A DNA stretch of 60,274 nucleotides, the filler included. It is 8 parts of 8 records of this genome, joined end to end, with 100 filler letters (N's around TTAATTAATTAA, not from the genome) between each part and the next. Parts side by side here need not be neighbours in the genome. Positions count along the whole stretch, not along the records: positions 42,784 to 52,978 come from DRR723986_14437; 7 more parts are not named here. One strand, 5' to 3'. The position numbers and the translations under genes are program-made. The notes beneath the pieces are model-generated. The model was not told where the DNA came from. It saw only the letters and a list, made by a program, of their open reading frames with translations, and ran no database searches. Positions 1 to 60,274 of this stretch are shown one piece after another (the stretch's first letter is position 1; each line of letters starts with the position of its first letter).

Positions 1-670
1 GCGGACCCATTGATTTCTCAAAAAGAACCAAGCCAAAATCTCGTCATAAGGCCCAAAATCTCGCAATTGCTCCTTAATCATCCAACAGGTAGGACTGCGG
101 CTCTGTTAGCAAATCATCCACCTGGCAAGATTCAGCTCCCACAGCAAAAATATGTACAATCCACTTTACATCAACTTTGCATTTCCACCTTCCAGTCTCA
201 CTCTACAAATTCCGTCTCAAATCTGTCTGCGGCTGTGAATTGATATACTCACCACAGTCTGTTTGTCTCAAGAATTTAATCCCAGCGACCAACAAAAGAA
301 AAAAGCCAGCCACAGTCCTGGGGCGCAGCGCTCAAATCCGACCACGCAGTGAGGCGGAACTCACAAGAAAATCAAGCGTGAAGACCAAAAAACAACATGA
401 GCAGATAAATACCTAAAGCGTTTGAGTATATTGAAATGTGCTCCTGAACTGATGCGGTAATTGTGGACTTGGAGTATGATTTATGTCTTACCCGTAAATC
501 TTTGCGGGGGAGAATTAGTCCGGAAATATCAGTGATTGATGGGCCGCGAGATCAGCTTGAATCGCTGTAAGTGCTTGATTTGCAGGTGATTGAGTCGATT
601 TGCTGTGGTGTTTTGAGAATCCGCTCTCATTCAGTTGATTAAGAAGTGTTCGGGAAAAATGCATCAAAAG

Positions 671-703
671 TTTGGATAGTAATTGTGCCCTTGTGTATAT
701 TTG
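671..703 (+). promoter_or_regulatory. Bacteroidota-type housekeeping promoter (TTTG-N21-TATATTTG) upstream of the lipoprotein array
   Basis: TTTG at 671-674 and TATATTTG at 696-703 match the -33/-7 consensus TTTG-N19-21-TAnnTTTG; about 90 nt upstream of the ATG at 794. Confidence 0.5.
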
Positions 704-793
704 GAGTGAAAGTATTGTGAAGATGTTTCAATTGTAAGAGTAATACTAGTCGGCATCTTTGAGTCTATTCAATTTATTAATCTGGAGAGCAGC

Positions 794-1306
794 ATGCGCT
801 GGCGCACACTTGTAGTATTATGTTTAAGTCTTTCGTTTGTGGCAATTGGCTGTGACGACGACGATGAAGATGGAGACAGCCTGAGTTATAACGGAACCAA
901 TGGTTTTGCGGCAAATGGCAATGGTTTAAGTAATGTGAGCGTGGACACCGATTTTAACAGCGGTAGTGCATCAATGATTTTTGGAAGCGGAGCGGTAAGT
1001 GTTACCCTGCGTGGCAGCTATGAAGGTGATGATGCGGTTATTAACATTGGCGCACAAACGCCCGGCTCAGCCGTTTCAACCGGATCAAAAAGCTGGGGAC
1101 TTGGATTTGGTGGTCAACACACAATCACAGTAGAAATTGGCGGCACGACCTATCGCAGTCAGAAGGGAACTTCCAGCACAGACGGTTCAACAGTTTATCG
1201 TACTCTGAGCGACGAAACCATCGAAGGGACGTTTGACGGTACAGTCGAAGATACGGATGGCAATAGCATCCGCGTTGTAGGTAAATTTAGTGTAGAAAAC
1301 GACTAA
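794..1306 (+). CDS. Hypothetical lipoprotein, paralog 1 of a tandem array
   Basis: GGAG RBS; signal peptide with lipobox VAIG-C followed by DDDDEDGD; shares GTNGF, W-G, GG..Y.S and G.F.GTV...IR..GKF motifs with the next three genes. Confidence 0.85.
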   Translation: MRWRTLVVLCLSLSFVAIGCDDDDEDGDSLSYNGTNGFAANGNGLSNVSVDTDFNSGSASMIFGSGAVSVTLRGSYEGDDAVINIGAQTPGSAVSTGSKSWGLGFGGQHTITVEIGGTTYRSQKGTSSTDGSTVYRTLSDETIEGTFDGTVEDTDGNSIRVVGKFSVEND

Positions 1307-1354
1307 AAGTCCGCCGCAACAAAAAGTGTGAATCAATGCACGATTACACCGATT

Positions 1355-1400
1355 ACACGGCAGTCAGAAGCAGCGATGTTTTTGCCTGCCGTGTGTGGTT
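1355..1400 (+). terminator. Probable intrinsic terminator or stem-loop between lipoprotein genes 1 and 2
   Basis: ACACGGCAG (1355-1363) pairs with CTGCCGTGT (1386-1394), followed by a G/T-rich tail. Confidence 0.4.
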
Positions 1401-1475
1401 TTAGGGGCCAAAACACGCTGTTTTCCTCACTTATATTAGACATTTGTTAACATCGTGATGTAATGAGGATAATCT

Positions 1476-2027
1476 ATGCGCTGGTTTACGCTGCTTTTTC
1501 TGTGTTTAAGTATTTCTGTTGTCACAATTGGCTGCTCCGATGATGATGGCAGTGACCCCGCCAGTGGAAGTGGTGATAATGATGACAATGACGCTAACGA
1601 CGGTTTGACGTTTGACGGGACAAACGGCTTCGTAATTGAAGGTGATGATGTTCCCCTGAGTACCATGGACCTGCAGTTTAGCAGTGCCAGGCTTGAGTCC
1701 TCGGCTAATGGAACCGCGCTTGATGTGACCTTGATTGGTACAGTCGGATCTACAGCGACAGAGCTGAAATTAATCGCGCTGACTGGTGGAGAGATGGCAC
1801 CGGGCACAAAAGATTGGGGAGTTACAAGTGAAGGATCGCATAACATCTTACTGGACCTTGGCACTTTAAGGTATCAAGGTGCAAGCGGTGTAGTTAGTGG
1901 AGATGGGCAGACCGTTTACAGCATTCTTGGCGACCGGATTCAAGGAAGTTTTGAAGGGACGCTTGTTGCTATTGGCAACCGAACTTTACGAATTGCCGGA
2001 AAATTTGACCTTGAAAATTCCAATTGA
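1476..2027 (+). CDS. Hypothetical lipoprotein, paralog 2
   Basis: GAGG RBS; lipobox VTIG-C-SDDD; FDGTNGF and IQGSFEGT...RIAGKFDLENSN motifs. Confidence 0.85.
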   Translation: MRWFTLLFLCLSISVVTIGCSDDDGSDPASGSGDNDDNDANDGLTFDGTNGFVIEGDDVPLSTMDLQFSSARLESSANGTALDVTLIGTVGSTATELKLIALTGGEMAPGTKDWGVTSEGSHNILLDLGTLRYQGASGVVSGDGQTVYSILGDRIQGSFEGTLVAIGNRTLRIAGKFDLENSN

Positions 2028-2171
2028 AATGCTGGCGTCAGAGTGTTCATTCTGCTGCTGCATCAGTCGGGTTTGACAAATCGTTTTGATTGTTTTTAAA
2101 GACCAGTCAGTATATTGGGGCTTCTTCCAATACACTTGCTTGAAGAGAGGAAAATCAACATGGGGATTCAT

Positions 2172-2711
2172 ATGCGCCAGCATTCACTTATAGTTTTGTG
2201 TTTAAGCCTGGTCTTTGTCATTGCCGGATGTAGCGACGATGAAGGCCCAACTGAAAATGAAGAAGTTGTCCTCAGTTTTGATGGACTCAACGGAATTGCC
2301 ATCGACGGTGACGGGTATCAAAATGTCATTCTGGAAACTGATGACAATACGGGTGTCATAGGGTATAATGAAGCCTCGAACCTGAGCTATGCCAATACGC
2401 GTTTGCGTGGCACAATCGACGGTACTCCGGTTGTAATCTCTATCAGTGCAAGCATAGCAGGTGCGGACCCGGTCACACCTGGAGTCAAGGTCTGGCAAGG
2501 GCACTATGATGTTAATTACAGTGTAAATATTGAAATGGGTGGCAAAGTTTACTGGAGTACCAACAGAGTCGAAGACAATGAAGGTCATACAGAGTTCCTG
2601 GAGTTAGGCGAACGACTTGTTGGAAGATTTGAAGGTACAGTCAGAGAAAATGACGGCGATCTTGCAAGTATACGAGTCGTAGGAAAGTTTGATGTTGAAA
2701 ATTCCAATTGA
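2172..2711 (+). CDS. Hypothetical lipoprotein, paralog 3
   Basis: Start moved to ATG 2172 (MRQHSL) by alignment with paralogs; lipobox VIAG-C-SDDE; ends IRVVGKFDVENSN. Confidence 0.85.
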   Translation: MRQHSLIVLCLSLVFVIAGCSDDEGPTENEEVVLSFDGLNGIAIDGDGYQNVILETDDNTGVIGYNEASNLSYANTRLRGTIDGTPVVISISASIAGADPVTPGVKVWQGHYDVNYSVNIEMGGKVYWSTNRVEDNEGHTEFLELGERLVGRFEGTVRENDGDLASIRVVGKFDVENSN

Positions 2712-2831
2712 TTAGCGGCCGGCACCACTGTCGTTCTACCGCACAAAACGATGGTTTTGGGGAGTATTTGTATTTTGCTGTCTCACATCCATAGATTTAC
2801 ATGATGATTGAACGCTGAAACCGAGAATGTG

Positions 2832-3350
2832 ATGCGCTTGTTTTCAAATTTTATGATCTGTTTAAGTCTTTCATTGCTGCTGGTTGGCTGCGACGATGGT
2901 GACGAGCCTATTTACATTGGAACAAATGGCTTTGCAATTGACGGCGGGGAGTATTGCCATTTGAGTGTTGAAACCAACGTTTACTCGGCTAGTTCTGAGA
3001 TCCGTGAGGGAAGAGATTTTGGCTTGCTCGAAATCAGCATGCGAAAGGGTCTCGATAGAGAGAGTGACGGGGTTACAATTATATCGGTCACTGAAGGTGG
3101 GCTGGAAACTGTTGGTACAAGAGCCTGGAACTTCACCGAGTCCGGCATTGGGACACATTTTGTTGAAGTTAAAATTGGCGGGAAATCGTATCGAAGTACG
3201 AGGGGGCTTACGCATGTTAGTACGGACGGCTCAACCGAATTCTTTCGCGTGGGCGAGCGGATTGTCGGGAATTTTAGAGGTGAAGTAGAAGACTATGACG
3301 GCAACAGCATTCGCATTGCCGGCCGCTTTGATTTGGCCGTACCAGATTAA
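2832..3350 (+). CDS. Hypothetical lipoprotein, paralog 4
   Basis: Start moved to ATG 2832 (MRLFSN); lipobox LLVG-C-DDGD; YIGTNGFAIDG and DGNSIRIAGRFD motifs. Confidence 0.85.
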   Translation: MRLFSNFMICLSLSLLLVGCDDGDEPIYIGTNGFAIDGGEYCHLSVETNVYSASSEIREGRDFGLLEISMRKGLDRESDGVTIISVTEGGLETVGTRAWNFTESGIGTHFVEVKIGGKSYRSTRGLTHVSTDGSTEFFRVGERIVGNFRGEVEDYDGNSIRIAGRFDLAVPD

Positions 3351-3600
3351 CGTTAAGAAGATGTGCAGACGCAGCATCGCGCACCAAGCTCTGAATGCGC
3401 TTTTCTCCGGCAATTTCCGGGGACAAAAATCTCTACCTTTTTTGCGCAAAACTTCCCACTGCTGAAACTTTTTTGAGCCGATTGGATTGTCTTGTTGTTC
3501 GTAAGCGAAAAATATTACCGCTACGCCTGCAACATGTCCCGCCTTGGCGGGATTTTGTAGATTGTACTGCGGCAATGTCCATAACTTTTCCTGCGAACAC

Positions 3601-5340
3601 ATGAAATCATCTACAACCTGCACTAAAATCTGCTCAATGATTTGCTGTTCTCTGCTGTTTGGCGCGCTGACGCCAGTACTGACGAATATTCAGCAACTGC
3701 ATGCGCAGACGCCATATCTCGACCAACCTGACTGGGAGTCGCAGCCAAATGGTCTGCATTCAGTTGGAGTTGCGCTCGCAGACATTAACCGCGACGGTTT
3801 TCTGGATTTGATCGTGAGCAATGGCGCTGATAGCGGTCGTGAGCCCATTGTGGTGCACTACAACTTGGGCAATGGTCTGCTCGAAACAACTCCCAGCTGG
3901 CAATCTGCCGACAGCGCTTTTCACGGAAATCTGGCCGTCGGCGATATTGACCATGATGGATGGCCTGACGTGGCCGTGTCCGTTCTGTTTAATAATGACG
4001 TTTATGCCGATTCGGGACATGTTAAACTATACCTGAATATCAATGGCCGTCTGGAGGAAACACCGTCCTGGCGTTCAGCTGATACGTTTAACAGTTACGC
4101 CTGTGCTTTTGGTGATCCCGACGGCGATGGTGATCTCGACTTAACAGCTATGGCCGGTGAACCCGTGACCGAAAAGCGCGATCGCAGCCGCATTTACTAC
4201 AATGATAACGGCAGACTCCAGGATACACCCGGCTGGCAGCATGAACTCCTGTATTTAGGTGGTGACGCCACCTGGGCCGACTTTGACCGCGACGGTATTG
4301 CCGAACCTGCAATGGTTTACCACCTGGAGCCCAACCGTATTTTTGGCAACGACGGCACAAAAATTAACGAACGCTATAAATGGTTCTCACAGGATCGCGC
4401 CTTTTATGCTCGTGACGTGTATTCGGCTGATATGGATAACGACGGTTGGTTGGACCTACTGGTTGCCAACGGTGGGTATGCAGGCGGTGCCGGATACATT
4501 AAACTGTACCGCAATGAGGCTGAAAACGGCATGGGGCGTACGCCGCATTGGCGCTCCGCGGTGCTGGATGTTAATACTTCTGTGCGCAGCTACGATTTTG
4601 ATGGTGATGGGTTTCGCGACATAATCGCGACGGCCTGGGACCGTGGGTTGTTAACATGGCGCTCAAATGAAGGCCAGTTCTCTGATGCTCCTTCCTGGGA
4701 GTCGCATCGGCGTGCGGTTAACGAATCATTGGCTTTGGGCGATTTGGACAATGCCGCTCTTCGGGTTGACAGCTATGAATTTGCCGTAGGGCCACAGGGG
4801 CGCAGTTTCTTTGCTCTGGGCAACGCTCCCTTCCGCAATGTTGAGAATATCACATTTGGCGGAGTTGAGCTAGCTTACGAAGATTTTTGTTTTCAGGGCG
4901 AGCAGGGCTGGTTAAGTATCGACCGCCGTTTACATTCGGATACGCTCCGCGTGCGGGTGAGACGTTCAACTCAGCTGGACGCAGTAGTTGCGGTCTGGAA
5001 CGCTGATCAGGGCAACATAGTCTACAACTTCGACCCGGTTCGTGTGGATGTAGCCGAAAGCGCCGCACCCAAAAACTCAATAACTTTACGTCCTTTGCCC
5101 GCCAAAGACCGCCTGTACCTCGGATTCCCTCGCTGGGGCTTTAGCAGCCTTTCCATGTTTGTCGCTGAATGGGAAGTCTATGATCTCTTGGGCCGCAAGC
5201 TCCTTGAAGGCAGGGAATCGCTCAGTGCCCAGCAAGCAGGGCTGGAGATAAAAATCGATGCGCTCGAAGCCGGCAGTTACATCGTGCGGGTGCGCGCAGG
5301 TAGTCGCGAATTCAGTGCGGGTTTTGTTGTAGCCAAATGA
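3601..5340 (+). CDS. FG-GAP/VCBS-repeat secreted protein with a type IX secretion (Por) C-terminal sorting domain
   Basis: Repeated D(I/F/M)(N/D)xDGxxD(L/V/I) motifs; N-terminal signal peptide; C-terminal P.PA...VYDLLGR...LEAGSYIVRV...FVVAK typical of a type A CTD; start taken at ATG 3601. Confidence 0.85.
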   Translation: MKSSTTCTKICSMICCSLLFGALTPVLTNIQQLHAQTPYLDQPDWESQPNGLHSVGVALADINRDGFLDLIVSNGADSGREPIVVHYNLGNGLLETTPSWQSADSAFHGNLAVGDIDHDGWPDVAVSVLFNNDVYADSGHVKLYLNINGRLEETPSWRSADTFNSYACAFGDPDGDGDLDLTAMAGEPVTEKRDRSRIYYNDNGRLQDTPGWQHELLYLGGDATWADFDRDGIAEPAMVYHLEPNRIFGNDGTKINERYKWFSQDRAFYARDVYSADMDNDGWLDLLVANGGYAGGAGYIKLYRNEAENGMGRTPHWRSAVLDVNTSVRSYDFDGDGFRDIIATAWDRGLLTWRSNEGQFSDAPSWESHRRAVNESLALGDLDNAALRVDSYEFAVGPQGRSFFALGNAPFRNVENITFGGVELAYEDFCFQGEQGWLSIDRRLHSDTLRVRVRRSTQLDAVVAVWNADQGNIVYNFDPVRVDVAESAAPKNSITLRPLPAKDRLYLGFPRWGFSSLSMFVAEWEVYDLLGRKLLEGRESLSAQQAGLEIKIDALEAGSYIVRVRAGSREFSAGFVVAK

Positions 5341-5407
5341 TTGAAAATACGTTGATTACTCCGGCGCTGCTGCCTTCCGCTTCTAATTGTGGTGAAAAGG
5401 GCACGCA

Positions 5408-5869
5408 TCAGGGAGTGACTTCGTCTTCATCATCCTGGTCCGCCGAATAGCCCGGCCGTGGTTGCCAGTCGATGCCGTCACATGGTGTGTAGTTGGCGGC
5501 AACGTGCTCGTCGTAAAGGCTGCAGAGCAGGCTGGTTTCTTCGTAATTGCGGCATTTGGCGCAGAGCGAATTGGTTTCGATCTTTTGGTGCTGCTGCATA
5601 TAACGATTGTACATTGGGTACATCGGGTAGAGCACCAGCATCCAGATCATTAAAAATATGAGGTTAAGCATGTCATTTGCGCCGCCGCGCATCGATGCCA
5701 TGTACCAGTAAATCAGTATCAGCGCCGTGGAAACCAGAAGTCCATACAGGACGATGGAGCCGATCGTGGCGCTCGGATTGATCGGGTTTTTGAATAGTTC
5801 GGGCCGAATTTCGCGTTCATCGGGCGCTTCGGGGCGGCGGTTAAAAAATCTATCTATCCATTCTTTCAT
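5408..5869 (-). CDS. Hypothetical membrane protein with two TM helices and a C-terminal 4-Cys motif
   Basis: Two hydrophobic segments, then CAKC...LC...PC and an acidic tail. Confidence 0.7.
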   Translation of the reverse strand: MKEWIDRFFNRRPEAPDEREIRPELFKNPINPSATIGSIVLYGLLVSTALILIYWYMASMRGGANDMLNLIFLMIWMLVLYPMYPMYNRYMQQHQKIETNSLCAKCRNYEETSLLCSLYDEHVAANYTPCDGIDWQPRPGYSADQDDEDEVTP

Positions 5870-6058
5870 TGTGCGGCTCTATGCTCGGCTGTACTTGATG
5901 TCTGATTTGTATCACGACGCATGCAACAAAAAATTATACTGTCATTAACGCTGATTCGTTCCGCGATTCAATAATTCTCCAGTTTGCGGCGCAGCCCACT
6001 CCGGCTGCAATCGATACACCTTAACGTGTCGCTCAAATAATCGTCCTTAAAACTGACT

Positions 6059-7256
6059 ATGAGCCAAGACTTCGAAATCAGCGTTCTACCCGAACACATC
6101 GCCAACCAGATAGCGGCCGGTGAAGTTGTTGAACGCCCGGAATCCATCGTCAAAGAACTTGTAGAAAACGCGCTGGACGCCGGTGCCGGCAGTGTAGCCG
6201 TGCACGTGCGCAATGCCGGCAAGGACCTGATTATGGTGCAGGATAACGGCCGCGGCATGCGCGGGGCTGACCTGGAACGTTCGGTTCTGCGGCATGCCAC
6301 CAGCAAAGTTCGCGAAGCGACCGACCTGCACAACATCCGCACGCTCGGATTTCGCGGCGAAGCACTTGCCGCCATCGCTGCTGTCGCCGACCTGGAAATT
6401 CGCTCGCGCCGTCAGGACGAAGAGCACGGCTGGCGTTTAACAACACGTCCCAGCGCTGCACCAACAATTGAGCCGGATGCCGTCAGCGAGGGTACGCAGG
6501 TCGTAGTCCGCAATCTGTTTTACAACGTGCCGGCGCGCCGCAAATTCCTGCGCGCCAATCTGACGGAATTCCGTCACATCAACGACACGATGCTCAAGTT
6601 TGCGCTCGGCAACCCCGCTGTGCAATTCAGTCTGCATGACGATGACCGCTCAGTCCTGAACCTGGCCCCCAGCGATGAAGCCGGACGTGTAGCCGCAATG
6701 CTCGGCGCCCAAAGTGCCGAACAGCTGATTCCGATTGCGTATGAAAGTGAACTTCTCAAAATTCATGGATTTGTGGGGCCGCCGTCGCTGGCACGCAAGT
6801 CGCGGGCCGATCAGCATTTCTTCATGAACGGCCGCATCATCGTCAGCCGCAAACTCTCACATGCCGTGCTGACGGCCTTTGAACACATTCTGGACAAACT
6901 GCAATATCCAGTCTTTGTCCTGTATCTGCTTGTAGACCCGCAGCGCGTGGATGTTAACGTGCATCCGCGCAAGCAGGAAGTCAAATTTGACGAAGATCGG
7001 CAGGTATACAATGCAATCCTGGACGCCGTCAGCGCCGGGCTGCGCACGCGCGATGTAACGCCGCGCATGAGCGCCGACGCCCCTGCAATTCAGGCGCCAT
7101 TTGAGCGCGTTGGATTTGGCGACAGGCCCGACCCGATGTTGGTCAATCGCGTGACAGGTGAACTGTATGCGCCACAACCAACCAAAACATCTTTTGGCGG
7201 CAGCGGCAGTTCGGGCTCGTACGGCAGCGGCAGTTCGGGCTCGTATGGCGGCGGCA
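6059..7256 (+). CDS. mutL: DNA mismatch repair endonuclease MutL, 3' truncated at contig end
   Basis: NQIAAGEVVERP, KELVENALDA, DNGRGM, HATSK, LGFRGEAL and VDVNVHP motifs. Confidence 0.97.
7199..7256 (+). repeat. 24-bp tandem repeat (GGCAGCGGCAGTTCGGGCTCGTAY) encoding GSGSSGSY in the MutL linker
   Basis: Two full copies (7199-7222, 7223-7246) and a partial third running into the gap. Confidence 0.85.
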
Positions 7257-7356
7257 NNNNNNNNNNNNNNNNNNNNNNNNNNNNNNNNNNNNNNNNNNNN
7301 TTAATTAATTAANNNNNNNNNNNNNNNNNNNNNNNNNNNNNNNNNNNNNNNNNNNN
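7257..7356. other. Artificial contig linker (N44-TTAATTAATTAA-N44)
   Basis: N runs around a six-frame stop spacer; identical linkers at 12583-12682, 19055-19154, 25408-25507, 34803-34902, 42684-42783 and 52979-53078. Confidence 0.99.
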
Positions 7357-7736
7357 CCCCGGCGGTAAAAACCTGCGAAGCCGTCAACGAACGCCTGGAA
7401 GATCTGTCACGCCGGGTCGACCGGGCCTCTGAAATGATGCGCACCCGGGTTGAGCTGGCCATCCAGAGCCAGAACCAGCAACTGCTCAGTTCCATGGACC
7501 GCCGTTCCCGCATTCAGCTGATGATGCAGCATACCGTGGAAGGCTTCTCTGTGGTGGCCATCTCCTATTACCTGATTGGCCTGTTGAAACTTGGGCTGGA
7601 CGCCCTAAAGGGCACCGGGCTACCGATCAACGAGTCGCTGGTGACAGCCCTTGCCATACCGGTGGTGATGGTACTGGTGTTCATCGGCATCCGCATCATT
7701 CACCATCGTTTCATCCGCATGGCACGCCGGCAGTAG
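7357..7736 (+). CDS. DUF3422 family membrane protein, C-terminal part (5' truncated)
   Basis: RTRVE...QN..LL.SMDRR...QL..Q.TVEG.SVVAISYY is the characteristic DUF3422 C-terminus. Confidence 0.8.
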
Positions 7737-7740
7737 CGGT

Positions 7741-8520
7741 TCAGCAGAAGCGCGGATCCCCGGCGAACTGGCGATAGAACTGCTGGGCAGTGCGGCCATT
7801 GCGCACGCCCTTGCCGGTGGTAAAGCGCACCGCCTCCAGGTGCAGAGCTTCACGGTCCTGTACCTGGGGAAACAGCAGATCCACCGCCTGCAGATAGACA
7901 TCCTGCGAAAACGGGTAGAACGACAACTGAAGACCGAACCTGTCGGCCAGCGACACCTGCTCCTCAATAGCCTCGGCCGGATGCAGTTCGCCATCCCGGA
8001 CTTCGCTTTTGAGGTTGTCGCTCATGAACTCCGGCATCAAGTGGCGCCGATTAGACGTGGCATACACCCGCACATTCTCCGGCGGCAGCTCCAGTGAGCC
8101 TTCCAGCACGCTTTTCAGTGCCTTGTACCCGGATTCCCCCACATCGAACGACAGGTCATCGCAATAGATCACAAACCGGAACGGCAGATCGCAGATGTCG
8201 TCGACAATTTCAGGCAGATTGACCAGGTCGTCCTTGTCCACCTCGATCATGCGCAAGCCCTGATCGCAATAGCGGTTCAGAAGGGCCTTGATCAGCGAAG
8301 ATTTGCCCGTCCCCCGCGATCCCCAGAGCAGCGCATTATTGGAGGGCTCACCCGCCAGAAAACGTTCGGTGTTCCTTGCCAACGCCTGCTTCTGGTGGTC
8401 GATGCCGGTCAGCGCCGGCCACTGCACCGGGTCCAGCCGGCGAATGGCCCGCAAGCCTGAACGATGCCTCCGCCAGACGGCGGCTGGTGTGTGTTGCCAA
8501 TCAAACGCCTGTTCTGCCAT
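7741..8520 (-). CDS. DUF815 family AAA+ ATPase
   Basis: NNALLWGSRGTGKSS Walker A; DDLSF; LKSVLEG; YATSNRRHL; SLADRFGL. Confidence 0.9.
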   Translation of the reverse strand: MAEQAFDWQHTPAAVWRRHRSGLRAIRRLDPVQWPALTGIDHQKQALARNTERFLAGEPSNNALLWGSRGTGKSSLIKALLNRYCDQGLRMIEVDKDDLVNLPEIVDDICDLPFRFVIYCDDLSFDVGESGYKALKSVLEGSLELPPENVRVYATSNRRHLMPEFMSDNLKSEVRDGELHPAEAIEEQVSLADRFGLQLSFYPFSQDVYLQAVDLLFPQVQDREALHLEAVRFTTGKGVRNGRTAQQFYRQFAGDPRFC

Positions 8521-8638
8521 GGGCTGCGGTTCCTCGTTGAAGATTTCACAAAGTCTGTATGAATTCTGGCCAGCTATGGCTGTCAGAGGTTACGATTTGC
8601 AACTACACTGTAGCGGTAAGCAACATAGAAGGTTCATT

Positions 8639-11580
8639 TTGACATTCCCCACGTTTTCAACGCTACAGCGCCCGATCTTAGTCGTCTCCCGGCTATCTTT
8701 CATGGCTCTGCTATTGTTGTTGGTTGTTGCCGGGCTCGCCCGGGCAGAGTCCCCTGCGGACAGGCCTCCGGTGATTACCATCGGCGTAGTCGCCGATAAC
8801 GAACCATACAGTTTTTTCGAGGGACGCACCCCAACGGGATTTTCCATTGACGTCCTGCGAGAAGTCGCTCGTAACGCCAACCTGACCTTCGATTTCCGGG
8901 CCGGCAGCTGGCCAGACATTTACGCGGCATTCCTGCGGGGCGATCTGGACGCCATTGATGGTATTTCCTGGCGCCCGGAGCGGGCTGAAAAGATCCTGTT
9001 TACCGAACCCTACCATTTTCGCGAAGTCTACCTGATGCGCGACAGCGCTCGTTACCTGCCCCCAATCCAGAATCTGAAGGACCTGGCAGGCCTGAAGATC
9101 GGGGTGGTGGAGAACATATACTACCTGGATCGGCTGCAGGAAGAAGACCTCACCATAGAGACCTACGACACCCTGCCCAGCCTGGTGCGGGCCCTGGCCT
9201 TTGGCTGGGTGGATGTAGCCGTTGGCCCACGCCTGACCATGGAGTACCTGGCCAACCAGGCCGGCTTCCGTTTTCTGGAGATGGCCGGGCCCGCACCTCT
9301 GAACCAGTTATCGCGGGAAGACTTTCGAATTGGCGTCAGAGTTGGCGACCGGCTACTCCTCGACCGCTTACAGGCCGGGCTGGATGCCATTCCGACAAAC
9401 CGCCTGAGTAATCTGCGCGAACGCTGGCAGGAGTTCGGTGGCTATTCTTCAGAACAATCCGCCAGGCTGCCTTTAAGTTCCGAACAACTACGGTTCCTGG
9501 CCAGCCTCGGGCCGGTTCGAGTTGGTTTCATGGACGATTATGCTCCGTTCAGCTTTACCGATGGCGGCCGAACCCTGGGACTGAGCGTGGACGTTATGGA
9601 TCGTCTGGCCGACCTTACCGGCCTGCAGATCATTCCGGTACGCGGCCAGTGGGACGAGCTGATTCCAATGCTGCAGAACGGCGATATCGATATCATGGCA
9701 AACATGTCCTATCGCCCGGAACGGGAAGCCTTTGCCCGTTTCACCGAGCCCTATCACACTATCCCCAATGTCATATTTACCCGCAGTGACAGCCTGAACT
9801 ACACCCGGCTGGAAGACCTGAGAAACTACCGCCTGGCCATCGGTGCCGGCATCTATTACGAAGAGGCCGTCAAAGAGATTCTGGGCACAAAAAATCTGCT
9901 CACCTTCAGCACCCAGGAGCCTATGTTCCACGCCTTGGCGAAGGGCGACGTGGATGTAGTGATCAATGCCCTGCATTCGGGCAATTACTGGATACATGAA
10001 CTTGGCATCAGCGGCGTGCGTATTGCCGGCGAACTGGTACTTCCCGGTTTTACCGGAGAGGATCTGCGCTTCGGCATCCGACCGACCCTGTCGCCCCTGG
10101 CGGATATCCTGAACCAGGCTCTGGCGTCGATCTCACCCACCGAGCAGAGAACCATCGAAACCCGCTGGCTCGGCGCCACGGCCCGCCGGGCTGACCAGTC
10201 AGGTGGCCGAATTGAGTGGAATGAAACGGAAGCCGACTGGCTGCAACAGCATAATCGCAGAGTCCGTATTTGTGTCGATCCAGACTGGAGCCCGCTGGAA
10301 GCCGTCGAGAATGGCCAGCATGTTGGACTCTCAGCCCAGGTACTGGAGCTGTTCCGGGAACGGGGTGACCTCAATTTCGAGCTGGTGCCAACCGACAGCT
10401 GGCGGGAATCCATTGACGCCGCCCGCGACCGCCGCTGTGACATGTTCCCTATGGCTATGGAAACCCCGGAACGCACCAGCTACATGAACTTCACCACACC
10501 CTACCTTGAAGTGCCTAATGTCATCATGGGGCGTATTGAGGCACCATTTATCGAACGGCTGAGTGACATGGGCGACAGGCCCGTTGGCGTGGTCGACGGC
10601 TACGCGTTTGCCGAGCTCCTCAAACAACGTTACCCCTCGCTGCAGCTCGTTCCGGTTGGCTCCGAGCAAGAAGGGTTACGGCAGCTGCAAAACGGCAAAC
10701 TGGCCGGCTACATCACCACGCTGGCGACCGCCAGTTATTACATGCAGTCACTCGGCCTGGCCGACCTGAAAGTGATCGGCCGGGTTCCTGCCGACTGGTC
10801 TCTGGCCATTGCTACTCGAAATGACGAGCCTATACTGCACAACATCATGCAGCGGCTGGTTTCCAGCCTCACTCGAGAGGAGAGGGAAAACCTGGAGAGT
10901 ACCTGGCGTAATCTCCGGATTGAGGAACGGGTTGATTACACCCGTTTCTGGCAGATTCTGATTGCCGGCCTTGTGATAACGGCTCTGCTGGTGTACTGGA
11001 ATCGCAAGCTCGGCCGCCTGAACCGGGAGCTGGCCGAGGCCAACGAAGCATTATCACGGCTGAGCGTAACCGACAATCTCACTCAACTGGGTAATCGCAG
11101 CTATTTCGACCGCGAGTTTCCCCGCAGCTTCCAGTGGTGCCAGCGCCATAAAACCGGCTTCGCGGTGGCCATGGTGGATGCCGACCACTTCAAGAAAATC
11201 AACGACACCTGGGGCCATGAAGCCGGTGACCAGTGCCTTCAGGCACTGGCTGATGTGATGCGGGAGCACTTCCGCCGGGAAACCGACCGGTTGTCGCGTT
11301 TTGGTGGTGAGGAATTCATAATTTTCACCAGTTACGAAGACGCATCCGATATCATGGACCGACTGGAACGTTTCCGGGCAGCGGTTGCCAACCGGCAGTG
11401 CGATACCTGTGCCAGGGTAGCCCGATCGAGCTGACGGTCAGTATTGGCCTCGCCTATGGCGTGCCCGAGCCGACCGGCTCACCGGCAGAGTATCTGAGGC
11501 AGGCCGATCAGGCGCTCTACGCCGCCAAGGGCAATGGTCGAAACCGCCTGGAAGCAAGACAGACCGGACGCAAGACATAA
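8639..11580 (+). pseudogene. Diguanylate cyclase with three periplasmic SBP_bac_3 domains; frameshift near 11400 inside the GGDEF domain
   Basis: Three substrate-binding repeats, a TM helix, then TDNLT.L.NR, DADHFKKINDTWGH, RFGGEEF. The ORF stops at 11434, while the domain end (LTVSIG...[15 protein letters not shown]) lies in another frame (11398-11580). Start uncertain (TTG 8639 or ATG 8702). Confidence 0.8.
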
Positions 11581-11596
11581 GGAACAGGAGCAGAAC

Positions 11597-12568
11597 ATGG
11601 CACGTATCTATAACGACAATTCCCTTTCCATCGGCAACACACCGCTGGTGAAGCTGAACCGGGTAAACGATGGCGCAACGATCTGGGCCAAGATCGAAGG
11701 CCGGAACCCGGCCTACTCGGTCAAATGCCGGATTGGTTCCGCCATGATCTGGGATGCCGAAAAACGCGGTACCCTGAAACCCGGCATGACTATTGTCGAG
11801 CCCACCAGTGGTAACACTGGCATTGCCCTGGCCTATGTTGCCGCTGCCCGCGGTTACAAGCTGATTCTTACCATGCCGGCCTCCATGAGCCTCGAGCGGC
11901 GTAAGGTTCTCAAGGCCCTGGGAGCCGAACTGGTACTCACCGAACCCGCCAAGGGTATGCCGGGCGCCATCGCCAAGGCCGAGGAGATTTTTGCCTCCGA
12001 CCCGGACAACCACTTCCTGCCGCAGCAATTCCAGAATCCCGCTAACCCGAAGATTCACGAGGACACCACCGGCCCGGAAATCTGGGACGATACCGACGGT
12101 GAAGTGGATATCTTTGTTGCCGGCGTTGGTACCGGCGGCACGCTGACCGGCGTATCCCGATACATCAAGCAAACCCGGGGCAAAGCGATTACCACCGTGG
12201 CGGTGGAGCCGGCGGATTCACCGGTCATTGCCCAGACACTGCGGGGCGACGAGATTAAACCCTCCCCCCACAAGATTCAGGGTCTCGGGGCCGGCTTTGT
12301 ACCCAAGAACCTCGACCTTGACCTGGTCGATCAGGTAGAGGCCGTGTCCAACGAGGACGCCATGGCCATGGCCCATCGCCTGATGCGGGAAGAAGGCATT
12401 CTGTGCGGCATTTCCTGCGGCGCTGCGGTGGTGGCCGCGATTCGGGTCAGCAAACAGCCGGAACACCAGGGCAAAAACATTGTGGTGGTATTGCCGGATT
12501 CGGCCGAGCGTTACCTCTCGTCGGCCCTGTTTGCCGATACCTTTGGCGAGCTTGAGAACCAGCAGTAA
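11597..12568 (+). CDS. cysK: Cysteine synthase A
   Basis: [51 protein letters not shown] before ATG 11597. Confidence 0.96.
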
Positions 12569-12769
12569 TTCTCACCGTGCCTNNNNNNNNNNNNNNNNNN
12601 NNNNNNNNNNNNNNNNNNNNNNNNNNTTAATTAATTAANNNNNNNNNNNNNNNNNNNNNNNNNNNNNNNNNNNNNNNNNNNNTTCCGGCTCACAGCCCTT
12701 AAGGCTGTGAGCTAAAAATCTACAGGTCTCGCAGCCGCCAGACTCCCAGCCAAAAAGCCTTTGAGCCCA

Positions 12770-12869
12770 GAGACTTCCGGCGCCAGTCTCAAGGCCAAAC
12801 AAAAAGAAACAACAAGCCACAGGAACTGAAGGCGGAGCCGAAAGTGGAGAGGGGCGAAGTGCTCAAGCC
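12770..12869. repeat. Copy of a dispersed degenerate repeat (other copies at 265-335, 19017-19049, 42997-43129, 59825-59888)
   Basis: Shared blocks GAGAC..GTCTC hairpin, AACAAAAAGAAACARCAAGCCACA and AGGGGCGAAGYGCTCAAGCC. Confidence 0.65.
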
Positions 12870-13076
12870 ATCATGTTAATGTCCAGGCCACTTGCCGGTA
12901 CCTGAAATTAAGATATTGCTAAAGTTTGGCGCCAATTCACAAATTGTAGTCGGTCGGAGTTTATTGCGAGTCCGGCGCGCGGTGCATGCCATATTGTGTA
13001 CCCAAATGCAGTTGGTAAGCAGCGGGGGATCGGCCGGTGGAAATGGAGTTGTGGGCCGCCTGAATTATCCAAAAAA

Positions 13077-14603
13077 CTAGACCTTGCCGTCCGACTTTAA
13101 GTGTTCCAGCGTGTGCTGCCAAAGCACCTCGTAGGGGATGATTTCCAGGTTCTCATTGCGGCCAAAATCCATGCCAATCTGTTTAAGTTCGCTCAGACGT
13201 CGTCGGTTTTTCTGGATAGTTTTTTTGTAGTCAAACGCGCAGGCGCTGACACTTAACAACATGCGCAGGAATAGTGCGCTGCGGCGTTGTGATTTGCCGC
13301 GCAACCTGCGGCTCACAAATTGCTGTATGGTATCGTGCAAAGTGTCCAGCTTTTCAGTTTCATTGCGCCGCAGAATGTAAAACAGAACCGTCACGATCTG
13401 GATCGAAATATTAAGTCCACCGCGATTGCGTACCAGCGTGCCGACATTTTCCTGGAAAACCTCGATGTCAAATGCACGCTGATTCCAGGCGGGCGGACCT
13501 GTTAACAAACCCAGGCCGGCCATCGCGCGCAGGTAAGCCTCAAAGATGTGCCAGCGCATTTTGTGGGCCTCCAGAGCCGACGTAAAGCGCGAGTCCTTCA
13601 CCACCTGAGAATATATATCCAGAGCGTCCTCATACTGCCTTAAATGTAGATGCATTAACAAAATTGGTTCGTAGATAATCAGGAAGTTGGCGCGCTTGCG
13701 GCCCAGTAATTCGAGGCAACGCTGACCGCTCTCCAGGCCTTCCTGGTAGCGGCGCAAGCTGAATAAACAGATCATGCGTTTAAGCTCAAATTCCTGCAGA
13801 ATTATTCTGTTCTTAAAACGCGGATGCAGCGACTTAAGATGTGCAACCGCCTCGTCACAAATTGAAATAGTTTGGCGGTAGTCTCCGTTGGCCTGCATCG
13901 CCAGGGCAGTAAGCCGAAACGTGCTGATTTGTAAGTCAAATGAGTCAATTTTACGCGTCAGCTGGCGTGCGGATCTGATGTATTTTAATGCCTGGCTGCG
14001 CACCTCATCCGACGCGTTAATTTCGCGCGAAAATTCAAAGCGCATGGACTGCAGATAATTATCAACCGTTAACTCGGCATTAACAACCTCGGTCAACTCC
14101 TGTAATTCGCTGCTGTAACGGTTAAACGCCGTGCGGTTGCCAACGTAGCTGTAGTGGTAGCGCAGAATTTTAAGACACATCAGATGCAGCAGTGAAAGGT
14201 TAAAACTGCGCGTAATGCGGATGGCCTTGTGGGCCACCTGAATGCCCGCCGTGCGCATACCAATTCCAATCAGCAATCGCGCACAACGAATAAGGCGCAT
14301 GGCTTCCTGCTCGGCACGCATCCGCTCGGTTTTTGCCAGAAAGACCACATCGATTTGCAGCAGTGTGTTTATCAGGCGGTCGCGAACACGGGTTTTGAGA
14401 GTTCTGTACCTGCCGGACTGGGTGTCTGCAACATCAAGATGGATAGCCAGTTCGGCTTCGGTGATATCGGGGTATTGTTGCAGTGTCTCAAGCATCTGAC
14501 CTTGGCGCGAGGTTTTACCACGATTGCGCTCAAAGTCAAATATTTCATACTTTTTCTTGAAATATTTTGTAACAATATTGCTTAACGACTTTATCAGTTC
14601 CAC
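13077..14603 (-). CDS. Hypothetical 508-aa all-helical protein; putative N-terminal HTH plus TPR-like repeats
   Basis: Long ORF; N-terminal ITEAELAIHL...RYRTLKTRVRDRL resembles an HTH; helical repeats such as QANGDYRQTISICDEA, SLRRYQEGLES and HLRQYEDALDIY. Confidence 0.75.
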   Translation of the reverse strand: MELIKSLSNIVTKYFKKKYEIFDFERNRGKTSRQGQMLETLQQYPDITEAELAIHLDVADTQSGRYRTLKTRVRDRLINTLLQIDVVFLAKTERMRAEQEAMRLIRCARLLIGIGMRTAGIQVAHKAIRITRSFNLSLLHLMCLKILRYHYSYVGNRTAFNRYSSELQELTEVVNAELTVDNYLQSMRFEFSREINASDEVRSQALKYIRSARQLTRKIDSFDLQISTFRLTALAMQANGDYRQTISICDEAVAHLKSLHPRFKNRIILQEFELKRMICLFSLRRYQEGLESGQRCLELLGRKRANFLIIYEPILLMHLHLRQYEDALDIYSQVVKDSRFTSALEAHKMRWHIFEAYLRAMAGLGLLTGPPAWNQRAFDIEVFQENVGTLVRNRGGLNISIQIVTVLFYILRRNETEKLDTLHDTIQQFVSRRLRGKSQRRSALFLRMLLSVSACAFDYKKTIQKNRRRLSELKQIGMDFGRNENLEIIPYEVLWQHTLEHLKSDGKV

Positions 14604-14988
14604 GGTTGTCTCACATAGGAAAAGTGCCGAAAATAGGTGTGATGTGTCAAATATTCAAGTGAATTATCTCTTTGCCCACCAAATCAATCAAACTGCGTTT
14701 CGTAAAAATCACTGTAACAATTATGGCAAAAATGATAGTGCTTTTGCCTCGATGCCAGTGTATTTTAACGCTTAAATAGACTCAGGCGAGCACGTTAGTT
14801 CGGGTCCACTTGATGGATCGCCTTGGAGAGTTTCACTGCAAGACGTAAAACTACTCAAACGCTCGAACAAATAAGAAAACTGGATTATACGGCACCCGCT
14901 CGCAGTTAAAAAATAGACTACACGGCTTTGTTCCGCTTAAACAAAAAGACCTGGCGGGCATGGCCGATGTCAAAGCTGAGGAAGGCAC

Positions 14989-15276
14989 ATGCAGTACGAG
15001 GTACGGTATCGCGCCGGCCGCGCCATTGGATCATTGACAATTCAATCAGTTAGTGGCACATACCCGGTAGCATTAACGTCTGCCTGCGTGCAGACACCAC
15101 CAGCTTATTGCTCAGAGCTGGTTTCAATTAGTGGAAACGTAGAGTCGGTCAGCATCGCCGGAGTGACGGTGGATCTGGACGACAGCGCCAGAGTGCAGGT
15201 ACAGACAGATTTTCAAGTGGACATAGCTGTCTATTCGACCTATGTTGAGGTATTTGAGTATGAGGAGGAAGCGTAA
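14989..15276 (+). CDS. Hypothetical 95-aa acidic, beta-rich protein
   Basis: GAGGAAGG RBS before ATG; divergent from the 508-aa gene; followed by stem-loops and a T-tract. Confidence 0.55.
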   Translation: MQYEVRYRAGRAIGSLTIQSVSGTYPVALTSACVQTPPAYCSELVSISGNVESVSIAGVTVDLDDSARVQVQTDFQVDIAVYSTYVEVFEYEEEA

Positions 15277-15394
15277 GACACAATTGCATTGATTAAGCTG
15301 TTGTACTGACCACGCCAGGTGTTGGCTAGCAAGAAACTGTTTGGCATCGTTTGATGCCGACGAGGAAATTGTTCACTTCAATCAACGTACGCGC

Positions 15395-15490
15395 TGAACC
15401 GGGTGCTTTACTCCACCAGTAGGCATCTTGCATGATTGCGCCGCGGCAAAAGTCGTGGTAGTGTTGTGTAGGGACCCGGTTCGTTTTTTT
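15395..15490 (+). terminator. Large branched stem-loop followed by T7 (terminator or structured RNA)
   Basis: GAACCGGGT (15396-15404) pairs with ACCCGGTTC (15474-15482); inner hairpin 15440-15459; TTTTTTT follows. Confidence 0.5.
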
Positions 15491-15636
15491 CCTTTCCATC
15501 CCGTTTAGCGGGATTTGCGTATTTTAAAGCGCTGGAGGCGCTGGTTGCGCCTGTCTGGACTGTCCTGTAGTCCAGATTTTTGTCTTCTGTTCTATCCTAA
15601 ATGGTCCTGCCGGCCAGGCCACACGGAATTCTCCCA

Positions 15637-15924
15637 ATGCAAGACTCAGAACGCATGGCTCTGCTCCTGGAAATGCGCAAGCGTTTCCGCGCTGCACGTC
15701 CGGACCTGAATCTTTCCGCAGATGCGGAAGAGAGTCTGGGTGAAGCAGGCGATGAAGCCGTGGCGCGCAGCCGCCAGGCAGCGCAGCAAAAGCTGGATGA
15801 ATTGGGAGCGCTGCAAGACAAGAGTGACGAAGCCGAGAGTCCGCAATCCCCGCATGACGAGCCAAAAAAGAAGCCGCCCGGCCGGGCAGCCAAATTGATT
15901 CAGCGTTATTTGCAATCCAAATGA
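15637..15924 (+). CDS. Hypothetical charged coiled-coil protein
   Basis: Open frame 15601-15924 directly upstream of, and co-oriented with, the nucleotidyltransferase; start uncertain (15601 or 15637). Confidence 0.55.
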   Translation: MQDSERMALLLEMRKRFRAARPDLNLSADAEESLGEAGDEAVARSRQAAQQKLDELGALQDKSDEAESPQSPHDEPKKKPPGRAAKLIQRYLQSK

Positions 15925-16072
15925 TGCCTTATTCGACTTCCTGATTCTTTGGGGCATTCACAGCTCCCGGGGTTCGGCGGCCTGCGATGCGCAATTCGGC
16001 TGCGCCAATCCCGGGTCCGATCTTGCCCGTACGATTCCGATTGATTGCTTCTGACTGATTTGCATTGAGCCC

Positions 16073-17533
16073 ATGACTGAACAGCCCGAAAACAGCCGCG
16101 CCCATAACCCTGAATATGTCGATATCAGCGAGCCAATTCTACGTGAACTTGGTGCCCTGGCCGACCGCCACAAGGTAGAACTCTACGTCGTTGGCGGATA
16201 CGTGCGCGATGGCTTTTTGAAGAAAGACCGCACGGACATCGATTGCACCGTCGTAGGTGATGCGCTGGCATTTGCACACATCGTCGCCCGTCACTTTAAG
16301 TCGCGTCCGATTGTATATGAGCGCTTCCGCACGGCCATGGTGCCGGTCAGCGATTACAAGCTGGAGTTTGTAGGCACGCGCAAAGAAGAGTATGAAGAAG
16401 GTTCGCGCAATCCGATTGTTAGTGAAGGTACCCTGGAAGACGACCTGACGCGGCGCGATTTTACCGTAAACGCGATGGCGGCCGTACTTAATGAGCGCGA
16501 CCGCGGACGCCTGATCGATCTGTTTGGCGGCCTGGAAGATTTGGAGCGCGGCCTGCTGCGCACGCCGCTCGACCCGCGCACTACTTTTAGTGACGACCCA
16601 CTGCGCATGATGCGCGCTGCGCGTTTTTCAGCGCAACTGCAGTTTGACCTGGATCCCGCAGCAATGCGCGCCATGTCTTCAATGCACGAGAGAATCAAAA
16701 TCATCTCGCAGGAGCGCATTACCGACGAGTTTATGAAAATTTTGGCGGCGCCGCTGCCGAGCGTCGGGCTACGCATGTTGTACCACAGCGGGCTGCTGAC
16801 GCACATATTTCCGGATTTGCACCGCCTGGCAGGTGTTGACGTCGTCAGTGAAGGTTCGCAGGAATACGCCCACAAGGACGTGTTTTTCCACACCCTGAAA
16901 GTTGTTGACAACGTCGCCGAAACAAGCGATAATGTCTGGCTGCGTTTTGCAGCGCTGATGCATGACATTGCCAAGCCGCGCACCAAAAAGTTTATCCCCG
17001 GAACCGGGTGGACCTTCCATGGCCACGAAGATCTGGGCGCTCGCTGGCAGAAGCGCATTTTCCGCAAGCTTAAACTGCCGATGGCACAACTGGATTACGT
17101 GCGCACAATTGTAGCGTTGCACCAGCGGCCAATGGTACTTGTTGATGACGGCGTCACGGATTCGGCGGTGCGGCGTTTGATTGTACAGGCCGGCGAAGCG
17201 CTCGACGACCTCTTTCTGATGTGTCGCGCCGATATTACCAGTCGCAACCCCAACCGCGTAACGCGCTACCTGCGCAACTACGATCTGGTCTACGATAAAA
17301 TCCGCGAAGTCCGCGAAAAAGACAAGCTGCGCGAGTTCCAGTCTCCCGTGCGCGGTGAAGAGATCATGGCAATATGCGAACTGAAACCGAGTCGTCATGT
17401 GGGAGTAATCAAGTCGCACATCGAAGATGCAATCCTGGATGGTCTTATCCCCAATGACTATGACGCCGCCAAAACCTACCTGCTCGAACACAAGGATGCC
17501 TGGCTGAGCGAGGCAATCGACAAGAGCAAGTGA
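16073..17533 (+). CDS. CCA tRNA nucleotidyltransferase / poly(A) polymerase family protein with HD domain
   Basis: VVGGYVRD...DID, DLTRRDFTVNAMA, DDPLRMMRAARF, ERI, HTL, LMHDIAKP, FHGHE. Confidence 0.93.
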   Translation: MTEQPENSRAHNPEYVDISEPILRELGALADRHKVELYVVGGYVRDGFLKKDRTDIDCTVVGDALAFAHIVARHFKSRPIVYERFRTAMVPVSDYKLEFVGTRKEEYEEGSRNPIVSEGTLEDDLTRRDFTVNAMAAVLNERDRGRLIDLFGGLEDLERGLLRTPLDPRTTFSDDPLRMMRAARFSAQLQFDLDPAAMRAMSSMHERIKIISQERITDEFMKILAAPLPSVGLRMLYHSGLLTHIFPDLHRLAGVDVVSEGSQEYAHKDVFFHTLKVVDNVAETSDNVWLRFAALMHDIAKPRTKKFIPGTGWTFHGHEDLGARWQKRIFRKLKLPMAQLDYVRTIVALHQRPMVLVDDGVTDSAVRRLIVQAGEALDDLFLMCRADITSRNPNRVTRYLRNYDLVYDKIREVREKDKLREFQSPVRGEEIMAICELKPSRHVGVIKSHIEDAILDGLIPNDYDAAKTYLLEHKDAWLSEAIDKSK

Positions 17534-17611
17534 TTCGCCGGCCAGACTCAATCCAGACGTAAAAAAAACTCCAAATTGGTGACATTTACTTGTCACTCCG
17601 CGGCATTCTGA

Positions 17612-18967
17612 ATGTCAACCCTGCACAGGAACTCCATGCTGTCATTATCAACTCTCGCCTCTCGCATCTGCATTCCAGCCTGGGGCTCGCGGGCTGCACG
17701 CCGACTGGCGACTCCGGCACTTCCGGCTTTGGGTTTTACGCTGTGTCTGCTGATGGGGATTGGCCTGGTCGGGTGCGGAGATTCGGAGCTGCGGCGCGGA
17801 CGTGTTAACCTCTTTGCAGATGCGGGCCGCACCAATTCCTACGAGAAATATGGTACCTTCAACAGCACCATGATCATGGATGTGGATCTGAAAGCCCAGG
17901 AAGACGGGCCGCGGATTTCACTCAAAGGCGCCATCGCTCCACCGCTCGTCCTGACCTCCGACATGTTGCTTCTGGCCGGTGCCGACGGAAACCTCACTAA
18001 AGTTGACGCCGACATTGTCACCTGGCAGCAGCCCTTGCCGAACAATTCAGTTGTAGCCACAGCCATGGGTGCCGACGCCCACTGGAACATGTACATGCAG
18101 TGCAGCGACGGCGCGGTGCGTTCATATGATACAGCCGGAAATTTCCGTTGGGAGCAGCAGCTCAGCCACGGCAGCGCCATCGTCAGTTATTCGGACTTGC
18201 TAATGTTGCCCGGCCGTGTAATCGCTTGTGACAGTCGCGGAAATGTTCGCTGCATCGACACCAATGGAACCCTTAAATGGCAGCGCCAGTCAAGCAAAGC
18301 TGTAGCGCGTGTTCCGGCGGGGGACAGCAGCGGCAATCTCCTCATCTACGCCACACATAATAAATATGGTGAGACCGATTCGGTTATCAAGCTCGACACC
18401 AAGGGCGCAACGATGTGGACACGTCCGTTCGCAGGTACGCGATTGTTTAAGGGACCAATTTTAGTTGACGACAAGGTTGTGGTTGCCGGCATCAAACAAA
18501 ATGCTGAGGATCGAGTGCCGGTCATGCACGTCATGGACCGCATGGGGCGTGTTATCTGGTCGCGCGAGCTGCCGACTACGCCGCGTGGTTTGAGTGCTGC
18601 GGAGGACGGAACCATTTACGTTACCGCGTACGAAGCTGCGCCGGGTGATACGCGTAGTAATATCAGTGCCGTTAGTCCGGATGGAACCGAACTTTGGAAT
18701 CGCGATTTTAACTTCACAATTCCGGGTGCCGCACTGGTCAGCCAGAATGCGATTGCGTTTACGGGCTACAAAAAAAATAGCAGCACGGGTCTGTATCTGT
18801 TGCGCCGCGACGGTAGTTTCCGCGAGGTAATTTCACTCAGTGGTTTGCCAATTGTTAACCTGCATGCCGCGGTTGGCAACAATGCCGATGTGATTTACGC
18901 AATGTCTGAAAAGCTCGGTTATGTAGCGGTTGGCGAATCCACGGTCCAGCGCGTTCTGCCGTTTTAA
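17612..18967 (+). CDS. PQQ-like (BamB-type) beta-propeller lipoprotein
   Basis: Lipobox GLVG-C; repeated D..G...W blade motifs (DTAGNFRW, DTNGTLKW, DTKGATMW, DRMGRVIW, SPDGTELW); start uncertain. Confidence 0.75.
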   Translation: MSTLHRNSMLSLSTLASRICIPAWGSRAARRLATPALPALGFTLCLLMGIGLVGCGDSELRRGRVNLFADAGRTNSYEKYGTFNSTMIMDVDLKAQEDGPRISLKGAIAPPLVLTSDMLLLAGADGNLTKVDADIVTWQQPLPNNSVVATAMGADAHWNMYMQCSDGAVRSYDTAGNFRWEQQLSHGSAIVSYSDLLMLPGRVIACDSRGNVRCIDTNGTLKWQRQSSKAVARVPAGDSSGNLLIYATHNKYGETDSVIKLDTKGATMWTRPFAGTRLFKGPILVDDKVVVAGIKQNAEDRVPVMHVMDRMGRVIWSRELPTTPRGLSAAEDGTIYVTAYEAAPGDTRSNISAVSPDGTELWNRDFNFTIPGAALVSQNAIAFTGYKKNSSTGLYLLRRDGSFREVISLSGLPIVNLHAAVGNNADVIYAMSEKLGYVAVGESTVQRVLPF

Positions 18968-19154
18968 CTTGTTTGCGGCTCAGTCTTTAGTACCTGGTCT
19001 CTCGGTTTTTTGGAGCGGCTTGAGCGCTTTGAGCCCTGCGCATGGCTTGGTCTCNNNNNNNNNNNNNNNNNNNNNNNNNNNNNNNNNNNNNNNNNNNNTT
19101 AATTAATTAANNNNNNNNNNNNNNNNNNNNNNNNNNNNNNNNNNNNNNNNNNNN

Positions 19155-19554
19155 CCGTTGCGCTCCGGTTGCGGGCGTCGGCTGGGGTTGTCAGGATATT
19201 CTCCGCGCGCCCATTCTCATCTGTTTGAACTTCTGATGCTGCAAGCGTTGCATTACTATCGACACTGAACGATACGGGTACCTCGCTCATCAGGCCGTTG
19301 TTTTTGTCTTTAACAAACACAACGATATTCGATTGAGCATCCTCACTGGTGCCCATTTGCACCGGCGCAGCCGTAAGCACCAGTGATCCGACATTTCCAA
19401 CCCCATCTTGGTCGGAGCCATCGCCACCCTGATCTCCCGTGGTATCTCCTGGATCTATGCCGCTCAGATTCGAGGAGCTATCGTCCCCTCCACAGGCAGC
19501 CAAAAACAAAGCCAGCGATAATGCCGACGCTCTCGCAAGGAGTTTCCCTGACAT
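19155..19554 (-). CDS. Lipoprotein with a bacterial Ig-like (Big_1/invasin-type) domain, 3' truncated
   Basis: Lipobox LAA-C-GG; VKDKNN..MSEVPVSFS...TDENGRA Big_1 pattern. Confidence 0.75.
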
Positions 19555-19767
19555 TTTTTATCTCCAGTTTTCGTTACTGCAAAAATAGCTTCTTCGCCGC
19601 AGGACCCTATCTGGAACCCGCAACCTTACGTCATGTTTAAGCATTATCGCTTAGATTGCTGAAAATCATAGCACAGTCAATGTAAGTGAGGCGCTCAGAC
19701 GCGAGTATTTGTGAAAAACATTGTAACGGTTTGCAGAATATGCGCCACGTCACGCTTCAGCAAGATG

Positions 19768-21939
19768 TTAGCCGGTTTCCATTGGGTCTACGTCAATCAC
19801 CCATTTCGTATTGTAAGTTTGATTGAGCTGATCCAGCTGGTGGCAAATGTTCCTTAGCGCATAGTTAAGCCGCTTCCGGGTGTCACTGGTCAGAATCAGT
19901 TGCGCTCGGTGCCGGTCGGCTTTGCGCGCTATTAAAGCGGGTAGTGGCCCCCAGGTTTCAATGCCGTTCACTGCTGTCATCGGTTTGATGATGTTCAGTA
20001 GTTGCAGGCTTGCCTGCATGGTGTCGGCTTCCGCGCGGAGTATGGCCATGGCGCGGAATGGTGGCAGGGCGCCGATTTGGCGTTCAGTCAGAAGTTGGTC
20101 TGCCAGAGCGGCATAATTGCTCTGGCAGAGCGATTTCAATAACGGGTGGTCGCTGTGGCAGGTCTGGATAAGCACTTTGCCGGGTTTTTCGCCCCGGCCA
20201 GCGCGGCCGCTCACTTGCAAAAGTGTCTGCACCATCTGTTCCGGCGCCCGAAAATCGACACTGAACAGGCCACCATCGGCGTTGACGACGGCAACCAGGG
20301 TCACGTTGGGAAAGTCATGGCCCTTGGCGAGCATCTGGGTGCCCACCAGTATGCAGGGCGCACCGCTGTTAACCTGAGCCAGAATGTTCTGGATGCTCCC
20401 TTTGCGCTGGGTGCTGTCCCTGTCTACCCGCACAATGGGGGTATCCGGAAACTGTTCGGCCAGGGTTTCTTCGGTGCGCTCTGTGCCCTGGCCTACGGGT
20501 TTGAAATTTTCACTCCGGCATTTGGGGCAGCTGTGGCTTGCAGCCATCTGGAAGTCGCAGTGATGGCAACGCATGGCTCTGTCCCGGCGATGGTATGTCA
20601 GTCGGGTATCGCAGCGCGGGCATTCCTCCATGTGGCCACAATCGAAGCACATCATGATGGGGGCGAATCCCCGCCGGTTCACAAATACCAGTGCCTGCTC
20701 ACCTCGTACCAGTGTTTCCTTTATAGCGTTCAGGGTGGGGCGCGAAAGGCCGGCCTCCAGAGGGCGGCTGCGGATGTCGAGCAATTCCACTTCCGGAGGT
20801 GAGGCATTGCCAGCCCGTTGTTCCAGCCGGATAAGGTGGTATTTGCCTTGCCTGGCGTTGTGCCATGATTCCAGCGAAGGCGTTGCTGAGCCCAGGATGA
20901 CGGGGCACTGATTCAGGTGAGCCCGATAGACAGCAACGTCCCGCCCCGAGTAGCGAAACCCTTCGCCCTGCTTGTAGGAGTTGTCATGTTCTTCGTCCAC
21001 AACAATGGCGCGAAGATTCGTAAACGGCAGCAGGACGGCGGAGCGGGTACCAATCAGAATAACCGGTTCCCCATGTCGGATTCTCAGCCAGGTAGCCAGG
21101 CGTTCGCTGTCGTTCAGGGCCGAGTGCCAGGCCACAATCCGGTGGCCGAAGTAACGCCGGAAGCGTTCGAGAGTCTGGGGCGTGAGGTTGATTTCGGGAA
21201 CCAGTACCAGAGCCTGTTGGTCGTCCTGAAGTTTTTGTGTCAGGTAATGAAGATAGAGCTCGGTCTTGCCGCTCCCGGTGATGCCATAAAGAAGTGTGGC
21301 ACTGAAGCGATCTGTAACCTGTGGTAATTCTTTGGCCGCTGCCAGTTGCGCGGGTGAGAGTCTGGGGCCGTCTACTGTGGCGATGCTTTCGCTGGAAGTC
21401 GGATGCTGTGGATCGCTCAGTTCGATAAGGCCTTTATCGTGAAGGCTTTTGATCTGAGGGCGGTTGAAGCCGGCTTTAACCAGTTCGCCAGTCGATATGC
21501 CGGGGGCGCGCTGGATGGCTTCCAGCAAGGCTTTCTGTCGATGGGCGTTGGCCGGCAGTGGGGCGATGTTTTGGGTGCCTTGCCAGTGTTCATCCTGTTT
21601 CTGCTGTGACGGCCGGCCTCGGCGTAATGCGGGAGGCAGGGCGGTGAACAGGCACTCACCCAAGGGGTGCTGATAGTAGTCGCTGGCCCAGCTAAGGAGT
21701 TGGAAGGTGGCTGTGGGTAAGGCGAGCCACGGCTCCAGCACTTCCAGGATGGGCTTGAGGGTAATGCCGTCTGGTGGTGTCACGCCGGTTTCCACCACAA
21801 GGCCGGTCAGGGTTTGCCTGCCAAAGGGTACTTTCACGCGTTGCCCGGGTGAGACTGTCATGGTCTCCGGGATTCGGTAATCGAAGAGTCGCCGGAGCGG
21901 GCGATTCAGGGCGATGCGAGCGGTTGAGGGCCGTGTCAC
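19768..21939 (-). CDS. priA: Primosomal protein N' helicase
   Basis: LFDY, GITGSGKTE, LVPEINLTPQ, DEEHD, SATPSLES, four CxxC zinc motifs, GTQMLAKG, QVSGRAGR, IDVDP; start uncertain (GTG 21939 preferred). Confidence 0.96.
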   Translation of the reverse strand: MTRPSTARIALNRPLRRLFDYRIPETMTVSPGQRVKVPFGRQTLTGLVVETGVTPPDGITLKPILEVLEPWLALPTATFQLLSWASDYYQHPLGECLFTALPPALRRGRPSQQKQDEHWQGTQNIAPLPANAHRQKALLEAIQRAPGISTGELVKAGFNRPQIKSLHDKGLIELSDPQHPTSSESIATVDGPRLSPAQLAAAKELPQVTDRFSATLLYGITGSGKTELYLHYLTQKLQDDQQALVLVPEINLTPQTLERFRRYFGHRIVAWHSALNDSERLATWLRIRHGEPVILIGTRSAVLLPFTNLRAIVVDEEHDNSYKQGEGFRYSGRDVAVYRAHLNQCPVILGSATPSLESWHNARQGKYHLIRLEQRAGNASPPEVELLDIRSRPLEAGLSRPTLNAIKETLVRGEQALVFVNRRGFAPIMMCFDCGHMEECPRCDTRLTYHRRDRAMRCHHCDFQMAASHSCPKCRSENFKPVGQGTERTEETLAEQFPDTPIVRVDRDSTQRKGSIQNILAQVNSGAPCILVGTQMLAKGHDFPNVTLVAVVNADGGLFSVDFRAPEQMVQTLLQVSGRAGRGEKPGKVLIQTCHSDHPLLKSLCQSNYAALADQLLTERQIGALPPFRAMAILRAEADTMQASLQLLNIIKPMTAVNGIETWGPLPALIARKADRHRAQLILTSDTRKRLNYALRNICHQLDQLNQTYNTKWVIDVDPMETG

Positions 21940-22174
21940 GGTAACTGCGTATCCTGAAAGCGGGCAAAAGTAGGCTGGTTGCATGGTATCCGGACTGTTC
22001 CGGATGGCCAAGATACTTGCCTGTGGTCGGGTTTGTCAGTAAGATTCGCGGTCTGTTTCTGGCCGGGCTTGATTGTGCACGGTCTTTTCAATTGATTCAA
22101 ACATGCGGTGCCTGGCACCTGGGCAGCAAAGATGCCCCGTGATCAGGTAGCGGCATGACCTAACGAGGTTCGCC

Positions 22175-22396
22175 ATGAAAGAAGGTATTCACCCGAAGTA
22201 CGAAGACATCACCGCTACCTGTTCCTGCGGTAATGTGATCAAGACCCGTTCTACCATCGGTCACGATCTGCAGCTGGACGTATGTTCCCAGTGCCACCCG
22301 TTCTACACCGGCAAGCAGAAGGTTATGGACACCGGTGGTCGTATCGATCGCTTCCAGAAGCGTTTCGGCAGCCGTATCGGTGGCAAGAAAGACTGA
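22175..22396 (+). CDS. rpmE: 50S ribosomal protein L31 (zinc-binding type A)
   Basis: MKEGIHPKY...CSCG...[13 protein letters not shown]...GRIDRF. Confidence 0.98.
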
Positions 22397-22413
22397 TCCG
22401 CGCCGGGATGTTG

Positions 22414-22439
22414 AAAAAGCGCCTTTGGGCGCTTTTTTT
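22414..22439 (+). terminator. Intrinsic terminator after rpmE
   Basis: AAAAAGCGCC-TTTG-GGCGCTTTTTTT. Confidence 0.85.
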
Positions 22440-22609
22440 GTGCGCCAATGAAAAATAAAGTTTGCTATATACGCAAAATGCACTATTGACTGTTCATAAA
22501 ATATTCGATTTCGGCTTGTCGTTTTGGGTCGGGCGCGCCATAATGGCGCGCTCCGTTGGGCGAGCTCCAGCGGGATTTACCTTTAAACGTGACAAACGGA
22601 ACAGTGGCA

Positions 22610-23875
22610 ATGTCTCAAGATCTGAAAGAAGCAGCCCTTGAATATCACGCCAAACCGCGGCCGGGTAAGCTGAGTGTTGAAATCACGAAGCCGACTCAGA
22701 CTTCCCGCGACCTCTCCCTGGCGTACAGCCCCGGGGTTGCCGAACCGGTCCGCGAGATCGCGAAGGACCCCGAGAACGCTTACAAATACACAGCCAAGGG
22801 TAACCTGGTTGCCGTGATTTCTGACGGTACCGCTATCCTGGGTCTGGGTAATCTCGGCCCTCTGGCGAGCAAGCCGGTTATGGAAGGCAAGGGCGTACTG
22901 TTCAAGCGCTTTGCCGGAATTGACGTCTTCGACATCGAGGTTAATTCCGAAAGCCCGCAAGCGTTTATTGAAACTGTTGAGCGCATCGCCGATACCTTTG
23001 GTGGTATCAACCTCGAGGACATCAAAGCACCGGAGTGCTTCGAGATTGAGCGTGCGCTGATTGAAAAGTGTAGCGTGCCCATCTTCCACGATGACCAGCA
23101 CGGTACCGCTATTGTAACTGCGGCAGGCATGATCAATGCTCTTGAGTTGCAGGGCAAGAAAATTGAAGAGGCAAAGGTGGTATGTCTGGGCGCCGGTGCG
23201 GCCGCCATTGCCTGCATGAAGTTGCTGATCAGCTGCGGTATGCGCTCTGAGAACATCTTCATGCTCGACCGCAAGGGTGTGATCCACTCTGGTCGTGATG
23301 ATCTGAACCAGTACAAGGCGATGTTCGCCAACGATACCGACAGGCGTACTCTGGACGACGCCATCGACGGTGCCGACGTGTTCCTGGGTCTGTCCGGCCC
23401 GGACCTTCTGACTGCCGAGCAATTGGCGAAAATGGCGCCGAACCCGGTGGTGTTTGCCTGTTCCAACCCGGATCCGGAAATCAGCCCGGAAGTGGCTCTG
23501 GCTACCCGTGATGATCTGATCATGGCGACAGGTCGCTCTGACTATCCGAACCAGGTGAACAACGTGCTTGGCTTCCCGTTCATTTTCCGTGGTGCACTGG
23601 ATGTACGTGCAACCGCTATCAACGAGGAAATGAAAGTTGCCGCGGTTAACGCAATCCGTGAGCTGGCCAAAGAGCCGGTGCCGCAGGAAATCTGTGAAGC
23701 CTACGGTGTTGATTCGTTCGAATTCGGTAAGGAATACATCATTCCAAAGCCGATGGATGTTCGTCTGCTGGAAGTGGTGCCGGCCGCCGTGGCCCGTGCT
23801 GCGGTAGATTCCGGTGTTGCGCGCAATCCGTACCCTGCGCATTACCCGCTGAAGTCTATGGACGACATCATCTGA
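22610..23875 (+). CDS. maeB: NAD(P)-dependent malic enzyme (short form, no PTA domain)
   Basis: LSLAYSPGVAEP, VISDGTAILGLG, PVMEGK, INLEDI, FHDDQHGTA, GAGAA, ATGRSDYPNQVNN; start ATG 22610. Confidence 0.93.
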   Translation: MSQDLKEAALEYHAKPRPGKLSVEITKPTQTSRDLSLAYSPGVAEPVREIAKDPENAYKYTAKGNLVAVISDGTAILGLGNLGPLASKPVMEGKGVLFKRFAGIDVFDIEVNSESPQAFIETVERIADTFGGINLEDIKAPECFEIERALIEKCSVPIFHDDQHGTAIVTAAGMINALELQGKKIEEAKVVCLGAGAAAIACMKLLISCGMRSENIFMLDRKGVIHSGRDDLNQYKAMFANDTDRRTLDDAIDGADVFLGLSGPDLLTAEQLAKMAPNPVVFACSNPDPEISPEVALATRDDLIMATGRSDYPNQVNNVLGFPFIFRGALDVRATAINEEMKVAAVNAIRELAKEPVPQEICEAYGVDSFEFGKEYIIPKPMDVRLLEVVPAAVARAAVDSGVARNPYPAHYPLKSMDDII

Positions 23876-23895
23876 TCGGGATGTAGTCTGGCTTC

Positions 23896-23929
23896 AAAAA
23901 AAACCGGCGGAGATCCCGCCGGTTTTTTT
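23896..23929. terminator. Bidirectional intrinsic terminator between maeB and mrcA
   Basis: AAAAAAAACCGGCGG-AGATC-CCGCCGGTTTTTTT. Confidence 0.88.
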
Positions 23930-23960
23930 GTGCGTCCTGCTTGGGTGGTGCTGCGACAGA

Positions 23961-25407
23961 TCAGAAGATCTGCCGTGACAGGTCGTCCCCGTTACCGTTG
24001 TCGCCGTTCCCTCCGATACTCTCGGCTGGTAGAGGCGAGGGTGCGTCTTCTTCCTTGAATATCTCGAACACGGCTTCTTCGCCGGGCCGGGCTCTTTCTC
24101 CGGTTTCCGGATTGATGCGGATATTCACGATGCCGTTGGGTCTGGGCATGGTGGCTGCTGGCTGGTCTGCCAGTGCTACTTTCATATAGTCGACCCATAT
24201 CGGCAGTGCGGTACTGGCGCCATACTCGCCCCGACCCAGAGGGGAGGGTTGGTCAAATCCGACCCAGACGGTAGTTGCGATATCGTGGTTGAAGCCTGCG
24301 AACCAGGTGTCTTTCTGCTCGTTGGTGGTGCCCGTCTTGCCGGCAATGTCGCTGCGATTCAGGGCCAGGGCGCGACGTCCCGTTCCCCGGCGAACCACGT
24401 CCTGCATCATGGAGTGCATGATGTAGATTGATCGTTCGTCGGCCAGGCGTTGCATAATCCGTGGTTTGGTTGTGTTCTCCTCGGCTGCGGAGGCTGGCAG
24501 TGTCATGCCTTCAATTTCGGGTGGTTGCTCCGAAGTGCTTTGTTCGGCATCGGCGACCTGCGTCTGGGGGGCGTCGCAGTTCTCGTCACATAATATGGTC
24601 TTCGGGGCTTCATAGACCACGGTGCCGTCCCATTCCTCGATTCGTTCAATCAGGTAGGGCTGTACGTCGTAACCGCCGTTGGCTATCACCGCAAAGCCTC
24701 GTGCCAGCTCCATGGGTGTCAGCAGGCCGCTGCCCAGAGAGAGCGAGAGGTTGGAGGGCATGTTTTCAGTCGGGAGTTTGAGTTGCTTCAGGTAGCTGAG
24801 GGTGGTGTTGATGCTCAGGTCTCTCAGCAGGCGGATGGAAACCAGGTTGCGGGAGCGGTAAAGGCCCTCGCGCAAGGTGGTTGGTCCGTAGAACTGGCCC
24901 GATGAGTTCTGTGGCCGCCATGCGGTTTCAAGTTCGGAGTCTTCGAATACGATCGGGGCGTCGTTGTAGATGGTCGCCGGTGTTCGGCCGTTTTCCAGCG
25001 CGGAAAGGTACAGGAACGGCTTGAACGTTGAGCCTGGTTGGCGGCTGGCCTGGGTGGCGCGATTGTACTTGCTCTGGTTAAAGCTGTAGCCGCCCGCCAA
25101 AGCTTCAATGGCGCCGGTTTTGGCTTTCAGGGAGATGAGTGCGCCCTCGATTCGGGGTGCTTGCGCCAGGGAAACTCGCAGTTCGGTGACGGCCTGCGCG
25201 GATGCGCTCTCGCTGCCAGATTCTGCCTCAGAGTCTTTAATCTGTGGCAGTTGGTCAACTTTTACATAGATGACGTCCCCGGGGTTGACCACATCCGAAG
25301 GTTTTTCTGGTTCGGGGCCGGTGATGCTCTCGGTTCGGAATCGGCGTGCCCAGGTCATGGTTTCAAAGGGCATGACGCCGGGGCCCAGTCGCCGGGCGTG
25401 TACTATT
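23961..25407 (-). CDS. mrcA: Penicillin-binding protein 1A, transpeptidase half (5' truncated)
   Basis: RQPGSTFKPF (SxxK), SRN (SxN), GKTGTTN (KTG), VWVGFD. Confidence 0.92.
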
Positions 25408-25507
25408 NNNNNNNNNNNNNNNNNNNNNNNNNNNNNNNNNNNNNNNNNNNNTTAATTAATTAANNNNNNNNNNNNNNNNNNNNNNNNNNNNNNNNNNNNN
25501 NNNNNNN

Positions 25508-26336
25508 CCCCTCCACCGGCATAGAGCGGACGGTCGAACAGGCCTTCCAGGGCCTGCCCAAAGCCATCTGCCAAAACCAGTGACAGCGCCCGCCCCAACC
25601 AAACCCCGGGCAGTATGCACACCAACGCCAGCAGCAGGTTTTCCACCAGCAACAGTCGGCTGAGCTGGCTCCTGTTCACGCCATAGCGATACAGCAAAGC
25701 CAGGCTTTCCCGACGTTGAGCCAGGCCCAGCAGGAACACACTGCGCAACAACAACGAGGTAATCAGCAGGACCAGCACTCCGAGCGCATCCAGGTTGAGC
25801 AGAAAACTGTCACCCAGCTCTGCCGTGTCAGGCGCAACGGCGAATGCCTGATAGCGGTAGCCCGCCGGTGGTGGCGACTGACCGTCGGCTTGCGACACCA
25901 GCAGAACCAGGGCCGATGCCTCGGCTGAGGCCTGAACAGCGGCTTCGCTGATATCGACGAAAGGCTTGCCATCGAGTTCGCCCTGCCAGGGTGTTGGCGT
26001 GTGTCCCGGCTCGGCAAAGCAATGGGCCGCCAGCGGATCAATGCCCACCAGCCGACCGCGCCCCGGTACCGGCACTTCCTGCCATGGCATCACGCACAGG
26101 CCCTGGCGTCGAAGGGTGACAAAGTCCTGCACCGAGACCGGCTGGCCGTCCTCACGCACCACTTGCTGGCGCTCGGCGACAGCGCTCTCGCTCTGTTCAA
26201 GGCTGGCCCTGGCCTGGCTGGTGAGGTGATGTATTCCAGTCCAGAGCGCGGTGGCAAGCAGGATCATGGCGGCCAGCGCGGCCAGCTGCAGGGGGTGACG
26301 ACGATAATGACTGAACAATGCGATGCGGGGAGACAT
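25508..26336 (-). CDS. ABC transporter permease (FtsX/YbbP-like), 3' truncated
   Basis: Multiple TM segments; QRRESLALLYRYGV FtsX-type motif; directly downstream of an ABC ATPase. Confidence 0.75.
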
Positions 26337-26342
26337 AGGTCT

Positions 26343-27026
26343 TCAGGGCCCGCCCTGGTGCCCGAGGTCCAACTGATGAAGGCAACGGGCTGCCAGGTCC
26401 GCATCGTGGGTAGCCAGCACCAGCCCACAACCATGGCGGGCCTGGAGTTCGAACAACTCATCGGCGACAGTCTCAGCCGTCCTCCGGTCCAGGCTACCGG
26501 TCGGCTCATCCGCCAGAATCAGTGCCGGCCGGGTAACAAATACCATGGCCAGCGCAGCCCGCTGGCGTTGGCCACCGGAAACCTGATCCGGATAACGCTG
26601 GCCCAGCTCACCAATGCCCAACCTCTGGAGCCAGTCGCCAGCGCTGGTGTCGTCCCGGCCAGCCAGGCGCGCTCGCAACCGGATATTATCCAGCAGGGAC
26701 AGGGTCGGCATCAGGTTGGCATCCTGAAAGACCACGCCGAGTCGGCTCTGCCTCAATTCGCACCAGGTTCGCTCCAGGGCCTTGCCCGTTGGCGCGCCAT
26801 CCCCGGCCAAAGGCTGTCCCAACATCGCCAGCCGACCGGAACCGGGAGACTCCAGACCACAAAGAACATTCAGCAGCGTGCTTTTCCCGGAACCGGACGG
26901 GCCGGTGAGCGCCAGCGACTCGCCTCGCCCCAGATGCACACTCAGTTCCCGCAACACGGTCACATGCTGGTCGCCGCTCTCGAACTGTTTACTCAGACCG
27001 GTGACACTGATCAGGTTATCGGCCAT
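26343..27026 (-). CDS. ABC transporter ATP-binding protein (LolD/YbbA-like)
   Basis: GPSGSGKST, VSGGQRQR, ILADEPTGSLD, ATHD. Confidence 0.93.
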   Translation of the reverse strand: MADNLISVTGLSKQFESGDQHVTVLRELSVHLGRGESLALTGPSGSGKSTLLNVLCGLESPGSGRLAMLGQPLAGDGAPTGKALERTWCELRQSRLGVVFQDANLMPTLSLLDNIRLRARLAGRDDTSAGDWLQRLGIGELGQRYPDQVSGGQRQRAALAMVFVTRPALILADEPTGSLDRRTAETVADELFELQARHGCGLVLATHDADLAARCLHQLDLGHQGGP

Positions 27027-27041
27027 GTTTTCTCCCGGTAT

Positions 27042-30000
27042 TCAGTCGGCAGCCCCCAGAGGTTCTGCCGCACCGTTCCTGCGTTGGGCACGCCATTCCC
27101 GGAATTGCTCGACCCAGGACAACAGCGCTGGAATCACCAGCAGCACCAGGAAGGTGGACAGTCCCAAGCCAAAGGCAATCGACGTTGCCATGGGAATCAG
27201 GAACTGGGCCTGCAACGACGTTTCGAACAGCAGCGGTGTCAGCCCCCCGATGGTCGTCAAGGACGTCAGCAGAACCGCGCGAACCCGCTGCACGGCGGCC
27301 TCATTCAGGGCATCCGTGATGTCCAGCCCCTTCTGCCGTTGCTGATTGTAGAAAGCCACCAGAATAATGGCGTTATTCACCACGATACCGGACAGGCCGA
27401 ACAACCCAAACAGCGACAGTATGGTGAGCTGCAGCCCCATGATCCAGTGGCCCAGGAGGGCACCGACCAGGGCAAAGGGAATAATCGCCATGACGATCAG
27501 GGGCAGACTCCAGGATGCAAACACCCAGGCCAGCACCACATACATCAGGGCCAGGCCGATAAGCAGCCCCGTTTGCATGTCCGCCATGGTTTCGCGTTGA
27601 TCGGCCGAGCGGCCCTCAAAGCTGTAGCGCACACCGTGGCGACTGGCGATCTCCGGCAAAGGCCCGGACTGCAGGCTTTCAAGAATCTGGTCGGTGGTGG
27701 CAACCCGGGTATTCAGCGCCGAGGTGACCTCCACCGCAAGCTTGCCATCGGCATGGCGCAGGGCCTGGAATCCCTGGCGGTGATCCAGGTTCATCACCTG
27801 GGTCAGCGGTACAAAACGGCCATCGGGGATGCGGATAGTCATGCGCTCCAGGGTGGAATATTGCTCCCGTTGCGCCCTCGGCAACTGCACCCGGACTTCC
27901 ACCTCATCGCGACCATCCTGGTAGATCTGGGCGATCCGGCCATCAAATGCCGCCCGCAACTGTCGGCCCAGATCCACAGTGGTCAGCCCCAGGGCCTCAC
28001 CATAAGGGCTGACCTGATAGAGCAACTGTTCTCGGCCCCAGGGCATATCGTCTTCCACATCCAGCACGCCCGGCAGGGTATCCAGAGCCTGGGCCACTTC
28101 ATCCGCTGCCCGCTTCAGGGCCTCTGCGTCATCACCGGTCAGTCGCACATTGACATCTCGCCCGGGCGGGCCGGCCTGACGCTCGTTGATGTTCAGGGCA
28201 TCGAGTCCGGCCGGCAGCGTCATACGGCTGCGCCATTCCCGAATGAACTCGGCATTGCGCACAGAACGGCTGTCCGAAGGCACCAGCTCCACCAGCATGG
28301 AGCCAAGCTCGTCATCGTTCCGGGAACTGCCCTCAGCCCCTTGAGTAGCGCCGTAGGTGGTCACGGCATGGAGTACGAGATCGCCACCCAGGGCCTCCTC
28401 CGTTTCAGTGAGTGAGCGCTGCATTTCCCGGATGAAGCGCGCCACCGTGTCCTTATCCGTGCCCGCCACAAAGCTGGCATTGGCGTAGAACACCGATGGT
28501 TCCGGCGTCGGGAAGAAATTGAACCCAAGCCGTCCACCGGCCAGCAGGCCGACGGTGACAATAGCCAACGCCAGTGCCGAGGCTACGGTCATGCCCCGGT
28601 GCTTCAGGCTGTAGCGAGAGAACCGGCGGAAAGGGCCGTCGCGGAAGGTATCGAACCGTTGCTCAAATTCCCGGCGCAAACGGGCCACGGCGTGAGGGCG
28701 TCGCTCTGGCTGATTCTCGGAAACCTTGCGGACAAAGGCATGGCGAAGATGGGCTGGCAAGACCACAAAACACTCCAACAGAGAGGCAATCAACACGCAG
28801 ATCATCACCACCGGAATATCGCCCAGGATATTGCCTATTACACCTCCCACCACCAGCAGTGGCATGAACGCCGCCACCGTGGTCAGGGACGAAGCCAGTA
28901 CTGGCCAGACCATACGCTTGGCAGCGCCTTCGGCGGCATAGATGGACTGCTCTCCCATACGGGCATGGGCGTCCGCGTCCTCCCCCACCACGATGGCATC
29001 GTCAACGATCACCCCCAGGGCCATGATCAGGGCAAACAGTGAAATCATGTTGATGGAGCCGCCGATCAGCCATAGCACCCCCAGGGCGGCGAGAAAGGCG
29101 GTGGGAATACCCACCGCCACCCAGGCGGCGACCCGCCCGGGAAGAAACAGGTAGAGCAGCCCCACCACCAGCACCAGACCACCCAGGCCGTTATTCACCA
29201 GCAGGGAAATCCGGTCTTCAATCAACTGCCAGGTTTCGTCGTAAACCTTGATATTTACGGTGGCCGGCAAGGTCGGGCGGGTATCCGTCAACCAGGACTC
29301 AAACACCCGCGCGGCGGTCAGGGAGTTGCCGTTTTCCGCCCGCTGAAGCTGCAGCTCTACGGCGGGCATGCCGTTGTTTTCCATGACCGTCTGGTTGTCC
29401 CGGGCTTCCTGGCGGATGATGGCTATGTCACCCAGTTGCATGCGGATGCGATCACCGCTGAGCACCGGAATGGTCTCGAAGGCCTGGGGGCTGCGTCGCT
29501 GCTCCACCGCCCTCAGCTCTCGGGTGGCATCCTGCTGAGCCATCATCCCCGCCGGCAGGTCACGGGACAGCGACGCCACCCGATCGGCAATCTGTTCCAG
29601 CGAAAGGCCCAGGGATTCCAGCCGCTCCACCGGCACATCAATACTGATCTGCTGCTCCGGCAGGCCCCGGAGCGTGACCCGGTCGATGCCCCGGTCCAGC
29701 AATTCATCTTCAAACCGGTACACCAGCTGGCGCAACTCGGCCCGGTCGACATCACCGTAAACCAGCAGCCGGGCCACCGGTTCGTACCGTTCAACCCTGG
29801 CCACCTGCGGTTCTTCGGCATCCGCCGGCAAGTTATTGAACTCGTCGACCTGCTGGCGCACGTCATCCACCGCCTGTATCGGGTCGGTGCCTTCATGGAA
29901 TTCCAGGGTAATGGACGACACCCCCTGCGCCGACGTGGAGGTCATCTTCTTGAGGCCGTCGACGCTGCGCAGACGCTGCTCAAGCGGGTCGGTAATACCG

Positions 30001-30194
30001 CGCTCCACATCCTCGGCCGACGCCCCACTCCACACCACCCGCACGCTGACCACATCCAGGGCGAAAGTAGGGAAGAACTGGATATTCATGCGGGTCAGGG
30101 CCATTACGCCACCGAGCAACATCACCAGCATCACCAGATTGCCGGCCAACCGGTGATGGACAAAAAAACCGATCACACCCTTTTTGCGACTCAT
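27042..30194 (-). CDS. RND efflux permease, AcrB/AcrD/AcrF family
   Basis: 1050 aa with duplicated TM blocks; GVIVDDAIVVGE, GIVVNNAIIL, RVRAVLLTSLTT. Confidence 0.93.
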   Translation of the reverse strand: MSRKKGVIGFFVHHRLAGNLVMLVMLLGGVMALTRMNIQFFPTFALDVVSVRVVWSGASAEDVERGITDPLEQRLRSVDGLKKMTSTSAQGVSSITLEFHEGTDPIQAVDDVRQQVDEFNNLPADAEEPQVARVERYEPVARLLVYGDVDRAELRQLVYRFEDELLDRGIDRVTLRGLPEQQISIDVPVERLESLGLSLEQIADRVASLSRDLPAGMMAQQDATRELRAVEQRRSPQAFETIPVLSGDRIRMQLGDIAIIRQEARDNQTVMENNGMPAVELQLQRAENGNSLTAARVFESWLTDTRPTLPATVNIKVYDETWQLIEDRISLLVNNGLGGLVLVVGLLYLFLPGRVAAWVAVGIPTAFLAALGVLWLIGGSINMISLFALIMALGVIVDDAIVVGEDADAHARMGEQSIYAAEGAAKRMVWPVLASSLTTVAAFMPLLVVGGVIGNILGDIPVVMICVLIASLLECFVVLPAHLRHAFVRKVSENQPERRPHAVARLRREFEQRFDTFRDGPFRRFSRYSLKHRGMTVASALALAIVTVGLLAGGRLGFNFFPTPEPSVFYANASFVAGTDKDTVARFIREMQRSLTETEEALGGDLVLHAVTTYGATQGAEGSSRNDDELGSMLVELVPSDSRSVRNAEFIREWRSRMTLPAGLDALNINERQAGPPGRDVNVRLTGDDAEALKRAADEVAQALDTLPGVLDVEDDMPWGREQLLYQVSPYGEALGLTTVDLGRQLRAAFDGRIAQIYQDGRDEVEVRVQLPRAQREQYSTLERMTIRIPDGRFVPLTQVMNLDHRQGFQALRHADGKLAVEVTSALNTRVATTDQILESLQSGPLPEIASRHGVRYSFEGRSADQRETMADMQTGLLIGLALMYVVLAWVFASWSLPLIVMAIIPFALVGALLGHWIMGLQLTILSLFGLFGLSGIVVNNAIILVAFYNQQRQKGLDITDALNEAAVQRVRAVLLTSLTTIGGLTPLLFETSLQAQFLIPMATSIAFGLGLSTFLVLLVIPALLSWVEQFREWRAQRRNGAAEPLGAAD

Positions 30195-31432
30195 GAGGCC
30201 GGTGCCCCCTCGCTATCCGCCAGTTTTACTTTCAGGCCTGTGATCGCATTGGGCAGGTGAGTGGTGATCAGGCGCATGCCCGGTTTCAGGTGTTCACTGG
30301 CGATCAACAACCGGCGCTCACCGTTCTCGCTGAGTGCCTCGCCGACCCGTTGCACCGTCACCCGCTGCATACGGTTATCATCAGTCATGATGTAAACACT
30401 GTCGGCCCCGTACAGTGCGCTGAAGGGTATGGCAATCAGGTTGTCCCTTGCTGGCCGCTGTAGCAGCAGTGGCTGCAAAGCCCCGGGCCGCAAGGCTCCC
30501 GATTCCCCGTTAAGCTCCAGCACCGCCTCGGTACCGGCCGGATCAGACAGGCCGGCAAACCGGACCAGCTCAAAGCGCTGGCCGGAATTCTCGGCGGTAG
30601 CCGTTAGTGTTGCCCCCTCGGCCAGGGCATCCACCAACTCGCCGAGATACATCTGCGGCACCCGCGCCCGGACTTCCAGCCCCTGTATCGGATAGATGCT
30701 CAACAACGCCTGATTGCGGGATACCTGATCGCCAGCCGCCACTTGCAGGTTGGTGACCATACCGTCAAAAGGCGCTGTTGATACCGCCCGCTCACCGTCC
30801 AGTTCTGCCGAACTCAGACTGGCCCGGGCCTGCGACAACCGGGCCTCAAGGCTTTGCAGCCGGGCCGGATGCTCGGCTATGGCCCGCTCCCGGGTACGAA
30901 CGGTCAACTCCGCCCTGGCCAGCGTATCGGTGGCAGCCTCAAGGTTCTCGCGGGAGGCCAGGTTGCGCTCAACCAGCGACTGAATGCGCTCAAACTGGCG
31001 ACGGGCGTTGTCCAGAATGGCCTTTTCACTCTCCAGGGATTGCTGATCGTTGCGGTATCGCACCTGTTCGGACCGCACCTGCGCCTCCAGGTCGGCGACC
31101 TGGGCCCGCGCCTGGGCAAGCACCGGCTCGATATCGGCGGCATCCAGCGCGACCAGCAAGTCGCCTTCGCTCACCTGCTGCCCTTCCCTTACCGGTAACC
31201 GGTCAATACGCCCGGCCAGCGTCGCGGTGATGGTCTGCAAATCCGGCGCTACCACCTCACCATACAACGGCAGTACCGGGGTCGCTTTGGCGGGACGTAT
31301 TTCCTGCACCTGAACCAGCCAGCTGCGCTCGGTGGCGGACACTTCCGCCGGTTCCGGCCGGGTTACCTTCAGAAGCAGAAAGCCGGCGATACCGAGGGCG
31401 ATCATCAACAGGGGGAGCAGTTTTCTGGACAT
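30191..31432 (-). CDS. RND periplasmic adaptor (membrane fusion protein)
   Basis: N-terminal TM; lipoyl half-motifs (GRIDRLPVREGQQV, APFDGMV...GDQV); coiled coil; 4-bp overlap with the RND gene. Confidence 0.9.
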   Translation of the reverse strand: MSRKLLPLLMIALGIAGFLLLKVTRPEPAEVSATERSWLVQVQEIRPAKATPVLPLYGEVVAPDLQTITATLAGRIDRLPVREGQQVSEGDLLVALDAADIEPVLAQARAQVADLEAQVRSEQVRYRNDQQSLESEKAILDNARRQFERIQSLVERNLASRENLEAATDTLARAELTVRTRERAIAEHPARLQSLEARLSQARASLSSAELDGERAVSTAPFDGMVTNLQVAAGDQVSRNQALLSIYPIQGLEVRARVPQMYLGELVDALAEGATLTATAENSGQRFELVRFAGLSDPAGTEAVLELNGESGALRPGALQPLLLQRPARDNLIAIPFSALYGADSVYIMTDDNRMQRVTVQRVGEALSENGERRLLIASEHLKPGMRLITTHLPNAITGLKVKLADSEGAPAS

Positions 31433-31546
31433 GGACAGTCGATACTCTGATTAAATGAAGATGCGCGAAGGCAACGAATTTACTATACAATTTTCAACAG
31501 GTTCCGGATTACTCCGGCAGGTTTCCCGGCTTCAGGACAGACTCCG

Positions 31547-31993
31547 TTGGACGCCAATCACGATACTCTGCTCAACGTCACCCTGCTGAACATCCTTCTG
31601 GTGTGCACTGTTGTGGTGATACATAACGAAGTCCTGATACGTCTGAGCGGCCTTCTCGCACGCATGCGTCAGAGCCACCATTTCCGTTTGATTGTGGCTG
31701 TGCTTGGCTGCCTGACCGCCCATGCCCTGCAAGTCTGGATCTTCGCCACGGCCTTTTATTTCATGCACCACGCCGAGGGCTGGGGCCAGCTAACAGGTAA
31801 CTTCAGCGGCACCATGCTGGACTGTGCCTATTTTTCCTTCACCACCTTCACCACTCTGGGCTATGGCGATATCGAGGCGATTGGCCAACTCCGGTATCTT
31901 ACTGGCATTGAAGCGCTCACCGGTTTTCTGTTGATTACCTGGAGCGCCTCCTTCCTGTTCCTGGAAATGCAGCGCTACTGGCCAACCCGATAG
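31547..31993 (+). CDS. Small ion-channel (Ion_trans_2, K+ channel pore) family protein
   Basis: YFSFTTFTTLGYGD selectivity-filter motif flanked by TM helices. Confidence 0.85.
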   Translation: MDANHDTLLNVTLLNILLVCTVVVIHNEVLIRLSGLLARMRQSHHFRLIVAVLGCLTAHALQVWIFATAFYFMHHAEGWGQLTGNFSGTMLDCAYFSFTTFTTLGYGDIEAIGQLRYLTGIEALTGFLLITWSASFLFLEMQRYWPTR

Positions 31994-32003
31994 CCACCAC
32001 GCC

Positions 32004-34802
32004 TCAGATCCATTTGCACCGGGCCAGGGTGTAATACAGCAAGGGCACCACGATCACGGTAAACAGGGTCGACATCGCCAGGCCGAACACCAGCGAAATT
32101 GCCAGCCCGTTGAAAATCGGATCACTCAGGATAAAGTAAGCGCCCACCATGGCCGATATAGCCGTCAACAGAATGGGCTTGATGCGCACTGCACCCGCCA
32201 TAACCACCGCCTTATCAAGCGCCATGCCCTCTGCCAGCAATTGCTGAATAAACACCACCAGCAGGATGGAATTACGCACAATGATGCCGGCCAGGGCAAT
32301 CATGCCAATCATACTGGTGGCGGTGAACTCCTTATCCAGCAAGGCATGGCCCGGCATGATGCCGATCAGGGTCAACGGAATCGGTGCCATGATGATCAGG
32401 GGCAGCAAATAGGAACGGAACTGGGCCACCAGCAGCACAAAGATCATGAAGACACCCACGCTGTACGCGGCGCCCATGTCCCGGAAGGTTTCGTAGGTAA
32501 TCTGCCACTCACCGTCCCACTTCAGAGTACCTTTTTCCGGCAACGGCGGTTGCTGGATAAAGAACTGCTCCGGAGCATCCGCCTGATTTTCCAGCAAGTC
32601 CACCATGCGGAACATGCCATAGAGGGGCGAGTCGATGTCTCCGGCCATATCGGCCGTGACGTAGGTCACTGGCAGCAGATCCTTATGATAGATGGCCCCC
32701 ATCCAGTCCGCCTCCCGCACGTCTGCGATGCTGGCCAACGGCACCAGTTCACCACTGCGACTGCGCACCTGTACCGAAAGCAGGGCCGAGGGCTGTGCCT
32801 TGTCACCCTCGGCCAGAATCACCCGAATCGGCACCGGGTATTTGGCCTGGTCATCATGCAGATAACTGACACCAGCCCCGCCTAGCGCGGTCTGCAAGGC
32901 GCTAACCACCTGCGCCTGGGAGACCCCGAGCCGGACTGCCCGAGCCCGATCCACCACCACTTCCCATTGCCGGGTGGGAGCCTCCAGGGTGGTATCAATA
33001 TCCACCAGACCCTCGATACCGTTCATATCGTCAGCAATCAGGGTTGCCAGTTCCGCCCGGCGGAAGGCATCGGCGGCATAGATTTCGGCCACCACTGGCG
33101 ACAGCACCGGCGGCCCCGGTGGCACCTCAACAATTTTCACCTTGGCACCGAAGCGATCGGCAATGGCTGTCAGCGGGCCACGCAGGCTCTGGGCAATCTG
33201 GTGTGATGGCCGCTCTCTGTGCCCGGAGCCGGCCAGATTTACCTGAATATCGCCCTGATAGGGTTCGCTGCGCAGATAATACTGCCGCACCAGCCCGTTG
33301 AAATTGATGGGCGATGCGGTACCGGAATAGGTCTGCCAGTCGGTGACTTCTGGAACCGTTTCCAGATAATGGCCCATATCAGTGAGCACCCGCTGGGTCT
33401 GTTCCACCGGCGTGCGCTCAGGCATATCCAGAATCACCTGCAGCTCGGATTTATTGTCGAACGGCAGCATCTTGAGAATGACCGCCAGAAAGACCGGCAA
33501 GGACGCTGCCGCCAGCGTCAGCAGCACCACGCCCAGACCCAGAAAACGGCGGCGCCAGGCATGGTCGCCCAAAAACGGTCCCAACACACCGTTGAAGATC
33601 TTCAGCGCCAGCGGGCTTGCACCCTCGGCGGAACTGGTGGCCTCACCGCCGTCGTCCAGCTCCTGGCCCTTTTTGTGTTTTAGCAAACGGAAGGCCAGCC
33701 AGGGGGCGACCACGAAGGCGACAATCTGCGAAACTACCATGCCGGCCGAGGCATTGATGGGAATCGGGCTCATGTAGGGGCCCATCAGGCCAGTCACAAA
33801 CGCCATAGGCAGCAGCGCGGCCATGATGGTCAGGCTCGCCATAATGGTGGGGGTACCCACCTCATCCACCGCCACCGGGATGATGTCCCTGATCGAACGG
33901 CGAGTGTTCTGGATGCGCCGGTTGATGTTCTCGGTGATGACGATGGCGTCATCCACCAGAATCCCGATGGAAAAGATCAGCGCGAACAGCGACACCCGGT
34001 TCAGGGTAAAGCCCCAGGCCCAGGAAAACACCAACGTTAGCAGCAGTGTAATCAGTACCGAAATACCGACAATCAGGGCCTGGCGCCAGCCCATGGCCGC
34101 CAGCACCAGCAGCATCACCGCCACGGTGGCGGACACCAGATCGGAGATCAGTTTCTGTGCCTTGTCGGAGGCGGTCACCCCGTAATCCCGGGTCACCAGC
34201 ACTTCAATATCCGGTGGCAGGGCCCGGTTACGAAGTTCATCCAGCCGCTGCTCGATGGCGGTGGTGATGTCGATGGCGTTTTCGCCGGGCTTCTTGGCAA
34301 TCGCCAGCGTCACCGCCGGATACACCTGGCCGGCCACGCCTGCCTTATGCTCCGGGTGGGCCGGGCCGAAACCGACCATCACGCTCTGGTCCGGCACCGT
34401 CCCGCCACGGCGCACTTGCGCCACATCATCCATGTAGACGGCCGCCCCATTGTGCATGCCCACCACCAGGGAACGGACATCGTCTACGGATTCCAGCAGC
34501 GTTCCGGCCTGTACCGGAATGGAGACGTTGTCGCGGGTTACTCGGGCTTCCTGGCTGGCCGCGTTGCCGGCATTGAGCGCACTCGCGATGTCCTCGGTGG
34601 TGAGGCCATAGCCCGCCAACAGCGCCGGATCAAACAGGATGTCCACCCGGTCCGGTACGCCGCCGAGGGTATAGATGTCCCGGGTACCGGGCACGCGCTT
34701 GAGGGCCACTTCGAGCATGTGCGTCAGCCGGGTGAGTTCTTCCCCGGAATGGGTGTTGGTGGGATCAAACAGGGTCAGGCTCATCACCGGCACATCGTCT
34801 AT
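32004..34802 (-). CDS. Second RND efflux permease (AcrB/CusA superfamily), 5' truncated
   Basis: LNRVSLFALIFSIGILVDDAIV, MGPYMSPIP, GIIVRNSILL, RIKPILLT. Confidence 0.9.
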   Translation of the reverse strand: MDDVPVMSLTLFDPTNTHSGEELTRLTHMLEVALKRVPGTRDIYTLGGVPDRVDILFDPALLAGYGLTTEDIASALNAGNAASQEARVTRDNVSIPVQAGTLLESVDDVRSLVVGMHNGAAVYMDDVAQVRRGGTVPDQSVMVGFGPAHPEHKAGVAGQVYPAVTLAIAKKPGENAIDITTAIEQRLDELRNRALPPDIEVLVTRDYGVTASDKAQKLISDLVSATVAVMLLVLAAMGWRQALIVGISVLITLLLTLVFSWAWGFTLNRVSLFALIFSIGILVDDAIVITENINRRIQNTRRSIRDIIPVAVDEVGTPTIMASLTIMAALLPMAFVTGLMGPYMSPIPINASAGMVVSQIVAFVVAPWLAFRLLKHKKGQELDDGGEATSSAEGASPLALKIFNGVLGPFLGDHAWRRRFLGLGVVLLTLAAASLPVFLAVILKMLPFDNKSELQVILDMPERTPVEQTQRVLTDMGHYLETVPEVTDWQTYSGTASPINFNGLVRQYYLRSEPYQGDIQVNLAGSGHRERPSHQIAQSLRGPLTAIADRFGAKVKIVEVPPGPPVLSPVVAEIYAADAFRRAELATLIADDMNGIEGLVDIDTTLEAPTRQWEVVVDRARAVRLGVSQAQVVSALQTALGGAGVSYLHDDQAKYPVPIRVILAEGDKAQPSALLSVQVRSRSGELVPLASIADVREADWMGAIYHKDLLPVTYVTADMAGDIDSPLYGMFRMVDLLENQADAPEQFFIQQPPLPEKGTLKWDGEWQITYETFRDMGAAYSVGVFMIFVLLVAQFRSYLLPLIIMAPIPLTLIGIMPGHALLDKEFTATSMIGMIALAGIIVRNSILLVVFIQQLLAEGMALDKAVVMAGAVRIKPILLTAISAMVGAYFILSDPIFNGLAISLVFGLAMSTLFTVIVVPLLYYTLARCKWI

Positions 34803-34902
34803 NNNNNNNNNNNNNNNNNNNNNNNNNNNNNNNNNNNNNNNNNNNNTTAATTAATTAANNNNNNNNNNNNNNNNNNNNNNNNNNNNNNNNNNNNNNNNNN
34901 NN

Positions 34903-35267
34903 CCCTGAAAACTGGAACGGCCAGCATGCCATGCCCTGTCCAGACAGCTGACAAACTGAATAACGGAACCATCCCGGCGAATCAACGCGTGTGCAGACAC
35001 CTTCAGCTCTGCGATCGTTTCAAAATAGGGGTGCGCAGCAGTATCCAGACAGTTACAGAAAAAATTCTCGATGTGCGGGCCGCCAAACTGTTCCGGCGGC
35101 AGGCTGATGTTGTGAACCACCAGCAGTGAGATACAGGAACCGTCCGGGCGGGGACCAAAATTGGGCGACGGACACCAACGCACGCCGGGGAACCGGCCAC
35201 TGGAACGCAAAAGTGCTGCCGCATCTTTCAGGGACTGTGGGTGATGATCGTTCTGGATACTAGACAA
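34903..35267 (-). CDS. ampD: 1,6-anhydro-N-acetylmuramyl-L-alanine amidase, 3' truncated
   Basis: SPNFGPRP, LLVVHNISLPP, VSAHALIRRDG, RAWHAG.S. Confidence 0.93.
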
Positions 35268-35372
35268 CGTGTTTCCATCGGCGCAGGGGACTCATGCAGA
35301 TGATTGAATCACAAAGCGCCCATGGATGCCACGACGTCGCCGGTGCCCTGCGCGGGCACTCAGTACCGGAGA

Positions 35373-37673
35373 TCAGTCTTTTCGGTTATGACGCAGGTTG
35401 TCGATGATGGACTCCAGCGCCCGATCAAAGATCAGGCCGTCATCCAGCATGGTGATCGCCTGCTCCTGCAGAGCAATCGCCAGGTCATCCCGATGATATT
35501 CCGCCACCTTCGCACCACTGCGGTTAACAAAGATGTACTTGCCGGTGGCCTTGATGAAGGCCGCCAGCTTGCAACGGACCCTGGTCTCGTCTCTGGCCAT
35601 CTCAACCCAGGATCCAACTCTCAGGCCGTCCGCCTTCGCCAGCCATTCCGCCGACGCTACTGGTGATTGGATCTCCGCGGATTCCTCGGCGACGGCTGCC
35701 GTCTCAACGCCGACTGAGACCTCAGCAGGCTTGACTGACGCAGGTTCAGCCACCTCGTCAATCACCTCCGGCGCAGGTTCCGATTGCTCGGGAGTTTCCG
35801 CCGGCTCTGCAGGAGCTTCAGGTACCTCGAAATTCTCAATCGTGGGTGCCTTGTCTTCAACAACCGGCGCGGTCACCAGTTTCTGGAAAACATCGACATG
35901 GGCAAGTTCCAGGTCCCGGATGGCCGCATCGGTTGCAAACGGATCCCAGGAGATTTCCTGAAGCGCCTTGCGGAGCTCTTCCACCACCTCTGGAATCATT
36001 CGCAACAGTTCCGCCCGGGTATCAGAAGACACCGGTCGCGGGTCAACACTCCACACCAGACGCTCGCTGAGCGCCGTTGCCTGGTGCCAACGCTCGCTAT
36101 CTTCACCTTCGCGCAATACCACCCACTGCAGATAACGGGTCCAGGGCTCGCTGAGTACCTGTAATACGGGTTCGGGAATGTCCCGGCCTGCGGTGTGCTC
36201 ACGGATAACATCGGTAGCAGCCTGACTGGCACGCTCCTGCCGGGCGCGCCCCTCTTCGGCATCCCGAAGGCGCTGCTCAACCAGCTCGCGACGCCGGCGA
36301 TCCAGATCCATGAAGTGACCAAAGTCCGTCAGCAATTCCTCGAACAGGCCATCCTGATCGGTGTATTCGGTAAGCACCCGGCCCACCACTTCCTCAATTT
36401 TTTCCCGAAGCGGATCACGCATTCCGGCACGTTTCTCACTCCAGCCAATGGCAGCAAGAGCTAGCTGATTCAACAACTTGCGAACCGGGTGGCCACCTCG
36501 GTTAAAAAAGTTCTTGTCTCTGAGCGCTACCTTGAGCACCGGAATCTGAAGCCGGCTAATCAATACTTTCATGACCGGATGTAACTGTCGATCTTCGAGA
36601 ATGAAGTCAAACAGCATCGAAACCAGATTGATCACGTCGCTGTCAACCTGACCTACCGAGAATTGCTTGCCTTCCGGCCCCTGCAACAGCGGCTGCAACT
36701 GTTGGCGCAACGGCACCACATTGTCGCCTTCGCCCTGCAGCGCTGCGCCCTGCAGTTCGCTAAGGCTCGCCATCAAACGATCGGTATCCAGAACAGCGCC
36801 GGTTTGTGTCATACCCGCACTACCGGATTCTCCCTGATGTAACAGTGCACTCAGTTCGCTGAAAGTAGGCGACGGCCCATGGTTATGGGCATCACCTACG
36901 GCACCCGGGGCCTTGTCCGCGGGCGCTGGCGAACCGTCTGCCTTTGGCGCACTGCGACCCTGCGCTACCTGAGCACCACCCACCGGAGCCCGTTTCATAT
37001 CAGACAGAACGCCCGCGGCAATCAGGGTTTTGTTACAGGCCTGGTAGAAATCGCTAAGCTTGTCCACCAGCAATCGCTCAAACAGCTTCAAAACCACCAG
37101 CTTGGCACGGATATCGATATCCAGATCAGTACAAGCATCGGAGATGGCGCCACAGATCACTTCCGGGCTGAGAGGCATCTGTTCGTCTGAGAGATCCAGT
37201 TGCGGAACGAGATGACGAATCCGGACCGCCAGCATGCGCACGGGTTCCTGGTATCGATTCCGAAGACGGTTGGTCAGATTGTCGATGGCAACCTGCTGCT
37301 CAAGATCAGAATGATCCACAAGGCTGAGAGATTCCTGATCCACCTCCTCGAGCGAACGGCCTGAGCGAACAGGCTCGAATCTATCCAGTTCGTTAAAGGC
37401 TTGGCTGACGTACTGCAGAACTGAAACCGTCATCGCCTTTCGGCGCAGTCTCAACTCACGCATGGCATCAAAGTATGCAGTCTGGTCCTGGTTGGAGCCG
37501 GCCCTGTCCGCAAGCGCGAACAGGCTATCGTCGACCTGCTCAAAGAAACTGACAAGCACTGACTTGAGTGACTGACCCGATATGTCACGCAGTCGCACCA
37601 GCTCTACCGGTAACGAGAACCGGCTCACCGGCTTCTGACCGGCCAAGCGGACTACCTTGTTATCGTGCGCCAT
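35373..37673 (-). CDS. DUF1631 domain protein
   Basis: DVINLVSMLFDFIL, LQIPVLKVAL.D..FF....HP.RKLLN, C-terminal GSWVE...RCKLAA...YIFVNR.G; position between ampD and nadC. Confidence 0.85.
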   Translation of the reverse strand: MAHDNKVVRLAGQKPVSRFSLPVELVRLRDISGQSLKSVLVSFFEQVDDSLFALADRAGSNQDQTAYFDAMRELRLRRKAMTVSVLQYVSQAFNELDRFEPVRSGRSLEEVDQESLSLVDHSDLEQQVAIDNLTNRLRNRYQEPVRMLAVRIRHLVPQLDLSDEQMPLSPEVICGAISDACTDLDIDIRAKLVVLKLFERLLVDKLSDFYQACNKTLIAAGVLSDMKRAPVGGAQVAQGRSAPKADGSPAPADKAPGAVGDAHNHGPSPTFSELSALLHQGESGSAGMTQTGAVLDTDRLMASLSELQGAALQGEGDNVVPLRQQLQPLLQGPEGKQFSVGQVDSDVINLVSMLFDFILEDRQLHPVMKVLISRLQIPVLKVALRDKNFFNRGGHPVRKLLNQLALAAIGWSEKRAGMRDPLREKIEEVVGRVLTEYTDQDGLFEELLTDFGHFMDLDRRRRELVEQRLRDAEEGRARQERASQAATDVIREHTAGRDIPEPVLQVLSEPWTRYLQWVVLREGEDSERWHQATALSERLVWSVDPRPVSSDTRAELLRMIPEVVEELRKALQEISWDPFATDAAIRDLELAHVDVFQKLVTAPVVEDKAPTIENFEVPEAPAEPAETPEQSEPAPEVIDEVAEPASVKPAEVSVGVETAAVAEESAEIQSPVASAEWLAKADGLRVGSWVEMARDETRVRCKLAAFIKATGKYIFVNRSGAKVAEYHRDDLAIALQEQAITMLDDGLIFDRALESIIDNLRHNRKD

Positions 37674-37710
37674 GTGGATGCTCCGGAATCGATCAGCTGA
37701 TGGTACTTAA

Positions 37711-38736
<1,026 letters not shown>

Positions 38737-38752
38737 TCCAGTCCCGGAATAA

Positions 38753-39094
38753 TCAGCGGCCTCCAGAGGACAACAGCCGATCCATCTCCTCAAGCGCTGA
38801 GATCAGCTCACGGCCGGACTGCTCACGCCCACGGAAATGCTCTTCTGCCATGGGCGCAATACCAGATACCTCTGGCAGCGCGTGACCGGCTTCCACCAGC
38901 GCCTTCATTTTTTCAAGAAACACGAACTGCAGCCACTGGGTGAAGTCCATGGTATCCAGGCAGAACGGCTGGGTACTCTGGAACGCCTCCGGTGGCAGGC
39001 TTTCTGTCTGCCAGACACCCAGTTGCCGAAGTTCAATTTCAATCTGCAGCAAACCGTCGGTCACCTGATCCAGGTGGCGTGCTTTTTCACTCAT
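38753..39094 (-). CDS. yqcC: YqcC (DUF446) family protein
   Basis: STQPFCLDTMDFTQWLQFVFL and IAPMAEE motifs; start ATG 39094. Confidence 0.85.
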   Translation of the reverse strand: MSEKARHLDQVTDGLLQIEIELRQLGVWQTESLPPEAFQSTQPFCLDTMDFTQWLQFVFLEKMKALVEAGHALPEVSGIAPMAEEHFRGREQSGRELISALEEMDRLLSSGGR

Positions 39095-39104
39095 GGGATT
39101 CCTC

Positions 39105-39902
39105 TCAGTCTGCCAATGGCTCCAGCTCAACAGACTCCCCATGCAGCACTCGGTATAGATCCTCATACTGGCGTGTGAGCGTGTGTTTCGGAGCCATGTG
39201 AATCAGCGGTTGGCGACTCTGGTGTGATTCTTTCATCTTGACGGAACTGGACAGGCACACCGGCAGCACCGGCAACCCCTCCTCCGTCAGCTCCCGAACC
39301 AACTGCCTGGGCAGGCTCGCCCTTGGCTGGAACTGGTTTGCAATGATGCCCTCAACAACCAGCTCCTCATTATGATCCTCCTGCAATTCGCGGATTTCAT
39401 GGAGGATGTTGTAGAGCGCCTGACGTGAGAAATCATCGCAGTCGAACGGGATCAGGCAGCGCTGGGCAGCAATCAGGGCAGAACGGGTGTAGAAATTCAG
39501 GGCCGGAGCGGTATCGATATAGATCTCATCGAAACTGTCGCTGAGCTTTTTCAGGAACTCCCTGAGCTTGTAGATCTTGTGCTTGGCTTCGAGTTTGCGT
39601 TCCAGAAAATCCAGCTCAGGGCTGGATGGCAACACGTACAGGTTGTCGAATGACGAGGCGTGTACAAACTCGTCAGGTCGACGATTGAAGACACTGAAGG
39701 CGACCGTCTGCTCCAGCAGATCGGCAACGGTATCTTTCAGCTCAGCCGCCGGCTTGCCCAGCAGGTAGTGGGTGGAGTTGCCCTGCGGGTCCAGATCCAC
39801 CACCAGGGTACGCTTTCCTCTTGCGGCGCTGATGGCCGCCAGATTACAGGTGATACTGGACTTGCCAACGCCACCTTTCTGATTGAATACAACCCGTCTC
39901 AT
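39105..39902 (-). CDS. ParA/Soj family ATPase (orphan)
   Basis: NQKGGVGKS deviant Walker A, VDLDPQGNST, IDTAPA. Confidence 0.9.
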   Translation of the reverse strand: MRRVVFNQKGGVGKSSITCNLAAISAARGKRTLVVDLDPQGNSTHYLLGKPAAELKDTVADLLEQTVAFSVFNRRPDEFVHASSFDNLYVLPSSPELDFLERKLEAKHKIYKLREFLKKLSDSFDEIYIDTAPALNFYTRSALIAAQRCLIPFDCDDFSRQALYNILHEIRELQEDHNEELVVEGIIANQFQPRASLPRQLVRELTEEGLPVLPVCLSSSVKMKESHQSRQPLIHMAPKHTLTRQYEDLYRVLHGESVELEPLAD

Positions 39903-39945
39903 GTCGTCTCTCCAATGGCCTTTATCGTTATTAATCCCTTTACCG

Positions 39946-40644
39946 TTACCATCCCATCACAGCTTTAACAAACGGAATGGTTAAACGTCGCTGGGCCTGC
40001 AGCGAATTCTCATCCAATGTATCCAGCAGCCCTAGCAGATCACCCAGCTTTCTAGGGGCCCTGCGCATGATGAAGCCGGCAACATCCTCACTCATCACCA
40101 GCCCGCGCTGCTCTGCCCGGGCCATCAGGATTCGTTGCCGATCCTCATCCCGGTACACGCCCAACTGAATGAGCAAGCCATGCGCCAGACGAGATCCCAG
40201 GTCTGCCAGTCCGAACGGCAGCGAAGCGGGCACCTCAGACAGACTGACCACCAGCAGGCCATTACGATCCAGCACCCGGTTGTACAGGTGGAAAACCGCC
40301 TCCTCCCAGCCGGGATCACCCGCGGCATGCTCCAGATCGTCAAGACAGATCACATCATGACTGTCCAGGCCCGCCAGGGCGTCCGGGCCGAACGGCAGCA
40401 GCTCGACAATGCTGATGCAGACGGCGGTTTTTCCCATCTGCTCGGACTCATGGCAGATCGCCTGCAACAGATGACTTTTGCCGGTATCGGAATCGCCACA
40501 GATCACCACTACCGGAAGCCCCGACGGCTCCCGGCACACCAGCTCCAGCCGCTGTGCGGCCGAACGGTTACGGTCGCCGTGAAAGTTGTCGAAGCGGGCA
40601 TCGTCCCGGAGCTTGACCCCCAATACCATTTGTGAGGCTTTCAT
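39946..40644 (-). CDS. hda: DnaA regulatory inactivator Hda
   Basis: Clamp-binding-like QMVL N-terminus, FDNF, GKSHLLQA, LDD, WEEAVFHLYN, DLGSRL, RRLTIPFVK; start ATG 40644. Confidence 0.92.
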   Translation of the reverse strand: MKASQMVLGVKLRDDARFDNFHGDRNRSAAQRLELVCREPSGLPVVVICGDSDTGKSHLLQAICHESEQMGKTAVCISIVELLPFGPDALAGLDSHDVICLDDLEHAAGDPGWEEAVFHLYNRVLDRNGLLVVSLSEVPASLPFGLADLGSRLAHGLLIQLGVYRDEDRQRILMARAEQRGLVMSEDVAGFIMRRAPRKLGDLLGLLDTLDENSLQAQRRLTIPFVKAVMGW

Positions 40645-41201
40645 GACCGCTTCGCCCTCCAGGCCCGCAAACTCCAGACTGCAACATAATGGCCCCCGCT
40701 CACCAGCGCGCTGACAGCAACCAGCCAGATCCCGGTGTCGATGACCCAGGGCTGCATGGGCAAACCCGCCAGCAGGATGATAATGGCGAGCGCCACCAGT
40801 ATCTGGACAAACGTGTTGATCTTGCCCGGAATACTGGGTTCCATATCGAAGCGGCCGATGCCGTAATGAAAAGCCAGGCCGCCGCAGACAATGACAAGAT
40901 CCCGACCCAGCACCAGGGCAAACAGCCACAGCGGAAGTACACCGGTAATGGTGAGCATGAGGTAGGCCGAAATCAACAGCGCCTTGTCCGCGAGAGGGTC
41001 GGCCACAGCGCCAAGCCGGGAGCGCCAGTTGAAATGACGAGCCAGAAACCCGTCAAAGGCATCGGTCAGTGCGGCAACGAAGAATATCACCAGAGACAGC
41101 CGGTAGTTACCTTCCAGCAGCGCGCCGGCGAACGGCACGATCAGCACCATTCGCAGGAATGTCAGTGCATTCGGGATCCAGCGCCACTGCTTAGAACTCA
41201 C
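40641..41201 (-). CDS. CDP-alcohol phosphatidyltransferase (PgsA-like)
   Basis: IPNALTFLR, TDAFDGFLAR...G..ADPLADK signature. Confidence 0.92.
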   Translation of the reverse strand: MSSKQWRWIPNALTFLRMVLIVPFAGALLEGNYRLSLVIFFVAALTDAFDGFLARHFNWRSRLGAVADPLADKALLISAYLMLTITGVLPLWLFALVLGRDLVIVCGGLAFHYGIGRFDMEPSIPGKINTFVQILVALAIIILLAGLPMQPWVIDTGIWLVAVSALVSGGHYVAVWSLRAWRAKRS

Positions 41202-41222
41202 CGGGCTGCCTCCATCAAGCCA

Positions 41223-42563
41223 TCAGCTTCGGTCGCCGCCAGTGGCGCCGGGAGCGGGTTGCCAGCGGTAATAAAGTACCTGGTACAAAGACTCAAAAGC
41301 CTGTTCGGCATCCTGCTCATCGCCCGGAGCCAGGGGCTGATAGCTGAACCCAGCCGTCGAAGCACTATCCTGCGCATCCGTTCCGGCCGGTGCTTCGGTT
41401 TCATTGCGGGAACCGGGCTCGCCTGTTTGCGCCGCACCATCCCCGTCCGAGCCAGCAGTCTGGCTGTTCTTGCTGGCCGTTATCGGCTCTGCAGGCTGCT
41501 CCGCCGGCACAAATCGTGCGTCCAGCGCGATATGCTCCTTCAACTGGTCAAGTTCTCCAGAGAATGCTACCTCCACGGTCAGCCGGTTGCCACGAACCCG
41601 TGACGCACCAACAGACACTACCGGAGTCATGTCCTGCAGGGCCCGGGTCACCTGACCGTAATCTGCCAGCGTCGTTACACCCTCAAGCACCATATCAACT
41701 TTCGGAGCCTCACCCGCCTCGCCGGCTGTAACCGCATATCGGCTGGCGTATTGCTCTGTCCAGCGATCGATTAAAGCTTGCGCCAACTGTTCCGGCGTAT
41801 CGGCATTGACCGACTGCTCACCCGCATCGAGCCCCATGCCTTCAACCACCCAGCCTGCGCGCCATTGGCCGCCGGAACGACTGATACGCACCAGAGCCAG
41901 GGCGTCGTGGGACAGATCGTCTGAAGCTTGTTCGATGCGGCCGACAAACTGGCCCCACAAATCCGACAGCAAGGCCCGGTCACCGGCATAGGTCTCCGGC
42001 GGGAAGGCGATGGGCAGACCGCGATCGGCCGCTGCTGATAAGAGATGCTGGGCCCAGAGCCCCTCGTTACTGCCCGGCGCTGAATCCGCTGCACGGGTCA
42101 GTAATTGCCGGTCTCCCCGGTCTTCCACGGCAATCCAGGCCAGCGTCAGGGGGCGGTTGGCGCCCCATACCGGCGCCTGCACAGACGCCAGCGCGCGGTT
42201 AACCCCCACGGCCCCGAAACTCATCTGCAAACGCGACTGCCCCGCGGTACGGTTCACCTGATAAGACAGCAACATGGACTCGGCGTCTGCCAGTACCTCG
42301 TCTATCCCTTCGAGTTCCAGCACCTCACGGGTCCCAGAAACCCTCACCATTACCTGACGCAGCCCTTCAGCGTATCCGGCCTTCAAGGCATCCGCCGAGG
42401 TGCCTGCAACCGGAACATCGGCCGTGTAAAGTCCCGACACGCTGACCGCCGATGCCGGGCCGGCCGAGAACACCCAACAGACTGCCGCCAACAGAAACGC
42501 AGCAACTCGCCCGTTCCTGGCTGTATTCACTGATTCGGTCATGAAACACCTTGCCATTCCCAT
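41223..42563 (-). CDS. DUF2066 domain exported protein
   Basis: Signal peptide; LY...V, V.VRVSG, PVWGANRP..L.W motifs; typical position upstream of hda. Confidence 0.82.
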   Translation of the reverse strand: MGMARCFMTESVNTARNGRVAAFLLAAVCWVFSAGPASAVSVSGLYTADVPVAGTSADALKAGYAEGLRQVMVRVSGTREVLELEGIDEVLADAESMLLSYQVNRTAGQSRLQMSFGAVGVNRALASVQAPVWGANRPLTLAWIAVEDRGDRQLLTRAADSAPGSNEGLWAQHLLSAAADRGLPIAFPPETYAGDRALLSDLWGQFVGRIEQASDDLSHDALALVRISRSGGQWRAGWVVEGMGLDAGEQSVNADTPEQLAQALIDRWTEQYASRYAVTAGEAGEAPKVDMVLEGVTTLADYGQVTRALQDMTPVVSVGASRVRGNRLTVEVAFSGELDQLKEHIALDARFVPAEQPAEPITASKNSQTAGSDGDGAAQTGEPGSRNETEAPAGTDAQDSASTAGFSYQPLAPGDEQDAEQAFESLYQVLYYRWQPAPGATGGDRS

Positions 42564-43251
42564 GGTTGGCGCACAGGATACACCATCACCAGAGCCGAGA
42601 GTAGCAAGCGCAGGTTGCAGTCAGGCAATCTGAAACCGGCAATATTGCCTGTGCTCCCAATTCCATTTGGAGCCCCCGTGCGCNNNNNNNNNNNNNNNNN
42701 NNNNNNNNNNNNNNNNNNNNNNNNNNNTTAATTAATTAANNNNNNNNNNNNNNNNNNNNNNNNNNNNNNNNNNNNNNNNNNNNAACAGCCCCCACCAACA
42801 AATTGCAATCAATCACGAACTCAAGGCAAGTCAAAAAGATTCAGCGGAGCAAATTTTAGCAAACCATTGCAATTTTGCGCCTCCTACGCAAGGCGCAACG
42901 TTCGTCTACAGAAAAGTGCGCCGTATGCTGTAGCGACAGAACTCTGACCAACTGTTGTTTGCTCAATTAACCGCGTTACCCACTAGACTTAAGTCCCTGA
43001 GACTTGAGGCTGTCTCAGCGCATATTCACTGATGCATAAACAATTAACAAAAAGAAACAGCAAGCCACAATCCAATCGGCCCCAGGTAAATGTGCCGCAA
43101 ACACTGAGAAGGGGCGAAGCGCTCAAGCCTCAGGTCAGGTAACCCGCAGATTAATCAGTCCACAAGAGCCGCTCAAACCACAAGCCATTCAGCCCACAGA
43201 GATGCAGTGTTTAGACCCTGAAAAGTGAAATGTTAAGTCTGTCAGGAATGC

Positions 43252-44721
43252 TTAACGCGAGAGTTTGGCCCACTCAAATACTTCAATATAACCTTTTGCC
43301 GAACGCAGCGCCGAGTTGTCCGCCGTCATGCCGTTGGCAATCGCAGTATGCAGTGCCGGCTTGTTGTAATACAGGTTTAATGCACGCCCAATAACGTCTA
43401 CCAAAGCCTGTACGTTAAGTTCGTCAAACAGGAAGCCATTGCCCTGGCCGGTGGTTGCGTCAAATTCCTGGACGGTGTCCGCCAGTCCGCCCGTTCGACG
43501 AACTATTGGAATGGTGCCATATTTGAGGCTGTACATTTGGTTAAGTCCACAAGGCTCAAAACGCGAAGGCATCAGGAAAAAATCTGAAGCGGCCTCAATG
43601 CGATGTGAAAGCTGCTCGTTGTATCCGATTTCAATCATTGTGCGCGGATGTCTGCGCAGGTTAAGATCGCGGAAATAGTCTTCGTATTCGCTGCCGCCAC
43701 TGCCGAGCATTGCCAGACGGATGGGGTAGAGGTGCAGCAGGTATTCGATGGCGTCACGAACAACGTCTATGCCCTTTTGGTCAGTCAAACGCGTGACCAT
43801 GCCAATTAAGGGCATGTCGGCATATAACTCGTCCTCGGGGACCTTGGAGCGGCGCAGAAACTCAAACTTGTTCTCGCGCTTTTTGTCGATGTTGTTAACA
43901 TCGTAGTTAACATAAATCGATTTATCCGTTGCCGGATCCCAGACGTCGTAGTCCACTCCGTTTAAGATTCCAACCAGGTCACCCGCGCGTTCGAGTAAGA
44001 CACTTTGCAGACCGTGGCCCAACTTTGAGTAACGAATCTCGAGTGCATAGGTCGGGCTGACCGTCGTTACCTTGTCGGCGAACATGATGCCGGCTTTGAG
44101 GGCGTTAACAGATCCGTGGAACTCAAACCAGCTCATGGAATAAAACTGTTCCATGCCGATTTGCGCCAGGTAGAGCGTTTCCTGCGGACTAAACATGCCG
44201 TGGAAGGCCATGTTGTGAATACTTTGAACACCCACGGTATCGCGAAACAGTTCGTGGTCGCGATAGTGAATTTTTAGGAAAGGCATCGTAAAGGCGGTGT
44301 GGTAGTCGTTAGCCAGAATCGCGTCTGCCTTAAAGTTGAGCGCCTTGGCAAGTTCAAAAACTGCGCGGCTCAAAAAGATGAAACGACGGTTGTTGTCAGC
44401 AAATCCATCGGGATTGCCATAAATGCCTTTGCGATCAAAATAGTCGGCCGACTCAATAAAGTAGACAGGCACCGAAGAGTCGGGGAGCGTGGCCGTCCAA
44501 ACCTGACCATATTCGGTCCACGAGCCCATCGGCACGCTGATCGTCAGGTTAAGCGCTTTGAGGCCGTATTTGGCAACATCGATATCGCCGTATTTGGGCA
44601 TGACGACCATGGTGCGATGCCCGAGGGATTCCCACTCTTTGGGAAGGTAACCGGAGACGTCTGCGAGTCCACCAGCTTTGGCAAAGGGGAAAACTTCGGC
44701 AGAGGCCAGGACGATATTCAT
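43252..44721 (-). CDS. glgA: Glycogen synthase (ADP-glucose, GT5)
   Basis: EVFPFAKAGGLADV (KxGG), ANDYHT, SIHN, TTVSPTYA, GILNGVD, RLTDQKG, MPSRFEPCGLNQ. Confidence 0.95.
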   Translation of the reverse strand: MNIVLASAEVFPFAKAGGLADVSGYLPKEWESLGHRTMVVMPKYGDIDVAKYGLKALNLTISVPMGSWTEYGQVWTATLPDSSVPVYFIESADYFDRKGIYGNPDGFADNNRRFIFLSRAVFELAKALNFKADAILANDYHTAFTMPFLKIHYRDHELFRDTVGVQSIHNMAFHGMFSPQETLYLAQIGMEQFYSMSWFEFHGSVNALKAGIMFADKVTTVSPTYALEIRYSKLGHGLQSVLLERAGDLVGILNGVDYDVWDPATDKSIYVNYDVNNIDKKRENKFEFLRRSKVPEDELYADMPLIGMVTRLTDQKGIDVVRDAIEYLLHLYPIRLAMLGSGGSEYEDYFRDLNLRRHPRTMIEIGYNEQLSHRIEAASDFFLMPSRFEPCGLNQMYSLKYGTIPIVRRTGGLADTVQEFDATTGQGNGFLFDELNVQALVDVIGRALNLYYNKPALHTAIANGMTADNSALRSAKGYIEVFEWAKLSR

Positions 44722-44837
44722 GCGCGTACGTAATAAATATGTAACTGCTTGGACAGCGTAAAATACGCAAAATTCAGCGGATTTGGGCTTTGTGCGTCAC
44801 TAAAGGGCGCATGTGACGTACTGCAGCCGGGCGGGTA

Positions 44838-45707
44838 TCAGTCGGGAACGAATGGTGCAGCCACGTGCACAAAATCTTCCTCAAATTTTGCGGCGGCACG
44901 CTGCGCATCGGCCTGTGAGCCAAAAAATCCAAAGAGTGCCGAGCCGCTGCCGCTCATTCCGGCAAAAAGCGCCTCAGACTCGTAGAGCGAATCGCGGATG
45001 GCCTGAACGCGCGGATGCTCCTTGAAGACAACGGACTCAAAGTCATTGTGCAGGCCGGTACGGAGCGCCTGGGGCTGTGTGGCTGCGTCTTTGAGTACGG
45101 CGCGGAAATCTGTGGCTGTGCGTGTTTGCGCTCCGGCGGAAATATTGAGCGCCCGATATGCCCAGGGCGTGGAAACGTGGATTCCGGGATGTACAATTAC
45201 TGTCCACCATGGAATCTCAAAATCAAATCGCTCAAGTTCTTCGCCGCGGCCTGTGCCGACAGCAGCGCGGCTATCGAGAAAAAATGGTACGTCGCTGCCC
45301 AAACCTTCGGCGACTTTGCGCAGGGTGCAGGCGGGCGCTTCTACGTCCCAGAGGTCCGGCAGCATGCGCAGAATTGCCGCTGCGTCACTACTTCCGCCGC
45401 CGAGGCCGGCGCCGCTGGGAATATTTTTTTGGAGTGAGATGGCGGCACCGTGATTAACACCCAAAGCCATTTGCAGGCGTTCGGCGGCCTGGTAGGCCAG
45501 GTTTTCGCGGGCGGGAATTCCCAGGTCGGGAGTGCAGCACAAACTAATTGTGCCGCCGTCATTCGCTGCGCGGCTGAGCAGGAGCGAGTCAGCCAGGCGT
45601 ACACGCACGAAAACGGTGTTGATTTCGTGATACCCGTCGTCGCGCTTGCGAAGGACTTCCAGTCCCAGATTCAGTTTTGCAAAGGCGGCCGTAGCGATGT
45701 GCTGCAT
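44838..45707 (-). CDS. ispE: 4-diphosphocytidyl-2-C-methyl-D-erythritol kinase
   Basis: AKLNLGL, GYHEI, KNIPSGAGLGGGSSDAA, GSDVPFF, GRGE, STPWAY, NDFE, MSGSGS; start ATG 45707. Confidence 0.95.
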   Translation of the reverse strand: MQHIATAAFAKLNLGLEVLRKRDDGYHEINTVFVRVRLADSLLLSRAANDGGTISLCCTPDLGIPARENLAYQAAERLQMALGVNHGAAISLQKNIPSGAGLGGGSSDAAAILRMLPDLWDVEAPACTLRKVAEGLGSDVPFFLDSRAAVGTGRGEELERFDFEIPWWTVIVHPGIHVSTPWAYRALNISAGAQTRTATDFRAVLKDAATQPQALRTGLHNDFESVVFKEHPRVQAIRDSLYESEALFAGMSGSGSALFGFFGSQADAQRAAAKFEEDFVHVAAPFVPD

Positions 45708-45765
45708 AGCCCTCGATTTTCGCTCTGGATTTTTAAAGTCATTGATGTTGCGTAATTTTACAAAT

Positions 45766-46437
45766 ATGCAAAATTCTCCTAACATCACTTATGTTCAGGA
45801 AATCCAGCGTAAGGGGATTCACCTGGCAATGGTTTTGATGCCGATCATCTACCTGCAGGTGGACCAGACAACTGCGCTGTTGATCCTGGGCGGCATGCTG
45901 TTTATTTCACTCGTTATTAACGTCGGGATGTACTACAACCAGGCCATCGCCGCGTTCATGCGCCGTAGCTTTGCGTCGATATTACGACCGCATGAGCGCG
46001 ACAAAAAGCGATTTGTGCTAAATGGCGCCAGTTGGGTATTGATTTCGGCCTTCGTTTGTGTCCTGATTTTTCCGCGCGTCATCACCGTCGTGGCGTTTAC
46101 GAACCTCGTGTTGGCGGATATCGCCGCTGCGCTTATCGGGCGCCGCTATGGACGCACACCATTTTTAGGCAAAAGCCTGGAAGGCACAACAGCTTTTTGG
46201 GTCACGGCATTTGGCGTGGTCGGTTTTGTTGGCTGGCTGATTAGTGCGCCCTGGCAATTTTATCTGATAGGCGCGATAGCTTCATTTATAGGTGGCATTG
46301 TGGAGGTGCTCTCTCCGCGCCTGCGCATGGATGACAATCTCAGCATTCCCATGAGCATCGGATTCAGTTTCTGGGGCATGGTACTTTTGCTGGAACCGGC
46401 GGTCCGCGATCAGATTTTGAACGCTTTTATGGACTGA
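45766..46437 (+). CDS. CTP-dependent polyprenol/diacylglycerol kinase family membrane protein (SEC59/DGK1/VTE5-like)
   Basis: EIQRKGIH, LRPHE, AD.AAALIGRRYG, KSLEGT, DDNLSIP motifs; start ATG 45766. Confidence 0.85.
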   Translation: MQNSPNITYVQEIQRKGIHLAMVLMPIIYLQVDQTTALLILGGMLFISLVINVGMYYNQAIAAFMRRSFASILRPHERDKKRFVLNGASWVLISAFVCVLIFPRVITVVAFTNLVLADIAAALIGRRYGRTPFLGKSLEGTTAFWVTAFGVVGFVGWLISAPWQFYLIGAIASFIGGIVEVLSPRLRMDDNLSIPMSIGFSFWGMVLLLEPAVRDQILNAFMD

Positions 46438-46606
46438 CATTCGCTTCTACATCAAAAACTCATGCTGTTCGCCTTTTGCTAATTGCTTGATCTGCGTTTG
46501 ACTTCAAGTCTGTGTTAAGGCCGCCTCAGCTGCTGTCCGCTGCTTTTGGGCTGTCCGGAATGTGTAATGCAAGCATAGGTCGGGGAAAACTTTTTGAAAA
46601 AACTGA

Positions 46607-46632
46607 GTAACTAATTCCGAAAACGGGTGTCT
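46607..46632 (+). promoter_or_regulatory. Putative ECF-sigma promoter (GTAAC-N17-GTCT)
   Basis: GTAAC 46607-46611 and GTCT 46629-46632 with a 17-nt spacer, A/T tracts upstream, structured element and terminator downstream. Confidence 0.45.
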
Positions 46633-46639
46633 TACTTTT

Positions 46640-46752
46640 ACCACCGGAGATCAGTGGATATAATTGGTGGAACGGCCTTTAAGGCCCAGCCACCGTGAAT
46701 ATAGATCCTCGATTAACGAAGGAATGCCGTAAGGTGTTCCTTCGTTTGTTTT
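46640..46752 (+). ncRNA. Candidate ~110-nt small RNA (or 14-aa peptide mRNA) with intrinsic terminator
   Basis: Nested stems GGAT/ATCC, GGTGG/CCACC, GGCCT/AGGCC; terminator AACGAAGGAATGCC-GTAA-GGTGTTCCTTCGTT-TGTTTT (46715-46752). Confidence 0.5.
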
Positions 46753-47054
46753 AAACAGAATTATCGTTGAATGGTTGGGGAGCGGGCGGCACTCACTTCA
46801 CAAGAGTTGTTGGTTTTTGTAGTGGAGTACTCGCGACGCTGTGGGTTTGTATCACACATTGCCGAATTGACACCTGGGGCTCTACGGCGCATCACCACAG
46901 GCTTCTGACTTAACACTGGCGGGCATGAATTTTAAGCAAAGCCATTTTGTTTGTCACTGATGTTAAAACCTGACGTCACCGAGTTGCCTCCAGAAATTGA
47001 GTCACAAGTCCCAATCCAGTCCGCTGCCGCATCCGCCAATTTTTGAGCCTAAAA

Positions 47055-47118
47055 TGTCAATAGTGTGTAAAGCCTGACAGTCAAAACTGTCAAGTGTTAA
47101 GAGAACTTGACAGTTTTG
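47055..47118. promoter_or_regulatory. Paired palindromic sites (TGTCA-N15-TGACA twice), putative enhancer-binding-protein UAS
   Basis: TGTCA 47055/TGACA 47075 and TGTCA 47088/TGACA 47108, 33 bp apart; the second is a perfect 14-bp inverted repeat (47082-47095 / 47105-47118). Confidence 0.6.
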
Positions 47119-47153
47119 CAGCGTAAAGATCGCTAAAACACTCACCTAAAAAG

Positions 47154-47169
47154 TGGCACGCGTTTTGAT
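47154..47169 (+). promoter_or_regulatory. Sigma-54 (-24/-12) promoter
   Basis: TGGCACG-CGTT-TTGAT versus consensus TGGCACG-N4-TTGCW (C-to-A at -12); predicts a start near 47180. Confidence 0.65.
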
Positions 47170-47179
47170 ATACTTATAG

Positions 47180-47769
47180 TGTGTTTGTCTGAAGCCGGAA
47201 AAATTAGGCGGGTGTTGTTAGACATTCGTCAGACCGACAAACATCTGCGAAACTGCTGCATGAACGGTGGCACCGTCGCGAAGCGTCGCCAGTGATGCGC
47301 TGCAGTTTTAAGAGCTCAGGCCGGCATTCAAAAAATTGAAATATCGTGTGATATAAAAATATCGGTTCCGGACGTGCGCGTCTGGCGAAACGTTGGAAAA
47401 CAGCAAATCCGTGGACGGGCTTGCGTATCGCCAGACAACTACAAATAACGAGACGGGGGTAGCTCGTCCGGAACCGGACTAAAACAGCACACAAACGATG
47501 CACGTTGCCAAAGGCGCATGTGCCGTGTAAACACTATTCGAATAGAGCGCATACTTTAGTCGAATGTCAATAACGCGGTGCCGCCAGGAATCTTGTCAGG
47601 AGCACGTGAAAATGGTTGAGGGGACACTTCCATTTTCATATATAACTGTCAAGCAACTTACGCCGCGTTTGTGTGCTGTTTCTTTTTAAATCTGGGGGCA
47701 GGTTTAGATAAAGATTAGGGTAAAAACCAGAGAAGCTGTTAGCCTAAGGCTAACAGCTTCTCTGGTTTT
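47180..47769 (+). ncRNA. Candidate large structured non-coding RNA, family unknown
   Basis: No + strand ORF of 60 aa or more; helices 47181-192/47229-244, 47250-261/47295-308, 47363-374/47465-476, 47380-388/47428-436, 47482-497/47666-681, 47607-615/47630-638; crossing helix 47211-228/47561-576; promoter in front, terminator behind. Confidence 0.65.
47723..47769. terminator. Bidirectional terminator, perfect 22-bp hairpin
   Basis: AAAACCAGAGAAGCTGTTAGCC-TAA-GGCTAACAGCTTCTCTGGTTTT; T-tracts on both strands; lies between the candidate RNA (+) and the aldehyde dehydrogenase (-). Confidence 0.85.
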
Positions 47770-47820
47770 CCGGATCAGCGCGCGCGCCTGTGCGGCGCGT
47801 GCGCTTTATAAGTCCGCATC

Positions 47821-49308
47821 CTAGTCGTCGTAGTTGTCAATCTGAGCACGCTGCAGCGCACCCGAGAAATCAACATACACGGCTTTCCACTCAGTGAAGA
47901 TCTCGAACGCTGTCCAGCCGCCTTCACGGTGACCGTTACCAGTGCCTTTGATACCACCAAATGGCATGTGTGCTTCAGCGCCAATGGTTGGACCATTGAT
48001 GTAGCTAATACCGGCTTCCAGATCGCGCATCGCCACAAAAGCTTTGTTGACGTCTTTGGTATAGATCGATGAAGACAGACCGTAGGCTGAATCGTTGAGC
48101 GTCTCAACGGCTTCGTCAAAAGAGGAAACTTTGGTGACCGAGAGAACCGGCCCAAAGATTTCTTCCTGGAAGATGCGCATCGAACGCGTCACATTGCTGA
48201 AGATCGTCGGCATGTAAAACAGGCCGTTAGCCAGGGCCGGATCGCTGCTGCGCTCGCCGCCCAGGACACATTCTGCGCCTTCTTCACGACCGATTGCCAC
48301 GTATTTCTCAACTTTTTCCAGCTGACGTTCATTGATCGTTGGTCCCATCTGCGTGGAGCTCTCCAGGCCTGGGCCGATTACGATCGTTTTGGCGCGTTCA
48401 ATCAGTTTATTCAGGAACTCATCGTGAATTGATTCATGCAGAATCAAGCGCGATGTAGCTGTACAGCGCTGACCAGTTGTACCAAAAGCGCCCCACAGAA
48501 TTCCGTCGAGTGCCAGGTCCAGATCGGCGTCGTCCATTACGATCGAAGCGTTTTTGCCACCCATTTCCAGCGAGCATTTTTTGTTCTGTGCACCGCATTT
48601 TCCGGCGATTGCTTTGCCAGTTTCAGTGGAACCTGTAAAACCAACCAGCTTGATGTCTGGGTGATCCACAATTGCACTTCCTGCATCAATCGCGCCATGG
48701 ACTACATTAAAGACTCCGGCAGGCAAGCCGGCTTCTTCCATAATTTCAGCGAAAATATTGCCGGAGTGTGGCGATTCTTCGGATGGCTTGAAGACAATTG
48801 TGTTGCCACAGACCAGGGCTGGAATAATTTTCCAGGAAGGAACGGCAATCGGGAAGTTCCAGGCCGTAATGATTCCGCAAATACCAATTGGCATGCGGAA
48901 GCTCAGGTTCATCTTGTTGGGCATTTCCGATGGAGCGTTCATGCCAAACAAACGGCGGCCTTCCGTCGCTGCATAGTAGCAGGTGTCAATTGCTTCCTGA
49001 ATGTCACCTGTCGTCTCAAAAACCGGCTTGCCCATTTCACGGGTCATGATTTTAGCCAGCTCAGCTTTGCGGCGATTGAAGATGTCACCGGCGCGGCGTA
49101 GAATGTCGCCACGAGCCGGAGCAGGCATCAGCTTCCAGGCGCGCTCGGCGGCCTTGGCGGCTTTGACGGCGGCATCGACGTCTGCGGCGTCTGACTGTGG
49201 AAATGTTCCAATCAGATCGGTGCGATCCGCAGGATTACGGTTTTCAAACTGCGCGCCGGAAGCGGCGTCGCTCCATGCTCCGTTGATGTAATTCTTGTAG
49301 TCGGCCAT
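47821..49308 (-). CDS. NAD(P)-dependent aldehyde dehydrogenase
   Basis: ITAWNFP, KPSE, FTGSTETG, LEMGGKN, GQRCTATSR, EEIFGPV, YGLS, PFGG.K. Confidence 0.95.
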   Translation of the reverse strand: MADYKNYINGAWSDAASGAQFENRNPADRTDLIGTFPQSDAADVDAAVKAAKAAERAWKLMPAPARGDILRRAGDIFNRRKAELAKIMTREMGKPVFETTGDIQEAIDTCYYAATEGRRLFGMNAPSEMPNKMNLSFRMPIGICGIITAWNFPIAVPSWKIIPALVCGNTIVFKPSEESPHSGNIFAEIMEEAGLPAGVFNVVHGAIDAGSAIVDHPDIKLVGFTGSTETGKAIAGKCGAQNKKCSLEMGGKNASIVMDDADLDLALDGILWGAFGTTGQRCTATSRLILHESIHDEFLNKLIERAKTIVIGPGLESSTQMGPTINERQLEKVEKYVAIGREEGAECVLGGERSSDPALANGLFYMPTIFSNVTRSMRIFQEEIFGPVLSVTKVSSFDEAVETLNDSAYGLSSSIYTKDVNKAFVAMRDLEAGISYINGPTIGAEAHMPFGGIKGTGNGHREGGWTAFEIFTEWKAVYVDFSGALQRAQIDNYDD

Positions 49309-49517
49309 AAAATCGGTCCTGTCCTGTACATGTCCTCAGAAAGCAATTCAATTCAAACGTAAAACGAGTATTTCGGATACTGCAAATTATCATGTAATTT
49401 GCTCGCCGCCGAACGTTCCGTCTCTGCGGAATTCGGCAAAATATTTTTTGGCTGCAGCACAAACGCTGCGCGACTTCCGTTCAGGCCTTCAGCTAAAGCC
49501 CACACAAATTGCCTATA

Positions 49518-51662
49518 ATGACGCGTCCCCTCCGCCTGGCATTCCTCTGGCATCAGCATCAACCCTACTACTTAAACGACGGTGAATTTCTTTTGCCCTG
49601 GGTGCGCCTGCACGGCGTCAAAGACTACGTTGACCTGACATTACTTCTGTCAGAATTCCCGTCGCTAAAGCAGAGTTTTAATCTGGTACCCTCGCTGCTG
49701 CGCCAGATAGAGCAGTATGTGAACGGCTCCGCGCAGGACGCTGTCCAGCGTCTAACATTGCTGGATGCTGCTAATTTGCAGGAGCGCGACAAGCGTGAAA
49801 TTCTCAAGCGTTTTTTCCTGTGCAATACCGAGCGCATGGTCGACCCCTGGCCGCGCTACAGCGAATTGTACCAACGCAGTCGCGATGACGAATCAGCATT
49901 GCGCGAATTTGGCCCGGCGGAATGGCGTGACCTGCAGGCCTGGTATAATTTGACCTGGGTTGGCCCGCTGATGCGTGAGCGCTACAAGCTTCACAGCTAT
50001 TTTGAGCGTGGCCGCGATTTTACGGAAGCTGATAAAATTGCGATTCTGGATGTCCACGCGTGTATTTTGGCCGACATCATTCCCACTATGCAGCAGGCGA
50101 TTGACAGCGGTCAGGCCGAAGTCAGCGTCTCACCGCTCTACCATCCAATTGTGCCACTCCTGGCCGATTCAGATGTCGCCAAAGTTGGTCTCCCGCAAGC
50201 TCCCATGCCACGCCGTTTCAGTTTTGAGCAGGACGCCCACGCGCAGGTGCAGCGCGCACATGCCGTTTATCAGGATACATTTGGCCGTCCGCCACAGGGC
50301 ATGTGGCCATCTGAGGGATCGGTTAGCGACGCAACCCTTAATGCCATCGCTGCGGCCGGTTTTAGCTGGCTTGCCACCGATGAGAAAATCCTGCAGCGCA
50401 CGCTTGGAAACGCGTATCAGAGTAGCGACAAATTTTTTCCGCAGCGCTTCCGCACAGACTCAGGGCCGTTAACCGTATTTTTCCGCGATAACGCACTGTC
50501 TGACGCAGTGGGATTTCATTACGCCCGCCGCGCAGCCTACGATGCCGCCGACGAGTTTGTGGGGCATTTGGCAAACATTCGCAACGAAATTGTTAAACAG
50601 CATGGCGAAGCGGCCCTGGAAGAAGCGGTCGTTCCAATCATTCTTGACGGCGAAAACTGCTGGGAATACTACGAGAATAACGGACTGCCATTTTTGCGGG
50701 CGCTCTACTCGCGAATTGTTGAGCGTTCCGACATGCAGACGGTGACCTTCAGTGAAGTGCTGCAGTCACAAGCTTCTTCACAAGTGGAGTCACAAGCGGA
50801 GTCACAGGGGCGGCACACTAAAACATTAAACACCATCTTTCCCGGCTCGTGGATTAATGCCGACTTCGATATTTGGATTGGCTCAAAAGCCGAGAATGAC
50901 GCCTGGGATTTGTTGCACAGCGCCCGCAGCGTTTTTGAATGTGTTAAGTGTCTGTTAAGTCCGGCGCAGGCCGAAGAGGCTTACGTCACGCTCCTGCTCG
51001 CCGAAGGTTCGGATTGGTTCTGGTGGTACGGCGACGATCACGAAGCTGAAAACAAAGAAATGTTTGACCAGTTGTTTCGCGCGCACTTAAACAAATTCTA
51101 TCGGCTGTGTGGCTTGGCTGCGCCACGTGCTCTCGGGCGTTCGCTGATGTTGGCCCACTCGCCGGTTTCCGGTCCAAATGTACGCCCACAACAGGAATAT
51201 CTGGGAGCAACTGCCGCTGCGTGGCCACGCGACTTAAATGCCTGGGACGGCGCGGGCAGTGTCATGTTAAACAAAGACAATACTTCGGCCATGCATCAGG
51301 CTGAAAGCAGTGTCGACAGGCTGCTGTTTGGTACTGCGGGTGAATACGTGCACTTCTGTTTTGCGCCGGGTGTTAACTCCGCCACGGACTTTGTGTGGGT
51401 TAAGTTTGAAGGCGCCAAAGCCCTCACCTTGGCACTCAGAACTCACGGAACAGTCGATGAAGTCACCGGCGAATTGCTCGACGAATTTCCCGGGCGCGCC
51501 TCAATGCTTAAAGTTAAACTCAATCAACTGGCTCCCAATGTACAGGCTGACGGTCGCACTACTCTGGACGTTCACGTTATGACACGCGAAAAAGACGATG
51601 CACGCCGCCGCATTCCGCCAAGTGATTCCATGGAGTTGACAATCCTGCCGCGGCAGACCTAG
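49518..51662 (+). CDS. Glycoside hydrolase family 57 (amylopullulanase/alpha-amylase type)
   Basis: LWHQHQPYY, LPWVRLHG.KDY, PLYHPI.PLL, GMWPSEGSVS, ILDGENCWEYY, AEGSDWFWW. Confidence 0.92.
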   Translation: MTRPLRLAFLWHQHQPYYLNDGEFLLPWVRLHGVKDYVDLTLLLSEFPSLKQSFNLVPSLLRQIEQYVNGSAQDAVQRLTLLDAANLQERDKREILKRFFLCNTERMVDPWPRYSELYQRSRDDESALREFGPAEWRDLQAWYNLTWVGPLMRERYKLHSYFERGRDFTEADKIAILDVHACILADIIPTMQQAIDSGQAEVSVSPLYHPIVPLLADSDVAKVGLPQAPMPRRFSFEQDAHAQVQRAHAVYQDTFGRPPQGMWPSEGSVSDATLNAIAAAGFSWLATDEKILQRTLGNAYQSSDKFFPQRFRTDSGPLTVFFRDNALSDAVGFHYARRAAYDAADEFVGHLANIRNEIVKQHGEAALEEAVVPIILDGENCWEYYENNGLPFLRALYSRIVERSDMQTVTFSEVLQSQASSQVESQAESQGRHTKTLNTIFPGSWINADFDIWIGSKAENDAWDLLHSARSVFECVKCLLSPAQAEEAYVTLLLAEGSDWFWWYGDDHEAENKEMFDQLFRAHLNKFYRLCGLAAPRALGRSLMLAHSPVSGPNVRPQQEYLGATAAAWPRDLNAWDGAGSVMLNKDNTSAMHQAESSVDRLLFGTAGEYVHFCFAPGVNSATDFVWVKFEGAKALTLALRTHGTVDEVTGELLDEFPGRASMLKVKLNQLAPNVQADGRTTLDVHVMTREKDDARRRIPPSDSMELTILPRQT

Positions 51663-51768
51663 CCTCAGCTCTGTGGCTCATTCGAATGGAAGGATGATCT
51701 TCTTCGCACTGTCTCACTTATCAGTCTTGAGGCTTCCACGATTGGATGCCGCTCTCACATGCACCAGG

Positions 51769-52332
51769 TTATTGTTTGGGCTCGTAGTTAATGAAGTCCG
51801 GCTGAGAAATAAAGGTTTCTGTTAACTCAAGCAATGCATCTGCATATTTTGCAAACTCCGCAGCACTTCTGGATGAAAATACTACGTAGGCGACTGCACC
51901 TTCCATTTGCACATACAGAACGCGCTCGAAGTTTTTGTAGATTCCGCCGCTATAATCCATTATCACATATTCATGTTCACCTACTTTGCCACGCTTTTTC
52001 TGACTGTGTTTAAACTCGGGTGACTCCTGTTCGAATTCATTGACTGCAAACTGGATGAACTTGTTAATATCCGTGTGGTTTGCTGCCGCCAGGCTGGCAT
52101 ACATAACAACGGGCGATCCGGCCCAGGTTTGTCCCAAAGGGTATAAAACACAGTGCAGCCCCGATGATGCACCAGACTTATTATCGAGCACCCAACCTTC
52201 CGGCGCATCAATTTGAAAAGCCGCCGTTGGCCCGTAGACAATTCCAGCGCAATATCTAAGCGAGTCAGCGTTTGCCCAAGCGGCGCACATGTTAATAGTC
52301 AATACTGTAATCAAGGTCATAAGTATCTTCAT
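51769..52332 (-). CDS. Hypothetical secreted protein
   Basis: AAGGGAG RBS; signal peptide ending ANA; 187-aa ORF. Confidence 0.7.
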   Translation of the reverse strand: MKILMTLITVLTINMCAAWANADSLRYCAGIVYGPTAAFQIDAPEGWVLDNKSGASSGLHCVLYPLGQTWAGSPVVMYASLAAANHTDINKFIQFAVNEFEQESPEFKHSQKKRGKVGEHEYVIMDYSGGIYKNFERVLYVQMEGAVAYVVFSSRSAAEFAKYADALLELTETFISQPDFINYEPKQ

Positions 52333-53078
52333 TGTCGCAGCTCCCTTATTTGTTGTATCGGTGTTCGCTGGGGTAGCGTGCGTAAGTTAGTCAAAACGTG
52401 CGGATTCCCAATCAACACAGCACGTTATTGGGCAGCCGCAGGAGAGTTTGCAGTGAGTTCATTTGATTGCAGCGCCCTCGCTGACTGCGGGCTTGCCTTT
52501 TGATTGTTTTGTTTGTCTTTGGGCTTAAAGCCGAGCCGAGGTATGCCTCGGCTTTACGGTTTGAAGTCTGCCCAAAGTCTTAGAGACGCGGATTAAGAAC
52601 TACACCCGTGAGTTTTTTATCAAACTGGCAGCTTGATCATCGGTCTCAGAGTCGCGGACCGGCACTTGTTTCCACCTGGATTCGGAGTAACAATTGGCCC
52701 TGACAACCAACTTATTGAGAATTCGACAAATGCAATGCAAAATGGATATGCGGTCGGTGGTTTGGAGTTTGTGTGGCAGAGACTGGATTTAGCGGTTGAG
52801 GATTTGAAAATTCCAAAATGTAAAACAGGGTCGAGCCCTTAGGGCTGGACCCCGTTGTTTTGAAGACTGAAATTGAGTGAATCCTGGATAACACCTGCCT
52901 TAAAATTCTAACTTTTGAGACTATCTCAAACACGTCAGGCTTCGCGTTCAGTGACAAACAAGAAACTCAAAAAGCAAGNNNNNNNNNNNNNNNNNNNNNN
53001 NNNNNNNNNNNNNNNNNNNNNNTTAATTAATTAANNNNNNNNNNNNNNNNNNNNNNNNNNNNNNNNNNNNNNNNNNNN

Positions 53079-54539
53079 ATCACCTCGGCGGTCATCACGA
53101 CGATCATCACGACGGTCGCCTCTACGCTCCCACGGACGATCACCGCTATCTCCTCCATCTCGGCGATCATCATCACGGCGATCATCATCGCGCCAGGGCT
53201 GACGGCCTTTGTCAAAGGCACTGCGCTCACCGCGCGACTTAAACGAACGGCCACCGGCACCCATGCGTTTGCCCGGCTTAACCGGACGGCGTTCTTCGTC
53301 GCCCTTAAACACATTTTCGGAAAGTGGGAAGGTCTCTTCACCAACTTCAGCGCCGGCAAAAATTAACACAAATTCGCCTTTAAACTTTAAGGTATCGAAC
53401 TTGCTTTTGATTTCCAGAAGTGAACCGTAATGCAGCGTCTCATAGCTACTTGTTAACTTGCAACCCAGGAAGGCGCGCCGCGCAGGCATAACCGTCGCCG
53501 CAGCTTCCAACAAAGGTTTAAGTCGATATGGTGTTTCCAGCAGAACAACTGTGCGCGACTCACGTGCAAGTGCGGTTAACTCCTCCACACGCACGGATGG
53601 TTCGCGGCTCAGGAAACCACCAAAGATAAACTGTTTAGTTGGCAGGCCACTGCACACCAGACCGGCAAGCACACTCGACGCACCCGGAACGGCTTTAACA
53701 GGCACTTCGTGTTTAATAGCCAGGCGCACCAGAATTTCACCTGGATCAGCCAGCAGAGGTGTGCCCGCATCGGAAATAAGCGCTACTTCGGAGCCATTTT
53801 TTAACTCTTTGAGAACGTCCATGGCGGACTCGTTCTCATTGTGTTCATTAAGCTGCACCAATTCTTTGTTAATACGGTGTTCGTGCAGCAGGCGCGCGGC
53901 GGGTTTAATTTCCTCACAAACAACAAAGTCGGCTTTTTTAAGCGTTTCGAGGGCGCGCAGGGTAATATCGTCAATATGGCCAATCGGCGTCGAGACGATA
54001 TGCAGGGTTCCATAAGATTTGGAAGCCGGTTGTACAGTTTCAACTTTTTTGGTCTCAAACAGATCCTGAATCGGCGTATCGTCCCACTCTGCGGCGGATT
54101 CCTCGCCGCCTGCCTGTGTAGTTTCAGGACTTACTTCCGCAGTAGTTTCGGGGACATCCAGCGTTTCGCCGTCCGAATTGGCAACAGGCAAGCTTTCAGA
54201 AGCAGGTGCGCTATCGGTCTCAGGCAGGGCCGCCGGGTCCGCTACTTGCGCGGGTGAGGATGCCTCCTCCACTGAACTTAAATCCGCAACAGCATCTGAA
54301 GAATCAACTGGAACTTCATCAGAAACTACCGGCTGCTCGGCCGGTTCCGGCGTTTCCTGCGGAGATGAATCGCTCCCGGCAGGCTGGGAAGTCTGACTTG
54401 CCGCATTAGGATTTGTGTCCGGCCCAGGCTGCGCCGCGCTTTCCTCCGTTGGATTTGCGGAAGATTGATCCGCCGACTGATTAGATTCCTGCGGCGTAGA
54501 TTGCGAGCCGTCCAGGTTTGACTCGTTAGATTCTGGCAT
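53079..54539 (-). CDS. rsmI: 16S rRNA (cytidine1402-2'-O)-methyltransferase with long acidic N-terminal and Arg/Asp-rich C-terminal extensions, 3' truncated
   Basis: GTLHIVSTPIGHIDDITLRAL, VALISDAGTPLLADPG, VPGASS, F.GFL, ETPYRL, KGEFVL. Confidence 0.9.
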
Positions 54540-54592
54540 TGGATATTCCCTGCAACTGAAGTAAGACCATTAGAAGCGCTAAGAAAGGCCCG

Positions 54593-54604
54593 CAAATATA
54601 CGAA
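54593..54604 (-). promoter_or_regulatory. Bacteroidota-type -7 promoter element for rsmI
   Basis: Minus strand reads TTCGTATATTTG (TAnnTTTG) about 55 nt upstream of the ATG. Confidence 0.45.
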
Positions 54605-54720
54605 ATTGCTTTCCTTGCCCATGTATCGGCATTGTGCTAATTTCGCGCAATCAGCTCAGGCGCATGCTGCGTACGGAGCATTTGAGCCATGAGCACAGAA
54701 TGATTGTAGAGCCTAAAGGG

Positions 54721-55482
54721 ATGATGCAAACAGAAACCAGCGCAGAGCGAATCGAACACTTGCCCGGCCGTGTAGCCGAGTTTAATCAGCGTCTGGCAAC
54801 AGCACTGCAGCGCGCGCAAAGACCGGCGGGTAGTGTGCAGGTCGTGGCGGTAAGTAAAACGCTGCCGCCCGAGATTGTAGCCGCGGGCCTTGACCTTGGT
54901 CTGCAGCATTTTGGCGAGAACTATGCGCAGGAGTTAGCGCCCAAAGCCGCTGCAGTTCGTGAGTTGCGCGCCGGTTCAGCAGCAAAGGACGCCGCTCCGG
55001 CAGCCGTCTGGCACTTCATCGGCCATCTGCAGCGCAATAAAGTCAAGTTTGTGGCTGCGGACATGGCGCTTTTCCACGCGCTGGATTCGGAGCGCCTGGC
55101 ACGTGAGTTAGCGAAACACGCCAATCAGCTGCAGCGCCAAATTGCCGTACTGGTACAGGTTAATACATCCGGTGAAGACTCCAAGTTTGGAGTGCAGCCC
55201 GCAGACCTCAAACCCCTGATCGATGCAGTCCAGGCTCTGCCTGAAATTCAGCTGCGCGGACTGATGACGATTGCGCGCCCACAATCAAAAGGTGGCAACG
55301 CGCGCGCTGAATTCGCGCAACTGCGCGGACTGCTGGAGTCCCTGGCCGACCGCCGCAGTGCCGAGCATCCGCTGAATGAACTCTCGATGGGCATGTCCCA
55401 CGACTTTGAAACGGCGGTAGAAGAAGGCGCCACAATCATTCGCGTGGGCACAAAGCTGTTCGGTGCACGCCAGGCCAAATAG
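54721..55482 (+). CDS. yggS: PLP homeostasis protein (YggS/PROSC)
   Basis: VAVSKT, FGENYAQE, WHFIGHLQRNKVK, QVNTSGEDSKFG, GLMT, LSMGMSHDF, GATIIRVGT.LFG; start uncertain. Confidence 0.93.
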   Translation: MMQTETSAERIEHLPGRVAEFNQRLATALQRAQRPAGSVQVVAVSKTLPPEIVAAGLDLGLQHFGENYAQELAPKAAAVRELRAGSAAKDAAPAAVWHFIGHLQRNKVKFVAADMALFHALDSERLARELAKHANQLQRQIAVLVQVNTSGEDSKFGVQPADLKPLIDAVQALPEIQLRGLMTIARPQSKGGNARAEFAQLRGLLESLADRRSAEHPLNELSMGMSHDFETAVEEGATIIRVGTKLFGARQAK

Positions 55483-55603
55483 AAATTGAACCTGCGGCAA
55501 ATACGGCCAGGGAGCTCCCAACAAGCGCAATACCTGGAACCGGGAACCGCAGGCACACAAGTGTAGAGTAATTGAGCTATCAGAAAATCGGTGGAACTCA
55601 GGC

Positions 55604-56482
55604 TTGCAGACACAAGACCCAACCCAGAACAATTTGGCTGCGGATATTGATGCGGCTGTCGCGGCAATCCGCAGCAAAACAACATTAGAAACGGAAGTCG
55701 GAATCATTTTAGGCACGGGCCTGGGCGGCCTGGCTAAAGAGATTGACGTGGAATGTGCCATTCCCTACTCGGAGATTCCGGGTTTTCCACTGGCAACAGT
55801 CGAATTTCACAAAGGCGATTTGATTTTTGGCAAGCTGGACGGACACCCCGTCGTGGCCATGCGCGGCCGCTTTCATGTTTACGAGGGCTGGACGCTGCAG
55901 CAAATTGCTTTTCCGGTGCGAGTCCTGCAGCGCCTGGGCGTAAAAAAACTGATGATCTCCAATGCCTGCGGCAGCATGAATCCGCTGATTCGCAAAGGCG
56001 CACTTATGATCATAGACGATCATATAAATTTGATCGGCAGTCCACTGATTGGCCCCAACGATGATGCAATTGGTCCGCGCTTTCCGGACATGTCCGAGCC
56101 CTACTCAAAAGAATTGATTACGCAGGCCGAAGCTGCGGCAATGCAGGCGGGCATCAAAGTGCACCGCGGCGTGTATGTCGGCGTTCCGGGCCCGCAGCTG
56201 GAGACACGTGCCGAGTATCGTTATCTGCGAATTATCGGCGCGGACGTCGTTGGAATGAGCACTGTGCCTGAAGTAATTGCAGCGGTGCATGCGGGCATCC
56301 AGGTCTTTGGACTTTCGATTGTAACCGACGAGTGTTACCCAGAGTCCCTAAAACGTGTTAAGTTGGAAGACATCATCGCAACGGCCATGGAGGCCGAGCC
56401 GAAGATGACGCAGGTACTGCGTGGACTGATCAATGCAATTTTTGTGCATCCACAAGCGCCTAACGGTGTTAGTACGGAATAG
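55604..56482 (+). CDS. punA: Purine-nucleoside phosphorylase (trimeric type)
   Basis: IILGTGLG, GRFHVYEG, SNACGS, DHIN, GPRFPDMS, GPQLETRAE, VGMSTVPE. Confidence 0.93.
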   Translation: MQTQDPTQNNLAADIDAAVAAIRSKTTLETEVGIILGTGLGGLAKEIDVECAIPYSEIPGFPLATVEFHKGDLIFGKLDGHPVVAMRGRFHVYEGWTLQQIAFPVRVLQRLGVKKLMISNACGSMNPLIRKGALMIIDDHINLIGSPLIGPNDDAIGPRFPDMSEPYSKELITQAEAAAMQAGIKVHRGVYVGVPGPQLETRAEYRYLRIIGADVVGMSTVPEVIAAVHAGIQVFGLSIVTDECYPESLKRVKLEDIIATAMEAEPKMTQVLRGLINAIFVHPQAPNGVSTE

Positions 56483-56531
56483 CCTCCTAAAAACCTTACA
56501 ATTGCACGCTACAAGCGAGTTACTCTAACCC

Positions 56532-57623
56532 ATGGGAATTCCCAGAATGCGACACTTGCTCAACAAATACACTCTGCTGACAACCGTAGTTTGTGTGTCA
56601 ATTACCTTCTCATCCTGTAGCCCGGAAGAAGAAATCCGCGGTGGCGGTGAAAGCCCCTGGCAGCTCTTCCTGAGTTCAGCCGACCAGGCCGGTACTGTTT
56701 CACTGGTAGACATCCCAGCCAACGAAATTCAGATTGGCAACAACGGTTTGCTTACCACCGACAGCCCCGTCACAAGGATGATCAACTTCCGCGATTATCT
56801 TTTTTGTTTTGTTCCAAGCGAACACAAAATTGAAGTGCTCTCGCTGGTACGCGATGACAATTACGCGCTGGTTGAGACTATTGACTTCAGTGATGAAGAG
56901 CTTGAGCCGGTAGACATTGGTTTTGGCAACGCCACCACCGCATATGTGATTTTCGATAATTCCGAACTGGTCAAAGTTGTAGACATCCACTTCCTGGGCG
57001 ATGGCTCAGACCGCTGCCGCGTCTGTGGCGAAATCAATATCGGCGCAATCTCTTCCTCCATAGCAGTTGTCGGTAATCGCGTATTTGTGACGAACCCACG
57101 TGCAGACCGCGTTTCTTTCTTCTCGACTACAACGGAGAAAGTTCAGACTTTTGAAGGTATGCCGGCACAGCCGCGCTTCATTGAAGCCGTTCCGAACAGC
57201 GAAGAACTTGTTGTGATCAGCCTCGGTGGCGGCAAACAGGGAGACTCACGCGAAATCTCTGAGTGTATCGCTACATTCATCAACGCCGAGCAGGAAGCAC
57301 GCAGCGGCGAAGCGGTTGCGATTTTTGACTCGCAGACTACACGTCTGACAACCGAAGCACGCGGGATTGCAATCACGCAGCGCGACTATGCTTTTATCCC
57401 GACCAACAACACGGTACTACGTATCGACCTGCGGGGTGATCGCACGCGCCTGACTAAAATTCTCAATCGTCCTATGGAATCAGTCGTGTACAATCCAATC
57501 CGCGACGAGATTCTGTTTGTAGAGGAAGGCCGCCAACGCCTGCGTATTCACTCCGCCACTGGTGCTGAGATCGATACGTATGCGATGCCGCAGCGTCCTA
57601 TCCAGTCCGTAATCCCGCGTTAA
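56532..57623 (+). CDS. Hypothetical lipoprotein, probable YncE/YVTN-like beta-propeller
   Basis: Lipobox FSS-C; beta-rich repeats (AYVIF, RVFVTN, YAFIP). Confidence 0.7.
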   Translation: MGIPRMRHLLNKYTLLTTVVCVSITFSSCSPEEEIRGGGESPWQLFLSSADQAGTVSLVDIPANEIQIGNNGLLTTDSPVTRMINFRDYLFCFVPSEHKIEVLSLVRDDNYALVETIDFSDEELEPVDIGFGNATTAYVIFDNSELVKVVDIHFLGDGSDRCRVCGEINIGAISSSIAVVGNRVFVTNPRADRVSFFSTTTEKVQTFEGMPAQPRFIEAVPNSEELVVISLGGGKQGDSREISECIATFINAEQEARSGEAVAIFDSQTTRLTTEARGIAITQRDYAFIPTNNTVLRIDLRGDRTRLTKILNRPMESVVYNPIRDEILFVEEGRQRLRIHSATGAEIDTYAMPQRPIQSVIPR

Positions 57624-57642
57624 GGAATGCACGCGCAAGCCC

Positions 57643-58629
57643 ATGCCCAGTTCAAGTTCCAATTCAAGTAAGGCGACAGGATCCGTTCTTAGCGCGCTCT
57701 TCGATCGTTCCCGTTCTTTGGAGCGCAGAATCGCTCTGCCCGACGGCGCCGACGAGCGTACGCTGGCGGCGGCGGAGCTGGCCGCTGAACAAGGTATTTG
57801 CAGACCTGTTGTGATTGGATCTGATAACAGCCAGGCAATCGTCAACGACAAAATTGAATTCGTCAGTGCCGCCAACCTGCCGCAGTTTGATGAACTTGCA
57901 AATAATTTATTTGAGCTGCGCCGTCACAAGGGCTTGACGGCCGCAGCAGCGCGCGAACTGGCAGCCACGCCGCTCTATCTGGGCGGTTTGATGTTGCGCG
58001 CCGGTTTGGTTGACGGCTGCGTAGCGGGTTCACTCAGCACAACTGCAGACGTGCTCCGCGCCGGCATACACACGGTCGGCCTGGCGCCGGGCATGACGAC
58101 AATCTCAAGTTTTTTCCTGATGATTAAGAACGACCGTCCGTTTGCATTTGCCGACTGCGGTGTGGTTCCGGATCCGGACGTCAGACAGCTTGCCGACATT
58201 ACTGTGGCGACGGCAAGTAACTTTGCAAGGCTTAGTAATCAGACACCTAAAGCGGCGCTGCTCGGGTTTTCCACCAAGGGCAGTGCCGAGCACGAGTCAC
58301 TGCACAAGATGCGTGAATGTTTGACCTTGCTTCAAAATGAGCAGCCTGAGCTGCTGGTAGATGGAGAACTGCAGTTTGACGCTGCATTTGTGCCTGCCGT
58401 GGCACAGCGCAAGGCGCCCGAATCTCCGCTGGCCGGTGAAGCCAATGTTTTTATTTTCCCCGATCTTAACTCCGGAAATATCGCTTACAAGGTTGCGGAA
58501 CGTCTTGGTGGCGCGCAGGCTATCGGACCAAATGTTCAGGGGATGAAGCGGCCATATCTCGATCTTTCGCGCGGTTGCTCGGCCGATGACATTGTCGTCA
58601 GCATGGCAATTGCCTCAATTATGTCCTGA
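57643..58629 (+). CDS. pta: Phosphate acetyltransferase
   Basis: RIALPDG.DER, SSFFLM, FADCGVVPDP, FSTKGSA, DGELQFDAA, FIFPDLNSGNIAYK, DLSRGCS. Confidence 0.93.
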   Translation: MPSSSSNSSKATGSVLSALFDRSRSLERRIALPDGADERTLAAAELAAEQGICRPVVIGSDNSQAIVNDKIEFVSAANLPQFDELANNLFELRRHKGLTAAAARELAATPLYLGGLMLRAGLVDGCVAGSLSTTADVLRAGIHTVGLAPGMTTISSFFLMIKNDRPFAFADCGVVPDPDVRQLADITVATASNFARLSNQTPKAALLGFSTKGSAEHESLHKMRECLTLLQNEQPELLVDGELQFDAAFVPAVAQRKAPESPLAGEANVFIFPDLNSGNIAYKVAERLGGAQAIGPNVQGMKRPYLDLSRGCSADDIVVSMAIASIMS

Positions 58630-58971
58630 GTTCCCCACGTCCAGGGCTTGTTGTTTAGCGCGTCTTCCAGCACAGAATATTTGCGTGATTTCAGCCGGGC
58701 GCCCCTTCCACTCTAGTTCAACACTTTCCAGTTTTCAAGTTTGGCTCAAGAACCAATCGGGCAATCACGTGTAGCCGGATAAAGTGCGCTTCACAGTATC
58801 GGAAATTTGTTCCCGTCCGGGTTGGTCGGCGAACTCAATCTTGCTGGAAATTGGCCGGGCATCATCCTGTCTCTGCATGAATTGGCTATCTTACGCGTCA
58901 CATGAAGCTGCATTCCGCAGGCAGTTTACGGTTTTCAGGTTTTTTCAACTCCGTCTTTTTACACTTCACAC

Positions 58972-59712
58972 ATGATTTATTTTGTTTCCGATTTGCATCT
59001 GGGTCTGGGAGACCGCGCGGACGACCGTCAACGCGAGCGCGATTTTGTGCGCTTTTTACGCAAAGTTTCGCCGCATATGACCGAGTTGTATATCGTCGGT
59101 GATCTCTTCGACTTCTGGTTTGACTATCGCACCGTGATTCCGCGCGAGCACGTGCGCACACTCGCAGCTTTAGCTGATTTGCGCGACGCAGGGCTACCGA
59201 TCCATTATCTGATAGGCAATCACGACTTCGGGCACCGCGACTTTTTTGAACGTGAGCTGGACATTCGCGTCTACCAGGAAGATTTGCAGTTGGAGTTGCA
59301 GGACAGACGCGTTTACATCGCCCACGGTGACGGCAAGGTCGCCAACGATCGCGGATATTTAATTTTGCGCGCCATTCTGCGCAATCCACTTTGCCAGAAG
59401 TTCTACCGTTTTCTGCACCCTGACCTAGGCATTGGACTGGCCTCATTGACTTCACGCAAGAGCCGCACGTACACCGACGCGCGTAGTTATGGCGAGGATG
59501 ACGGTATGCGTCAGTTTGCCGCCGAACTTATTGAGCGCGAGGCTTGGGACTACGTCGTAATGGGCCACCGCCACCTGCCGATTACGGATAAGTTTACGAA
59601 GGGCACATATATTAACCTGGGCGACTGGTTGGTCCACCGCACTGTTGGCCGCATGCACAGTGGCACGATCGAGGTTGTTAAGGTCGATGACATCCTTAAC
59701 GATAACATCTAG
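58972..59712 (+). CDS. lpxH: UDP-2,3-diacylglucosamine diphosphatase (LpxH-like metallophosphoesterase)
   Basis: FVSDLHLG, VGDLFDFW, GNHDF, AHGD, MGHRH, YINLGDW. Confidence 0.85.
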   Translation: MIYFVSDLHLGLGDRADDRQRERDFVRFLRKVSPHMTELYIVGDLFDFWFDYRTVIPREHVRTLAALADLRDAGLPIHYLIGNHDFGHRDFFERELDIRVYQEDLQLELQDRRVYIAHGDGKVANDRGYLILRAILRNPLCQKFYRFLHPDLGIGLASLTSRKSRTYTDARSYGEDDGMRQFAAELIEREAWDYVVMGHRHLPITDKFTKGTYINLGDWLVHRTVGRMHSGTIEVVKVDDILNDNI

Positions 59713-59746
59713 AGTTCTTGTTGAAGTTTTGGGTCTGCCCCTTAGA

Positions 59747-59806
59747 TTTAACACTCACCTGATTAACACTCTTGGTTTTAACATTCTCGGTTTTAACATT
59801 CTTGTA
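59747..59806. repeat. Four imperfect 15-bp tandem repeats with a TTAACA core
   Basis: TTTAACACTCACCTG / ATTAACACTCTTGGT / TTTAACATTCTCGGT / TTTAACATTCTTGTA. Confidence 0.75.
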
Positions 59807-60274
59807 AGTCAATTGACTTTGGCATGAGCGCTGCGCCTCCTCTTTACAATCGGCGGCTTACTTTTTTCTTTTTTGTTAGTTGTTGAGAGCGCAGCGTGGC
59901 TGCATTGAGGCTGATTGGATCTGTGGATTCCGGCAGACTTTGGGTTTGTGCAGCATGCATTTAACATTTGGGAATTAGAGACTGAGGGTTTGATTTCTAT
60001 TTTTTTTGGGAGGGGGCTTGGAGATGCAGTTCCGCGAGCATAAGAATCTGTCAGACGCGGAGCGCGGAGCAAGCGAATAATTCTCGCAAGCTGGCACTGA
60101 GAATGCTGCGGAGCATTAACATACTCAGATACATTCAGTCTGCAGTCAGAGTGTGCACGAGCTTACAGATCCTGGAGGGTTAGCGGCTGGAGAATGTAAT
60201 TCTGCGAGTGAATAGCTGTACGAGAGAAAAGCAGAGGTTTTGCGGGGTTCTCTTTGAGAAGATCAATGGGTCCG

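Follow-up and report, generated by a model that had tools for sequence, protein, structure and literature searches.

A probable sigma-54-driven large structured RNA, previously uncatalogued, in an FCB-group bacterium

Elaborate conserved bacterial RNAs longer than 500 nt are few, and most of them are without a known biochemical function. The large ornate classes OLE, ROOL, GOLLD and the raiA motif, which lack one, occur in hundreds to thousands of species. The RNA locus described here lies in a window, that is, a whole analysed stretch of DNA, of 60,274 nt including filler, made of eight joined contigs. Its likeness to these classes, which does not go beyond size and style, consists in the size class, domains closed by long helices, invariant loop and junction nucleotides, and no coding signal. 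Unlike them, it is found in three of the four genomes of one family plus the contig, has no sequence or structure match in Rfam 15, and is not accompanied by associated protein genes such as oapA/B/C. In addition, a promoter of sigma-54 type and the dyads upstream of it are conserved at the locus, a feature for which we know of no report in OLE, ROOL, GOLLD or raiA. Symmetric palindromic kissing loops are reported to bridge the chains of OLE and GOLLD (PMC12286853), and a conserved predicted loop with a self-complementary hexamer found here resembles them.

The second group of comparable systems, CrcZ/CrcY (CbrB), GlmY/GlmZ (GlrR) and Qrr (LuxO), shares with our locus, as predicted here, an arrangement in which the RNA has a gene to itself, with a promoter of -24/-12 type, upstream dyads and its own terminator. 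Such RNAs measure roughly 100–400 nt. They are proteobacterial and contain repeated short protein-binding motifs, whereas the RNA described here is built of long nested helices, and their Rfam models do not match it. The dyad spacing, TGACA-N8-TGTCA and TGTCA-N15-TGACA, is also unlike the GlrR site, TGTC-N10-GACA. CrcZ, reported to be an RpoN-dependent RNA sequestering Hfq (PMC4063720), is an earlier example of a protein sponge under sigma-54 control. With 6S and other protein-sequestering RNAs, the candidate would have in common a trans-acting structured RNA whose function, as proposed here, comes from shape and a few invariant nucleotides. Unlike 6S, it matches no 6S model, is three times larger, and is predicted to be inducible, not growth-phase constitutive.

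Positions 47180 to ~47690 (+ strand) are probably a real, previously uncatalogued, large structured RNA driven by sigma-54 and an activator, with promoter dependence and expression being predictions. We have fair confidence in the best explanation, namely an independently transcribed ncRNA gene of ~510 nt under sigma-54/activator control, trans-acting, belonging to a family outside Rfam and found only in one FCB family-level group. An undescribed class of large structured RNA had already been suggested by a sequence-only reading of this DNA, and the suggestion is supported by the lack of an Rfam match, by compensatory changes and by a consensus fold that is better on the + than on the - strand. 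This would be a new large RNA from a barely studied lineage, equipped with a conserved regulatory signature. If the explanation is true, sigma-54-controlled RNAs extend beyond Proteobacteria and beyond small RNAs, and the activator-dependent promoter implies a specific inducing condition as well as a handle for heterologous expression. In practice, work on it is limited by its small range of four sequences and by having no host in culture.

The novelty of the RNA, also claimed by that reading, was assessed with the 4227 models of Rfam 15, which include RNase P, tmRNA, SRP, 6S, OLE, ROOL, GOLLD, raiA, HEARO, CrcZ, GlmY/Z, Qrr and group I/II introns, and no family was found for the window's RNA or its homologs. 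At the gathering threshold, the whole window gives a single match, to an L31 leader; it lies at 22102 and thus on a different contig. At E<=10, the region 46400–47900 gave 16 matches, all far below gathering (SorY, for example, with 16.5 bits against 111); 10 of them fall on the end hairpin described below, which attracts spurious microRNA-like matches, three on the upstream palindrome and two outside the stretch. The homolog loci at E<=1 yielded one irrelevant match (18.6 bits against 270), and ARAGORN reported no tmRNA or tRNA. The novelty stands relative to Rfam 15; the motif may already be included in the lists that supplement papers on ncRNA discovery (e.g., PMC11109978).

Gene neighbourhood and promoter region

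The RNA lies on a 10.2-kb contig, 42784–52978 (DRR723986_14437), together with glgA, an ispE-like gene and the genes for a membrane protein, an aldehyde dehydrogenase, a GH57 protein and a hypothetical protein. The closest relatives of the contig's proteins come from FCB-group MAGs, which bears out the earlier placement of the host in this group. A gammaproteobacterial genomic island was rejected as an explanation for the low GC content on the right of the window, this part being a separate contig. The features of the slot are as follows.

45766–46437, + strand: membrane protein, upstream neighbour and left edge of the conserved slot
47075–47118, no strand assigned: upstream dyad repeats, three alternating TGACA/TGTCA half-sites, candidate enhancer-binding-protein site
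47154–47168, + strand: sigma-54-type -24/-12 element TGGCACGCGTTTTGA (TGGCACG, 4 nt, TTGA), predicted start near 47180
47180 to ~47690, + strand: candidate ncRNA gene of ~510 nt, based on fold, homologs and promoter motif
47821–49308, - strand: aldehyde dehydrogenase (Pfam Aldedh, E 3.2e-173), downstream convergent neighbour and right edge of the conserved slot

The slot thus reads membrane-protein gene, RNA in the same direction, and convergent aldehyde dehydrogenase gene; the membrane protein belongs to no Pfam or NCBIfam family. Homologs of the RNA occupy the same slot in three (G710, G715 and G718) of the four genomes of one family, which belongs to the order of a MAG labelled Chlorobiota by NCBI. 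In the fourth genome, G721, the two flanking genes are only 18 nt apart, and the aldehyde dehydrogenase is kept with the RNA absent. The known set comprises the window, G710, G715 and G718, and as two of these four sequences are 93.5% identical (464/496), the lineages are effectively three. Synteny is stable over genomes whose proteins differ by 12–40%: the orthologs in G710 and G715 show identities of 83–84% (GlgA), 71–74% (IspE-like kinase), 61–62% (GH57), 69–70% (membrane protein) and 88–89% (aldehyde dehydrogenase). The aldehyde dehydrogenases of G718 and G721 are 78–79% identical to that of the window, and the membrane protein borders the gap in these genomes too.

The -24 block, TGGCACG at 47154–47160, has the GG at -24/-25. 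The -12 consensus is TTGC(W), placed exactly 4 nt after TGGCACG, with a strongly conserved C. In all four sequences the -12 block reads TTGA at the right spacing, a single mismatch to the consensus, at the -12 C. Of the -24/-12 promoter proposed in the sequence-only reading, therefore, the position, the -24 bases, the spacing and the conservation in 4/4 sequences hold, but the -12 C is an A. The specified -24/-12 bases are identical in the window, G710, G715 and G718, and retention of the -12 variant in all four argues for function, though it affects a strongly conserved position. The element is the only match in the window, but the motif alone is not significant in 60 kb, as 40 of 100 shuffles contain one or more matches to a relaxed pattern.

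The dyads consist of an 18-bp dyad (47075–47092) and a 14-bp perfect inverted repeat (47082–47095/47105–47118). They lie at about -62 to -105, and activator sites of sigma-54 promoters are expected ~70–150 bp before the start. The dyads are nearly invariant in G710 and G715, whereas the 35-nt spacer to the promoter has diverged; G718 retains TGTCA/TGACA half-sites at a different spacing. In this usual activator position they may bind an enhancer-binding protein. All four family genomes encode RpoN (Sigma54_DBD), with 11–22 Sigma54_activat matches per genome. Near-matches to the dyad exist elsewhere in the family genomes, none adjoining a -24/-12 element, so the activator idea is without regulon support.

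The structured RNA could also be real and yet be transcribed from another promoter, of sigma-70 type or by read-through, or act in cis or antisense on the convergent aldehyde dehydrogenase gene. This seems unlikely to us. A sigma-70-like reading, GTGGCA, 16 nt, TATAGT (9/12), overlaps the site where the -12 C is missing, but the TATAGT is not kept in G710 and G715 (GTTGTG and GTTATG), and what stays invariant in all four sequences is precisely the -24 and -12 blocks, spaced as for sigma-54. Against read-through, a conserved terminator, a hairpin with a U-run at 46715–46746, closes the upstream unit. The cis variant draws on the constant position of the RNA, always adjoining the aldehyde dehydrogenase gene, convergent with it and 25–130 nt from its stop, and on G710 and G715, in which the aldehyde dehydrogenase transcript has no hairpin of its own before running into the RNA gene. 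The window, however, has its own hairpin between the two genes, and since G721 has the aldehyde dehydrogenase but lacks the RNA, the gene can do without it.

Fold, pairing conservation and 3' end

The sigma-54-driven, trans-acting RNA that we favour would comprise three domains, followed by the elements at its 3' side.

47180–47312, + strand: domain 1, with P1 (47182–47189/47236–47243), a second helix at ~47250–47261/47295–47308 and a hairpin, from the consensus fold
47266–47273/47283–47290, + strand: domain-1 hairpin, with a 9-nt loop (47274–47282) containing a self-complementary hexamer
47363–47476, + strand: domain 2, an outer helix enclosing 47380–47388/47428–47436 and two small hairpins
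47482–47681, + strand: domain 3, a 16-bp closing helix around two arms
47679–47690, + strand: U-rich tract that immediately follows the closing helix, probably the conserved 3' end and a putative termination site
47723–47745/47747–47769, no strand assigned: perfect 22-bp hairpin (23-nt arms) with A-run and T-run flanks, bidirectional terminator-like

Domain 3 is closed by 16-nt perfect arms (47482–47497/47666–47681). The outer arms of domain 2 measure 15 nt (47363–47377/47462–47476, 93% complementary) with a 12-bp perfect core, and the inner ones 13 nt (47380–47392/47424–47436) with a 9-bp perfect core. The long arms are thus located where the sequence-only reading had drawn them. Among the shorter pairings it listed, GTTGC/GCAAC and GTGAAAATGG/CCATTTTCAT are present in the minimum-energy fold, but ATGTGC/GCGCAT is not, this stretch pairing otherwise. 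The 9-nt loop of domain 1 is invariant in 4/4 sequences, and G718 has a second copy. A conserved G-rich single-stranded stretch marks the 3' side of domain 2. One arm of domain 3 is a long hairpin of variable sequence, and the other bears an invariant G-rich loop (~47613–47630).

The stretch 47180–47769 folds far better than its shuffles, with z of -8.50 on the + and -8.09 on the - strand and none of 100 shuffles as good; with the end hairpin removed (47180–47715), the values are -5.30 and -4.02. The signal is located in domains 2 and 3 (+ strand z -4.08 and -5.19). Domain 1 alone is at chance level (z -1.01) and is not thermodynamically special, and two upstream control stretches are at chance level as well (z -1.47 and -1.91). 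The homologs fold with z of -4.59 (G710) and -4.15 (G718).

Two single-sequence models, R1 for domain 2 and R2 for domain 3, and a third, R3, built from G710, G715 and G718 with the window left out, connect the four sequences. In G710 and G715 the R1 and R2 matches are full-length. R1 scores 104.4 bits in G710, 99.9 in G715 and 18.1 in G718; R2 scores 86.6 bits in G715 and 84.5 in G710, with no match to domain 3 of G718; R3 recovers the window's domain 2 at 108.5 bits. In G718, the same slot is a 1263-nt gap that contains the promoter element as well as the loop of domain 1, domain 2 and the helix closing domain 3, and the RNA would measure ~720 nt, compared with 510 nt in the window.

The alignment of three sequences contains 152 pairs, with 93.2% of cells paired. 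Double-sided changes affect 12 of the 152 pairs, compared with 5.3 ± 1.8 in shuffles (0/500 reach 12) and 0–3 in slid controls, an advantage that is inflated as the structure came from the same alignment. In the 16-bp closing helix, comparison with the most distant homolog, G718, gives six double-sided changes and one broken pair, with helices anchored by hand because MAFFT misaligned G718, domain 2 included. Compensatory changes are also present in the inner helix of domain 2, G-U pairs in homologs replace G-C or A-U pairs, and in G710 and G715 the long domain-3 arm keeps its hairpin shape although the sequence is unrelated. In the two longest helices, 14/16 and 21/26 pairs are unvarying among the three closer sequences and say nothing about pairing. 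By-eye reading of the alignment shows the 10-bp helix 47606–47615/47630–47639 unpaired in its middle in G710 (three pairs) and G715 (two pairs). Homologs exist, and their aligned sequences indicate, for effectively three lineages, that the helices are maintained through compensatory changes.

The perfect, sequence-invariant longest arms in three genomes and the strongly negative z on both strands, with domain 2 lower on the - (-6.61) than on the + strand (-4.08), would suit a DNA-level feature or a drifting spacer (palindromic sites, replication or recombination signals, mobile-repeat remnants) with no RNA function. This explanation is very improbable. Nested branched helices with G-U intermediates and double-sided changes point to RNA pairing preserved on one strand only, and the consensus fold reaches -149.7 kcal/mol on the + against -129.1 on the - strand and is better on the + strand in all three domains. 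In addition, the position is fixed between housekeeping genes, and the locus is single-copy in each genome (one strong R1 match each, the next best being ~15 bits), has no repeats elsewhere in the window and no relatives in plasmid and phage searches.

In G710 and G715, the closing helix of domain 3 is followed by a run of nine U or U-rich letters and, ~25 nt further on, by the aldehyde dehydrogenase stop, with no further hairpin or separate terminator between RNA and gene. The 22-bp terminator that the sequence-only reading took for the boundary is a real hairpin but ends ~80 nt beyond the probable RNA 3' end; it is missing at this position from G710, G715 and G718 and is therefore not the conserved 3' boundary. 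Its probable role is to terminate the convergent aldehyde dehydrogenase gene and to serve as a second stop for the RNA.

No ORF longer than 99 aa exists in the gap 46438–47820, and two short ones overlap the RNA.

47179–47295, + strand: short ORF of 38 aa
47564–47689, + strand: short ORF of 41 aa

These two ORFs would be the basis for small protein(s) under sigma-54 control, with the structure as a UTR, an explanation that we find scarcely credible. The 99-, 41- and 38-aa ORFs reach the curated cut-off of no Pfam family; the sole match at E<=0.1 is that of the 41-aa ORF to DUF2180 (E 0.043, 14.4 bits, cut-off 22.2). Of the nine indels that separate the window from G710, eight have lengths not divisible by three and break the frame, so that no ORF is conserved, and G710 and G715 have other sets of ORFs than the window. 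No ribosome-binding-like sequence was seen in front of the 41-aa ORF by reading the sequence, and the conserved blocks fall on helix arms and loops rather than on any reading frame. The earlier judgement that 47180–47769 holds no credible ORF is thereby borne out.

Proposed working of the RNA

In the trans-acting ncRNA model, an enhancer-binding protein would bind the TGACA/TGTCA dyads 60–105 bp upstream and activate sigma-54 RNA polymerase at TGGCACG-N4-TTGA. The transcript would fold into the three domains, and transcription would stop at the U-tract after the 16-bp helix closing domain 3. The RNA would then most likely act in trans as a sequence-specific binding platform which scaffolds or sequesters a protein, or binds its own copies; such a role is suggested by the invariance of both strands of the long helices and of several loops.

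A more far-reaching and quite unlikely version would make this RNA, 510–720 nt long and switched on by an enhancer-binding protein, the first ornate RNA inducible by a signal. It would self-associate via its invariant palindromic loop, giving a higher-order RNA or RNA–protein particle for a stress or metabolic response in an uncultured FCB lineage. In the window, G710 and G715, with one loop copy each, the contact would join separate molecules; in G718, with two copies, it may form within the molecule. Pairing of the large RNA with the conserved single-stranded stretch of a neighbouring small element was also considered, and the predicted sites differ between genomes.

Distribution in genomes and metagenomes

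Searches at increasing distance delimit the family. R3 matched only its three training genomes among 150 genomes of the order, and a strict promoter-plus-loop pattern matched only G715 in a 401-genome sample of the class. With the gap as BLAST query, 41 G001 relatives gave only two matches of 28 nt, and a 301-genome sample of the FCB genomes' phylum only five of 26–41 nt, all judged chance. No homolog was found in the four FCB genomes carrying the best aldehyde dehydrogenase matches, nor by nhmmer in 82 and then 128 loci. Among the matches listed in a search of genome contigs, relatives of the aldehyde dehydrogenase reach at most 70% identity, without synteny, and do not include the true family. 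The membrane protein found at most 50% identity in 401 genomes of the class and a single locus, with 48% identity, in metagenome contigs.

The narrow taxonomic range, and the long terminal inverted arms enclosing structured inserts, could recall an RNA belonging to a mobile or defence system: a retron msr-msd, for instance, a guide RNA associated with a transposon, or part of a group II intron. The chance of this is very small: none of the genes on the 10.2-kb contig encodes a reverse transcriptase, transposase, nuclease or recombinase, the Rfam models of such RNAs do not match, and the locus is single-copy in stable synteny.

Other samples, too, carry the locus as well as a relative. Among the sequencing runs listed as sharing the locus, none is from RNA. 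Three DNA metagenome runs share 0.06–0.10 of words with the locus and contain short low-depth contigs 97–99% identical to 47096–47469, together with pieces ~85–90% identical at 46591–46735 and 47026–47215.

Locus and source of the DNA

The RNA locus lies in a 1.38 kb gap (46438-47820) between a membrane-protein gene and a convergent aldehyde dehydrogenase gene. The window is not one molecule but consists of eight contigs connected via seven linkers, in each of which two runs of 44 N flank a 12-nt stop linker covering all frames.

42784-52978, contig carrying the RNA, FCB-like
45766-46437, + strand, membrane-protein gene, left neighbour of the gap
47821-49308, - strand, aldehyde dehydrogenase gene, right neighbour of the gap, convergent
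7257-7356, 12583-12682, 19055-19154, 25408-25507, 34803-34902, 42684-42783 and 52979-53078, linkers

Because the contig to the left of the RNA contig (34903-42683) shares 97% identity with the gammaproteobacterium-like genome G001 and the RNA contig is FCB-like, the source assembly is, judged by these sequences, a mixed bin. ORFs crossing linkers (e.g., 53031-54539) are unreliable at the linker end. Another contig carries, at 22102-22169 (+), a ribosomal protein leader of the L31-Gammaproteobacteria family (Rfam RF03157; 39.6 bits).

The sequence-only reading had proposed a new, highly structured RNA with long inverted repeats and no credible ORF in an FCB-group bacterium. The placement is right for the RNA contig, whose proteins have their nearest relatives in MAGs labelled Chlorobiota and Kapaibacteriota by NCBI (69-70% identity for the aldehyde dehydrogenase, 42-49% for the membrane protein and 45% for GH57). 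The inverted repeats are all present where that reading located them, and the lack of a credible ORF was borne out. No ORF longer than 99 aa occurs in the gap 46438-47820, and among matches at E<=0.1 no Pfam family exceeded its cut-off in the internal ORFs, the sole match being that of a 41-aa ORF to DUF2180 (14.4 bits, cut-off 22.2). A conserved ORF is excluded because eight of the nine indels between the window and the homolog in genome G710 are not multiples of three and break the frame.

The expected folding stability was also found: the region 47180-47769 is far more stable than its shuffles, with RNAfold z-scores of -8.50 (+) and -8.09 (-), and none of 100 shuffles folded as well. Without the 23-nt end hairpin, the z-scores were -5.30 (+) and -4.02 (-) with 60 shuffles. 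This signal originates in domain 2 (47358-47481; z -4.08 on +) and domain 3 (47480-47684; z -5.19 on +); domain 1 (47180-47312; z -1.01) and two upstream control stretches (z -1.47 and -1.91) are at chance.

The proposed novelty withstood comparison with Rfam 15, in which no family matched the window RNA or its homologs. Among the papers listed by a full-text search on sigma-54 with large or structured non-coding RNAs, none reports the RNA, and a full-text search combining Kapabacteria and noncoding RNA yielded nothing. In size and style it is akin to the ornate large RNAs, and its promoter architecture is like that of the CrcZ-, GlmY- and Qrr-type RNAs, but it belongs to neither group. The locus is rated as a candidate new RNA family that would join the ornate-RNA style with a sigma-54-type promoter architecture.

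Homologs and conservation of the fold

Initial sequence searches (BLAST and nhmmer against genome sets, plasmids, phages and fetched loci) revealed no homolog. Single-sequence covariance models were built from domain 2 (R1) and domain 3 (R2) of the window. Among 150 genomes of the order of comparison genome G078, R2 gave full-length matches in two, G715 (86.6 bits) and G710 (84.5 bits), and R1 scored 99.9 and 104.4 bits, respectively, on the adjoining stretch. In both genomes the locus keeps the gene order of the window: GlgA (83-84% identity), IspE-like kinase (71-74%), membrane protein (69-70%), RNA, aldehyde dehydrogenase (88-89%), GH57 (61-62%) and a hypothetical protein (56-58%). For the RNA, identity is 69% in the comparison of the window with G710 (338/491) and 93.5% in that of G710 with G715 (464/496).

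The family of G715 comprises four genomes. In G718, the same gene slot holds a 1263-nt gap with the TGGCACG-N4-TTGA element, the domain 1 loop motif, the domain 3 closing helix and its own terminator; its domain 2 scores 18.1 bits with R1, and the RNA has an additional 3' domain of ~220 nt (in the region 1257-1490 of the G718 locus L141). A second hairpin in this extra domain has a 9-nt loop one letter off the conserved domain 1 loop. The terminator hairpin is separate (L141 1446-1486). The fourth genome, G721, has no RNA, since the flanking genes are only 18 nt apart (1152-1170 of its locus L142); the small element described below is also absent, and both were either lost or never gained.

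BLAST of all 254 genomes of the order found only G710 and G715, besides two 28-30-nt matches, and a strict pattern matched only G715 in a 401-genome sample of the class. A further model, R3, was trained on G710, G715 and G718 with the window left out; it scored 108.5 bits on the window's domain 2 and found no genome beyond these three across 150 genomes of the order. The locus is present as a single copy per genome, and the RNA family so far appears restricted to one family of uncultured bacteria.

Metagenome runs X1 and X3 contain pieces 97-99% identical to the window and others ~85-90% identical; therefore, a further relative exists outside the genomes searched. The latter pieces (47026-47215 and 46591-46735) extend over the upstream dyads and the promoter and through the RNA's first 35 nt, and none of the differences listed falls inside the -24/-12 element.

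The same domain plan was obtained for each sequence folded separately (z -4.59 for G710, 100 shuffles; z -4.15 for G718, 20 shuffles). In a three-sequence MAFFT alignment (window, G710, G715), the RNAalifold consensus comprises 152 pairs, with 93.2% of cells paired. Double-sided changes affect 12 pairs, against 5.3 +/- 1.8 in shuffles (0/500 reach 12) and 0-3 when the 3' partner is slid by 1-3 columns, although the structure came from the tested alignment itself and is favoured in both controls. As the alignment effectively holds two lineages, these counts should be taken as support for the structure, not proof.

All nine pairs of the domain 2 inner helix persist in the three closer sequences, with changes from U-A to C-G and from A-U to U-G to C-G. 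The outer helix of this domain retains its length in G718, as six inner pairs are gained against three outer pairs lost. When the 16-bp closing helix of domain 3 is anchored on its invariant 6-bp core, six of its pairs are changed on both sides in G718 and one is broken, and the long arm of this domain again forms a long hairpin in G710 and G715 from unrelated sequence. Three observations count against the structure: in G710 and G715, the alignment reads as an internal loop in the middle of the 10-bp helix 47606-47615/47630-47639; non-standard cells number 31 of 455; and most pairs of the two longest helices are invariant among the three closer sequences.

Strand, ends and promoter

47723-47769, 22-23-bp hairpin, A-run before and T-run after
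47075-47112, dyads, TGACA-N8-TGTCA overlapping TGTCA-N15-TGACA

The consensus fold is better on the + strand (-149.7 vs. -129.1 kcal/mol), as it is in each domain, and positions paired as G-U in the homologs are G-C or A-U in the window. The same strand is indicated by the promoter element and the U-tract. The 3' boundary had been placed at the hairpin 47723-47769. In G710 and G715, however, the closing helix is followed by a U-run ~25 nt ahead of the aldehyde dehydrogenase stop codon, with no other hairpin, which places the predicted conserved end in the window at ~47690 instead. The hairpin is most simply explained as terminating the convergent gene, with a backup role for the RNA.

The proposed sigma-54 promoter stood in part. 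The window holds a single -24/-12 match, at 47154-47168, and its blocks are invariant in homologs, but -12 carries A where the consensus has C, and the motif alone is not significant because a relaxed pattern turns up in 40 of 100 window shuffles. In the upstream alignment, the -24 block, the -12 block and the dyads are invariant, while the ~35 nt between them diverged; in G718 the blocks are identical and the dyad half-sites are spaced differently. This is the conservation pattern expected of an activator-dependent sigma-54 promoter. RpoN is encoded in all four family genomes, and the activator ATPase domain has 11-22 matches in each. A -12 block that reads TTGA throughout is unusual, and the site overlaps a weak sigma-70-type promoter reading. 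No second site pairing a dyad with the -24/-12 element was found elsewhere in the family genomes.

The upstream dyad shares the 10-nt word AACTGTCAAG (47085-47094) with domain 3, whose direct repeat of it (47644-47653) is not kept in G710 and G715.

Proposed working and a neighbouring element

The best reading of the locus is a free-standing, inducible, structured RNA of ~510 nt (~720 nt in G718). An enhancer-binding protein would occupy the dyads, sigma-54 polymerase would transcribe the RNA, and termination would occur at the domain 3 closing helix and U-tract. The long helices are invariant on both strands between genomes with proteins differing by 12-40%, and several loops and junctions are invariant too, which suggests constraints beyond simple pairing, e.g., protein recognition or RNA-RNA contacts. 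These constraints favour a trans-acting binding platform, which could serve in scaffolding or sequestering. One of these loops, 47274-47282, does not vary among the four sequences; it holds a self-complementary hexamer and has a second copy in G718. In OLE and GOLLD assemblies, symmetric palindromic kissing loops link the chains (PMC12286853). Self-association via this loop would be a bolder variant of the platform reading, a lead rather than a finding.

46655-46752, + strand, small RNA-like element just 3' of the membrane-protein gene

This element, without an Rfam match, consists of a hairpin, a 19-nt single-stranded stretch (46695-46713) reported invariant in all four genomes, and a terminator hairpin with a U-run (46715-46746). 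A sigma-70-like TTTACC-16-TATAAT lies by it at 46637-46664. In a comparison of the window with G718 the element's stems covary, and it may represent an sRNA or a 3'-UTR-derived RNA.
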